From Octopus bimaculoides (Eukaryota): a stretch of DNA of 64,000 bases. This document shows, piece by piece, positions 1 to 64,000 of the stretch. The stretch covers positions 50,498,477-50,562,476 of the forward strand of contig NC_068992.1 of assembly GCF_001194135.2 (NCBI RefSeq). Direction: 5' to 3'. The translations under genes were made by a program, and so were the position numbers. Within the stretch, counting starts at the first letter, position 1, and each line of letters opens with the position of its first letter. The notes below the pieces were generated by a model. That model was not told where the DNA came from. It searched no databases and saw nothing but the letters and a program-made list of their open reading frames with translations.

Positions 1-759
1 ACTTTTTACTACCGTGTTCAAATGCCGCGAAAAGAAACGATGAAATGCTTTTAACCTTTTTAACCAACAGACACATTCACCTGATCAGTTTCGAATTTCT
101 TTACAGCATCATCAGTTATTGATTACTTATCCTAATCAAAGGGACAACAGTAACTAATAATTATTTCTAATTCACTTACACTTCTCCTGTTTCAGATTAA
201 GTTAAAGTGTTTGTTGTTTGTTTAAAATGTACATTTTGAGTATATTTTCTTGTCAATTTATCATGATGATATTGTGATTTTATTAATTAATTAATTAATT
301 AATTAATGCACGAGGCTGACGCCATTTATTGCATGTCGAATAAACATGTCAACGCACTCTCTGTATCACAACGAAGTGTATACGTATGTTGATGACTCAA
401 TATTAATGTTATGACTAAGGTCATCACATACAAATTGGTTCCCGGCAGCGAGTTTCAACAGCGGCCTTCGCTATTTTCAAATGTAGGCAAATGAGCTGAT
501 GGAAAGGCATTGGAGCTAATGTAATTCAAGGCAATGTTATAATCAAATTAATGATGAAACCTATCAAACACTGAACTGAAATTTGGGAATTGCCAGCTCG
601 CTATTAAATAAATCATAATTCTATGACTGAATAAGATTTGAAGACTATACATACATACATACATACATACATACACGCACACATACATGCATACACATAC
701 ACCCATACACACACATACACACACACATATATAAGTATTTATATATATATATGTATAAG

Positions 760-831
<72 letters not shown>

Positions 832-1135
832 NNNNNNNNNNNNNNNNNNNNNNNNNNNNNNNNNNNNNNNNNNNNNNNNNNNNNNNNNNNNNNNNNNNNN
901 NNNNNNNNNNNNNNNNNNNNNNNNNNNNNNNNNNNNNNNNNNNNNNNNNNNNNNNNNNNNNNNNNNNNNNNNNNNNNNNNNNNNNNNNNNNNNNNNNNNN
1001 NNNNNNNNNNNNNNNNNNNNNNNNNNNNNNNNNNNNNNNNNNNNNNNNNNNNNNNNNNNNNNNNNNNNNNNNNNNNNNNNNNNNNNNNTATATATATATG
1101 CATATATATGTGTGTGTGAGTGCGTGCGCGTGTGT

Positions 1136-1143
1136 ATCTATCC

Positions 1144-1209
<66 letters not shown>
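1136..1209. repeat. (TATC)n microsatellite
   Basis: Direct reading. Similar tracts at 13921-13993 and 48885-48940. Confidence 0.95.
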
Positions 1210-1546
1210 GTTAACACACACAAACATACATACACACATATCTACATCTGTAACGTAGCTGTTCTTACATTAATGTCAATATGTAATGCTGAAAAGGGAG
1301 TGGTCACGTGGGAAGATGTAATGTTTAGAAAATACCTGATCCTAATGGTTAGCCTAAAACCCTTTTATTCGCACAGGGATAATGTCAAACGATTCTACAT
1401 CAGTATTGACACATTCATGCAGGTTACACTGAGTTGTCTCAATCATTTATACGAAACATATTTTCATAAATGCATTCACACAACAAAGAAGATAAAATTG
1501 TGTGTGATGATAACATCCAAACGTTTTAATGGTTGCAAATTACCAA

Positions 1547-1680
1547 AAGGCAACGAATTGGTTGAAGTGTTCACTCGTCAAGCAGAATGTTTCACAGTTT
1601 GATCTCCGAATTCCAGCTGCGTTCAAATTCCGCTGAGTTTAATTTTGTTGTTTATCATCTCGGTGCCGGTAAATTTGTCT
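1547..1680 (+). mobile_element. Degenerate copy of tRNA-derived SINE family A
   Basis: Head aaaggcaacgaattgg resembles aaggcggcgagctgg of the better copies. B-box-like gcgttcaaattccgctgag at about 1619. Confidence 0.55.
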
Positions 1681-2014
1681 ACCTAAACAGTGGATTGTTG
1701 AAAATATAAGAACATCGGAATGGATATCTAGCGTTGAAAGTTTTGGATCTTTACAAAGTGACTTCAGAGTTTCCCATAGCCTACAGAAGTGATAGATTTA
1801 AAGCGCCGATCGTTCGAGTAAGTTCGTCTGGCAGTGTGATATTCTTTAGTTAAGTCCATTCCCTTGCAGGCACCCGAATTGTTTTTTTTAGGTTTGAGGG
1901 TAACGTACTTCTACTCTTCTCCGAGGGTTTGTAACTAGTCATAAGTAATGTCTTCCCGCCTGACTAAAGGGTACATAGAAACTAACATGCATAAAATGTC
2001 GGTGATGTATTCGA

Positions 2015-2187
2015 GGTAAGTCGATTGCGTCGATCCCAATGCTCAACTGGTGCTTAATTTATCGACCCCAAAAGAATGAAAACCAACGTCAACCTGAGTG
2101 GAATTTGAATTCAGATGGTAAAGACAGACGAAATGTCCCTAAGCATTCTGCGCGGCACACTAACGATCCTGCCAGCCAGCCGCCTTT
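2015..2187 (-). mobile_element. SINE family A copy
   Basis: Reverse complement reads aaaggcggctggctggcaggatcgttag...tcgtctgtctttacc...ttcaaattccactcaggttgac...ggggtcgataaattaagcaccagttgagcattgggatcga, collinear with the copies at 41007 and 46081. Confidence 0.9.
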
Positions 2188-2524
2188 ATATCATTGATAT
2201 ATAAAAAAAAAAACTGTGTATTAAACAGACCCATATAATCAATTTCCATTATTTTGAGGCGAAAGAACTGATGTTGTTGATGGAGAAATATCTGAGATGC
2301 GTATACTCGTTTATCAGACTGTCATTCTACAGTTTTAGGCATTATCCTATTTATCATAATTTAACTCTTCAAATGATATCTTCAGCCAAGTGAACTTAAT
2401 GAAATGAAATCTCTTCATATTATTGCGGTTAATGAAGGTGATAATTTTAATCACCAAAGCAGACAGCTGCGAATTTAACAAAGCAACTGAGCGACATGGT
2501 AAGAAAAATTCAGAGACGTCATGC

Positions 2525-2592
2525 CTGATGAGATTCGACTGGTTTTAATTTTGTTAATTAATTTCTAAAGGTCTGGAATCGAAACAGCTGTC
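2525..2592 (+). ncRNA. Type-I hammerhead ribozyme-like motif with extended stem II
   Basis: CTGATGA (2525-2531), GATTC...GAATC stem II, GAAA (2581-2584), palindromic ACAGCTGT stem III, GTC triplet. Stem I is imperfect. Confidence 0.6.
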
Positions 2593-2874
2593 AGAGATGT
2601 TGTTAAATTTTTTGATTAATAAATAATTATTCATTGATTATCACTCTATTTTCTTATCTTCTGTAAATATATATAAACCACGATTTATCTAGTTACTTTG
2701 CCATTGAATATTAATTGTAATGTTCAACACTTTTTGAATAGATAACTAACCAGTATCTTCATTGGATTTTATTAACCCTTAATGAGGTTTGTAATCTTTC
2801 TTTGAACCTATATATTAAATATATATAAGAATACACATCCACAGACACACACGCACACACATACACACACACAC

Positions 2875-3130
2875 ATTGGGTCATCCCATAAATAATGCGG
2901 TTTTTTCAATTGCATGAACTAAATGTCGAAGTGGGGTGGGATAAACTACTCGCATCAACTTGCCATAGAAGCAGGTAGTAATTTTACTTTGGGATTATTC
3001 TCAGTGCAAGTTTTGAAGAGTGCAGTTCGATTTTAACATTTCTTTTTTTTACAAAGCTATACTTATGTATAACAAAAATAAGAAAAAGAAATTCGTATCG
3101 GGGTACTGAAATCGGAAATATGATTTTTTT
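2875..3130 (+). mobile_element. Left end of a mariner-like DNA transposon (single TIR plus 5' region)
   Basis: attgggtcatcccataaataatgcggtttttt resembles mariner/MADE1-type TIRs (ATTAGGTTGG...TAATTGCGGTTTT). No matching right TIR seen in the window. Confidence 0.45.
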
Positions 3131-3311
3131 TTAATATGCATGGCATGCTTTCTAGACCTTACATCGAATAGCTTATTACAACTCTAGGTAATGTGAAATT
3201 TAGCTTAATACAACTTAGTCTGTCGAGCACACTGAGGAGGTTGACGCAAAAGTACATTCTCGTTATTTATACGAAATTCTATATATATATATATGTGTGT
3301 GTGATTGTGCC

Positions 3312-3372
<61 letters not shown>

Positions 3373-6135
3373 CAAATACAGACACACACACACGCACACA
3401 CACACATACATATATGTATGTATATATATATAATTCGCCTATGTATATCCGTGTGCATACCATTGTTTTTTTCCACATCTGTCCTGTAGCTAAAGCCAAC
3501 TAAATCCTACTTTGATTCTAATGGCACACCAAAAGATTAATTTCTTGATCAGCCAAGGTTTCGTGGCAGCAATGCTGTCCGAAGAAACAGCTTTGGTATT
3601 CATTTTCTTCTCCAGATTCTCCTTCCCTCTTCTCCCACTCCCCCTCTTCGATCTTGTCTATGTTATTGTTGTTGTTCGTCCTCTTCTTAGCCCCTACATC
3701 CTAAGTGTATTTTCGTAACTTTAATGGAAGCAAATATACCTACATACATACATACACACACATACACATACAACTTTTGATAAATTTTGTGATTAATTAT
3801 CAAAAGTCTGGACATTTTCGAAGATCTAGGAAAGTAATTTTAAGATAAAAGTTAAATACGCTCACTGACGGAGAACTCAAGTTATTTTGCTTCCAAAAGT
3901 AATTTCAGAATAGGTTCCCAAAGGAACATGTTCGGAAGAAATCCTTTACAATAATTTCAACGTTAAAAGAATTTTAATGTAAACAGGGATTTTCGTTTCA
4001 TGTAGATTTATAGACAAACAAAGATAGAGCGAAACAAATTATTGGTAAACATAATAATTGCATTCAAAAGTTGATTAGTTTATCTTGTAGCCCATTGTTT
4101 TCCTTTTTAATTTCTCTCCGTACGTCAGTGTAGTCTATCTATCTATCTATCTATCTANNNNNNNNNNNNNNNNNNNNNNNNNNNNNNNNNNNNNNNNNNN
4201 NNNNNNNNNNNNNNNNNNNNNNNNNNNNNNNNNNNNNNNNNNNNNNNNNNNNNNNNNNNNNNNNNNNNNNNNNNNNNNNNNNNNNNNNNNNNNNNNNNNN
4301 NNNNNNNNNNNNNNNNNNNNNNNNNNNNNNNNNNNNNNNNNNNNNNNNNNNNNNNNNNNNNNNNNNNNNNNNNNNNNNNNNNNNNNNNNNNNNNNNNNNN
4401 NNNNNNNNNNNNNNNNNNNNNNNNNNNNNNNNNNNNNNNNNNNNNNNNNNNNNNNNNNNNNNNNNNNNNNNNNNNNNNNNNNNNNNNNNNGTATTTATGT
4501 ATATACACACATACACACACATACAGATATATATGTAGATACATGTAGATATACATTCATATATAAGTGCTTGAACGTAAATATATGTATATAAATACGT
4601 ATCTATGTGTGTATACATAGTCGCAAGTACATGCTCGCGCGCGAACACACACACACAAATGCATAACAATACTATCATACGCTCATAAACACATACACAT
4701 GCACACATATACATATCACTCTATGTAGCCCCTCCCCTCCAGGTTCCTGTAAATCACGCATTTCCCATTCTCTTTTATTCTCATTATGTCACTAAATTAT
4801 CTTTCACTTGGTCAACAAAACTCTCACTTAAATTCCTGCAACCGCTTCCCTCTCCTCTTTTTCCTCCTCCTTCTCGTCCTTTTCTTCCCCCCATCTTCTT
4901 CTTTTCCTCATACTCCTCTGCTCCCTCTCTCCTCCTCCTCATCTTCCGTTCCCCTCCTCCTCCTTCTTCTCCTCTCCAACCCTTCTTTCTTTGACTGCCC
5001 TTTACCCATATTTTCTGCTTTAATTTCTCATTTATTGCAATGACATTCCTTTAAAAGTCTTCTCTTTTGGCAGTAAACTCTCTTATGTAGCTGAACATTT
5101 TAAATTTCAGTTTGATGTATTCCTCAGAGAAACGAAAACCTACAACATATCATTTGGTGGCACACTGCTTGACATTGTGCTAATTGTATATTTTAAGTGT
5201 CTCAATCATTTCTACAAGGCTTGCACTCTTTCACATCAAGTCCTTGTTTGAGAACCTTCAATTCTATTTTCTGTATTTTATCTATATTTCTTTCACGTTT
5301 TATCTATTTTCATTAGAGATGCATATCTGATATATTCTGGCTGTTCTTCATGCATTTCCTAAAGCTCAGAAATGCATCTAACTGAGATAGGCGGAGACAT
5401 ATATCATTTAATCGTATAATCTTGCTTCTATCCACTATGTTTTCCCATGAGGATTAGATTGTTCAACGTCTTTTAACATTTCCAATGCTTAGTAAGAATT
5501 CTTCAAACAAATTTGGCTCCAGATCTATGGTTTTGATTGTCTGTATGGCTATCCTGTTGTACTAGGTATTTCATCAAACTCAACAATTTACTTTAGTGTA
5601 TCTCTTTGTGCTCTCAGCTGTTTCTTTCTTTCGTTCTCTCTTTATCAAAGCAACAGTAATTCGCTCTGTGGGTAAAAAATGTGCGTCATCTAACATTGAA
5701 AGTTTTACACTGTAATCTTGCAAGTATTACAATATCTTCAAAATAAACAACTTTTTCATAGTAACTCGTGTAATTACTGTTAAAAAAACAACGACAAAAA
5801 TGAAAGACGCATCTACGCGGTTAATCAGCTTACGATCAATAAGAGCTAAATACCTTTAAAATAAAACCTACGTCATAAAAAAAAAAACAAGATTACATAG
5901 GACAACATAGGCCTATGTGCCTGAATAATATATGGCCCATATATTTGTGTAACATGCATCTGAAAAGTAAGGAGTGATCACAACTGTGACACCACTGGCA
6001 TGCTTGACTAAGCTTATTTATAGTTGATCAGAAGTGTATGGAGAGAATTAAAAGATGTTATTGTATGACACAGAGTAGGCACAAAATGAACAATAAATTT
6101 CTTATAAGGAGACAGAATAAATAATAAACATTACA

Positions 6136-6200
6136 GTCGCTGGCACGAAGCCATGAAATTTTAGGGGAGGGTACAGTTGATTCAATGAAACATAATATCG
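6136..6200 (-). mobile_element. 3' fragment of SINE family A
   Basis: Reverse complement aatcaactgtaccctcccctaaaatttcatggcttcgtgcc matches the tails of other copies (e.g. 24310-24350). Confidence 0.6.
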
Positions 6201-6868
6201 TATTTGAGCTTTACCCTATGAAGTAGAAAGCGATAAACTACAAATTAAAAGCTAATTAAACCGAGGATAAAGGTTTAGATAAGGACACATATACGAGAAA
6301 AATATCAAAACAATTAAAGATCTGATCAATAACGTGAAAGAAAATATTCAAAAGATAATAATGAAAAGATGGACAGAAATAAACGAAACAAAACTTTATA
6401 GTCGGAAAACCACAAGAAACTTCAAAGGAGAGGGAGCAAATAAGAAAGATAGATATGATTGAAACTTTAGACTAAGGGCAAAATAAAATGTCAGCTCTAC
6501 AGTATCTGGACTAATAAATAGTCTCCTAAAATACTAAAATATAATGATGAATAAAACAATAAATAAATGAACGTAAATTGTAGACAGCATAATCAGTAGA
6601 AATAACTGTCGTAAATTTTAAATCTCATTTGATTTCTTATACCTAGACTCACCTATAAACAACACTGAGTCGGATCTAAAGCTTAAATTGGATTTTGTAC
6701 TTACATATATACATATCTACAGTATCATCCCCACACAGGATACAATCATGGTTATTTTGCTTGCGTTATTGTAACTAGCCATTTCTGGCATCCTACGTGT
6801 TTATACGCCTAGATTCTAATGGATCCAACAACTACTCTCTCTCAATCACTCTCTCCCTTTTTCTTCCC

Positions 6869-6950
<82 letters not shown>

Positions 6951-8430
6951 NNNNNNNNNNNNNNNNNNNNNNNNNNNNNNNNNNNNNNNNNNNNNNNNNN
7001 NNNNNNNNNNNNNNNNNNNNNNNNNNNNNNNNNNNNNNNNNNNNNNNNNNNNNNNNNNNNNNNNNNNNNNNNNNNNNNNNNNNNNNNNNNNNNNNNNNNN
7101 NNNNNNNNNNNNNNNNNNNNNNNNNNNNNNNNNNNNNNNNNNNNNNNNNNNNNNNNNNNNNNNNNNNNNNNNNNNNNNNNNNNNNNNNNNNNNNNNNNNN
7201 NNNNNNNNNNNNNNNNNNNNNNNNNNNNNNNNNNNNNNNNNNNNNNNNNNNNNNNNNNNNNNNNNNNNNNNNNNNNNNNNNNNNNNNNNNNNNNNNNNNN
7301 NNNNNNNNNNNNNNNNNNNNNNNNNNNNNNNNNNNNNNNNNNNNNNNNNNNNNNNNNNNNNNNNNNNNNNNNNNNNNNNNNNNNNNNNNNNNNNNNNNNN
7401 NNNNNNNNNNNNNNNNNNNNNNNNNNNNNNNNNNNNNNNNNNNNNNNNNNNNNNNNNNNNNNNNNNNNNNNNNNNNNNNNNNNNNNNNNNNNNNNNNNNN
7501 NNNNNNNNNNNNNNNNNNNNNNNNNNNNNNNNNNNNNNATATATATATATATATATATAAGTTGATAGCTCATGCTTGTATGCATACATATTGTAAAAGG
7601 TAATTTCCTATACAGAGACAGACAGCTTAAAGCTTTTGACAGAGCGGAAATGAGATTTTGTAAGTATCAGTAAAATACCTCCTACACTTGGAAATCGAAG
7701 CTTAGCCACAGACTTGGCATCCGAAGTTCTCATGCTAAATGTACAGTGTTCTCGACAGTTGATTCATATAATTAAGCTTATTGCACACTTTAATTGAAAA
7801 AAGGATAATTAAAATACACTGTAGCATTCAAATAGCGCGGAGTTCAGCGTGTGAATGTTTCGATCGACTGTCATATGAATAAAATAGTAAGAGTGGCTGA
7901 TGTCATGCGCACAGCTAATCACGAGTTATAAGATTCTTATCAAAAATGAATAACGTTTGAGAGTACTGGAGAATAGCTTTTATCACGGAAAAACCAAGAA
8001 ATATTCAGAGACAATTCCTTGTGAAGCAGTAATGTTTACAATTTGGAAGTGTTTTTACTAATACATTTTTATTAAATCATGACAACAACTGACTTGGTAT
8101 TCAATTATATTTTTCATCAAATAATTTTTGTTTCTAAATTAGATTGATAATAAATTAAATAGTATGTAATTAAATATAGTTAGTATCTGAAATAAAATAA
8201 AATAATATGATTCACAAATGAGGCATATGACCATAATGTTTAGTGGAGTGCACTAAACGGAGAGTGCATTCTACTTGAGTTATTGAAATAGTTATCTGAT
8301 ACTCTGCTCTATCATCCCTGGCAGAATGCGTGGACAATTTAACATCCATGGGATGGGAATTGAACATAGAAAGTAATTTCACTCAAAACCAAGGGGAACT
8401 TGGTTCATATTTTACTGAATCTACCGTTCA

Positions 8431-8851
8431 TTGCCATTCAAACAAGGGACTGTCAATGCTGAAATCTACAAGCAGATTTTTACACGACATAGCCTTCCAC
8501 ATCTCCGATACTCGTCAGTTCAACCACCTATATTCGTACAGAACAACGCTGCCTGTCACACTGCGGAGGGAGATTTTTTGAGTGACGAAGGTGTTGATAT
8601 CATGGACTGGCCACCTCAAAGTCCCGATCTCAACACTATAGAAAACGTTAGGAAGTTTACTAGAAATGGAGCGCGAAGGAGAAATTCAAAGAACCAAGAT
8701 GAACTCTGGGAATTATTGAAAAACGTTTTGAAAAAAAGTAATTCAGTCCTGTGGTAACAGATATCAAGTGATTAGGAATGTTTCTTTGTCGTTCTTCTTC
8801 CCTTTTTCAAATGCTTTTTTTAAGTGACCCTGAACTTTTGACCGTTGCAGT
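8431..8851 (+). mobile_element. Decayed Tc1-family transposase C-terminal catalytic region
   Basis: ORF 8431-8757 contains GTVNAEIY..., IFVQNNAACHTA (QDN catalytic D changed to N) and MDWPPQSPDLNTIEN, the Tc1 DD34E signature. A possible right-TIR remnant aacttttgaccgttgcagt lies at about 8833-8851. Confidence 0.85.
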
Positions 8852-8895
8852 TTGGAAGATTATTTGTTTATTTCCTCATAACTTACGAAACATTT

Positions 8896-8970
8896 TTTCC
8901 ATTCACTTGGAATGTTTCCATTCACTTGAAATGTTTCCATTCACTTGAAATTTTTCCATTCACTTGAAAT
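8896..8970. repeat. 19-bp minisatellite, about 4 copies
   Basis: Unit tttccattcacttgaaatg at 8896, 8915, 8934 and 8953, head to tail with no spacers. Confidence 0.92.
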
Positions 8971-11134
8971 AGCCCCAGCCATAAATGTAACCGAAATCAG
9001 TGAAAATGCTTTGTATTAAAATACAAGTATTTTTACAATATAATAATATTATTTTCCAGTGAAATAAAGTACCGTAAAGGTAGAATTATAAATAGAATTA
9101 TCAATAGGAAATAGTTGCACAATAAAGGTATATATGTATATTTGTGTGTGTATACCTGTATGCATGTTGGAATGCATTTGCAATACATATGTACATGTGC
9201 ATTCGCACATATGCATACATAGATACACATACACATATATACAACGAGTCCCAAGCTGAAACATCCACTATATTCAATTCACAAATCATCGGTCGTCATG
9301 TGATTAAGTCTGTGTTACTGACCGATGAGATCAAGATGAAGACTCAAAAACCTGTGATTGCAAAACTAATGTCTTAACAACACAACTACAAAAGTACTCG
9401 AAATATTTATATAATGACTTCAATGATTCCCAGTAACTGTCAGCATCTCTCACACATAGTAATTGAGATTGAAATGGTTTCAGAGTCATAATTTAGTATA
9501 AGGAATGACAGCTATAGCAAACCAAGAAATTACACACAAAGAATACGCTGAGTTTATAAACAAATATCAATTTGCATTCTCAGTTATAATCGGAAGCAAG
9601 TAGAGAATTCAAGTGGCGAATTACCATTTACAATATTCCTCGATCATCTCCCGTTCTTGTTTCTAATATTTTTGCTGGTGTCATTTTTGTTGCTCGGCCT
9701 CAGGATCATACTTATTGAGCAAACTTACGATCAATAGTAATCTATTCAGAAGGATATGATATTTTGCCCCAGCATGGCACAGTATAATGACTGAAACATG
9801 TAAAAGATAAAAGATAAAAGATATGTTCTCCAATGTTTCTTTCCTTCTCTTAAGAGAGTCAATAATATATGGAGTAAAATATTTGGCCGCAATTTTAGTG
9901 TATTTTAGTACTGCAAAATGATATGTCCGGTGTTGTCAGTTCTCCGAGGAATGTATCGAACTGAAAATTGAAACAAATGAGAAATATAAAGCAGAAAATA
10001 CAGGAAAGATATGAGAGCTGCAATGATGAGAGACGGAGAAGGCGAAGGAGAGATGCTGCAATGCAATTGAGAAAGTGGGAAATTGAGATGAGAAGGAGAC
10101 AAAAGGTGAAGATAAATCTAAAAATCATATCAGAGATTACATTATACAAATATTTTCAGTTGTTGTCAATGAGTGCAGTGCGAGTTGAAGGAAGTTAGCT
10201 GTGATATCTTGCCGGACTAGTGACTAGGCAGACACTTCACCGGTGGATAATTTTAGTGTTTCATATTTTGCTTCATACAAGACTTTTTGGTACAATGTCA
10301 AAACAAGAAGTTATAACAAACCATATACAACGATACTAAATAAAATGTTTATTAGGTTTTCTACGTTTTTCGCGAACACACACATATACATACTTGCACA
10401 CAAATATTCATACATACACACACACACATACATGCATACACACACATACATATATACATATATACACACATGTATTTACAAATGCCTACACATACTTATA
10501 CATACACATCTATGTATGTATGTACGTACGTATCTATCTGTCTGTCCTCTCTGTCTGTTTAACTAGCTAGCTAGCTAGCTAGCTTTTTATCTGTCCATCT
10601 TTCCTCTATAAATATATGTATGCATATCCATAGATACTACACAAATACACATACATACGCATGCGAATATACATACAAAAACAGTGAGATTGAGAGTGAG
10701 AGTAAGATCTAGAAACAGTTACATGTGTGTGTTCGCTTTTCAATGGTAAAAGAAATTAACGAAAATTAACGATATAGAGTTTATAAAGCAACAAAAAATA
10801 AGAATGTCATAAAATATTTAAATATAATCAAATATAAGGAAATATACGCATGTTGTATATGTTTCTGAATATCTTTCTTAAGAAAGACCTTTGTATATCT
10901 CTATTTGGAAAAATATGCCTTCTGGCTACACATTTTGTTAAAAGTCAAAACGCCAAGACTGGTGTAGTTTTTGCGATTTGAAATTTCTCGTATATTTTAT
11001 GAAAGGCATTCTACGAAGCATGTTCCTGTTGTTCCCAAAAGACTACTGTGACTGATAAATACCTTTGGCTAGATTTCTATTTTTTGTATTAAATCAAAGA
11101 GAACTGAATCACCAATAGCCTTTCCTCTTGAAGA

Positions 11135-11175
<41 letters not shown>

Positions 11176-11380
11176 TATATATATACATACATATATATAT
11201 ATGTATACATATATATAAGTATATGTATACATACATACATACATATATATACATATATATATACATATATTATATATANNNNNNNNNNNNNNNNNNNNNN
11301 NNNNNNNNNNNNNNNNNNNNNNNNNNNNNNNNNNNNNNNNNNNNNNNNNNNNNNNNNNNNNNNNNNNNNNNNNNNNNNNN

Positions 11381-11430
<50 letters not shown>

Positions 11431-11728
11431 CACACACACACATATATAGAGATACATATATAATTATAATTATATACATACATATAGATACCTATTTATA
11501 TGAGTACGTGTTTTTATATATGAATATATATCTACATATAATTGTATTATGTATATATAGAGGGAAATTTAAACTAGTGCACTTTGAAAAATTTAATGCG
11601 CTCAAATAACCACATTTTTGTTTGTTTCAGGACTACTCACAGTATCCAATAATATCAGAAACTTAAGAGAAATTGTTTACAATCTTGGCTTGAGTGCTTA
11701 CATCAATAATAAAGTAGATATGTCTCAC

Positions 11729-12204
11729 CGATCAGATCCTGGGCCCCTGGATCCTCAGGACTTTCCTCTCCAGTGGGCACGATGTCATCATTCTCCTTTT
11801 CTGTTCCTTTGTACTACCACATCCAGAATAATATTGGCCACTGAGGTCTCAAATAAAATATCAATGAACAATAAAAATTTATAAAATAAGATAATGTATA
11901 AAAGTAAGTACTCGTACATCGACTACGCGTGTTTCATGGCTGAATTAAGAAAACCACATCTAAGTTCATTAGAACGGAAAAATGATTTTAATCCCAAAAT
12001 CAGTCACTCCTCAGGTCAAATTCCTAAAAAAACCCTAAAACCTAAAAGTTTAACTTACCTCCTAATATGATAAGCAAGGCAAGAATGTTTCTCTATATTT
12101 TTAGATATTTCATCTTGTGCACGGTTCATTAATAATGAATAATTATCAATTATATTTGGAACATAATATCCTTGCACTGTCAAATCTTCAGAGTTTGAAG
12201 AATT
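11729..12204 (-). CDS. Candidate two-exon coding fragment, product unknown
   Basis: Exon A 12204-12059 is open for 48 codons (NSSNSEDLTVQGYYVPNII...LAYHIR) and ends at AG|GTAAGT in phase 2. A 218-nt intron has a long T-rich tract and CAG. Exon B starts at 11840 and is open only in the phase-2-compatible frame (GQYYSGCGSTKEQKRRMMTSCPLERKVLRIQGPRI*). No homology recognised, and competing + strand splice signals exist. Confidence 0.3.
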
Positions 12205-12731
12205 CTAATTATCAATATTTAGTGTTCATACTTGATTGATTAGAATAACGTGGTATCGATTATAGTAACAACTGTATTAAATTAGGTTAAGGAATTACCT
12301 TGTATAGTTACTGGCAAGAAGAATATTATAACAAAAATCTCAAAAGAATATTTATGTTTACACTGTCCTGCTGTCTGCAGGAGATTCTCCCGTTTACATA
12401 TCTCTCATATAGCTAATAATCAGAACTACATTGACAAAGTAAGCACTTATTTACATTATTTATATTATTTTAAAGTATGCACATATTTTTTTATTAAAAA
12501 ATATTCAAAAGTTACTCTTTTAATGACATATAATAAATAAGTTGACGGCAAAATATCACAAATAAAACATATTTGAATCAATATAAAAAATTAAATTATC
12601 AATAATTTTATCGTAATGATTATCATTATATACATTTTTATATTTATTTCTTGCCAGAAAGGATTATTAATCAAAATATTCATTCTGTGACCAAAATAAA
12701 CAAACTTTGATTATTATTGCCATCAGCCAAA

Positions 12732-13206
12732 CTAGAAGGTAGACGATCCTTCAGCTGAAAGCCAACAGAAGTGTTATACTGCTATTTCTATAGTATAATT
12801 TTTGAAAGAAACAAAATGCCAATATCAGGATATAAAATAAAAACAACATTTTTTTCTATTATTTAGACATTTTTACCGGCAGCTGAAAAGGGAGATGATG
12901 AGATTTTATAATTTTAAATGAATGAGAAACGAAATGAAAATAGCGAGTCAAAAACAATTACAGAAAGCAATTGGGCAAAACTCTGATTTAAATATTAACA
13001 ACTGTAATTTAATGGGATTCTATTCATTGATTTCTTTTTTTAAAGTATTTGAATACATTGCTTTTATTTTCTGCATTTTTTATTTTGTTATATTTTTGTT
13101 TTCCTTCTGACGAAATAGGGAAGGGCTTCTCACTTCACACTTAGTTTCATTATATTTTAGCTTAAATATCACCATCTTCTTTGCTGAAGTATCTTCTACC
13201 TTCTAG
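12732..13206. repeat. 24-bp inverted repeat pair, candidate MITE
   Basis: ctagaaggtagacgatccttcagc (12732-12755) versus the reverse complement of 13183-13206 (ctagaaggtagaagatacttcagc): 22/24 identical, with an AT-rich interior. Confidence 0.5.
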
Positions 13207-13918
13207 GTTTACGGATAAAACTCCTTAAATGTATAAATGCATGATGAGCTATCGATAGATTTTTCCCTCTCTTATTGTTTCAAAATTCACCACCAATTTC
13301 CTTTTATATTATATCATCATAATAAACAGAAGCTTAAAGAATGTCATTTTATGAATGCATTCGTACTTCTATTCTTAAAATTCCAGCAATAAAGAAAAAT
13401 GCAATAAATTTCCTTTGTGAAATTCTTAGACAACAATAATAGTTTTGGTTGATTTTGTTTTTTTGTTTATTCTTTAGCCCCAGATAGGTCTTGATCAAAC
13501 CTCGATTTGTCTTACATTTTTCTATCGGTTCAAGCACCGATATATAGACACCATCATTGGCTTTACATCAACAGTGTTTTCAAATGCTGAAAATAAAAAA
13601 TAAAATGTCTTGGATATTAAGATGTGACTGAGGCAGAAAGAAATTCTTGCCATCAATACTGTCGCTGAAGGAGTGAGTGCTTGCCACTTACATTAAAGTC
13701 TGGTGAAATAACTTGCGGGCAGTCTACATTTGTTCATGGCAAGTAATTCGACTTTTTCAGTTCATGTATATTTCGAAGTATCTGATGTAATCTTGTGCAG
13801 AAAAGATGAGATAGAAAGAACGACATCAACCATTGATCCAAATATTTCGACTTTGCACGCAGTTTTTATGCGTTCAACTAAATTCGAAAACTATATCGGC
13901 AGAAAATATTGTGATCAC

Positions 13919-13994
<76 letters not shown>

Positions 13995-14014
13995 GTATAT
14001 ATATNNNNNNNNNN

Positions 14015-14050
14015 ATTTGACGTTTCGAGCTACGCTCTTCAACAGAAAGA
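14015..14050 (-). ncRNA. Decayed minimal hammerhead-like motif
   Basis: Minus strand reads ttt CTGTTGA A GAGC gta GCTC GAAA CG TC aaa. A6 is changed to T, stem I has 3 bp, and the motif is cut off by a gap. Confidence 0.45.
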
Positions 14051-15829
14051 ATACGGAGACAAGGAGAAAAACACGGAGAAAAAAAATTGTATATATATAT
14101 ATATATATACACACATTATGCATACACACCACACACACAAACATATTAACGAAAGATGCGAATGTATCTTTGTTAAACATAGTTTTTCACCAAGATTCGC
14201 CTACTCATTATGGGTTGATGCATAACGCCAGCTCATCTCGAAATATAATGTAAACGATGTCAGAACAAACTTCCTTTTTTGTATATTGCAATGCATTTTG
14301 TACCATATTAGATTTTCAATTTTTAATCCATTAAATATCCTGGTGAATATCTCTTAGCAGAAGACCGACCTACACGTAATGACTACATTCTTTTGGACAT
14401 CCTAATATGCCTAATATTTTATTCGCTGCATGAGCACCAAAATCGCAGTTCAGATGTACCCATTAATTTCTCCAAAACGCAATTCATTGGCTGTTTTTCA
14501 AAGTTGAAATCATATAATTTTCTTCTGTAATTTTACATAACTTCCAATAAACTCACTTTCTTTATGTATGATTTTCAGTTCAAAACCTTTTCCAGATTTC
14601 ATCACGTGCTTTCGTTCTTAACTTTACTAAAATTTTAATATTCTCATGGAAACGAAAGCCCTTTTTATTCCCCAATATTACTGTTTCACATGTAGCAAAT
14701 TGCTTTCCATAACAACTTAACAACCGGTACTTAGGCTCGCATCTTATTAATTTCAAACCAACACACCCTTATATTTTATTAATTTGTTACAACGTATTAT
14801 GAAATTTGCACGTTTTAGCTTCCTGCTTTTATGTGGCTTACTGAGTATTTCCCCGAAAATCAATATACACAACTCTATTTTATTTGTTGAATAGTATGTT
14901 GCCTTTCTAAACTTCAGTTTTTACATAAACGCATTTCTGAAACCTTATACAAGTGTATAATTAGCATATATATATTATATATATCGGTACCTGAAGGCAT
15001 TGAGCTGGCAGAAANNNNNNNNNNNNNNNNNNNNNNNNNNNNNNNNNNNNNNNNNNNNNNNNNNNNNNNNNNNNNNNNNNNNNNNNNNNNNNNNNNNNNN
15101 NNNNNNNNNNNNNNNNNNNNNNNNNNNNNNNNNNNNNNNNNNNNNNNNNNNNNNNNNNNNNNNNNNNNNNNNNNNNNNNNNNNNNNNNNNNNNNNNNNNN
15201 NNNNNNNNNNNNNNNNNNNNNNNNNNNNNNNNNNNNNNNNNNNNNNNNNNNNNNNNNNNNNNNNNNNNNNNNNNNNNNNNNNNNNNNNNNNNNNNNNNNN
15301 AGCGTACCCTTAATGTGATTGTCATACAGAACCAACGCGTCATAAGGTGTGTGAATCCGTTAACTCATTTTTTCTCAGAAGATAATCTACAGAAAACATA
15401 ATTTGTTCAAGATGCCACGTCTTAGGATCGATCCCGGTATCACGGCTCGACTGCCTTCTGACAACTTATCTACTGCGAAAATATGTATAAAACTGTATAA
15501 TACTCAAGTATATCGCATGTGCCTTCACATACGTATTTATTAAATACACTGCTGTATTGTTCCATTTAGACAGATTTTCCACTAAATATATTTTATAATG
15601 AATTAACTATTTCAAATGTGTTACTTTAATTGCAATGAATTCCGATAGAATCAATTTTTATTTAAAATCGTTTGTGCTAACATACATCGCTTATATAAAC
15701 CAAAGCACAGAATTTTACCTATGTACTTATGTGATGTTAATCTATGTTGTTAATTTGATCTTCGATATTTATTTCCTGCATAGTTTGTGCCTAGTTGTGT
15801 GGGGCGCAGGCACTTTAAAATACGTTCGA

Positions 15830-16480
15830 TAGCACGGCAATACTTGTCCCTACATCAACAGCACTACAGCTATCACTGCCTGGAAGTTACAATTTCCAAA
15901 CTATATATTGGAACATTCAAATTAGCAATGCATTTAAATTGGGGAAAAAGAATTGGAGATCGCTTTAGCAAGGATATTCGAAGCATAATACTACATATCG
16001 CCACCCACTTCAACACTAGGGATCATTGCATCACTTCCTAACAAAGGTTCGGCATTTCTGCTCATGGTAGTACTACATACTGAAGAAAATGGATGATTAA
16101 ACGTTTAATTTTAGAGCTAATTAGCATGTAAGCGATATGCTTATGCGAACAAGTTTTCCTTCTAGTCACACATCTCTTAGTTCAGCTATCACTATCGTAT
16201 CCTTCAATTTCTCTCTCACTCCATCTTTTCTTTTCGCTTCATTCTCGCCTTTTCCCCTTCTCATTTCATTTCTCTTTTCAGATATCTTTCTCACCTAGTT
16301 TCTGTCTCCTGCTACTATCCTCCCACATATGGTTCTCCCGTAATAGTTGCAGTTAGAGCTCAAAACTCTACTGTCACTTTTTTAGTTTTACTCTTTCCTT
16401 GAAGAAGGACTGTGTCCGAAACGTTGGAGTTTTTCACTCACCAGACTAAGTTCACTGTATTTTGTTCTATCGATCTTAGT
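15830..16480 (+). mobile_element. 3' remnant of a Penelope-like retroelement (GIY-YIG C-terminus plus hammerhead-bearing terminal region)
   Basis: Frame-broken peptides TCPYI (15842-15856), KLYIG, GKRIGDRFSKDIRSI..IATHFN..H (to about 16020) and RKWMIKRLILEL (16083-16119) match the PLE endonuclease pattern C..CPYI / YIG / R..RF.EH...VA.HFN / RK..E..LI..L. A pyrimidine-rich UTR and an HHR-like motif at 16399-16429 follow. Confidence 0.7.
16395..16429 (+). ncRNA. Minimal hammerhead-like motif in a PLE terminal region
   Basis: ttcc TTGAAGA A GGAC tgt GTCC GAAA CG TT ggag: 4-bp stem I, 4-bp stem II, palindromic AACGTT stem III, with C3 changed to T. Confidence 0.55.
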
Positions 16481-16544
16481 GAATAATTAATAAAAGTCTT
16501 GCCGATGCAGACCGACACCAGTCTTATTAGATTCTCCTTCATCT

Positions 16545-16585
<41 letters not shown>

Positions 16586-17649
16586 ATGTATCTGTGCTTC
16601 TCAGTCATGTCGAAAATCTACATTTGGTGGAAGATCGAAGTCACTGTCACAATTTAAAAAAACTATCTGCGTGAGTGCTGTTGGTGGTGTGTGTATTTCT
16701 TTGCATGCGTGCTCTTTGTGGCGTACATATTTATTTAATTGTGCCTATGTATGTACATATGTATGTATTTATGTATGTATGTATGTACGTATGTATGCAT
16801 GTATGTATGTAAGTGTGCAAAGATGATGACGTGATGTTGTAATTTAAATTTCTTTGAAAAATCACATGAAAGATATAATTTAATACATCAAAATTAGGCA
16901 TAAAATGTCAGACGAAGATATTGAACTCGTAGGCCGGTGAATTGCACTTTATCATTAATTATAGAATATCGTTGTATCATTTTCAGTTACTTCTATTGAT
17001 TCATGAAACACTGTTGATGTTGTTATTGTTGCCGAGATGCTTTCAACAGTGAAACTAATTAGAATTTTGTTATTAATTATCTACTTATAAACTTTCATAG
17101 TGGAAAATTTACATAGAGATAAAATGGATGGATTCTGAAAATAAAGAAGAGAGAGAGAGAGAGGGGGGAGGAAGAAAGAGAAACAAAAGTGGTGAGGTAC
17201 AGAGAAAGAGAGATCTTCTGTACACACTTATATATTCATCAATACATATGTATATATATATATATTATACACACACCCTCACATTATGTAGAAAAATAAA
17301 CACACTCAGCTTTCCGTCGGTTTCGACGATGGGCATATGACGTGTATGAGTGGCTGAGTATTTCTCTGATAACAGTACTCCTTATATAATCTTTACGCAG
17401 AACCAGCATGAAAAAAAAAAGCTTCAGCACGTCTGTACATTCAGCTGCAGGCGCAATAATGCATTTAACGATCTTCTACAATTTCTGTCAACTTTGTTAA
17501 CTATCAAGGCCCCAGTTGACTCATCTCCTGTCTACTGAGTTTTAGAAAGGATGTTAGAAGGTCTCTGAGGATTGTACGAAGGTTGACGAGTGTGATAAAT
17601 ATCCAACATGAAGTTTTACATCAACCTCAATAAATCTGTAAGTGGAATC

Positions 17650-18520
17650 CCGAATGCTTCTTAAGAATTTTGTTGAAACTTTGTTAGGTGTGAAACAGAT
17701 TTATCAGGGGCACGCATATTTCAAGGCCGATCTAGTGTCTATTCAAGATGATGAGACTCAGAGGTAATAGTCACAAGTAAAAACCCGGAACATATGGAAA
17801 ATTCGTGTTCATCCATGAAGATCATTTTGTGATTGAGATCAGTTATGGGATCAACCAGACTATCCTCAAAGATGACTTGAACAAGGTGGCGTTCATGCAA
17901 AATTTGATTACAGCTCAGAAATATGAGCAAGAGCAGCAGCGATTTGAACTTTGCACCATTTGCTCTATCATAAAACTCAGAGCATTTGTTTTCATGTTGT
18001 CGCTTAATTATTGAAAAAATGGTAATGCAATAATATCAATAACTTCGATTGCCACACATAACCCACGAAACTAAATAAAGAAGTACCGATTGGAAACAAT
18101 ATTTCTTACATTGAGACGGAAAGCTATAGGTGGAATTGTTCTTAGATATCACTATGTTACTGGTACCTTTTGATGCATTAACCTTCAGAAAGCAAAAAGT
18201 TGCAAAACAATCACAAATTGAATGTTCTTGATATTTTAACTAAGGATGGTAAAAAGATTTAAATTAATATGACAAGGAATTGAATTTAGTCTTCTAGTAT
18301 TTTCTGCCAGAGATTATGCGAGTGAGAGTATTCTTCCACCCGTATAGAACCAATATACATCCACCCATCAATAACTTCCACCATTTGCTGCTCATCATTG
18401 AAACACAAATGATGGAGGAATACCATGATATGATGTAGTTTCATGAGAGAGAAGATTAGGAAAGAGATTGGAATCGATTTTTCAGCGCTGGGAAATCCAT
18501 AAAACAAACTATGGCCATGA
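17650..18520 (+). mobile_element. Heavily decayed mariner (DD34D-like) transposase
   Basis: FKADLVSIQDDE, TSKNPEHME and FIHEDH..EISYGINQTILKDDLNKVA..ITAQK...R.ELC resemble the mariner HTH region. HPYRTNIHP..NFHHL and FQRWE near 18330-18510 weakly resemble the PHPPYSPDLAP / RW C-terminus. Many stops and frameshifts. Confidence 0.55.
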
Positions 18521-18859
18521 ACATATCCTGTTTAAGGAGATAAAAGCAAGGTAGAGAAGAAGATTATTAGATTTACAGCCACTGATATCTTTTGCTTTCA
18601 CTAAGCATTATAGAGAACTAAGCATTGGAAAGATATTGAGAAGAATTTACAGTTAACTAGATCTTTAAAAATATGAACAAGCACTTTTGATGTTTAATAT
18701 TTTCTGTTTGTGGGATATCTATTCGAAGAGGGAACAACACTCACCATATTGCTTTGAAAACTATAAAATCAAAAGCCAAGTTTGGTCTGTGACATTAGGC
18801 TGTATTGATTGATTTATTTCTTAATGTATATTTGTTTGTGTATTCTTATATTTATTCTT

Positions 18860-19010
18860 AATCTTCATATAATTCATCATCATCATCACCCTCATCATCG
18901 TCGTCGTCGTCATCATAATGATCATCATCTTCATCATCGTCGTCGTCGTCGTCGTCGTCATCATCATCATCATCATTACTGTTATTATTATTAATAATAT
19001 TATTATTGCT
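18860..19010. repeat. Compound (CAT)/(CGT)/(TAT) trinucleotide repeat
   Basis: Direct reading. Similar cryptically simple trinucleotide blocks at 23740-24150, 25360-25470, 39230-39460, 40400-40650 and 59460-59900. Confidence 0.85.
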
Positions 19011-19458
19011 TTTTTGTTGTTTTATTTTTGGTTACTTTTACATCTTGAAATAGTTGACTGTTCTGGAATAAATAAAATGATATAGAGCGGTAATCTGGTC
19101 AGAGCAACCTTGCAGCTTGGGCATTACTGGTGTGTAGCGATGTTATACCATTTTAGCTGAACGCTTCATAATTTATCACGTTATGATAGAACACACATTA
19201 TTCATTGTTTCAAATATATTTTTGCACGTATGCATTCACATGTATTGTTGAATGCATGCATTCAGGTGTGTAAGAGTGTATGCATATTCATAAAATGTAT
19301 GAATGTATATCTATGAATTTATATAAGTATGTATATATGGATGGCTGGATAAATAGATGCGCATGGATATAAGTGCATGGTTATATGTAAGCTTGCACCT
19401 GTATGGTTAGATTGATAAATATATGTATGGTAATGCGTAAGTATATATGTATATGTTC

Positions 19459-19489
<31 letters not shown>

Positions 19490-19616
19490 CGTGTGTGTAT
19501 ATCTGTGTGTGCGTGTCTGTGTATATATATATATATGTGTGTGTGTGTGCATGTATATGTGTGCGTGTATGAACATACACACACAACACAAAAATACATA
19601 TATGATTGTATGTATG

Positions 19617-19655
<39 letters not shown>

Positions 19656-20008
19656 GGTAGGAGAGCAAGAAAGACAGAAGCAGAAATATCCATCAAATTC
19701 TCACATTTCATTCTGAGATAAAATAAAATAACCATTTATAACCATTATAGTCACCATTTTAAGCGTATTTTGTAACTCTTACACTCCAATATAATTATGT
19801 ACGTATATAATTATGCATACACTTATGCATATGTACGCATATAGATGTTAAGTATAAAGATATGTGTGTGTGTATGTATATGAATATTTGTATGAAAATT
19901 TAGGTATATACACACATATATATATATATATGTGTGTATGTGTACGTATGTATGTATTTATGTATATGAATATATGTGTGCATATCTATATCTGCACACA
20001 CACACACA

Positions 20009-20097
<89 letters not shown>

Positions 20098-20439
20098 ATA
20101 TATACCAATGCTTGCATAACTATACTCTTCTCACGATTTTTATATACGTGTAGATTACCAGTGTTGGCTTCCTCAGATAATGTTTCACTCCTTAGCCAAG
20201 TAATAGTTTAACAATGATGTTCCTATCATAAATTAAATATAAAATGAAGACCTGAACAATGGCAGATTGAAAAATAATATTTTCACTGCCGAATCTTGCT
20301 GATTTCATAAAATGTGATGATAAATCCCTGTTGCCTCAAGTCAGAGGTTTGCATATAAGAATAGAAAACTGTTCAATTCGAAGAAAGATAAAGATCGTAT
20401 AGTAATAGGAAACGAAATATAATAACAAAACAGTGAGTG

Positions 20440-21170
20440 TGTTTGTAAACTCACGAAGATTAAATGTCATATAAGAAATCTGATGGTCGTACAATTGAGT
20501 TGTATCGTGGTTTTGTATGTATTCCTCTCATACATTTTTCATAGCATCCCCAAGGCCCCAATAATAATTTACACTATCTTCACACTTTTCGTCGTCGACA
20601 ATCGGGTTATCACATCTTTAAGAGGAATGTGTAGGCTAACCTTTTCGCTCCTCTTCTTAACTATTCGTTGGTCAAATGGGCATGCAGCATCGCTTATGGA
20701 GAGCACGTGGTTAATGTGTCCATCACCACGATGTCCTTCTCGTTGTGCTCAAGGACCTGTTCCATCTACATTGGGAAATCCCACAGGATTTTACAATTGT
20801 TCAACTCAGCCACTCTGAGGTTTGTGTCTGTACAATGTCTTGACTCTATCTAACCGCCACCCCAACTTTTCTCTCAGTTTCCAATGCAGCACCTTTGTTA
20901 CCACATTATTATCGCCACATTTATGTTGGTTTTTGTCTAGGCGAGGTTATTCATTCACAATATGGGCAAATTCGGCAAAATGGAGATACTTGCACATTTC
21001 TAAGTTTGTGGCCAAAGATGTATAGTGCACTGCAAGTATAGTCATTCTCGACTTGTCGTGTCGTGTGTCCCTTTCTTTAATCAATCTCAGGTAAATGTTA
21101 CGCTTTATACTTTCTGAGTCCGAAGATCGAAAAGATTCAGCTTCAAGTAAATCAGACTCTTCACAAAATT
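20440..21170 (-). mobile_element. Decayed R4/Dong-type non-LTR retrotransposon C-terminus (CCHC knuckle plus restriction-like endonuclease)
   Basis: Minus-strand peptides SPFCRIC (about 20966-20985), VLHWKL, KILWDFP, LEHN.KDIVVMD, DAACPFDQRIVKKRSEK and V.IV*IIIGALG (20548-20568), in the correct order with stops and frameshifts. Confidence 0.85.
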
Positions 21171-22992
21171 TTGCTCATGCTTCCAACGTTATATGTTTAA
21201 ATACAAAAATACATAGATGCTTTCATGCACCCTAATGTACAAGCTGATAGAGCATAACGACGCAGAAACACATATCCTTTATAGCTCGGTGGTGGTGTAA
21301 TTTTCACACTCATTGTCTATGAGGAGATTACTCTCAGTGAGATAAATTTCCGCAGTGAACGTTTTGCCTTTGTTGAGTTAATAAAAACCATCTAAAATAC
21401 CACTGTACACAAACACATTTCAATCAATGCTACTTACTGCAGATCTTAATTAATTCCAGCCTCGCAAGTCTATGCGAACACTAGTAAATTTTTCATTTGA
21501 TCTTTCATGCTGTAAAAGATGGATTCGTTGTCCATTGATGACGAAGCACAACGACGCCGAACCATACGTGTTATGGTGGGATAACATAATTCATAGCCCA
21601 GTGGTGTGATTGTCACACATATTGCCCGAAATAAGAACACATTTGAGGAGTTTATTTCCGCAGAGCAGAGGTTCACGCGTTTGAGTGTGCATGAGCTTGT
21701 TAAATACAATTGTACAAAGCTATGTTATGTAGATATACACTCATATGCACACATGTACAAACACATGTGCACAGAAGTGTATATAATTAAACTTTCTAAC
21801 GTTTGGTGAACTATTTACAACAAAGTTTGACGATAATGTTTGTCAGATCTAGACATCTTAACACATGTTATATTGGACAGATAAAATGTATATGTGATTA
21901 TTAACACGGATTATGTAAGCTTGCTATTTTCTACAAAACTGTGGGCCATCAAATGTTACAATGGAATTAGTGCATCTTGAAATCTTACATGCAGATAATT
22001 ACCTACACAGGTGCATTAACCCCCGAAAAAGATATATATTTATACGTATATAAATGCATACATCANNNNNNNNNNNNNNNNNNNNNNNNNNNNNNNNNNN
22101 NNNNNNNNNNNNNNNNNNNNNNNNNNNNNNNNNNNNNNNNNNNNNNNNNNNNNNNNNNNNNNNNNNNNNNNNNNNNNNNNNNNNNNNNNNNNNNNNNNNN
22201 NNNNNNNNNNNNNNNNNNNNNNNNNNNNNNNNNNNNNNNNNNNNNNNNNNNNNNNNNNNNNNNNNNNNNNNNNNNNNNNNNNNNNNNNNNNNNNNNNNNN
22301 NNNNNNNNNNNNNNNNNNNNNNNNNNNNNNNNNNNNNNNNNNNNNNNNNNNNNNNNNNNNNNNNNNNNNNNNNNNNNNNNNNNNNNNNNNNNNNNNNNNN
22401 NNNNNNNNNNNNNNNNNNNNNNNNNNNNNNNNNNNNNNNNNNNNNNNNNNNNNNNNNNNNNNNNNNNNNNNNNNNNNNNNNNNNNNNNNNNNNTATATAT
22501 ATATATATGCACATACATACATACACATACATACACATACATACATACACATACATACATGCACATACATACACATACACATAATGATTAAGATGTTTCA
22601 CACTAGCAAACGTAAATATGGAAGGCATATGAAGTATATGCACAGAATATTTTCTTTTGCGAAAACAGAAAGACAAGATGTACATCTTTAGTTAAGCAAA
22701 TTAAGACGGAAAAACAACGGAGAAGTGCTACACAAATACAAATCCATATAACAGGACATAACAACGAATTAAATTAAGCTGGCGCGTGTAAAAGTGAAAC
22801 CTTATGGCAGGGACATAAGAGATAACAGGCATGGGGAGGAATATAGATGTTGCACAGACAGTAGTCGAACCAAGAAATAATGATTAGGCTTGGCCGAACA
22901 CCGGTCACATGGGGAGGGAGAAGAGATATAGGGGGCAGAGGGAGAGGAGATTTAGGGAGGGACTAGAAAAAAGGGAGAAAGTGAAATATATA

Positions 22993-23148
22993 TACGGCGG
23001 GTATCTTTCAGTTTCTGTATACCAAATCCACTCACAAGGCTCTGTTCGGCCCGAGGCTATAGTGGAAGACACTTGCCCAAGGTACCACACAGTAGGACTG
23101 TACCCGGAACCATGTGGTTGGGAAGCAAGCTTCTTACCACACAGCCAC
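22993..23148 (-). mobile_element. 5' half of a tRNA-derived CORE-like SINE
   Basis: Reverse complement gtggctgtgtggtaagaagcttgcttcccaaccacatggttccgggtacagtcc...ggtaccttgggcaagtgtcttcc has A/B-box-like motifs and the CORE-like ccttgggcaagt, and ends in a (TA) run. Confidence 0.85.
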
Positions 23149-23484
23149 ATATACACTCATATATATGTACATTATATATATATGTACATATACATACATA
23201 CATATATATATATATACATATATATATAAGANNNNNNNNNNNNNNNNNNNNNNNNNNNNNNNNNNNNNNNNNNNNNNNNNNNNNNNNNNNNNNNNNNNNN
23301 NNNNNNNNNNNNNNNNNNNNNNNNNNNNNNNNNNNNNNNNNNNNNNNNNNNNNNNNNNNNNNNNNNNNNNNNNNNNNNNNNNNNNNNNNNNNNNNNNNNN
23401 NNNNNNNNNNNNNNNNNNNNNNNNNNNNNNNNNNNNNNNNNNNNNNNNNNNNNNNNNNNNNNNNNNNNNNNNNNNNNNNNNNNN

Positions 23485-23518
<34 letters not shown>

Positions 23519-24190
23519 CATATATATTATGTCTGCTTATTTATATATGTGTGTACGCGTATGTGCCTGTGTATGGTGTATGTTTGAGTGTGTGTGTGTG
23601 TGTGAGTGTTTGTGTGCGCGTTTAGGTGGTGTGTGTTTACATGCAGCTGAAGAAAACTTCTGAGATTCTTGACACTTGAGGCAATGTCTGATATTCTGCA
23701 AGTAGACACCAATGATTTCTCAAGATTACTTTGCTAAAATGTTGATCATAACAATAAGGAATGCTTGGTGTTCTGGCGGTGGTTTGCGTTCAGCACTAAT
23801 AGTTCTGCATGTTGCTGGTGTCGTTGTTGCTTTTCTTGTTGTTGTTGTTGTTGTTGTGTTGCTGTTGGTGGTGATAATTTCGATGATAACAGTGATAATG
23901 AACGTAGTGATATTAAGTGATGATATTGGTATTGCTGCTGGCCTTGATTTTAATGAGGAATGGTAACAGTAGTGATGGTGGGGGCGTTGGTATTGGTAGC
24001 GATGTCGTTGGTGTATGCGGTGATGGCGGCGAAGCTGTCAATGCTTGTAGTAGTTTGTGAATGATATTCTTGGTATTTGCAGCTTTGATTGTTGATGCCG
24101 GATGCAATTATGGTGGTTGTGGGAACGATGCTGATCTAAACGATAGTAGTGTCAATTAATTAATTAATCAATTTAATTATTTTTTGCTGC

Positions 24191-24360
24191 TGCTTAGCCG
24201 GATTTCGTCTGTCTTTACGTTCTAAATTCAAATTCCGCCTACGTCGACTTCGTCTTTTAACCTTTCGGGGTCGATAAAATAAGTACCAGTGGAGAAGTGG
24301 AGTCGATGTAATCAACTGACTCCCGCTCCCTAAATTGCTGGCCTTGTGCCAAAATAGAAT
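24191..24360 (+). mobile_element. SINE family A copy, 5' truncated
   Basis: tgcttagc...ttcgtctgtctttacgttctaaattcaaattccgcc...cctttcggggtcgataaaataagtaccag...ggccttgtgccaaaa. Confidence 0.9.
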
Positions 24361-25736
24361 TGGTTTCAATGATGGTGCTGTTGATATGGAACTGAAATGA
24401 AAACTGGCTGTTGTGATGACGCTGATGTTACTCTCAGCTGTAGGATTTGTTGTGCGGGATATTTTGGTGATGACAACCGGGCCAATGATAAATGTTTTAT
24501 TACTGAACTGAAGGTAGAAATAGTTGTTATATTAAAAGAACAAACAGGATTCGTCATACTCACAAACGCGCGCGCACGTATATATATGTGGTGTGTGTAT
24601 CTATCGATTTATCTATTTATCTATTTATCTATTACGTATATACATATGTGTGTATGCATGGTTCTCTTCCTCTTCTGTTTTCCTTCACTTGTTTCCCCGC
24701 TCACAGATACTCGCTTCAATACCACTGAGCCATTGCGCCTCCACATATGTATACATGTCTGAGAGCGTAAATATGTGTGTATACCATAATTTTAAGGATC
24801 AGGAATAATTTCCAGCTAAACAGCAGCAGCAGCAAAAAAAAAACACACAACAACATTCCAATAACAATAAAAAAACAACAATACATTTTAAATACTTGTC
24901 CGAGGTCCAAGCGGCAGCCGATCTGACAGAACTATAACCCATAACTTACCAAAATACCTATTGTGTCTTTTGAAGCCAATCAAGAATTCTAGAGATTTTA
25001 GGACATTGACATTATCTCATATACTCTTTCGATTGTACGATAGGTATATGAGGGTAAATTCTTTTATAATTTCGAGCTGGTGGAGCAACCCCATGGTTTT
25101 ACCCTCAGACACTCACAATGATCAATGAATTTGCATTTCTTTGCGCGTTCTATATGAGTTGGTAAAACGGCATAGCACTAGAATTGCTATTACTTCGCAT
25201 CTATCTACAATGTATGCTGCTCCTGTTTTATATAAATGAAACCAATAAATAGACATTTGCTATTTCGTTTTATTTATATAACCAATACTTATATATTCTT
25301 GATAACTTAGAGAATTTTATAAGAATTGAAGAAGTTTTATTTATTTAACTATTATTAGTATCGTTGTTGTTGCTATTATTATTATTAGTGGTGGTCGTGG
25401 TAGCTGTAGTAGTAGTAGTAGTAGTAATAGTAGTAGTAGTAGGAATAGTAGTAATAGTGGTGGTATTAACACTGATCTCAGATTTCGTGAAGCTTAGACG
25501 GTATTATAACGTTAAAATCTTCGAAATCCGAAGAAAACGGCGATGGAAAACGTCGCCAGACGGTATTAGACAGCGAGACAGTTGTAGCCAGCAGGGAGAT
25601 CATTAACTGTTTGTATTCACTGACAGTTACTCCACCTTGATGAGTATTGTAAATCCATACATGTATGTGTGTGTGTATGAGTGTGTGTATGTGTATGTGC
25701 GAATACATTGCACATCTATATATTTATTAATCTATA

Positions 25737-25799
<63 letters not shown>

Positions 25800-26509
25800 G
25801 TATGTATATGTGTGTGCATATGCGTGTGTATACTTATATATCTATATGTGTGTGTGTGAGTGTATAGAAATATACACATACACACACATTTTTATGCGCA
25901 CATATAATACAGGAGTGAGTCAAACGTCGTTTTAAATGTAAATATAAACTAAAAAAACGTCAGAGGTCAACTGAGGTCTGGTGAGTATTTGAATGTATTT
26001 AACTTCACCTTACCATCTTATTTTTTCCTCGGTCTTCCTCCCTTCTCAACCTCCTCTCCGCCGCTTTCATGAAACCTACGCTTATTGCTCCAATTAACCG
26101 CCTCTACCCCAGTGTACTGTTGATTGGTATATTTCAAGGATTTTAGAATATTTCCTACTATCGCATTCCCCATTATAATGCGAACTTCCAAGGTTATTCC
26201 AGAAGAATGAGCAAGGTGTGCACAAAAAACTAGAGAAGAGCATCATCATATTTTGGCATTTATAAAATGATAAAGATTTCTATCTCCTTTCAAAATGATA
26301 TGTCTATAAAATGTAAAAAACATCACTGTGTGTACATCTAAAGATATCTCGAATAAGGCAACAATGATAGTACTAGATGCTGAAGGATGTTGTCCATCGA
26401 CATGTCCACGCCCCCCCCCCCCCAAAAAAAAACACACACACATACACGAGTGCGCGCACACAAAGAGATACACAATATACACATAAAATAAACGAGTAAA
26501 AAAAACTCA

Positions 26510-26830
26510 CTTCAGTTACGAATGACCGTAGGATTGCACCTAGAAATTTCCCGTTCGAGTCACAAATACGGACGTGGATGTTTTGTGGAAGACCTATCGG
26601 CCATACATACCAGGCTCCCTTCTTCGCACCATAGATGTTGTTCGAGGAAAAAGTAAAGACGGGTACGGCTTGGCGCCAGTGGCATCGTACCTTATTTCGA
26701 CAGTTGAGTGAACAGGAGCAACATGAAATAAAGGAGTTTGCTCAGGAACACAACACGTAGCTCAGTCAGGGAATCGTTTTCACAACATCACGGTTTATTC
26801 CCGACGCTCTAATCACTGGGCTGTGCGTCT
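26510..26830 (-). mobile_element. Near full-length tRNA-derived CORE-like SINE (second family)
   Basis: Reverse complement begins gcacagcccagtgattagagcgtcggg...gattccctg (degenerate A/B boxes), then gtgttcctgagcaaac (CORE-like) and a unique body. Confidence 0.75.
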
Positions 26831-26922
26831 TGTATCGGCCTTTGCCTTTTCCTTGGACAACATCCGTGGTGTGAAGAGGGGAAACTGGTATACAAGGGCA
26901 ACAGCGGGTTTTTCACAAAACA
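26831..26922 (+). mobile_element. Internal fragment of the same SINE family, inverted and directly abutting the previous copy
   Basis: tgtatcggcctttgccttttccttggacaacatccgtggtgtgaagaggggaaactggtat aligns to the reverse complement of about 26585-26670 (ccgtacccgtctttactttttcctcgaacaacatctatggtgcgaagaagggagcctggtat). Confidence 0.7.
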
Positions 26923-27722
26923 AAATTTTGTATGTGTTTGTTTTTGCATTTGTGTGTGTTGTTTGCGTATGTGTGTGTTGTTTGCGTATGTGTGTATATA
27001 AGTGTGTGCATATATATATATATANNNNNNNNNNNNNNNNNNNNNNNNNNNNNNNNNNNNNNNNNNNNNNNNNNNNNNNNNNNNNNNNNNNNNNNNNNNN
27101 NNNNNNNNNNNNNNNNNNNNNNNNNNNNNNNNNNNNNNNNNNNNNNNNNNNNNNNNNNNNNNNNNNNNNNNNNNNNNNNNNNNNNNNNNNNNNNNNNNNN
27201 NNNNNNNNNNNNNNNNNNNNNNNNNNNNNNNNNNNNNNNNNNNNNNNNNNNNNNNNNNNNNNNNNNNNNNNNNNNNNNNNNNNNNNNNNNNNNNNNNNNN
27301 NNNNNNNNNNNNNNNNNNNNNNNNNNNNNNNNNNNNNNNNNNNNNNNNNNNNNNNNNNNNNNNNNNNNNNNNNNNNNNNNNNNNNNNNNNNNNNNNNNNN
27401 NNNNNNNNNNNNNNNNNNNNNNNNNNNNNNNNNNNNNNNNNNNNGAGAGAGAGAGAGAGAAAGAGTGAGAGATTGTGGATGGTCTTCTAATTATAATTAT
27501 TAGCTTTCATTCTTATTAATATTATTATTATTTTGACCATCTTTGAATTTTAGTGTAGGACATGATGTCTCCAATTAATCGTATGAAACATTTATCACTA
27601 AAGAAGAGAATGATTCCTTCATTTCATTAGAAATATAAGGTTTTTCAGGAGCATCAAGAAGAATATGAATAAAGAAGATTGGACAGTCCATTAACCGTCA
27701 TACACAGGATTCGTAGAATTAT

Positions 27723-27798
27723 ATAACATTCACAAAATTACATACCATTCATTGAATTCCATAACATTCAGAGAATTACAAACCATTCATTGATTCTT
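27723..27798. repeat. 38-bp tandem duplication
   Basis: ataacattcacaaaattacataccattcattgaattcc followed by ataacattcagagaattacaaaccattcattgattctt. Confidence 0.8.
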
Positions 27799-28764
27799 TC
27801 ATATTATTCATTGAAAATTGTCAGCAGAAACTGGTTCCAACAGGAAATAATCTCTGTGCTCAAAATCTAAGATAAGGCTCTCGAATCAGTTCCCTAGTGA
27901 CAGGAAGACAATGCTAACTCCGTTCAGAATACAATTATCTTGAAGATATAGAAGAATACAATGAATCTAGTTATAACTGTAGAATATCGTTGAAACTATC
28001 CAGTATGACTGAAAAACAAATATGGTGGAGAAAGAGGAAGTGAATGAGTGAGAAATAGATTGAAAGGGAGAAGGAATGAAAAAGAGTAAGAGTGAGACCC
28101 TTTTGAAATGTACAAAGGAAAGTAAAATAGATTCTTTTAAAGTGTTACTTCTTATATCAATGAAAACTTTTCTATCCTTTCTTCTTAGATCATCATCATC
28201 ATCATAGAAGCTGTCTGAGAAAATCAAATCTAGTACTGAGGACAGGTGACTTTTGAATGGTGATATAACTGTGTCCGTGTATAAACATCAGCGAATTCCT
28301 TCGACAACTCATTCGCTCAAATGAAAACGTGCTTGTATATTAATAAAGTAGAGTATCTTACAAAAGTATTTTGTATCCTTTATCAAACCGCCTGTTTATT
28401 ATTGACTGTCAATATATCAACATTAAAGTCGGCTTTAGCACATTTGATATACAATATAATAGGTTAATATTTCCCCGTTTGGATGAAAATAACAATGTGA
28501 CATTTTTCCTCAAATTATGCAAAAATACTCAAAACTATTTTCTGAGATCGTGAGACAAAGTGTTCCGTTTAGACTTGGTAAATTCTAGGCAGAAATCTAA
28601 CTCCTCCTTCATAGCATATCATTATATCAAAAAATAGCATGAAAAAATTTAAAAGAAAAACATGTTATATTTTATTGTGAAATTGAAACTCATGGAAAAA
28701 ATTTGCATGTTTGCAAAAAAAAAAAGACCCCAAAAAAACAAAAAATCTCACTCCAAATGAAATA

Positions 28765-28981
28765 CAGTAATCTGTCAACTATCACGGGTGTTACGTTACA
28801 AAACTACCGCGATAGGTTAAAATCCGCGAAGTAGAAACAGTACTGTACTGTATTGTTTCTATTCTTTTTATAATTTGCATGTTTATTTTATTATAAATGC
28901 AAAACAACACCATTGGGTAATCGACATAGGCTCAGGTAATAAACCACGATAGGTGAACCGTGCTATGCCGAAGGATTACTC
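28765..28981. mobile_element. pogo/Tigger-like MITE with TA target duplication
   Basis: TA|cagtaatctgtcaactatcacgg ... ccgtgctatgccgaaggattactc|TA: imperfect TIRs of the CAGTARTCCC class, plus subterminal repeats ccgcgatagg / ccacgatagg. Confidence 0.7.
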
Positions 28982-29367
28982 TAACTGAAATTTCCATTTA
29001 TCTACGAAGATGTAGATGGTAATATCTTCACGATTGGTCGACAAATGTGTCGAAAAGGCAAGTTATACATTTTCATTTTCACCACGATCACAACGGCATC
29101 TACACTTTGATAAAAACGAGCTATAGAAGTATTCTCAGTTTAGCTTTTGTAATAAATACTCTAGAATGCTGCTTCATTAACCAACCTATCAGAAATTTTA
29201 TTCTGTGATATGAACTCTGCAACTATCTGTATGTGCTGAGATGTATAAATATACACTTCGCGTTTTGAAAAAATTACCATCCTGCATTTTGAGTCTGCCA
29301 GAGATCATAACTATAATACTACGCTTTTTTTTTCTACTTGTAATTGTATATTATTTATTTATGTGTT

Positions 29368-29615
29368 TCAGCCAAGTGGCTGCGGTCATGCTGGTGCACC
29401 ACCGTGATTGTATATTTTTTATCTTTTACATGTTTCAGTCACATTAAATTGCAGCCATGAAGAATTTTTAGTTTACAGAATCGACCCCAATACATATTTT
29501 TGTTAAATCTGGTACTTATTCTATCGGTCTCTTTTGCCAAACCGCTAAGCTACGGAGACAGACACATACCAACACCGGTTCTCAAGCGGTACTGGGGGAC
29601 AAACAGTGACACAAA
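29368..29615 (-). mobile_element. 3' half of a SINE sharing its terminal module with family A
   Basis: Reverse complement contains cttagcggtttggcaaaagagaccgatagaataagtaccag...tattggggtcgat. The cgat..aataagtaccag and tggggtcgat blocks match family A. The element abuts a long (TA)/(CA) tract. Confidence 0.65.
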
Positions 29616-29719
29616 ATACATGCATATGTGTGTATGTTTATATACATATATATGTGTGTGTGTATACATATAGAGTTACATGCGTATGTATGCATATACG
29701 TATATGTATGTGTGTGTTT

Positions 29720-29785
<66 letters not shown>

Positions 29786-30016
29786 TTTACATACTTACGT
29801 ACATACATATTTACATATGAACATACATGCACAAACACACACACATATATGCATATAAATACACGCAGACATATGTGCATTTACATACTTACGTACAAAC
29901 TTACACACGAACATACATACACATACACACACACATAAATGCATATAAATACACGGAAACATATGTGCATACACATACATGTAATTATATGCTTATATAT
30001 AGGCATGCATACTTGT

Positions 30017-30052
<36 letters not shown>

Positions 30053-30134
30053 ACACACATATATTTGTGGGTAGGAAAATACAAAAATTCACTTGCATAT
30101 ACAGGTATAGAGACATAAGCACACACATGAATAC

Positions 30135-30272
30135 CGTGAGCAGCAACAAATAGCTTGGCAGAAACATCAAACAATAAAACTGGTTTCTCTTCCTTCTCTG
30201 ACGGCAACACCTCCTCCCTCAAAGCTCTCTGATAACTTCTGCCAATATCAAAGAGAAAATTTGCTGATATTT
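30135..30272 (-). CDS. Candidate internal exon (phase 1-1), product unknown
   Basis: 138 nt open: EISANFLFDIGRSYQRALREEVLPSEKEEKPVLLFDVSAKLFVAAH. GNN-rich codons, higher GC than flanks, donor CG|GTATTC. The acceptor (catgtag) is weak. Confidence 0.3.
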
Positions 30273-32126
30273 CTACATGATATTCAGTTATTTCCATTTT
30301 TGCCAATTAGTTCTTTAATGTCGAATACCATGTGCTTAATTTGATTTCAGTTAATTACTAGAAATAAACCATTTTTGGCAACCTGCAGAATTCTTCAACA
30401 AACAGTTGTATTTAATACGTTTCAATTAAATGCAATATTAAAACGCATATAGAAATTAACCAAAATGTTCAGTATTTTTTATATTATTTTTTGTACATTA
30501 ATTTAAATAAAAACTTTTAGTTTGTTATTTTTTCTTGTTTAAAATTTTATTAAATTTCTGTTAATATTTCATAACTTATAACTTTCATTTTATTTAATGA
30601 TAGAAATTTTTCATTTCAATTTGGGTCTTTTTCTTTCTTTCATTTTGGCATGTATATGTATATGAATACACATGCATATATGTGTATGTATGTATCAAAA
30701 TATGTGCATGTATAAGATGGTATTTATTTATACGGTTTCATTTAATGATATTTTTTCATTAATACTTGATCACTTTACTTTTTTTATTATTTTTTTTATG
30801 TCTAATTCTAATTACCACTGAATGTTCTTTAACATATTCCAAATTTAAAGATGTATTGTTGAACGTATTTCCCGTTCAGGTGTTTAGTTTAATAAATAGA
30901 AGTTGATTAGCAGCATGCAGCAAATGTGCATTAGGCAATCCAGTTCGGAAACTGAACAACTTTACCTCGCTTTTTCTATGTGAAAAATAAAACACAATTA
31001 CGACTGAAGCTGGTGAGATATACGCATATGTACGTACATACATATGAGTATATAAAACAGATGGTAAGATGAAACTTCAAAGTTACTGACAAACGCTTTC
31101 CTGTAAAACATTAATAAAGATATATTCAATATGTATTCGACTAAGAAGTATTGAGTGATCCTTCAGTTTAATAATAAATTGATTTTTAAATATATATATA
31201 ACTCTACATAGAAACAAATATATATGAACACTTATAATGAAAATGTTTCACTAAAATTTTGTTTGTCTTATGTGTTCGTATTAGACAGTTTCAAGTGCAA
31301 CAAAAGAGTGAAAAACGAATACACCCTATAACGGAAGACGAACCAAAAAAATTCTATCGTTTGCCAGAATATCGTGTGAAAATTACGCTTATTGATCGCT
31401 AATGCGAGTCTGGAAATAAAAAATACATATGCGTCTTTTTTATTCAATAAGCTTTTCAATTTTTTCCCTCTCAAATCCCATGATAATTGCAGAGAATTTA
31501 GAATCTAATCAACCACTCACATATACATTATCGTTATTACCGTCTAATGTAGGTCAATGTAACTGATATTATTTTATATTTATGACATAGTAACGCTCAT
31601 ATTTGTAGAGGAATTGTCTCGCGCGTAAACGTTTGCTGGCATAATCGTTTGATCATCAGACAAATTACAATTCGGTATAACCACCGAAATTGTGCCTGCA
31701 GATTGCAAAGCAAGCCTGTGTTAACTTTGCAATTTATCCTTTGTGATTTAATATAAAAAGAATTTGAAATAAGTCAATTCGTAGAGTCGATAGAATTGAC
31801 GAAGACTTTGCCTTCAAAACTGTTCATCTTGTATATAAATCAGAAACCACTGCTGGTCTATTGTATTTATATTTTACTTAAAACATCAACATGTATAAAT
31901 ACATTGTGTTTTTATATTACTTGTCCCTTTACAGAATGGGACATTTTACTACCATTAATTATAAAGCCATTTTGTATCTCTTTCAAAGATATGTAACAGA
32001 AGCAGGTGTATGTACGGAAGACAAGTTTCGGAAGAACTAAACTATTTCTTGATATATCGTTTTAAATTATTCAATGATGGTAGTAGCGAATCTACTTTAC
32101 AGAAATAATAATAATTTGAATGTCCT

Positions 32127-32959
32127 TATATATATATATAGTAAATTGTTGTATATATTGGAGTGGGTGTCTAGAGTTGTACAGGGAATTAGTGACAGGC
32201 AAAGACGATGATGTCCATGAGGAATCTCTGGGCGTTGGGAGAAATGAATAGGCTGGTCTTTTATCGGGCCGCCGGGACCTATAGATAATTTCCAGAAGTC
32301 CTTAACCTGGGAGAGCTACGGGGAGTGGGTGCTCTACCGGTTCGAGACAAGCTCTACAAACACGCACTGCTGTCAGACGGACCTGTACAAGATGTCCGCA
32401 GGGGATGAACCGTTCTGTATGCACTCATCCAGTTGACATGTGGAACTTTGCTGGAGAGCCGTTTTTGCTCGTAGGATGGATCCGGTTATCCGCTGAGTCC
32501 ATCATAAATATTGCTTCTCTATTTTTGAGTCGCAAGGGGCAGGTAGTTATCTTTCATCTGATGGCTGTAGCGAAAGAGCTAAATGTGGTGAAAAATTTGA
32601 AAGGATTGAAGGTTGACACTTCCCGCTTCGGCCTAGGCTCACATCATCTTTTTCAACTCCTACTTGAAAAGGTAAGTGAGGTGGCGTAGTAAGTGCTGAC
32701 CTCAAGTAATTTTGCTGTAATATGGATTAATGGGATGAGGATGATCTGAGTTAATGGTCCTATTCTGAGCATGTGCCTGAAGGCAGGAGGGAATGGAGAA
32801 GAGAGAGGCGTCCGCTCGATGTACCTTTGGTACTCGGGTTATCCAGGATGTGTGGGGCTCCTCGGTTGCCGCTAGATGGAGCTATCCCCTTTCGGAGAAT
32901 TTTATTTTTACTGTTAATCGTTATTGTTTTTTTTCACTTAATACGCACTATATATATAT
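32127..32959. mobile_element. GC-richer island bounded by (TA)n on both sides, probable decayed retroelement fragment
   Basis: Visibly higher GC than the flanks, with (TA)n at both ends and stops in all minus frames. No diagnostic motif recognised. Confidence 0.3.
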
Positions 32960-33950
32960 NNNNNNNNNNNNNNNNNNNNNNNNNNNNNNNNNNNNNNNNN
33001 NNNNNNNNNNNNNNNNNNNNNNNNNNNNNNNNNNNNNNNTATATATATGTATATATATATATTCACTGTCCTTTGTGCTGTGCCGTCCTTTGTTTTTGTG
33101 TAGAGTCCTTGTGGCCAATAAAGAAAGAATTATTATTATTATTATTATTATTAGTAGTAGTAGTAGTACTGTGCTAATTTCTGACTGTATAGTTTTTGCC
33201 GCACAGACTAAAGAATATTAGGCGAAAACACACGGAAAATATTTCTTTCTCTCGCTCAAAGATATAACTAACAATGATCTACATGAATAATAAAACCCAA
33301 ACAGAAAATAAAATAAAAACAGAAACGATCGGTCTATCCTTTCTCTCCACAGGTAAAATATTTAAACAAAATCTAGAATTTTCCCCTCCTACCGCCTCTA
33401 ATTGTTAATACGCTCCTATTTTGACTAAAAGTAAATTCCGGAAAAGAATATTTCATTGAAACTCCTTGTAATTGAGTTTTAAATTCATTTCCAGGAGAAT
33501 TTTATTCTTCACCATCGTAGAATTACTGCAACGAAATTGGTGAAATCTGCAATATTAGCGCACTTAATGGTAAAATTGCATTTTGCTGATCGAATTAACA
33601 AACGTCTGCTGAAAATTGGATAAAGAAATGTGGCTAGAAGAAAGATGTGATTTCTCTAGATGCTCTGATATGGTTTTGTTAAATTCTTTTTTGTTTGTTT
33701 TAATTTGTGGTGTATTGCGGTCTTGAAATGTTGGTTTGTTCCTTGTTATTTTCCATTTTTCTTTTCTTGTTTCCAATTATAGTTTATTTATTTTTCATTA
33801 TTTATTTATTTAATTATTTATTTATTCATTCATTCATTTATTTATTGCGCCAGATACGAATCACCGGTTTCAGAAATAACACGATAACAAAAGAATTGCA
33901 TGAAATCAATTAATAAAACTATAATAACAATAAGTATTGTTTTTATTATT

Positions 33951-33952
33951 GT

Positions 33953-34002
<50 letters not shown>
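33951..34002. repeat. (CTA)n microsatellite
   Basis: Direct reading. Confidence 0.95.
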
Positions 34003-34587
34003 TAATTTTACTTGCCGTTGTTGCTGTGATTGCATATTGGTATTACTAATATCGTAATTATTGTGTATAGTTTTGCTTTTGTATATTTGCATAATTGCCA
34101 AGAAACTAAGTCTAAACAGTGAACCAAATAATATTGGTTAGATTCAGATACATTTTTCTCTGCATGTCTATTAATTCTAAATTCTATTGATAAGTTGTAA
34201 ACAGATGTATACGTGCACATTTAATAAATATATAGTTAGATTCTCTCTGCAAATAGAATTTCTTTTTAAACTAAAATCTCCCTCACACATAGACATACAT
34301 ATTTCTCTCTCTATCTACAGAACGAATTTAAACAGAAACTAACTGGTCTCTTCTAAGAGGTTTATTCGCTTTGCTGAGACATTCGGAGAAATATTTATAG
34401 AAAATGCGATGAATAACAGGTACGGATTTTAAAACATTCATATCAATACGTATCAATTTCAGGTCTGAGATTCTCTAGTCAGTTGTAATGAAACGTACAT
34501 GCAATGGAACTCAGCAAAAACAAGAAGGCATTGCAGTTTCCTGTTATCTTTTAGTGACTTTTAACTTTTATTATACTTCCGCTCGTC

Positions 34588-34800
34588 AAGGCGACAGGCT
34601 GGTAGAATTCTTAGTATGCAGGACAAATTGATCAGCGGCATCTTGGCTGTCTTCAGGTTCTGATTTCAAATGCTACCGAGGTCGGCTTCTCCTTTCATCC
34701 CTTCGGAAGTCTTTAAAAGAAGTGCGAGGTAAATACTGGAGATAATTTAATCAACCGGCCTCCTACCCCAAAATTTCAGGCCTTCTTCCTTTAATACAAA
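34588..34800 (+). mobile_element. SINE family A copy, diverged
   Basis: aaggcgacaggctggtagaattcttag...ttcaaatgctaccgaggtcggc...cctttcatcc...ccccaaaatttcaggcctt. Confidence 0.8.
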
Positions 34801-36837
34801 GGGTTCTGTATACTATCTTCTTACACTTCTACAAATAGCGTATTCTACAAATGTTATCCGCATTTCACATTAAATGGTTATACCTCTGCTAATATGTCAT
34901 ACTACAAATACATTCTGCACTTCTTATTATCTATTTACGCTGCGCTAAATTTTTGTTTTGTAATATAAATTTTATTCTGAGTTCACATCATATTTTAACA
35001 CCTATACAGGTTTTGCATTATAAACTTTATTCACACATCAAATTTAATCACCTTTCTTTAGAACGAATTCAAACAGCACAGAAAAAAATGAATGAATCAT
35101 AAGTTATCCAAGAAAGGCGCAATCAACAATGATTTCATATGTCTTCTCAACTTGTTACCAAATGGTGAACTTTGATGCCTCAAGAATATGAAATACGTAG
35201 AAGAATGCAAATCCCGGTTCTAAATGACATGAATATCAAAGAGTTCTGCTGTTAAATTCTTGCATTCAAAGGTGGCTTCAGTGTCAATTACAATGAAGTA
35301 AGCAATGTCAGCAAAATTATTTAAAGTACATAGTGAAAGGTTTATCTTTTATTAATGTACGAATCAACCAATCCTCGTTACTGTTTGTAATGTCCAATGG
35401 ATTGATGGATCACGTTACACTTAGAGAAACCAAGAACTTATCACCAGATGTAACTGTTCGAGTTCCTTCTTTATTTATTTGATATACCCTAACATACATC
35501 TATACTTGCAAGATGATGCTGCTATAGTATCGATGTACAATAATTCTGACTTTTCTCCCAACGTATACATGTAGATTGTTCATAAGTTTTAAATGGTATA
35601 AATAAAAAAGAAATACAAATGAAGAATCAGCCAGGCTGTATAAATTATTTGGGGTGAACTTGCCCAAGGTTATCGAATTACTGAATGATTTAAAGTCTCA
35701 GTTGCACAAGAATACGTATTATCATTTCACAAAAGTAGCTTTTCTCATTGCCATATGTCTGTCATTTTTTGAGAGGGGGATAAAATAAGAATTCGAAATA
35801 ATGTCGGAAGATTTAGCTCATCCGAAATTCCGGCACAAAGCATAGGGAGGTGATTGAAATTGTGAATAAATGATTTTGATGGACAATCCCTGTGGTGCTG
35901 ATAGTCTTAATCTCCTTGCATGGAAAGTAGATCATGTCAAGAGAAATGTCCCTAAAGGTCCTGATAAGAAGGTTTTTTTTTTAATGTAAACGGATATGCT
36001 GAATATTGCCGGCACTATAGTGAAGCTAGAGTACAAGTTAATCGGTATTTCATTATTAATCACTATCCAGTGGTGTTCTTCTCTAGCGAAAAGATAGAGC
36101 GAGGCATAATTAGATGGAGAGACATATGGAAGCTTAGCTATAAAGGGAGATGGGATAAGTAAATGAACAAGTGACTGGATATCTATACGTAGATAAATAC
36201 GTACTTCTGTAGGTGGCTGTATAGGAATATATATGTACGAGCAAGTGTGTATATGCATATATATACATATGCACAAGCTAATTTTATCTGGTATCGGTCT
36301 TCTACTCACTGTATGTTTAAAGAGAAAATTTTCTATGTATACATAGAGTTGAGGCATTGGTGTAATCATGACATTCTGGTGGTCTAGGAACTAAATTACT
36401 TTATCTGCTCTGGTTTATAAATACACAATTGTATTGTATAACGCTAAGTATAACGTAGATACGTAAATCTATAATACATTGAATTTATTGTTACATGATA
36501 ATGGGAGCAAAACGGCCGTAATCCTAAGGAGTAGAAGTGGTTACATAAATATATTAACCTATTATATCTCCTGATTTAATGGTTTATATAATCCGCAAGA
36601 GAAAAATCAAATCGATCCGATCTCCTGGATTTCAGCTGTATAGAACTCCACGTAATACCACTCCGTGTTCGATTTCTATCTGGTCTGGTAACCGTGTCCG
36701 CTACACAGATCTTTCTGTGTTAACTACACGATTCTATGAATTCATATATTATACTACACACACAGGCATAGACACATACTCACTCACGCACAAACATGCA
36801 CATATACTCACACACATTTATACAAACGTAGATACAT

Positions 36838-36875
<38 letters not shown>

Positions 36876-37105
36876 NNNNNNNNNNNNNNNNNNNNNNNNN
36901 NNNNNNNNNNNNNNNNNNNNNNNNNNNNNNNNNNNNNNNNNNNNNNNNNNNNNNNNNNNNNNNNNNNNNNNNNNNNNATATATATGTATATGTATATATA
37001 TGTATATACATATACAAATACATACACACACACACACATATATATATACATATACGCGCACACACACACACACACACACATATACATATACGCACGCACG
37101 CACAC

Positions 37106-37168
<63 letters not shown>

Positions 37169-37383
37169 CACATACAAACACACACATATGCACTGCGGCT
37201 TATATTGCTATATGTAACCATAGAAACATGTACATATGTGTATGTGTGTCCGTATACATACATATGGTGAGAGAGGAAGCCAGAGTAAGAAGGACAGAAA
37301 AATGATAATGATCAAATAATCAGTTGTCAAAGTGACGGTACATTTGAGAGAGAAATGATCGTTTGGATATGCTTGGTATTTTG

Positions 37384-37450
37384 TCACTGTGTTTCCATCT
37401 TTCACTGTGTTTGCATCTTTCACTGTTTGCATGTTTACTGTATTTGCATC
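37384..37450. repeat. Degenerate 18-bp tandem repeat, about 4 copies
   Basis: tcactgtgtttccatctt / tcactgtgtttgcatctt / tcactgtttgcatgtt / tactgtatttgcatc. Confidence 0.8.
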
Positions 37451-38129
37451 GAATGTCACATTACTCAGCAGTGCAGAACCATTTTCTGTTGCCAAAAGAT
37501 CTATTATTAGAAGGTCGAGAGACATTGGTCAAGCTAGAATTCAGATGAGGTCTGGTTTAGAAAATTGATTGACATAGTGTCTGAAAATTTGTGACAGTTC
37601 TTTGGTAATATACGTTTTTTTTTCTTGGTTTGCTAAAATTCTAAAGCAAACATTACTGGTACTTTTAAAATAAAAAGGATAAACTTGCAAAATTTATTTT
37701 GCAAATATTCTTCTGGTGGATTATTATATAAATAATGATCTTAAGAATAAAGAGGAATTGGTGACCATACTGTTAAACAATCGCTTAAGTGTCTTGGTTA
37801 AGATGTTTTGTTAAGCACAGAGTGGGACCAGGCAGAGATCACAAATAGTTTCTAACCGTGACTGTCCCGATTTCCATCATAACAATTTAAACACATGCAC
37901 GTTTCCGATTTAACACGAATAAATACCTTATTGAAAGAGATAGACTCTTATTTCTAGCAGATTTACCAGCTATGCAAATGTTCCCGTCATGGGTCATTGG
38001 CTATCATGATCTTGTTTCTGACGAGAAAAAAAGTACTATTTCCTTATTTCTTGTAGCCAAGCACAAAGTAATTCTAAGAGCTGAGTTTTATACTCCAATG
38101 CAATTCATCTCGTGATATTATTCTAAATA

Positions 38130-38230
38130 TTTTATTGACCATGGAAAGATAAAAGGAAAAGTCCAATTAGATAGATATTGAACACGTAATCATAAGTTAG
38201 TGGAGTAGATAGTGCGGAATCTTAAGCTAT
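38130..38230 (-). mobile_element. Highly degenerate SINE family A fragment
   Basis: ttttattgaccatggaaagataaaaggaaaagtc resembles the reverse complement of the family body. A similar minus fragment is at 53765-53840 and a plus fragment at 53990-54120. Confidence 0.45.
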
Positions 38231-39619
38231 GCTTTTGATATTATTTGCTCTAAATGCAAAGAATGTAGTGAGAGCAATATATACGAGGTCAAAGTGACAA
38301 CCATTACTATGTTTGAACGTAAATCATAGCTCAAAACTCTTGCCTATCACTGATTCAGTTTAGAAAAGACGGTCATTCACGTTAGTTTTTCGTGTATTCT
38401 GACAAAAGAAAGTTCTATGTACGCCTGCATTTATGCACGTATATATATATANNNNNNNNNNNNNNNNNNNNNNNNNNNNNNNNNNNNNNNNNNNNNNNNN
38501 NNNNNNNNNNNNNNNNNNNNNNNNNNNNNNNNNNNNNNNNNNNNNNNNNNNNNNNNNNNNNNNNNNNNNNNNNNNNNNNNNNNNNNNNNNNNNNNNNNNN
38601 NNNNNNNNNNNNNNNNNNNNNNNNNNNNNNNNNNNNNNNNNNNNNNNNNNNNNNNNNNNNNNNNNNNNNNNNNNNNNNNNNNNNNNNNNNNNNNNNNNNN
38701 NNNNNNNNNNNNNNNNNNNNNNNNNNNNNNNNNNNNNNNNNNNNNNNNNNNNNNNNNNNNNNNNNNNNNNNNNNNNNNNNNNNNNNNNNNNNNNNNNNNN
38801 NNNNNNNNNNNNNNNNNNNNNNNNNNNNNNNNTATATATATATATATATATATATATATTTGCGCTTGTGCGTGATCGTGCTAGTTTGTATATGATGCGT
38901 AGCTTAAATGAAAAGGTGTAAGAAAATGCTGCCTTTTGCTATCATGCATGCCATGTCTTTGTAAAAGAGATTGTAAAACCTAGATTAGTTCCAATAGACT
39001 GGTTAATATTGAACAATGGCAGTTTATTGCTTTGTTCTACAAGGAATGGAGATAGGAGAGAAGATGGCGGTATAGAGTACACATCATTCGTTCTGTATAC
39101 CAACTACTGAGAGAGATAGAGGGAGAGAGAGAGGAAGAGAGAGAAAGAGAAAGAGTGAGAGTGAGAGTGAGAGTGAGAGGAGTGTGAATGAGTAGAGAGA
39201 AACGGCAGGAAGCAAAAGAACGAAGACAATGATAATAATGTAGAATAAAATGAAGAAAAGTTGATGAAGAACATGAAGTTGGTTGTGATAGTGATAGCGG
39301 CTGTTGTGGAAGTGGTGGCGACAATGATATTGGTGGTTGTGGACGAACTTATTGATGCGGTTGGCTTTCAAGATAATAACGACATGAATAATCAGGAAAG
39401 AGAAGAGATGAAAGGGGATCGATAATCGTAGTACAAGTAGTAGTAGACGTCGTAGCGTTTCTAAGTTTTTATACTTATCAAAAATTCGTTATCCAAGGTA
39501 TTATATATTAAAAATAAAATACAGTGTGATTTAGAGAGGGTTTCACTGATAACTTTTGTGAATATAAATTTAAATCGTGTGCGGATGTTGTTGTTGTTGT
39601 TGTTATTATTATTATTATT

Positions 39620-39880
39620 CCTTTGCTTTGTAACACAGTGTAGGTAAAAATGCACCGGAGTCTTTAGTCATCTGTCAATTCACAACCAGACCGATAGTAC
39701 TTTCCTTAAGATGTGCGCTGTGCCCGATAAGGCTCCTTTTTGCAAGACATCAATCTTGCATGGGATTTCCACTTGCCTTGAGAAGTCTTGAAGTTTCGAT
39801 GGGATTGAGCCCAACGCTCCGATCACCACTGGTATCACTTGTACATTACACTCTCGCATTCCATAATCTTGCCATTTCAA
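39620..39880 (-). mobile_element. 5'-truncated R4/Dong-type element (endonuclease C-terminus plus 3' UTR) embedded in (TAA)n
   Basis: IEMARLW (1-nt frameshift) GMRECNVQVIPVVIGALGSIP...LQKGALSGTAHILRKVL*, then a 60-nt UTR and an (AAT)5(AAC)n tail. A long (AAT)n at 39885-40020 lies on the 5' side. Confidence 0.88.
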
Positions 39881-39884
39881 TTAT

Positions 39885-39902
39885 TGTTATTGTTGCTTTT
39901 AC

Positions 39903-39987
<85 letters not shown>

Positions 39988-40020
39988 AATAATATTAATA
40001 TTATTATTACTAATGTTATT
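39885..40020. repeat. (ATT)n microsatellite
   Basis: Direct reading. Similar tracts at 62350-62440 and 63905-64000, and (CTT)n at 62737-62808. Confidence 0.95.
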
Positions 40021-40714
40021 ATTCGTACTAACAGAACGCATGCCTCATTGCTCGTTTATTTTATCGCTTAAATTTTTTCTTCAAAAGTCGTAAATTGTTT
40101 ATTATGTTACAGAATGTTTGCTGAAACGAAAACCATTGCATAGCTTGGGTTCATATGTTTGTTCGAGAACCTTTGGGCACTCAATTTCAAAAAGAAAATT
40201 TTCATCATGTTTAGGGAAAAAAATGATTTTATTAAAAAAATATATGGTGCCGTCCGCCATGATTACAAACATGGAAGAAGAACTAAGAGATAGTTCTGAT
40301 AGTGGGTTGTGAGATACGTTAGAGCCCTCCGCCTTCTACCCTGAAATGGAAGGCAGGGTGAGTACTCACCAAGTTCAAAGTACAGTGAACCTCACTACCA
40401 CTATGAGAACAAACACCCGCAGCAGCAACAACTGTGACAACGCAGCGCGGGAATTGGAATTATTGCAATTATGAAGTTGAATTTCCCCGCAATAAATGAC
40501 ACACCACCAAAAGTATCAAATAAGTGTAACATTAATAAGACTATGAGCATGGTCACGGCGAACTCCTCGACCGCCATCACTGCCAATACCACTGCTACAA
40601 GAAATATTATGATAAACGATAACAGCAAAAGCAACATAGTAAAGGAAAAATTAGCTATTTGTTCTACATTGATTATTTGAAGCTTTCTAGAAAGATACAG
40701 ATTTTTCACTATAA

Positions 40715-41375
40715 ACGGTAAAACTCTTCAACAAAGATATAGGTATGGCACTTGCCATAGATAAGTGCGCCATATTTGTTTTAAAATAGGGACAAGTAGT
40801 CAGCGGGGATGACACTCAATTACCGGATGTTAAGACATTAAAACCACTGGAATGAGAGAGTTATAAGTATCTAGGAATATTAGAATGTGACAGAGTACTA
40901 TAGAGATGAAAAATTAAATTGAGAAGTTAATGAAGTCAAAGCTAAACATCCAAATCCAGTGAAGTCTGTAAATACATATGCAATTTCATTAATAGTTAGA
41001 TATTCAAGGCGGCGTGCTGGCAGAATCCTTAGCAAGCCGGGCGAAATGCTTAGCGGTAATTCGTCTGTCTTTACTTTCTGAGTTCAAATTCAGCCGAGGT
41101 CGACTTTGCGTTTCATCTTTTCGGGGTCGATGAAATAATTACCAGTCACGCATTGTGGTCGATTTAATTTACCCCTAAATTTTCAAGGCCTTTTGCCTAA
41201 GGTAGAAATAGTTAATAATTAGATATTCAGCAGCTTTTGTAGGCTGAACAAAATCGAAAATAGCAAATCTAAACAGAAGAAATAGGAAGAAATGCAATAT
41301 TAATAGAGGACTTCACCCCAAAGCAGCAGTAGCGAGATTGTATTTGCCTAGAAAACAAAGTAGTAGAGGTTTAGC
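40715..41375 (+). mobile_element. Decayed R4/Dong-type reverse transcriptase fragment interrupted by a SINE
   Basis: TVKLFNKDIGMALAIDKCA, ESYKYLGILECD (about 40856-40890) and KSKLN..VKSVNTYAISL, continuing after the SINE as RYSAAFVG*TK and GLHPK..VARLYLPRKQSSRGL. Confidence 0.85.
41007..41218 (+). mobile_element. Full-length SINE family A with 11-bp target-site duplication
   Basis: TSD ttagatattca at 40996-41006 and 41219-41229. A-box-like tggcagaatccttagc and B-box-like gagttcaaattc. Confidence 0.93.
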
Positions 41376-41521
41376 GAGAGTACATAATAGCAAGGACATT
41401 TTAAGATCTGGTAGTGCAACAGTAGGAGATAGAGAAACCAAAAAGCCAAATGGAGATAAAAACCAGAAGGAAGTAGCAAGATAAGTAGTAATAGTAAGAC
41501 ATGGCTGCTTTTGCTGAAAGG

Positions 41522-41735
41522 AAGGCTAAAAAAGGGGATCGTTAGAACGCCGGACAAAATGCTTAGCGGCATTTTGTCCGTTTTCACATCCTGAGTTCAA
41601 ATGCCACCGATGTTGACTTTGCCTTTTATCTTTTCAGTGTCGTTAAAATAAGTACCAGTTGGGCACTGAGGTCGATCTAATCGACTTAACTTCTCCCCCG
41701 AAATTGTTAGCATTGTATCAAAATTTGAAATTTTT
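41522..41735 (+). mobile_element. SINE family A copy, followed by the head of another copy at about 41744
   Basis: atcgttagaacgccggacaaaatgcttagcggc...gagttcaaatgccacc...aaaataagtaccagttgggcactgaggtcgatc. Confidence 0.88.
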
Positions 41736-41770
41736 ATTATTTAGGCGGCGAGCAGTCACAATCGTAGCAT

Positions 41771-41826
<56 letters not shown>

Positions 41827-43114
41827 ACCGAAGCATCTGATATTTAGTGACACATTGTATGCGAATATCACATGCTTGTGTCGTCTTTTTCAATTTAGGC
41901 ATTAATAAAATAAATAACAGTGGCTCGATACAAATGCACTCTCCCGTTTACAAATGTCCTCGTGCCTATGTTGGAAGTTATAACAACATTGCAAAAAAAA
42001 AAAAAAGAAACTTCTGCTACTTCTATATTATTGAATTGGCTGTTAGCAAAATGTGGTGTGATTTTTGGGGAATGCTGTAATTACAGATTTCAAAGCATGT
42101 TGTTGGAAAATTTTATAAGTTTATTAGCATGAATTGCAAATAAACTTTCCAACGATGAATCACCTTCAAGTTCCTGTCTGCAATAATGGAGAAATTCTAA
42201 TTTCCTGTGACTGCTATGGCTTTGAGAAAGTGTCGTGATTCTATCAATGGCTACCTGGTACAACTAAATGAAAAAGGGTATTGGGCATGATGGAGAAAGA
42301 AAGGGAAAGGGAAATCAAGAGACGTAGAGCGGGTGACGGGTGGAGAGAGAGTGCAAAAGAAAGAGAGAGAGAGCGAGAAGGAAAGAAAGAGAGTGAGAGT
42401 AGGAGAGTAAGAGAAAATTGCTGACGGTATACTGTACTACATGCAGTTTTGTAGTTTTGTCGTCTGCTGCTGGAAATTCACAAAGGAAGGAAACTGCAAA
42501 ACTTGAGACGGTATTTTTTTTATACATTTTAAAACAATTTTTGAAAGTCTTCTTATTTGCAGACTATATCATCATTATAATTTATATTGTACTTGCAAGA
42601 CATTTGCTTCATCAGTTAGCAACTGAAAATTTTTGAAATTAGGAATCCTTCCACTGTGTTGTGTCTTCCAGCGTTACCAAATGGCACTGATGCTACCATG
42701 AAATATCGAGGTTCTTTTCACCCGCATCGTAACCTTATTTTTTCTTTCTCATACCTTTCTAACCATTACACCGAATCGAATGTTGCTGTCATTACTTCAA
42801 ATTTGCAGCAACATTCTGTATAATAGTTTCTGAGGATGTACTCGTTTCTCCACACTTTGGTGGTACTCTCTCCAATTCTGCAATTTTCATGAAGCACCTG
42901 ATGCTGCCCTTCTCCAGTTTCCATACAATTGCTTTGCAATATTTCCTGAGCCAAAAGTCAAATAGGACATGGTGGATCTCATTACCCACTCATAAAATCC
43001 TACATCTACTGGAATCAACATACCGACCTACACCCTATTTTACAACACTTCATCACCTCACCGTATGTTAGTGTCATTATTTCATGTTGCCACTCAGTAT
43101 TACTTACACACGCT

Positions 43115-43269
43115 AAGGCGGTGAGCTGGGCGACGAAATGCTTATTGAGTTTATCTTTACGTTCTGATTTCAAATTCTGCCGAGGATGACTTTATCTCTC
43201 ATCCTTTCGGAGTCGATAAATTAGGTATCCTCCTTAAAAATTTCGCGCCTTGTGCCTAGAGTAGAAAAG
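43115..43269 (+). mobile_element. Internally deleted SINE family A copy with imperfect 16-bp TSD
   Basis: attacttacacacgct (43099-43114) versus attacttatacacact (43270-43285), 14/16 identical. Confidence 0.85.
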
Positions 43270-43868
43270 ATTACTTATACACACTTGTACATTTCAACTC
43301 CTCCACCAGCAACACGTTCAGTGGGAGACAACAGATGTTATAGCACTAGTAAGAAAGTAAAAAAATTGGAACGCCACAATGCTGTGCTGACTTGACAGAC
43401 CTGCTAGAAATAATTGCTAAATATTCTGGAAACTATACTCTCTTAAGAAAGAAATAACCATTTGGATAATTGGATCAGTTGTAGATACATCCAATTATAG
43501 TTACAAACAAAAAATGCTGTAATTTTCGCTTTGATGACGGCTTTGAAAACCTGGATAGATCTGATTTATATAATTACAGTATTAACATAAATAGCAGATT
43601 ATGTTTAAGAATTTCGTGTAGTTTGGTACACTGGCTGGAGAAGACAGAAAGTTCCCTTCACCACATTATTAAGATTCCAATCTTAATAAGGGATTTACAA
43701 AGGCAATGACCAATCTTAAAAAGAACTGGTTTTTACTCTCAAGGTATTGGAATCTTATATGTATACCATTCTTCCTAAACAATGGATTTACAAATACAAT
43801 ATCCCTACATTCACTTTCTATTTCCTATCATAACTAAACTAACTATTGCTTAATCATCCTCTCATACC

Positions 43869-43916
43869 GTCACCGATGAAGGGATATAATAAATATCCTG
43901 GAAACAGCTGTAAGAC
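43869..43916 (+). ncRNA. Minimal hammerhead-like motif, U4>C variant
   Basis: gtca CCGATGA A GGGATAT aataa ATATCCT g GAAA CAGCTG TA agac: 7-bp stem II, palindromic stem III shared with 2525, GTA triplet. (TA)n follows at about 43986. Confidence 0.55.
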
Positions 43917-43982
43917 ATTCTATTTATAAATGTTCTATATTATACACCGCCTTGGTTTTTCATCTCATTACGAAAAGTAAAT

Positions 43983-44046
<64 letters not shown>

Positions 44047-45226
44047 TATTTCGAAACTACACCTACTCAAAACATGCATAACCCGTAGATTATCAAAAGA
44101 GAAGCTACAGCATTCTGTCTGCTGCTACTAAGTCTCTCAAAATATTATTCTGCAATTATAGACTACCCCTACGTATAGCTGTTTACTGGGAAAATGTTAC
44201 AATTAGTAATAAGTGACAATGAATAGTACTATTGAGAGAAAGATTCAGTGAATTGTAATACTGACCAGACTGTTTGCAAGGGAGAATATAGTGAGACTAT
44301 TATCATTGTGCTTCCATCAACTACTGATTCCCCACCAGACATAAAATATTGTCTATACACCAGCAGGCATAAACTAATCTTTCTTGCCATTTTACAAAAT
44401 GAGAAATCTTAAAAATGTGAATATGTTATCACAATGGCGAGGTAGACTTGTTCTTATCTAATAAATAATGTCATTTAAAAAAATCAATATGAGAGCCGTA
44501 TAGCATTTGCGAATTCAAAAATAAAATATAAATGATTCATTCCAAAAGTCTGATACTTTACATTGATCTTTCGTTTCAGATTATTATAAAAGAAAAAGAA
44601 AACAAAAAAAAGAAAGAAAGAAGAAAACAGATTTTATTGAAAACATTGAACCCCGAGAATATCTAACGGAGGTTTAGACAGACAAATTGGACTGCGTGAC
44701 ATATGCCAAAAATATATAAATTTATTTTGAAAGACGAGTGGGGTTATGTTTTCATTGTCATACATTTGCATACAAAAACGCTTACACACACACACGTATA
44801 TGCATATATCTATAGAATATATATAAGGATTTTCGTCTACTGATGCATTGGTATCTGCGGATGAATTTATCAGTGGGTACGTATATTTCTCGTTTATATA
44901 TTAACGGTATATTCTACTGAAGATCGTAAAGCAATCTTTAATCGAGGTATAGAATTATCCAATATTTGTTCTCAATGTTCTTGCTCATTTCCTTGCGTAT
45001 ATACCTTTGGTTGAATATAGAGAAGAAATTTTAGTGGGTTGTAGGTATCTAACATCTACTTCTAGCATTGGCGATAGTCATTTCCAGTAGCCCTTAACTA
45101 TAATTATATTTTTATAATTATATACGTAAACAAATTAATGTTACCTATACGGTCATTTTTATGTACTAGGCCACTGCTATAATAATTTCTATGATTATAG
45201 CCTTATCTTATAACATCCACGCACAG

Positions 45227-45258
<32 letters not shown>

Positions 45259-45849
45259 TTGTGTGTATAATGTATGCATGTATGCGTGCATGCATGTATG
45301 TGTGTGTCATAGTGATAAAAATTAGTTATATATGTCGTGGTTATGTAAATCATTGTTCATGAGATCCAGGCTCTCTTAAACGATTCTTCCGCAGACAGGA
45401 AAATTTATTTAACTCTTCTTGCTCAAAAATAGAAAGTGATTGCATATGCCTTTAGAAGGGGAACTAAAAATTGCCATGTTCGATTGATTAGGAGACGCTC
45501 ACTTTTTTTACTGGAGCAAAGCTTATGGGACGTTAAAGATTACGAGAAACAGCCCCAAACTTCGAGAGATACCGAGATATCGCCTTTAGGGAAACGTCAA
45601 CCTTGCCTATTTCATCAGCAAACCAAACGCAAATCTTATTCATATCAACAAAGTACCACAATCCACTTAATCATGAGCAGTACGCAAATTGTATTCTGAC
45701 AATAATTTCAAATGCTGAGCCCCACACTAATTGAGACGTTATTCTAACCACTGTACATGTCCTTTAACATTGAACCTACTAACCTTCTCTTTAATGTTGA
45801 AAATAATTTTTCCTTCAGCAATCAGATTGGCAATCAGATCAATTACACA

Positions 45850-46070
45850 TTAGAGTACTGCTCTCATAGCTGGATTACTACTTCTGCACACAAAGACATC
45901 CTAGACCACTCCAAAAAATATGCTATCCAACTGATGTAGATTATGTCACTCACAAGGATACACCATATTCTTGTTCTCAGGCACACTGTCTCCTCTCTGT
46001 CTGTACTACTGGTACTACAATGGCTTCTGCTGCGATGACTTGGCTGGATAATGTCACGCCTCATATATTT
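45850..46070 (+). mobile_element. Decayed LINE RT C-terminal region (L2/CR1- or Jockey-group)
   Basis: LEYCSHSW..SA...LD..K.AIQL then, across a frameshift, TVSSL.LYYWYYNGFCCDDL. This matches the LEYCS.VW...LD..QK.A / RR.V.SL..FY.YY.G.CS.EL pattern. Confidence 0.6.
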
Positions 46071-46080
46071 CTCTACATCA

Positions 46081-46490
46081 AGGAGGTGATGTTAGCACGC
46101 CGGGCGAAATGCTTAGTGGTATTTCGTCTGTCTTTATGTTCTGAGTTCAAATTCCGCCGAGATCGACTTTGCCTTTCATCCTTTATCGGTCGATAAAATA
46201 AGAACCAATTGAACACTGGGCCTGATATAATCGTCTTACCCATCTAATCTAAATTGATGGCCTCATGCCGGAATTTGAAACCAATATTAAGGCGTCGAGC
46301 AGGCAGAATACTTACCAGCATTTCATTCTGCTATTTACTTTCTAATTTCAAATGTCGCTAAGGTCTAGTTTATATTTCATCCTTTCTGAGTCGATAGAAT
46401 AAGTAATGATTGAGCACAGGAGTAGATCTAATTAACTTCATACCACCCACTAAAATGGTTGTTCTTGTGCCAAAATTTGATGGCAATATC
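46081..46490 (+). mobile_element. Two head-to-tail SINE family A copies (46081-46289 and 46290-46490)
   Basis: The first copy is well preserved (gttagcacgccgggcgaaatgcttagtggtatttcgtctgtc...gagttcaaattccgccgag). The second starts aaggcgtcgagcaggcagaa directly after the first tail. Confidence 0.9.
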
Positions 46491-47303
46491 ACTCTAAGAG
46501 TGTTCGTTGGAGAGTCAAAAAATGCTTTAATGCATCTATTCCCACGATATAGAATGTTAGCTGTAATTCTTTTGACCGATGTCAGAACTCTCAAGTCAGG
46601 TCTCTAAATACGATCATTTCATCCGTGATGTCATCCTTTATATATATATAGGTCTAATTATTGCATTGCCGAATGTTCTACCGTTTCTCTTCAGACTGTC
46701 AGTTTGTGATCTGTAGATGTTGATTCATTTCTAGCAGGTCAGATGACCACATACATACACTCATTTTTGTTTACGTATAGAGCTGCTTTCATCCAACAGT
46801 CTTGTAATAAAATGCATTCCCGATATCGCAATCCAATCTATTTGTAAAGGGGAGAGTACCACACTGTCGAAAGTGGTATTTTCCAATTTATGGCATTTTG
46901 AGTAGAATATAGCGAAAAATTAACTGTTTGTTATTGTTACTCGAACAACTGCGTAGAGCCTACATCAATAATAAATAGATGTTATTTGAATTTTGGAGAA
47001 AAATCTCATGTGCGTTCCAAAGTATGCAATATGTATGAATCATTAGTCATTAGTGACAGAAAACTACTTCTGTTTCCTGTCATCTAAAGTGAAATCTAGA
47101 TATTTCATCATTCAAATTTTCTGTTGTAAATCGAACTTCTATACAACTGAACTGCAACTTAGTTCGTTGCGGCGGATATTGCGTTGAAACGGCGACAGAG
47201 GAGAAATTTAATAGGAACTAAAAGTTTTGCTGAATGTATATTTTTTTCAAACCATTCGGTTTAAACCAACACAGGCCTTTACATTTGGTGCAGTAAGAAA
47301 CTT

Positions 47304-47445
47304 TGTGTATGTGTGTACGTGTATGTGTGTACGTGTATGTGTGTACGTGTATGTGTGTATGTGTACGTGTATGTGTGCACGTGTATGTGTGCACGTGTAT
47401 GTGTGTACGTGTATGTGTGTACGTGTATGTGTGTACGTGTATGTG
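47304..47445. repeat. 14-bp GT-rich minisatellite (gtgtgtacgtgtat)n
   Basis: About 10 copies by direct reading. Confidence 0.9.
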
Positions 47446-47689
47446 TGTGTGTGTGTGTGCGTATCAGGGTGAGTGTGCGCTCGTGTGCGTTAATAATTCC
47501 ACTAGTATTTAGCTGAGTGTACAAAGGACCATATTATCGATTATTCGTAGCAAATTCTTTCCTGCCTAAAGACTCCCTTTATGTAAACACCAAACATAAC
47601 AAACGAGATTTTTTTCAACTTTCTGAATTTTAACCATTAGCAGTTATTTTACTTTTCCTCCCTTCTTAATCTACATTTACTTACATCTC

Positions 47690-47763
<74 letters not shown>

Positions 47764-48562
47764 NNNNNNNNNNNNNNNNNNNNNNNNNNNNNNNNNNNNN
47801 NNNNNNNNNNNNNNNNNNNNNNNNNNNNNNNNNNNNNNNNNNNNNNNNNNNNNNNNNNNNNNNNNNNNNNNNNNNNNNNNNNNNNNNNNNNNNNNNNNNN
47901 NNNNNNNNNNNNNNNNNNNNNNNNNNNNNNNNNNNNNNNNNNNNNNNNNNNNNNNNNNNNNNNNNNNNNNNNNNNNNNNNNNNNNNNNNNNNNNNNNNNN
48001 NNNNNNNNNNNNNNNNNNNNNNNNNNNNNNNNNNNNNNNNNNNNNNNNNNNNNNNNNNNNNNNNNNNNNNNNNNNNNNNNNNNNNNNNNNNNNNNNNNNN
48101 NNNNAGAGAGAGAGAGAGAGAAAGAAAGAAGTACCTTGTATTTTTTTCTTAATTTCTCATATTTCAGCTAAGTGTTTGTGCTTTACTAAAATATTCATGC
48201 AGTTTCTTTCTTCTGTACTTAGCCTATTCAACTTCAGCATGAACGTTATTTTCGCTTCTGTCTTTTCTTTGGCATGTATTCTAACTAATAATAAAATTTA
48301 TTTTCTGAAATGCTTTCAAAAATTTCTGTTTATATTTGCAATTAAACCATTTCCACTTTTTAAGCATTTTCATTCGATTTTCTTATATTTATTGTTTGAA
48401 AATTGAGAAATAAATTAAATTAAATTTCCAATTTCTAAAAGTGTTATTTGAAACATATTTCGTTTACCTTATTCGATAGAATAATTTTTTTTTATAGATG
48501 TATTAAACAGTGCATTACAAACACATATATAAATAACCAAGTCGATATTTACTTTTACTTAC

Positions 48563-48670
48563 TGAAGATAAAATCTTCCAGAAACTGACACTTTGTATAT
48601 TCAGAATATTTGGTTCACACATTTTAGAAATGCACAAGACGATTTCCCTTTTAGATTTGAAGGTGTAACA
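48563..48670 (-). CDS. Candidate internal exon (phase 0-0), product unknown
   Basis: T-rich acceptor ...cttttagatggtttag|, then 108 nt open (CYTFKSKREIVLCISKMCEPNILNIQSVSFWKILSS), then donor |GTAAGT. AT-rich and no homology recognised. Confidence 0.25.
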
Positions 48671-48883
48671 CTAAACCATCTAAAAGCGTAACTAAATATA
48701 CAAAACTAAGTGGAGTTGTACGTCGGTGGTATTGAATTTCAATTATTTGGTACAGCGTATTTTGGTTGATCTAGAGTAACATATACACTGAGTTACTTAT
48801 GAAAGAAAGGATTTACCTATCCGAACCATGGTTTCTTAAAAAAAAGCAAAACTATGAATGCAATAGATTAAATGATCCCTCAA

Positions 48884-48940
<57 letters not shown>

Positions 48941-49358
48941 AATGTGTGTATAAACCTACGCAGAAGAAATACAAATACTTCTCCGTGGAATGAACAATGA
49001 GATTATAACGAATCTTAACCGATATCCAAAGCGTATTGAGTCGTCACGAGAGCTGTTCTATATTGTCACCAAATCCCCCAAAAGTAATTAGCTAGTCCCT
49101 TTACATACTTAATAAATCCAGTACTTACAGAAAAATAAAGCTACTAATTGGCATACCATATGTGTTATGAAAATCAACATAGTCAGTCCGCTGTAGGGAT
49201 CTTCCCCGCTATGCCAGTCATTAAGATAATACTTTCCGTGGCTATTGAGTTGTTTTGACTCTTATTTCTAGCAATACTGGTGCTGATTAGTGCTCTTTGT
49301 AACTCTAGTGACGTCTTCATTTCTGTCTTTGGGTTGTTAACTTGCAAATAAGCCACGC

Positions 49359-49389
<31 letters not shown>

Positions 49390-49594
49390 NNNNNNNNNNN
49401 NNNNNNNNNNNNNNNNNNNNNNNNNNNNNNNNNNNNNNNNNNNNNNNNNNNNNNNNNNNNNNNNNNNNNNNNNNNNNNNNNNNNNNNNNNNNNNNNNNNN
49501 NNNNNNNNNNNNNNNNNNNNNNNNNNNNNNNNNNNNNNNNNNNNNNNNNNTATATATATATATATCCTTTATTAAAAGCAGCAGAAATATCACA

Positions 49595-49640
49595 AAAACT
49601 GTTACTCAGAGTTTCACATTCCCGTTCGTCATACAGTTTT
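49595..49640 (-). ncRNA. Hammerhead-like motif in the left arm of the palindrome
   Basis: aaaactgt ATGACGA ACG ggaa TGT GAAA CTC t GAG TA acagtttt: perfect 8-bp stem I, with C3 changed to A. Confidence 0.6.
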
Positions 49641-49653
49641 GTTAGATTCTAAC

Positions 49654-49699
49654 AAACCTGTCCGACGAACGGAAACGTGAAACTCTGAGTAAGAGATTT
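49654..49699 (+). ncRNA. Hammerhead-like motif in the right arm of the palindrome
   Basis: aaacctgt CCGACGA ACG gaaa CGT GAAA CTC t GAG TA agagattt: U4>C, stem I with 2 mismatches. Confidence 0.6.
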
Positions 49700-50019
49700 T
49701 GTGATATTTCTGCTGCTTATAATAAAGTATATTGCTCTACCTCTGGTATTTGAGTACTCCTTTTTTCCCACCTTGTTTCATATCTATGTGCTTTCTCCAG
49801 AATATATACATATATATAGATATATATGTATATATGTATGTATGTATGTATATATACGCAAGTACATAGTAGGAATCTCCCCTGAATTTACAGAGTGACA
49901 CGAATGCATACACAGGCTTTATTCTTATTCATGCAATTGGCTGCCGGAGAGCTTAATGTGAAGTCTATTATGTTCATAGATCCTACTCCCTCTCGCTCCC
50001 TATCTCTCTCTCCCTTTCT

Positions 50020-50090
<71 letters not shown>

Positions 50091-50213
50091 CACACACATA
50101 TATTGAACAGTGCTTCGAATCTGGGCACTTGAGGACGCACATATGTAGAGCTACTCTTGAATCATACTAATGCGATATTGCATATAGTATATGTAACATT
50201 CAGCAATTGATAG

Positions 50214-50241
50214 CTGATAAGGATGTGCTGAAACAGTTGTA
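50214..50241 (+). ncRNA. Decayed hammerhead-like motif
   Basis: CTGATAA ggatgtgct GAAA CAGTTG TA: G8>A, weak stem II, no clear stem I. AATAAA follows shortly downstream, as at 2525. Confidence 0.3.
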
Positions 50242-50759
50242 GTGATTTGTAATAAACCCTGTTCAATCGAGCTACATGGATCAATTTTTTTGTGTGTATT
50301 CTCTACGGATATTTGCCAGTTTCCACATATACATTCAGTAACAGAAGTCCTACTGTATAATAACATTACGTATCTGATACCCGGAAATGCGTGTGCATAT
50401 GTATGTGTGCGTGAGTGTATTTGTGTGTGTGTGTAAGTATGTGTTTGTCTATACACACACACACGCACAAATATATAAATATACACACATACACAAACGC
50501 ACATATGAAGAGCATGGAATTAAAATGAGCAAAGTTATAAGATAAGGCGTTTATAAGCAATCAAACCAGATAAAAAGTTGCTGAATTAGAATATATTGTG
50601 AAAATTTCTTTTAAAAATAAAATGAATCACTAAAAATCAAATAATGTGCAGAACGAAAATGCATTCATCAAATGCAAGGAACGACTGAGTGTCAAGCATT
50701 TTGGTTTCTAAAACATTTCCATGAAAGAATTACATTCATCACACAAGCAAAAGCACACA

Positions 50760-51230
50760 AACATACATACATACATACATACATACATACATACATACAT
50801 ACATACATGCATACATACACATATACATACATACATTCATACATACATACATGCATGCAAACATGCATACATACATACATGCATACACACATACATACAT
50901 ATATACATACAGACAGACGAACAGAGAGATAGATTGATATATATATATATATATATATACATACACCCATACACGTATGTATGCATGCGTATATATGTGT
51001 GTGTGTGTTTATATTTATGCATATATATATATACATATATATGTGCATACATATATATATATACATATATATACATATATATCTCCATGTTTATATATAT
51101 GTGTGTGTGGGTGTCTGTGGGTGTGTGTTTATGTGTGTGTGTGTGTGTGTGTGCGCGCAAGGGTGTGCACGTGTACATGCGTGTATTTGTGCATGCTTGC
51201 ACATACTCACACGCGCGCACACACACGCAT
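50760..51230. repeat. Compound (TACA)n/(TA)n/(TG)n microsatellite block
   Basis: Direct reading. Comparable blocks at 650-831, 19440-20100, 29620-30060, 36780-37190, 55250-55400 and 58428-58537. Confidence 0.9.
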
Positions 51231-51829
51231 AATATTCAACATAAGCACTTATATATTTATCTGTGCAGAGAGATGTATATAGTTATTTTAGAGATAGTAT
51301 TCCCCTTGAGTTAATTAATTATATTAAAGCAGCAAACCAATCAACGTGAACAGCCTTAATTATTCGATATTTATAGGAATTCCAATGCTTAATGCGTTCA
51401 TAAAACTAATTTTTTGATATGGAATTATTGTAAATGGATTAATTAAATAGTCAAACGTGGAATGATAAGCAATAAAATTTGCATTTTTAATTTTTTGGTT
51501 TTAATTAGAGTTCCAACGTTATAATGAAGCGTTGCACTATTAAGAATACCTTTATCTGTATTGCAGCCTCCAAATGGGACATTTCACAGGCGTACACACA
51601 TATCTAGACGCACCTGTTCACTAACACAGAAACATACGCAATCATAAATCGCATTGGCAGTCACACACGCGCGCACACAACCTCTTTACACTCGCACAAA
51701 CGCCAACATATTTATATCTATGATGAAAACATACTCGCTCTCCTTATCGGTAATGAACATCCTTGGAGAGGCTAAATGAGATACAAGAAGAAAAATGGGT
51801 ACATTTATATATTAATATATATATATACA

Positions 51830-51861
<32 letters not shown>

Positions 51862-54203
51862 NNNNNNNNNNNNNNNNNNNNNNNNNNNNNNNNNNNNNNN
51901 NNNNNNNNNNNNNNNNNNNNNNNNNNNNNNNNNNNNNNNNNNNNNNNNNNNNNNNNNNNNNNNNNNNNNNNNNNNNNNNNNNNNNNNNNNNNNNNNNNNN
52001 NNNNNNNNNNNNNNNNNNNNNNNNNNNNNNNNNNNNNNNNNNNNNNNNNNNNNNNNNNNNNNNNNNNNNNNNNNNNNNNNNNNNNNNNNNNNNNNNNNNN
52101 NNNNNNNNNNNNNNNNNNNNNNNNNNNNNNNNNNNNNNNNNNNNNNNNNNNNNNNNNNNNNNNNNNNNNNNNNNNNNNNNNNNNNNNNNNNNNNNNNNNN
52201 NNNNNNNNNNNNNNNNNNNNNNNNNNNNNNNNNNNNNNNNNNNNNNNNNNNNNNNNNNNNNNNNNNNNNNNNNNNNNNNNNNNNNNNNNNNNNNNNNNNN
52301 NNNNNNNNNNNNNNNNNNNNNNNNNNNNNNNNNNNNNNNNNNNNNNNNNNNNNNNNNNNNNNNNNNNNNNNNNNNNNNNNNNNNNNNNNNNNNNNNNNNN
52401 NNNNNNNNNNNNNNNNNNNNNNNNNNNNNNNNNNNNNNNNNNNNNNNNNNNNNNNNNNNNNNNNNNNNNNNNNNNNNNNNNNNNNNNNNNNNNNNNNNNN
52501 NNNNNNNNNNNNNNNNNNNNNNNNNNNNNNNNNNNNNNNNNNNNNNNNNNNNNNNNTCTCTCTCTGTATAATGTATATATATATATATATATATATATAG
52601 ATTCCACGTGCTACAGTGCAAATCGAAATCATATAATTCGACATATGCCTTAATGAAACCATTAATAAAATATGTGATGATATAAACAAACGAAATTTAA
52701 ACAATTCTACAATTGACAATAAAACTCCACATACAAAATAATTTGCATTACTTAGTTACGGCCTAGTGCAATCTACTTTAGAATCCGGCCCATATCAAAC
52801 TTATCTACCATCCTTCCGATGTCAATGTCATAGGATAAACTATAACTCTGTACCCAAATCTGTTAACTTTCTTTTAAAAATCAATATTAATTTTTCACGG
52901 AGAATTAACCATTTAGAAATAGAAGACAATAAACCTGTTTTGTTCCCTTTCCGCTAAATTCCCTACAGTAAATTATTATGTCAAACAGTTTCACCTTACT
53001 TATACGACCTTTGTATCGATTCAGTTCTAACCCATTGGAGTATTATGAGAGGCAACGTCGCAGAAGTGCGGTGAACATTTTACAGATTAATAGCCCATAC
53101 GCCTCTTAAATAAACATTACGTATAATAGATTGTGGTTGTTCTTTAACTGATTGAATGTCTGTTTGTGTAGTTTGACCACAAAGTTTCAGATCAGTTCAT
53201 TTACTAAACAAATACCTCATCGAAATATCAATATTATTGATTTCAAACATAGCGACATCTACAGATTTTGGTGCATTTGGTTCACTTCGTGTTTGGTTTT
53301 TATTTTATCGATCTGAAAAAGATGGATGCCAGCGTTCACTCCATATAGACTTAACACTGAACGTAAAAAGTCATAATAAAATGCAACAATCTTTGTTGTT
53401 CTTTGTGTTTAAACCATGCCCATCCAACTGTCATCAAGTAGGTATTCATGTAAAGTCTCAGTCGATTGATTATGTGGAATATATGCATTCCTCCAACCGA
53501 GGCTTTCAGTATTTGTTCAGAATTACTGTTGAGACCATCAATTGCTTTCTCTTTTTATTTTGGGCTTACATATACCTTATGCTAATTTTTTTCGAGGTAA
53601 TAGGATACGAATAAAGAGAGATATGGTTTCGATCTTTAACAATCGCAGAGACTGTACCTTGGCTCTCTTGGAGATGAGCCAAGCAGTGCTCCCCACTGCA
53701 TACGACGAATAAGACCATACATTTTCTAATAAGTTGGTAATATTCAAATATATTTGACGTGTATCGTTTTATTCTTCAGGGAAGGATAAAATCTAAGTCG
53801 ACCTAGGCAACATTCGAACACAAACATAAAGAGACAAAACTAAGTCTTAAAAGGCTCCATAAAATCTGCTAATCCACTGATCTCAGGACGAAGTTGATAA
53901 CATTTAACGCAGCCAGAAAGCTTCAAATTTGAGGGACGCCAATATAGGGGACATGGAAAACGAATAGCAGGGTTATTAAAGTGCCGAGGAGAATTCCGTG
54001 CCGTGTTTATTCCGGTTCTTTCCATCTGAAGTTGGAAACTGGCCAAAGTCAGTTTTGTCTTTCATTTCTCCTGGTCGATAAATTATGAACCATTCAGGTT
54101 CTTCAGTCCTGCCAAGTCGAATGAACACCAAAAATGCACGAGTGTCACCTGTGTGTGTGTGTATACATGTGAAACCATCGTTGGAATCCATCGTTGAAAC
54201 CAG

Positions 54204-54310
54204 GCCATCCACAAATTTCCCTTTATGGTACAGGGGGCTCATTTAAGAAGCTCTCTATATGATATAAAGCGCCATCCACAAATTTCCCTTTATGGTACAA
54301 GGAGCTCATT
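54204..54310. repeat. 40-bp direct repeat with 27-bp spacer
   Basis: gccatccacaaatttccctttatggtaca... at 54204-54243 and 54271-54310, 38/40 identical. Confidence 0.88.
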
Positions 54311-55841
54311 CAAAAAGAACCTGGAACAATTTTCGTTTCAAAGACTTTGATAATGGATCTTTCCAATCTTGGTCTGTAGCGAAAAGAAAAACGTCGACAT
54401 GGTTAACAGTAGCCTTTACAGCATCTTGACGGAGAACAGCGACAAACAGAATTATGCAAATATTGAAAATGGTGAACTATAATATAAACAACAATCAAAA
54501 CAAGATAAATTATATGATGAAATGTTCCGTCATAGCCGTATCTTACAAAAAACCGCTTACGTTAGAGTAAAAAGTATATAATATAAATACACATTTTATG
54601 CTACACTTGAAATTATTGATGACGTCTTCGAATAAAAATAGCATGAACTCGGAAAATAGAGATATACAAACACACTAACCTCACTGTCACACACGAGAGA
54701 GTGGGTATGAGTGTATTAAGAGTTACTATTTAATATTACCATTCGATTTAAAAAGGATTCTACTTCGTTGCTGAAATTTGAATGTAAAGAATTTTCATTG
54801 AAGTGCAGCAGAAAAATTCTCATTAAGGTAGTTGAAGTCAGTTGGCCCACCTGTCGGGTGTATTCATTAAGGAAATTGTTATCGAATAATAGTGCCATGA
54901 ATATTAAGGGGAAATGGTAAAATGGCAACAAAAAATTTGGAAAAATAGAGTAAATGAAATTGCTAGCATATCAAAAGATTAGTAATACTTGACTCACAAA
55001 GGAACCGAGTTTACCTATATTGAAGTAATCCAGTGTATATATATTCATACACACATATACCTAAGTATATATATGATTATATAGGTACACACACACACAC
55101 GCATATATATGAAAGCATACAAGCATATTTGTTTTTATACAGATGCATATATACATAGTTGCATAGTTACGTACACAATTATTGCCTGCACGTGAGTGTG
55201 TTTTGGTTTGAATAATCCTGTGTGAGGTGAAGCGACAGACACTTTTACAAATACGCACAGGCACACACACACAAACACACACACACACGTACACATACAC
55301 ATACACACACACACGTACACACACACACATACATGTTCCTGCATATCTCTTTCTATTGATATGTATGTGTGTGTTTATACACACATGTATATGTAAATAT
55401 AGAAATACCACGCAAATATATAAGAACAAATAAACAAATATGTCTATATTGAAACAGAAATAAATTTTAAAAAAACAGGGAATCATACAACAGAAACATA
55501 CACACACGCAGAGTTTGCGAGAGATATGTAAGGGCACGTAATTATCAATATAATACTCCCGTCAGCCAATCAAGCAACTTCTTTTATTTCTTTCATATTT
55601 GCCCTGGCAGATAAAATAGTAGCACAAGAAATGAAAATGAAATTACCAACTTTCTGAATGTTGCAAGATCTTTTACATAATATGTTCGGAGGTAATTAGA
55701 AGCATTTGGCGGGAGTGTTCGACTGCATCTAAACGTTCAGAGACAATAAAGATACATTTAATACAACGGGTTCGAAACATAGTCAGATTTATGAGTGGAC
55801 TATCATAACTGTGTGGTGAATAGGGTCATTCGATGCAAGAC

Positions 55842-55873
<32 letters not shown>

Positions 55874-55879
55874 TTAAAA

Positions 55880-56352
55880 GACGCCATTCCATGACTGTAA
55901 AGACACGGGAAAACCGTTTGAGCTGTTACTAGACAAAGTTGAAACCTTCACGAACATGAAATGCATTGGTTCTTCACTGATGAGATAAACTTCAACTTAG
56001 TCCACAAATTATATGTAGATCGTTCTAACATCCTAAGAGTAGTAGACACAAAGCATCTAGCAACTGAGATTGTTTTAAGTATGGTGTGTAACAAAAATCT
56101 TGTCGCCCCACCTTACAACCTGCCAGAGATGCTTAGAATTACTGTGGCTGGAAAAGTTGAGACACTGGAGAATGGTGCTAAGTTCTCGTTAGATGAAGTA
56201 CACAACGGGACACAATACACAGTTCAAAATACTGGACCCCTTTTCACAGAGCCTACATAAGCCAGGAAAAGATGTCAGATAATCTTTACACACAAGTAAC
56301 ACCAAATTTTTCTCCAAATTCACCAGACTTAAATTTCATGGATTATCATGTT
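55880..56352 (+). mobile_element. Decayed maT (DD37D, Tc1/mariner superfamily) transposase
   Basis: TRENRL, MHWFFTDE, TKHLATEIVLSMVCN..VAPP..PEMLRITVAG..E.LE....LDEVHNG..Y..Q and SQE.M.DN...TP...PNSPDLNFMDYHV align by eye to the maT consensus WFFSDEK / TKFPATVMVLGVVS / VKPWIDEV.NG.PY.FQQD / PNSPDLNPLDY. Confidence 0.72.
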
Positions 56353-56374
56353 TGAAACATTTTTGATAGGGATG

Positions 56375-56414
<40 letters not shown>

Positions 56415-57244
56415 CACATGTATCTCTGGGTGTAACAAGAACAAGAAGCAAGATTTATATCCTAAATACGCTGACTGATATTTCAGCTCCAGCCACCACA
56501 ATTGGATATGTTTACAAGTATTATCGATCACATTTTACTTATATGAAATATCTGTAAGGTTGTAGTGTTGTAGGAGGCATAGAAGGGGTATGGGGATATA
56601 GTAGGTGTCCAATTTTAAAATTATGTGTGAACATGTGTGTGTATGTGTGTATGTGCGTGTCAGTGTATGTGTTTGTATATAATAGGTCGGGAGTGGCAAA
56701 CCTTGTGCTGCAAACCTAGACTGTGGCAGTGAGAAATGAATCCATAATACAGTTGGTGGTTAAAAGGATCTATGTGCTGTACACACCTGCTAAAGGTTGG
56801 AGATTACTGTGTGAATAAGTTCAATAAACTAGCAAGACCGTTTACAGTTTGTATTCTGCCAACGGCACATTAAAATAATATGATTAATAGAATTATCGCT
56901 GATTGACATACAATGTAAGTAGTAGTTCTATCAATTGTGTCTTGTGAATTTGAAGATCTAAGATTTTGTCTTTCTGTGTTGTAGTCGGCAATGATAGAAG
57001 AGCTATTAATGTAGCGCTTGCATTCAATTTTATCTCTACCATCTCACAGCTGAATAAACTCTTCGAGAAATGAATTTAATTAAAAAGGAAAAGATACCTT
57101 ATTTTCTCTTTTTACATTTTCTGACCCCTTCTCTTAATTTCCTTTGTTTTTAGTAGCATATTTTTTGTTACTATCACGCTCTTTGGACAATGGCTAAAAT
57201 CTTTAATTGGTCACACAACATTTCTTGCAATATTTCTCAGAGCT

Positions 57245-57443
57245 AAGGCGAAGAGTTGACAAAATCGTAACCGCGCCGGGCAAAATGTTTAGCGAAACCT
57301 GTCTTTAAGTTCGGAGTACAAATTTTGCCGAGGTCGACTTTACCATTCGTCCATTCGAACTCGATAAAATAAGTAGCAATTTAACACTGCAGCCGTTCTA
57401 ATCCGATAGTTGCTGAGTTTAATCCAAAATTTAAAACCAATAT
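57245..57443 (+). mobile_element. SINE family A copy
   Basis: aaggcgaagagttgacaaaatcgtaaccgcgccgggcaaaatgtttagcg...gccgaggtcgacttt...cgataaaataagtagc. Confidence 0.85.
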
Positions 57444-58424
57444 TTATTCAAGCTATTTAGATACTGAGTCCAAGACAAATTTAGAACAAGTTAGCCATTG
57501 ATCTATCCGAGAAATCTACCCTTCCAGGACTGTAATTTGTGGGAAAATATCCGGAACATATAGCAAACGTTTATTTACTGAACATGTACGTTTTGAGTTC
57601 CAGGAAATTATTCTGTGTTTGCTATACTTATCTTGGAAAAAAATTATTCGTTAATCATTTGTAGATGACAATCATGTCTTTAAAGAACATAACAATGAGG
57701 TAACACTGTGAAAGTGTTTCCCTGTCTCCCTATTTGTATCACCGATATATCTATCTCTGTTTTAACTTTCCTTTCTTCCTTTTCATCATTACTCTCGCTC
57801 TCTACCAAATCATTACTCTCGCTGTCTTACTCAAATCATTTCCATAACATTCAGGCATTTTTGTTAATTCCTATTGCAAAAAAGTATTTAATTGCAGGTG
57901 CCTTGTTCTTGCACCTCATTGCCATGCAATGCTGTTTCCTGCATGTTGCTGTAACGAATCGATGACTAGATGTTGCATATTTTCATTGTCCACCATATAT
58001 TAATGATTGACAACGTCAATCATCAAAAATTACATGTAGTGAAGATACGCTCATCGGTACTTTATACAAGTGAAGGTTTATAGCGTGATTCACAACTGAA
58101 ATAGGAAAACAAAGGCGAAGGCAGTGAATGGCGGCGGAGAAGGAAAGCAATGGCAGGTGTGGTAGAAAGTGATAAAAAAGGAATAAAAATGGGAAAAGAA
58201 GAAACGTTGAGATGAGAAATTGAGTGGATAGAATAAAAGAATGAAAAGGAAGAGGAAAAGAAAGGGCAAGGGAAGGGCTACACAGCGGCTGAGGAAGAAG
58301 ATCACGGAATGAAAAATAAAACAAAAATGAGGAGAAATAATCAGAAGAGTGAGGAGCAAATGCATTTGGTTGGAGTGAGGGGAAACAATTTAAATACATA
58401 CATACATGCATACATAGATACATA

Positions 58425-58545
<121 letters not shown>

Positions 58546-59131
58546 CAGAATAGGATAAAGAAGAAAACAAAACAGGAGTTCAAAATCTTACTTAAAAAAA
58601 GGGATAAAACAACAGAATATGGAAGAATACGAATGAGGAAAAACTGGAAGACCAGGAAAGAGACGAGGATAAGTATGCGAGAGGAAAAAAGAGCAGGAGG
58701 TCGTATGGGTTACCGTAGTGTGTGACAAACGAAGTGGGAATGGTAATGGATGACACATGTGACGTTAGTAGAGAAGAAATACAAAAGTGAAATAAAGAAA
58801 TAAATTACAAAGAAGCCAATAAACAGCTGAAAAGAAAAGTGAAGTGCAAAAAGCAAAAAGCAAAAACACAAACCGTGTCCATGTGTATGTGTGCATGTAT
58901 GTGTGTACGCGCGTCTTTCTTCCCTTGTCACAATATATATANNNNNNNNNNNNNNNNNNNNNNNNNNNNNNNNNNNNNNNNNNNNNNNNNNNNNNNNNNN
59001 NNNNNNNNNNNNNNNNNNNNNNNNNNNNNNNNNNNNNNNNNNNNNNNNNNNNNNNNNNNNNNNNNNNNNNNNNNNNNNNNNNNNNNNNNNNNNNNNNNNN
59101 NNNNNNNNNNNNNNNNNNNNNNNNNNNNNNN

Positions 59132-59190
<59 letters not shown>

Positions 59191-61268
59191 GTGTTTGTAT
59201 ATATATATATATATGTGAATATATTTGCATATTTATATATAGTTATATGTATGGACAGATGTACATACACACACAAAATCTCTCTCGCACACACACGTAC
59301 ATGTAAAGTGACAGAACATCCCCGTCACCTGACACACGTCCCTTTGTACGTCTACTTACTACTTCAGTAAAGCCAGAGATGAAAGTGATGCTTCTCCATT
59401 ATCTGTCAAGACTTAATTATCATTTCAGAAAGACATGATAATTACGCCTTGACAGATAATGGAGAAGTTGATTCTGTGGTGTTGTTGTTTTCATTATGGT
59501 GACAACAACAACAACAACAACAACAACAGTGGCAATAACAAAATGGATGACAAAGGTGGGGAAGACGGCAATAATTGTGGAAGCGGTAGCGGTGGTACTG
59601 CTACCACTGACGACGACGATGATGTTGAGGGCATTGACGATGAGACGATGAAGAAGACAACCTTGAGGACGACGACGACGACGAGAGGAACGATGTTGAT
59701 AACAACGACGATGACGAGGGTGATGATGATGATGATGTATAGAATGGTTGATGATGACGACGAAGACAACGTCCAAGACAAGAATGACGATGAAAATAAT
59801 GCAGACGATGGTGGTGTTGGCAGTGGTGTTGGGGTGATTATAACGGCTATGCATCATTCTGGTATGGCAATGTTGCCAGAAATGAATTTGTTGACGAATA
59901 TTTATGTCGTTGTTGTACATGACTACGTATTACAAGCCAAACTATGTTCCAGGAAGCTTTTAATCACCGTAACCTCTGCCAAAGCTGTACATTATAACTA
60001 ATTAAGAGCACTTCACCGAAACACTACACGGTCACACCTCATAATATTGTCACAATTCACTTCAGTTTAAGCCAAAAATTCAAATTAGAAATTCGTAGTT
60101 TTTTTTGTTTGTCATTCATTTAACATTTTTTCTTCAATTTAAACAACAGAAGCAATCGAACTGCGAACAGCTGGTGACACACAGACTTATACATAGAGAC
60201 AACTATAATTATACTCACACATTCACTTTATACACGTTTATGTTGGAAAGCGTTCCACAATAATTCATTCAATTTCCTAACGTGAATATAAAAGCACGGT
60301 TGTATAAATACACACACGCCACTCCCACCCCGCTAACACACGCACATACACACACACACACACACGTGTGTGTATAATATATATGTGGTATATATATACA
60401 TTGATGGATAAATATATTAGTAACGCTGAAAAACATGATTGTGTACGCTACAAACGAAAATTCAAAGTGATGGTGAAAGTCGTGTACAAGTGGAAAGGAC
60501 AAAATCTAGCCACTGATGAAACCATTTCAATATTCAACTTTCTTTCCAGCGTATCAATTCGGTAATTGCAAATAAAGTTGGTACATTTCATCTGGAAATT
60601 GCTAGTGATCTCGCAAAACAAAGGAAAAACAAGTGTTGAGGAGTAAAAGAAACACGGGACGTTTAAAAATCTTAATAGAAGAAACAGAGAGGGCAATACA
60701 AATGACTGATTAAAAAATCAAGACCTGTTCCCATTCAGGACCATCAAGTTCATTTCTGGTCCCAAGAATATGGCCCTTATCTTGAGATTCAAGATCCTGA
60801 CCTTTCCGGAAAAACATGGCAGTTCCACAGCCCCACCATTCCAAGTTGACATTAAAGTAAGTAAATGTAGTATCCAGCTAAAATGCGTATGAAAATTTAT
60901 CAATTGGAAAGTCTCATGTAACTTATAGCCACAACATCTATATTTAGTGAACTGTGGTCATTTAGTAGGTGGCCCTGTTTCCAAGGGGACCGCAGACTGC
61001 ATACATTTATACTATCTGTTCTGAGCAAGGCCGTACATATAATTGAAAACGGTAATGAATAGAATCACACTATTTCAGTGTTCTACCTTCTGGATATTGG
61101 TGGATGTCTCCACAAATATTTCTGTGCAGTATTTTGTTTATACTCTCACAGAAATCTCCCATTCGTTTGAGATATTTTGCTTTCAGTTTGTTGTAAAACT
61201 GTTACGTGGCTTTTTAATCATTTATATGAATAGGGTGCCATGCAGAAGCTCTGTGTACTCATTTAACA

Positions 61269-61300
61269 CAGGGGTCTCCAAAATAGTCGATATCGATCCG
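61269..61300 (+). mobile_element. Possible hAT (Charlie-like) terminus, single end
   Basis: caggggtctccaaaatagtcgatatcgatc resembles CAGGGGTCTCCAA-type TIRs. No partner end found. Confidence 0.3.
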
Positions 61301-61351
61301 GTGGAATATGAGCACTGAACGCAGTGACGGGCGAAATAATTTCCACTATAT

Positions 61352-61555
61352 GTACGAGGCCGGAGTTTTGGTGGGTAGGGCTTTGGCGATTACATTTAAT
61401 CCAGTGCTCAACTGGCGTTTAATTTATCGGCTCCCCCGAAAAGAGATTAAAGGCAAAGTCAACCTCAGTGGAATTTGAATTTAGAACCTAAAATCGCTCG
61501 AAATGCTGCTAAGAATTTAACACTGCATGCTAACGATTGGACTAGATTGCTGACT
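61352..61555 (-). mobile_element. SINE family A copy
   Basis: ccagtgctcaactgg...aatttatcgg...aaaggcaaagtcaacctcagtggaatttgaa...gctaacgatt is the reverse complement of the family body. Confidence 0.85.
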
Positions 61556-61926
61556 AAACAACAACAACAACAACAATAAAATAATAATAATTAATAAAAT
61601 CGTTCATTGAAATAAAAAATAAGATTATGTAAGTAACATAATTTAGTGTCTACAGATGTATTTATATACAAGTGTGTGTGAGCGTGTTTGCATGATTTAC
61701 ACATCTGTGTATTTGCTGTATTTTATGGCCCACGACATTCTTGCGTCCGTATAAATTACTGCACCTAATACGAGTGTACATTTGTTTCTACATGTTTGTT
61801 TAAATTTTTATTTCTTTCAGTATGATTACACAAACGCAAACGTACACACACATACACACACGCACACACACATGCATATATGTATGTATACACTTGTATA
61901 TATATATATATATATATGCATGTATG

Positions 61927-61959
<33 letters not shown>

Positions 61960-62173
61960 NNNNNNNNNNNNNNNNNNNNNNNNNNNNNNNNNNNNNNNNN
62001 NNNNNNNNNNNNNNNNNNNNNNNNNNNNNNNNNNNNNNNNNNNNNNNNNNNNNNNNNNNNNNNNNNNNNNNNNNNNNNNNNNNNNNNNNNNNNNNNNNNN
62101 NNNNNNNNNNNNNNNNNNNNNNNNNNNNNNNNNNGGGCGGGCTTGTATGTGTGTATGCATGTGTGTGTGTTTA

Positions 62174-62207
<34 letters not shown>

Positions 62208-62346
62208 CGCGTGCACCTACTCCCGATGATAAAATAAACAACCTTTACTCCCGGTAAAAAAAAGTCAAATAGAAAATATAAACAAGCTTATTTAGCTGTC
62301 TAATTAGGTATGACTTTTCTTGGGGTAGCTGAGGAAATCTTCTATA

Positions 62347-62390
<44 letters not shown>

Positions 62391-62391
62391 C

Positions 62392-62423
<32 letters not shown>

Positions 62424-62832
62424 TAATAATAATAATAATGATATTTGCTTTATTAATAATAATTTCTATACAGATTTCTCTCTCTTCTTTTTATTTTCTC
62501 TTGGCTGTAATCCAGTAAGTGTCACTGGTGATTAAATTTAGATTACCACTTCCAGACATACGTCTAATTAACTGAGATAACTAATCTTTTACCAAATACC
62601 ACTGAAGGCGATTTAATTTCTCAGCATTTTACGAAAGTTCGGCAAAAATATGTGGACTATAAACCAAGTATAACTGAAATATTTTGCGGCTGTTATGGGC
62701 TTTCAAATGAAATTTCTTCCGCCTTGTTGTTGTTTTCTTCTTCTTCTTCTTCTTCTTCTTCTTCTTCTTCTTCTTCTTCTTCTTCTTCTTCTTCTTCTTC
62801 TTCTTCTTGCCATTATTATTACTATTATTATT

Positions 62833-62980
62833 CGCCGGGAGAATTGCTTAGCAACATTTCGTCTGTCTTCACGTTCTAAGTTCAAATTCCACCGAGGTTA
62901 TTCTTGCGGAGTCCACAAAATAAGTACCAGTTGACTTAGCTCCTTCACCTAAATTGCTGGGCTTGTGCTAAAGTTTGAGA
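62833..62980 (+). mobile_element. SINE family A copy, 5' truncated and internally deleted
   Basis: cgccgggagaattgcttagcaacatttcgtctgtcttcacgttctaagttcaaattccaccgagg...aaaataagtaccagttga. Confidence 0.85.
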
Positions 62981-62984
62981 TCAT

Positions 62985-63015
<31 letters not shown>

Positions 63016-63051
63016 ATCATAACTATCATCATCATGATCATTATTATTATT

Positions 63052-63410
63052 TTGATTTGGCTCAGATTCGGTCTAATTCCTGGTGGGATTTATGTGGGTA
63101 GCGGGTTAGTACCTGTAACCTTAGGTATCTAAAAGTTTTCATCTGTCCTTCAAGTGCTTAGAACGCTCCTGATAATTCTTGCTGTCTCTTAGAGACAAAC
63201 TTTCTGTGGGAGCTTTTCCGGGCATTCTATTCGAACCTCCTTCAACAATTCGTCTATATATTTGCCGACTGTTTCCAACGCACCAATTTAATAGGCACGA
63301 CATTTACTGCTCCCATGCTCCAAATTCTTCCTATTTCAAATTTTAAGGGATTGTATTTTGTTTTGTTTTTCGCTCTCTTTCTTTACATCCCTGGAATCAA
63401 ACGGGCATGA
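63052..63410 (-). mobile_element. 5'-truncated R4/Dong-type element (endonuclease C-terminus plus 3' UTR)
   Basis: CPFDSR..KKESEK, KYNPLKFEIGRIWSM..VNVVPI, GALETV and QKVCL*ETARIIRSVLST* (stop at 63150-63152). The UTR ends in (AAT)/(GAT) repeats. Confidence 0.85.
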
Positions 63411-63417
63411 TGGGTTG

Positions 63418-63630
63418 AAGGACGGTGAAATGGCAGAGCCGTTAGCATACTGGACGAAATGCTTAGCGGTATTTTATGTCACTGCGTTCTGCGTTCAAAT
63501 TCCACCGAGGTCGATTTTGCCTTTCCTTCTTTGATGGTCGATAAATTAAGTACCAGTGAAATACTGGATTCCATATAATCGAGTAGTCCCCTCTCTCAAA
63601 ATTTGAGGCCTCGTGCTTAGAGTAGGAAAG
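63418..63630 (+). mobile_element. SINE family A copy, full length
   Basis: tggcagagccgttagcatactggacgaaatgcttagcgg...gttcaaattccaccgaggtcga...ggtcgataaattaagtaccag...gaggcctcgtgcttagagtagg. Confidence 0.9.
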
Positions 63631-63663
63631 AATATTCTTCTTCTTATTATTATTATTAATATT

Positions 63664-63905
63664 ATTGAGCGAGAGAGCAGTACATGCCATCAAAGTGACA
63701 CTGGGGTAAGATATACGAAGCTCATTATACCCATCATGACTACCCGTCTGATAAGGGTACACCAGGCACATGCATCACGACCATATCAAGATAAACAACG
63801 CATGACCTCGCAGGTGGGGCCCAGTTAGAATTTTCTTCAGGTCAAGTAGCCCATCCCGCTCAAAAGGTCCCTGAATAAGATTTGTTTAAAGATGTTGAGC
63901 AAATT
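63664..63905 (-). mobile_element. Unclassified GC-richer insert between (TAT)n tracts, probable retroposon 3' end
   Basis: Sharp composition change, microsatellite on both sides, and an (AAT)n tail on the minus strand. Not repeated elsewhere in this window. Confidence 0.4.
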
Positions 63906-64000
63906 AATATTATTATCATTATTATTATTATTATTATTATTGTTATTATTATTATTATTATCATCATTATTATTATTATTATCATTATTATTATTATTAG

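What the first reader, a model, noticed from the sequence alone, without database searches (positions are those of the whole stretch)
49567..49727. Palindromic element carrying a hammerhead-like ribozyme on each strand
Seen: two 80-bp arms, 72/80 identical, are separated by one base. Each strand's 3' arm has the full type-I hammerhead layout: stem I, core (CCGACGA on +, ATGACGA on -), a 3-bp stem II with tetraloop, GAAA, near-palindromic ACTCtGAGT stem III, and a GTA triplet. The minus copy has a perfect 8-bp stem I. Established: Penelope-like elements carry minimal type-I hammerheads in their terminal repeats, which can be inverted. Inference: this is a non-autonomous fold-back PLE derivative. 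A read-through RNA from either strand would form an 80-bp duplex that sequesters the ribozyme and is an ideal ADAR/Dicer substrate, so cleavage could depend on folding kinetics, dimerisation or editing. The DNA could also extrude a cruciform. The ancestral core is unresolved: CTGACGA by combining the arms, or CCGACGA with CpG decay in the left arm.
Basis: partly seen in the sequence, partly recalled or inferred. Interest (0 to 1): 0.75.

Follow-up and report, generated by a model that had tools for sequence, protein, structure and literature searches.

The report
Palindromic relic of hammerhead retroelement ends
A 171-base DNA palindrome lying in a TA microsatellite consists of two diverged, head-to-head copies of the last ~85 bases of a hammerhead-ribozyme-bearing retroelement (Penelope-like type); each ribozyme copy has a change at an invariant core base, so it is most likely an ordinary dead insertion scar, not a working two-strand ribozyme.

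Summary
Each arm, read 5'->3' towards its outer end, has a type-I hammerhead layout. The motif is not chance: it is the only hit in the window to a hammerhead descriptor, which gave 6 one-mismatch hits and no exact hit in 47 Mb of shuffled sequence.

Neither copy is a canonical hammerhead. The + arm has CCGACGA (U4C) and a broken stem I. The - arm has AUGACGA (C3A) with intact stems. Both have A10.1-U11.1 and a 3-bp helix II. No Rfam hammerhead model matches, even at E<=10 on 66-nt slices.

The geometry matches published behaviour of Penelope-like element (PLE) insertions: 3' ends outward, 5' ends abutting, a (TA)n target, and a palindromic helix III that forms a double hammerhead in silico. 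I read it as a one-off, decayed PLE or PLE-mobilised retrozyme insertion scar (confidence 0.55).

A read-through RNA would fold into a -100 kcal/mol hairpin that buries the motif. Family membership, expression, editing and cleavage could not be tested. Interest is low to moderate.

The parts
49562..49646 (-). Left arm: on the - strand, the 3'-terminal ~85 nt of the source element (hammerhead motif plus 3' tail), with its 3' end pointing left into the (TA)n tract
49647..49647 (.). Single-base spacer (T) at the centre of symmetry, where the 5' ends of the two copies abut
49648..49732 (+). Right arm: the same ~85-nt unit in + orientation, with its 3' end pointing right
49654..49699 (+). + arm hammerhead-like motif. 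Stem I 49654-61 / 49692-99 (5 of 8 pairs), core CCGACGA 49662-68 (U4C), helix II 49669-78, GAAA 49679-82, helix III 49682-90, GUA with A17 at 49691
   Evidence: Hammerhead fold +1.9 kcal/mol. Fails my descriptor because of the 1.2-2.2 mismatch
49595..49640 (-). - arm hammerhead-like motif. Stem I 49640-33 / 49602-595 (8 perfect pairs), core AUGACGA 49632-26 (C3A), helix II 49625-16 (one G.U pair, GGAA loop), GAAA 49615-12, helix III 49612-04, GUA with A17 at 49603
   Evidence: Only descriptor hit in the window. Two units cofold into a double hammerhead, -21.7 kcal/mol
49700..49727 (+). 3' tail of the + unit (UGUGAUAUUUCUGCUGCUUAUAAUAAAG) with an AAUAAA hexamer at 49721-49726. 27/28 identical to the other arm's tail
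49567..49594 (-). 3' tail of the - unit, with an AAUAAA hexamer at 49573-49568
49362..49566 (.). Flanking (TA)n microsatellite interrupted by a 161-N assembly gap (49390-49550); the presumed insertion target. On the right only TATAT (49728-49732) remains before unique sequence

Best explanation
The element is the scar of one old retrotransposition event by a Penelope-like element (PLE), or by a PLE-mobilised non-autonomous 'retrozyme', into a (TA)n microsatellite. Only the last ~85 nt of the template RNA were copied: a minimal type-I hammerhead plus a ~36-41-nt 3' tail. They were copied twice, in opposite orientation, so the two 3' ends face outwards and the two truncated 5' ends abut at 49647.

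The likely route is inferred. The PLE protein nicks and extends both target strands, and the two short cDNAs are joined, for example by a template switch from one cDNA to the other. A snap-back of a single cDNA, or a later fold-back duplication at the fragile TA tract, would give the same product.

Since then the arms have drifted apart by about 10.6%. Each hammerhead has lost an invariant core base (U4C on +, C3A on -), and the + copy has also lost stem I. Neither should self-cleave today.

What remains is a long imperfect DNA palindrome. If transcribed it would be an ~80-bp hairpin RNA, not a ribozyme.

Shown: the palindrome, the motif anatomy, its non-random nature, the core defects, the folding energies and the TA flank. 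Inferred: the PLE origin, the integration route and the inactivity.
For: (1) The motif is hammerhead-derived, not chance. It is the only descriptor hit in the window. The null rate is 6 one-mismatch hits and 0 exact hits in 47.4 Mb of shuffles.

(2) Orientation. Each arm reads stem I - core - helix II - GAAA - helix III - GUA - stem I' - tail towards its outer end, so the copies are head-to-head with 3' ends outward. Craig et al. 2021 describe strong 5' truncation and an adjacent inverted 5'-truncated copy as typical of PLE insertions, HHRs near the 3' ends, and (TA)n as a preferred target (PMC8557442). Cervera & De la Pena 2014 report dual HHRs close together on opposite strands, and many solitary HHRs from truncated PLEs (PMC4209133).

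(3) A purified PLE protein cleaves and extends both DNA strands, prefers AT-rich targets and tolerates 5'-truncated templates (PMC11167929).

(4) The left flank is (TA)n and the right flank starts with TATAT.

(5) Helix III (ACUCUGAGU) is quasi-palindromic, as in metazoan type-I and PLE hammerheads that work as dimers. Two - arm units cofold into the classical double hammerhead at -21.7 kcal/mol.

(6) Decay looks neutral. Of the 9 arm differences, 7 lie inside the ~46-nt motif and 2 in the tail and terminus. In the + arm the changes break stem I and U4; the changes at the paired positions 1.5/2.5 are not compensatory.

(7) No second copy lies in 64 kb. No intact ORF that could encode RT/EN is in the window: the longest N-free ORF is about 200 aa.
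Against: - No PLE or retrozyme from this genome could be retrieved, so homology of the arm to a real PLE 3' end is not shown.
- The motif departs from the published PLE min-HHR consensus. It has no extra base between positions 9 and 10.1, A-U instead of G10.1-C11.1, and helix II of 3 bp instead of 6-8.
- Rfam hammerhead models give nothing.
- The arms are equal in length to within 1 nt. Two independent truncations would rarely give that. It needs a coupled mechanism (synchronous two-strand synthesis, snap-back or DNA fold-back), or it points to a true fold-back element.
- Two of the arm differences are CpG/TpG. One is at core position 4, so the common ancestor may already have had the non-canonical CCGACGA.
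Confidence: 0.55

Rival explanations
1. One reading: a dispersed, non-autonomous fold-back family derived from a PLE or retrozyme terminus. The palindrome is the mobile unit, and transcripts of either strand end in a valid 3' terminus and carry a sense hammerhead.
For: The arms are equal in length to within 1 nt, which a unit-length element explains directly. Both strands carry the same 3' tail with AAUAAA. PLE-derived non-autonomous elements are an accepted category (retrozymes: PMC7229834; bioRxiv 10.64898/2026.07.22.740005).
Against: No second copy lies in 64 kb, and none was found in the searchable collections; those collections probably do not hold this genome. A -100 kcal/mol hairpin would be a poor RT template. 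Both hammerheads are defective and the arm differences show no compensatory change. One transcript holds one sense and one antisense unit, so the cis dimer these hammerheads need cannot form.
Confidence: 0.2
2. An ordinary hairpin MITE of a cut-and-paste DNA transposon (Tc1/mariner- or Stowaway-like, with a TA target duplication) whose arm merely resembles a hammerhead.
For: It is a near-full-length palindrome of ~170 bp flanked by TA on both sides. A Tc1/mariner transposase fragment lies in the window at 8431-8757.
Against: A chance hammerhead layout with <=1 core mismatch and an 8-bp stem I is expected fewer than about 1e-5 times in ~340 nt. Stem I and helix III are internal inverted repeats within one arm, which a MITE does not need. 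The termini do not give a clean TA/TIR junction: there is an extra C on the left.
Confidence: 0.08
3. A host-used hairpin RNA locus (hpRNA/endo-siRNA, miRNA-like precursor or ADAR substrate) in which the hammerhead remnant is incidental or acts as a conditional processing site.
For: The hairpin is very stable: about 80 bp with a few mismatches, z = -21. Weak sub-threshold similarity to hairpin models (mir-1892, 22 bits against a gathering score of 86) only reflects the hairpin shape.
Against: No conservation data are available. No Rfam family reaches threshold. Hammerhead helices form with probability 1e-4 or less even in an isolated arm.
Confidence: 0.07
4. An assembly artefact: a false fold-back join next to the 161-N gap in a TA repeat.
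For: The element touches a gap in a microsatellite. PLE tandem and inverted structures are known to upset short-read assemblies (PMC8557442).
Against: The arms differ at 9 of 85 positions, whereas fold-back artefacts are exact reverse complements. The unique right flank is continuous.
Confidence: 0.04

Closest known systems
Minimal type-I hammerheads of Penelope-like elements, including 'dual' motifs on opposite strands and solitary motifs from truncated PLEs (Cervera & De la Pena 2014, PMC4209133)
   Same: Type-I topology, a quasi-palindromic helix III suited to dimer action, no loop-loop tertiary contacts, location close to the 3' end of the inserted unit, two motifs on opposite strands close together, and high sequence drift.
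   Different: Cleavage sites are 88 nt apart here, against the reported ~100-700 bp. Helix II is 3 bp (6-8 reported). There is no bulged base after A9. 10.1-11.1 is A-U, not G-C. Stem I is 8 bp (4-5 reported). Both cores are mutated. No PLE ORF or pLTR is nearby.
PLE insertion architecture: a 5'-truncated copy with an adjacent inverted 5'-truncated copy, at a (TA)n target (Craig et al. 2021, PMC8557442). Two-strand cleavage and extension by PLE protein (PMC11167929)
   Same: Head-to-head orientation with 3' ends outward, extreme 5' truncation, and a TA microsatellite target.
   Different: Both copies are truncated at the same base, giving a near-perfect palindrome with a 1-nt spacer. The published pattern is a short inverted copy next to a longer unit.
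Metazoan non-LTR retrozymes: tandem 170-400-bp repeats with type-I hammerheads, expressed as circRNAs (Cervera & de la Pena 2020, PMC7229834)
   Same: Small, AT-rich, non-coding units with a type-I hammerhead and a short helix III. The total size (~170 nt) and strong self-complementarity recall retrozyme circles.
   Different: The arrangement is inverted, not tandem. There is only one sense hammerhead per strand, so no unit can be excised and circularised.
Double hammerhead of newt satellite 2 and ASBVd (Forster et al. 1988, as cited in PMC4209133)
   Same: Two - arm units are predicted to pair through helix III and swap stem I strands.
   Different: This is predicted only. The genomic arrangement does not provide two sense units in one transcript, and the core is C3A.
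Hairpin MITEs and hpRNA loci
   Same: A ~170-bp near-perfect palindrome with TA flanks, a potential Dicer/ADAR substrate and a potential cruciform.
   Different: The arms have the internal architecture of a ribozyme-bearing retroelement terminus. No family, TSD or transposase-type TIR is shown.

Membership tests
Hammerhead ribozyme, type I | Invariant core C3-U4-G5-A6-N7-G8-A9 | tested here: not met
   + arm CCGACGA (U4C) and - arm AUGACGA (C3A). Single changes at C3 or G8 abolish cleavage in a PLE hammerhead (PMC11167929). A3 with G8 is not the known U3-A8 covariant.
Hammerhead ribozyme, type I | G12-A13-A14 followed by the A15.1-U16.1 pair and an N-U-H cleavage triplet | tested here: met
   GAAA, then ACUCUGAGU, then A17 (triplet GUA) in both arms.
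Hammerhead ribozyme, type I | Three helices around the core, with helix I open and helices II and III closed | tested here: inconclusive
   - arm: stem I 8 bp, helix II 3 bp + GGAA, helix III 3 bp + CUG; fold energy -3.8 against an MFE of -10.0 kcal/mol. + arm: stem I has 5 of 8 pairs; fold energy +1.9 kcal/mol. G10.1-C11.1 is replaced by A-U.
Hammerhead ribozyme, type I | Match to the Rfam covariance models (Hammerhead_1 and relatives) | tested here: not met
   There is no hit at gathering score in the window. No hammerhead family appears at E<=10 on 301 nt or on each 66-nt arm, where hits of 9-11 bits were listed.
Hammerhead ribozyme, type I | Stem covariation across family members | tested here: inconclusive
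   Only two sequences (the arms) are available. One change is compatible (G-C to G.U in helix II). Three changes disrupt stem I in the + arm. None is compensatory.
Hammerhead ribozyme, type I | Site-specific self-cleavage | not testable with these tools
   This needs in vitro transcription, or 5'-OH/cyclic-phosphate end mapping in RNA.
Penelope-like element (insertion remnant) | RT plus GIY-YIG ORF, pLTRs | tested here: not met
   The longest N-free ORFs in the window are about 200 aa and are mostly microsatellite-derived. Ten best-looking ORFs gave only a DDE_3 hit. ORFs within 1 kb are repeat-derived. A heavily truncated copy is not expected to keep an ORF.
Penelope-like element (insertion remnant) | Hammerhead close to the 3' end of the inserted unit | tested here: met
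   The cleavage site lies 36-41 nt from the outer end of each arm. Compare Craig 2021 fig. 1 legend and PMC11167929.
Penelope-like element (insertion remnant) | 5' truncation with an adjacent inverted 5'-truncated copy | tested here: met
   Head-to-head arms with 3' ends outward. The pattern is described in PMC8557442.
Penelope-like element (insertion remnant) | AT-rich / (TA)n target | tested here: met
   (TA)n on the left and TATAT on the right. (TA)n preference is described in PMC8557442 and an AT-rich cleavage preference in PMC11167929.
Penelope-like element (insertion remnant) | Sequence homology of the arm to the 3' end of a PLE or retrozyme of the same genome | not testable with these tools
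   The source genome is not in any searchable collection.
Hairpin MITE (DNA transposon derivative) | Multi-copy family with TIRs and target-site duplications | tested here: inconclusive
   There is a single copy in 64 kb. The TA flanks are compatible with a TA duplication but cannot be told apart from the microsatellite. The genome-wide count is not available.

The most novel reading that the evidence does not exclude
The palindrome is one copy of a transposition-competent fold-back retroelement family. Transcription from either strand would yield an RNA with a valid PLE-type 3' end and a sense hammerhead. Ribozyme action would be gated by the competing 80-bp hairpin, through co-transcriptional folding, trans-dimerisation through the palindromic helix III, or ADAR unwinding. 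This would be an ambisense, viroid-like design embedded in animal DNA.
Probability: 0.08. Interest if true: 0.6.

Novelty: new member of a known kind. Interest (0 to 1): 0.22.

Why it matters
It matters mostly as annotation. The case shows that a striking 'ribozyme on both strands' palindrome can be explained by known Penelope-like element (PLE) integration behaviour: two-strand priming, 5' truncation and a TA target.

Two points have some wider value. First, the exactly symmetric truncation (1-nt spacer) is a concrete genomic product. Any model of PLE integration, such as a dimeric RT working on both strands or a cDNA snap-back, should be able to produce it. A genome-wide census of such symmetric scars would test those models.

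Second, long AT-flanked palindromes are potential fragile sites and sources of dsRNA, whatever their origin.

Tried and rejected
- Rfam, four searches. No hammerhead family matched. The only hits were sub-threshold chance or hairpin-shape matches (rli48, mir-1892, DicF and others), which I rejected.
- Other copies in the window, by pattern with 3 mismatches and by blastn word 7. None found.
- Public collections. The hammerhead pattern gave nothing in viral, metagenome or GTDB genome contigs. The 3'-tail 21-mer gave nothing in viral contigs. It gave 3 metagenome hits, L001-L003, which have no hammerhead upstream and are chance matches.
- A protein-database search with all open-frame peptides of both arms, hoping for spurious ORF calls across family copies. 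No hit.
- Exact look-ups of three ORFs overlapping or next to the element. None is on record.
- Mariner fragment search, to find same-genome contigs and the organism. It gave only two Logan ORFs at 63-68% identity on ~1-kb contigs (73-79% nt identity) from runs SRR11869384-94. A paper search for those run numbers was uninformative.
- Supplementary files of the key PLE and HHR papers are not held, or lack the sequence.
There is therefore no read support, expression, editing, small-RNA or end-mapping evidence.
- I considered an alternative register that would give a canonical CUGANGA in either arm. None exists.
- I considered the assembly-artefact reading and rated it unlikely, because the arms differ at 9 positions.

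Full report
**What is there**

The sequence at 49562-49732 is a 171-bp imperfect palindrome. The arms are 49562-49646 and 49648-49732, 76/85 complementary, around a single T at 49647.

As single-stranded RNA it folds into one hairpin of -100.5 kcal/mol (shuffles -26.5 +/- 3.5, z = -21). As DNA it folds to -66.5 kcal/mol.

On the left it abuts a (TA)n microsatellite that contains a 161-N assembly gap (49390-49550). On the right, TATAT is followed by unique sequence.

The window is AT-rich (34% GC). Simple repeats cover 9% of the non-N bases, and it has 17 N gaps, each flanked by simple-repeat (microsatellite) sequence where I looked. It looks like a draft assembly of an invertebrate genome.

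**Hammerhead anatomy**

Read towards its outer end, each arm has the order of a type-I hammerhead (coordinates): stem I 5' strand, 7-nt core, 3-bp helix II closed by a GNRA tetraloop, GAAA, ACUCUGAGU, A17 (triplet GUA), stem I 3' strand. A 28-nt tail containing AAUAAA follows.

- The - arm has an 8-bp perfect stem I, and its core is AUGACGA (C3A).
- The + arm has CCGACGA (U4C), and three substitutions leave only 5 of 8 stem I pairs.
- In both arms the 10.1-11.1 pair is A-U, not the usual G-C.
- A 1-nt loop is impossible, so helix III can only be 3 bp with a CUG loop in a monomer.
- The hammerhead fold of the isolated - arm is worth -3.8 kcal/mol against an MFE of -10.0, giving a probability of about 1e-4. 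For the + arm it is +1.9 kcal/mol.
- Two - arm units are predicted to form the classical double hammerhead at -21.7 kcal/mol, with intermolecular helix III (8 bp with a central U.U) and swapped stem I strands. This is how metazoan type-I and PLE hammerheads are thought to act (PMC4209133).

**Is it chance?**

I scanned with a type-I descriptor: CUGANGA / GAAA / U16.1 with at most one mismatch, helix II >=3 bp, helix III >=3 bp, H17, and contiguous stem I >=4.

- In the real window (both strands) it finds only the - arm.
- In 400 dinucleotide-preserving shuffles (47.4 Mb) it finds six one-mismatch hits (stem I = 4 in five, 7 in one) and no exact hit.
- That is about 0.015 expected per window, and far less inside a 171-bp palindrome. 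The arms therefore descend from a hammerhead-type sequence.
- In a Gb-sized genome some hundreds of such one-mismatch hits would still arise by chance. The argument rests on the long stem I and on the context.

All Rfam hammerhead models are silent. This holds at gathering score over the window, at E<=10 over 301 nt, and over each 66-nt arm, where unrelated 9-11-bit hits were listed. This fits a minimal, non-canonical and mutated motif. It means the arms fail that membership test.

**What it most likely is**

Published properties of Penelope-like elements (PLEs) match the geometry.

- PLE insertions are strongly 5'-truncated and often have an inverted 5'-truncated copy directly adjacent. They carry hammerheads near their 3' ends and favour (TA)n targets (PMC8557442).
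- Thousands of solitary hammerheads from truncated PLEs occur in animal genomes, as do 'dual' hammerheads on opposite strands ~100-700 bp apart (PMC4209133).
- A purified PLE protein cleaves and extends both strands of an AT-rich target, accepts 5'-truncated templates and does not need ribozyme cleavage for insertion. In that system single C3 or G8 changes abolish cleavage (PMC11167929).

Here the two copies lie head-to-head with 3' ends outward in a TA tract. I therefore read the element as one old, abortive PLE insertion, or an insertion of a PLE-mobilised retrozyme, of which only two ~85-nt 3' ends remain.

The 10.6% divergence between arms looks like neutral decay. Seven of nine differences fall inside the motif. 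The + arm changes break stem I and U4. The two changes at the paired positions 1.5/2.5 are not compensatory.

**An unexplained detail**

The arms are equal in length to within one base. Independent truncations would rarely give that.

A coupled process is needed. It could be synchronous synthesis on both strands by a dimeric RNP followed by a switch from one cDNA to the other. It could be snap-back of one cDNA. It could also be a later DNA fold-back duplication at the TA tract. All of these are inferences.

I could not separate these possibilities.

**Ancestral core**

The arms differ at core positions 3 (C/A) and 4 (C/U).

- CUGACGA needs one change in each arm.
- CCGACGA needs two changes in the - arm, and one of them is a CpG-to-TpG transition. 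A second CpG/TpG difference, at 11.3, also points to CpG decay in the - arm.
- The window's CpG o/e is 0.80.

The ancestor may therefore already have been non-canonical.

Sequestration of the motif in a read-through RNA is supported thermodynamically. A palindromic transcript holds one sense and one antisense unit, so it cannot form the cis dimer. With both cores mutated, cleavage is unlikely in any case.

The hairpin would be a generic dsRNA substrate, and the DNA a potential cruciform. Both points are plausible and untested.

The read laying attempt used run ids from the look-up of encoding contigs, not from the look-up of sequencing runs as the tool specifies, and was not sent.

**Verdict**

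The element is PLE-type and hammerhead-derived, and the copies are inverted. A full ribozyme on each strand, a mobile fold-back family and regulation are not shown.
- It is a new member of a known kind, with low to moderate interest (0.22).
- The most novel reading still open is a transposition-competent ambisense fold-back hammerhead element gated by its own hairpin. I give it about 8%.

Noticed in passing
window 46091-46310; also 2015-2164(-), 24191-24350, 41029-41144, 41533-41762, 57274-57389, 61401-61534(-), 62833-62896, 63441-63581: A SINE-like interspersed repeat of ~120-230 bp (core ...gagttcaaattccgccgagatcgactttgcctttcatcc...) occurs at least 9 times in 64 kb at 71-87% identity. ARAGORN finds no tRNA-like head. 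From memory it resembles cephalopod (octopus) SINEs, but the organism was not established.
   Followed up: partly
window 8431-8757 (+): A degenerate Tc1/mariner transposase fragment (Pfam DDE_3, E = 9e-8). The only database relatives are two short Logan ORFs at 63-68% identity, from runs SRR11869384-94.
   Followed up: yes
window 39680-39880 (-): A 66-aa ORF (..VIPVVIGALGSIPSKL..LQKGALSGTAHILRKVL..) looks, from memory, like the conserved C-terminal tail of a LINE ORF2. It has no Pfam hit.
   Followed up: partly
window 49390-49550 and 16 other N runs (e.g. 832-1088, 6951-7538, 51862-52556): The 17 assembly gaps (4,802 N in total) sit inside or beside microsatellites, mostly (TA)n and (CA)n, where I looked. 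The gap next to the element happens to be 161 N, the same length as the reported finding, which I take as coincidence.
   Followed up: partly
window 16399-16425 (+): A relaxed 'minimal hammerhead' descriptor gives a second hit with one mismatch (UUGAAGA core, stem I only 4 bp). This is in line with the chance rate seen in shuffles and is probably meaningless.
   Followed up: partly
window 32250-32900: A locally GC-rich island (43% against 34%) has overlapping ORFs of 60-127 aa on both strands and no Pfam match. It could be an unclassified repeat or an exon.
   Followed up: partly
window 59420-60001: Long ORFs on both strands (166-180 aa) are made of N/D/T/V-rich low-complexity runs from trinucleotide repeats. 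They are probably not coding.
   Followed up: no
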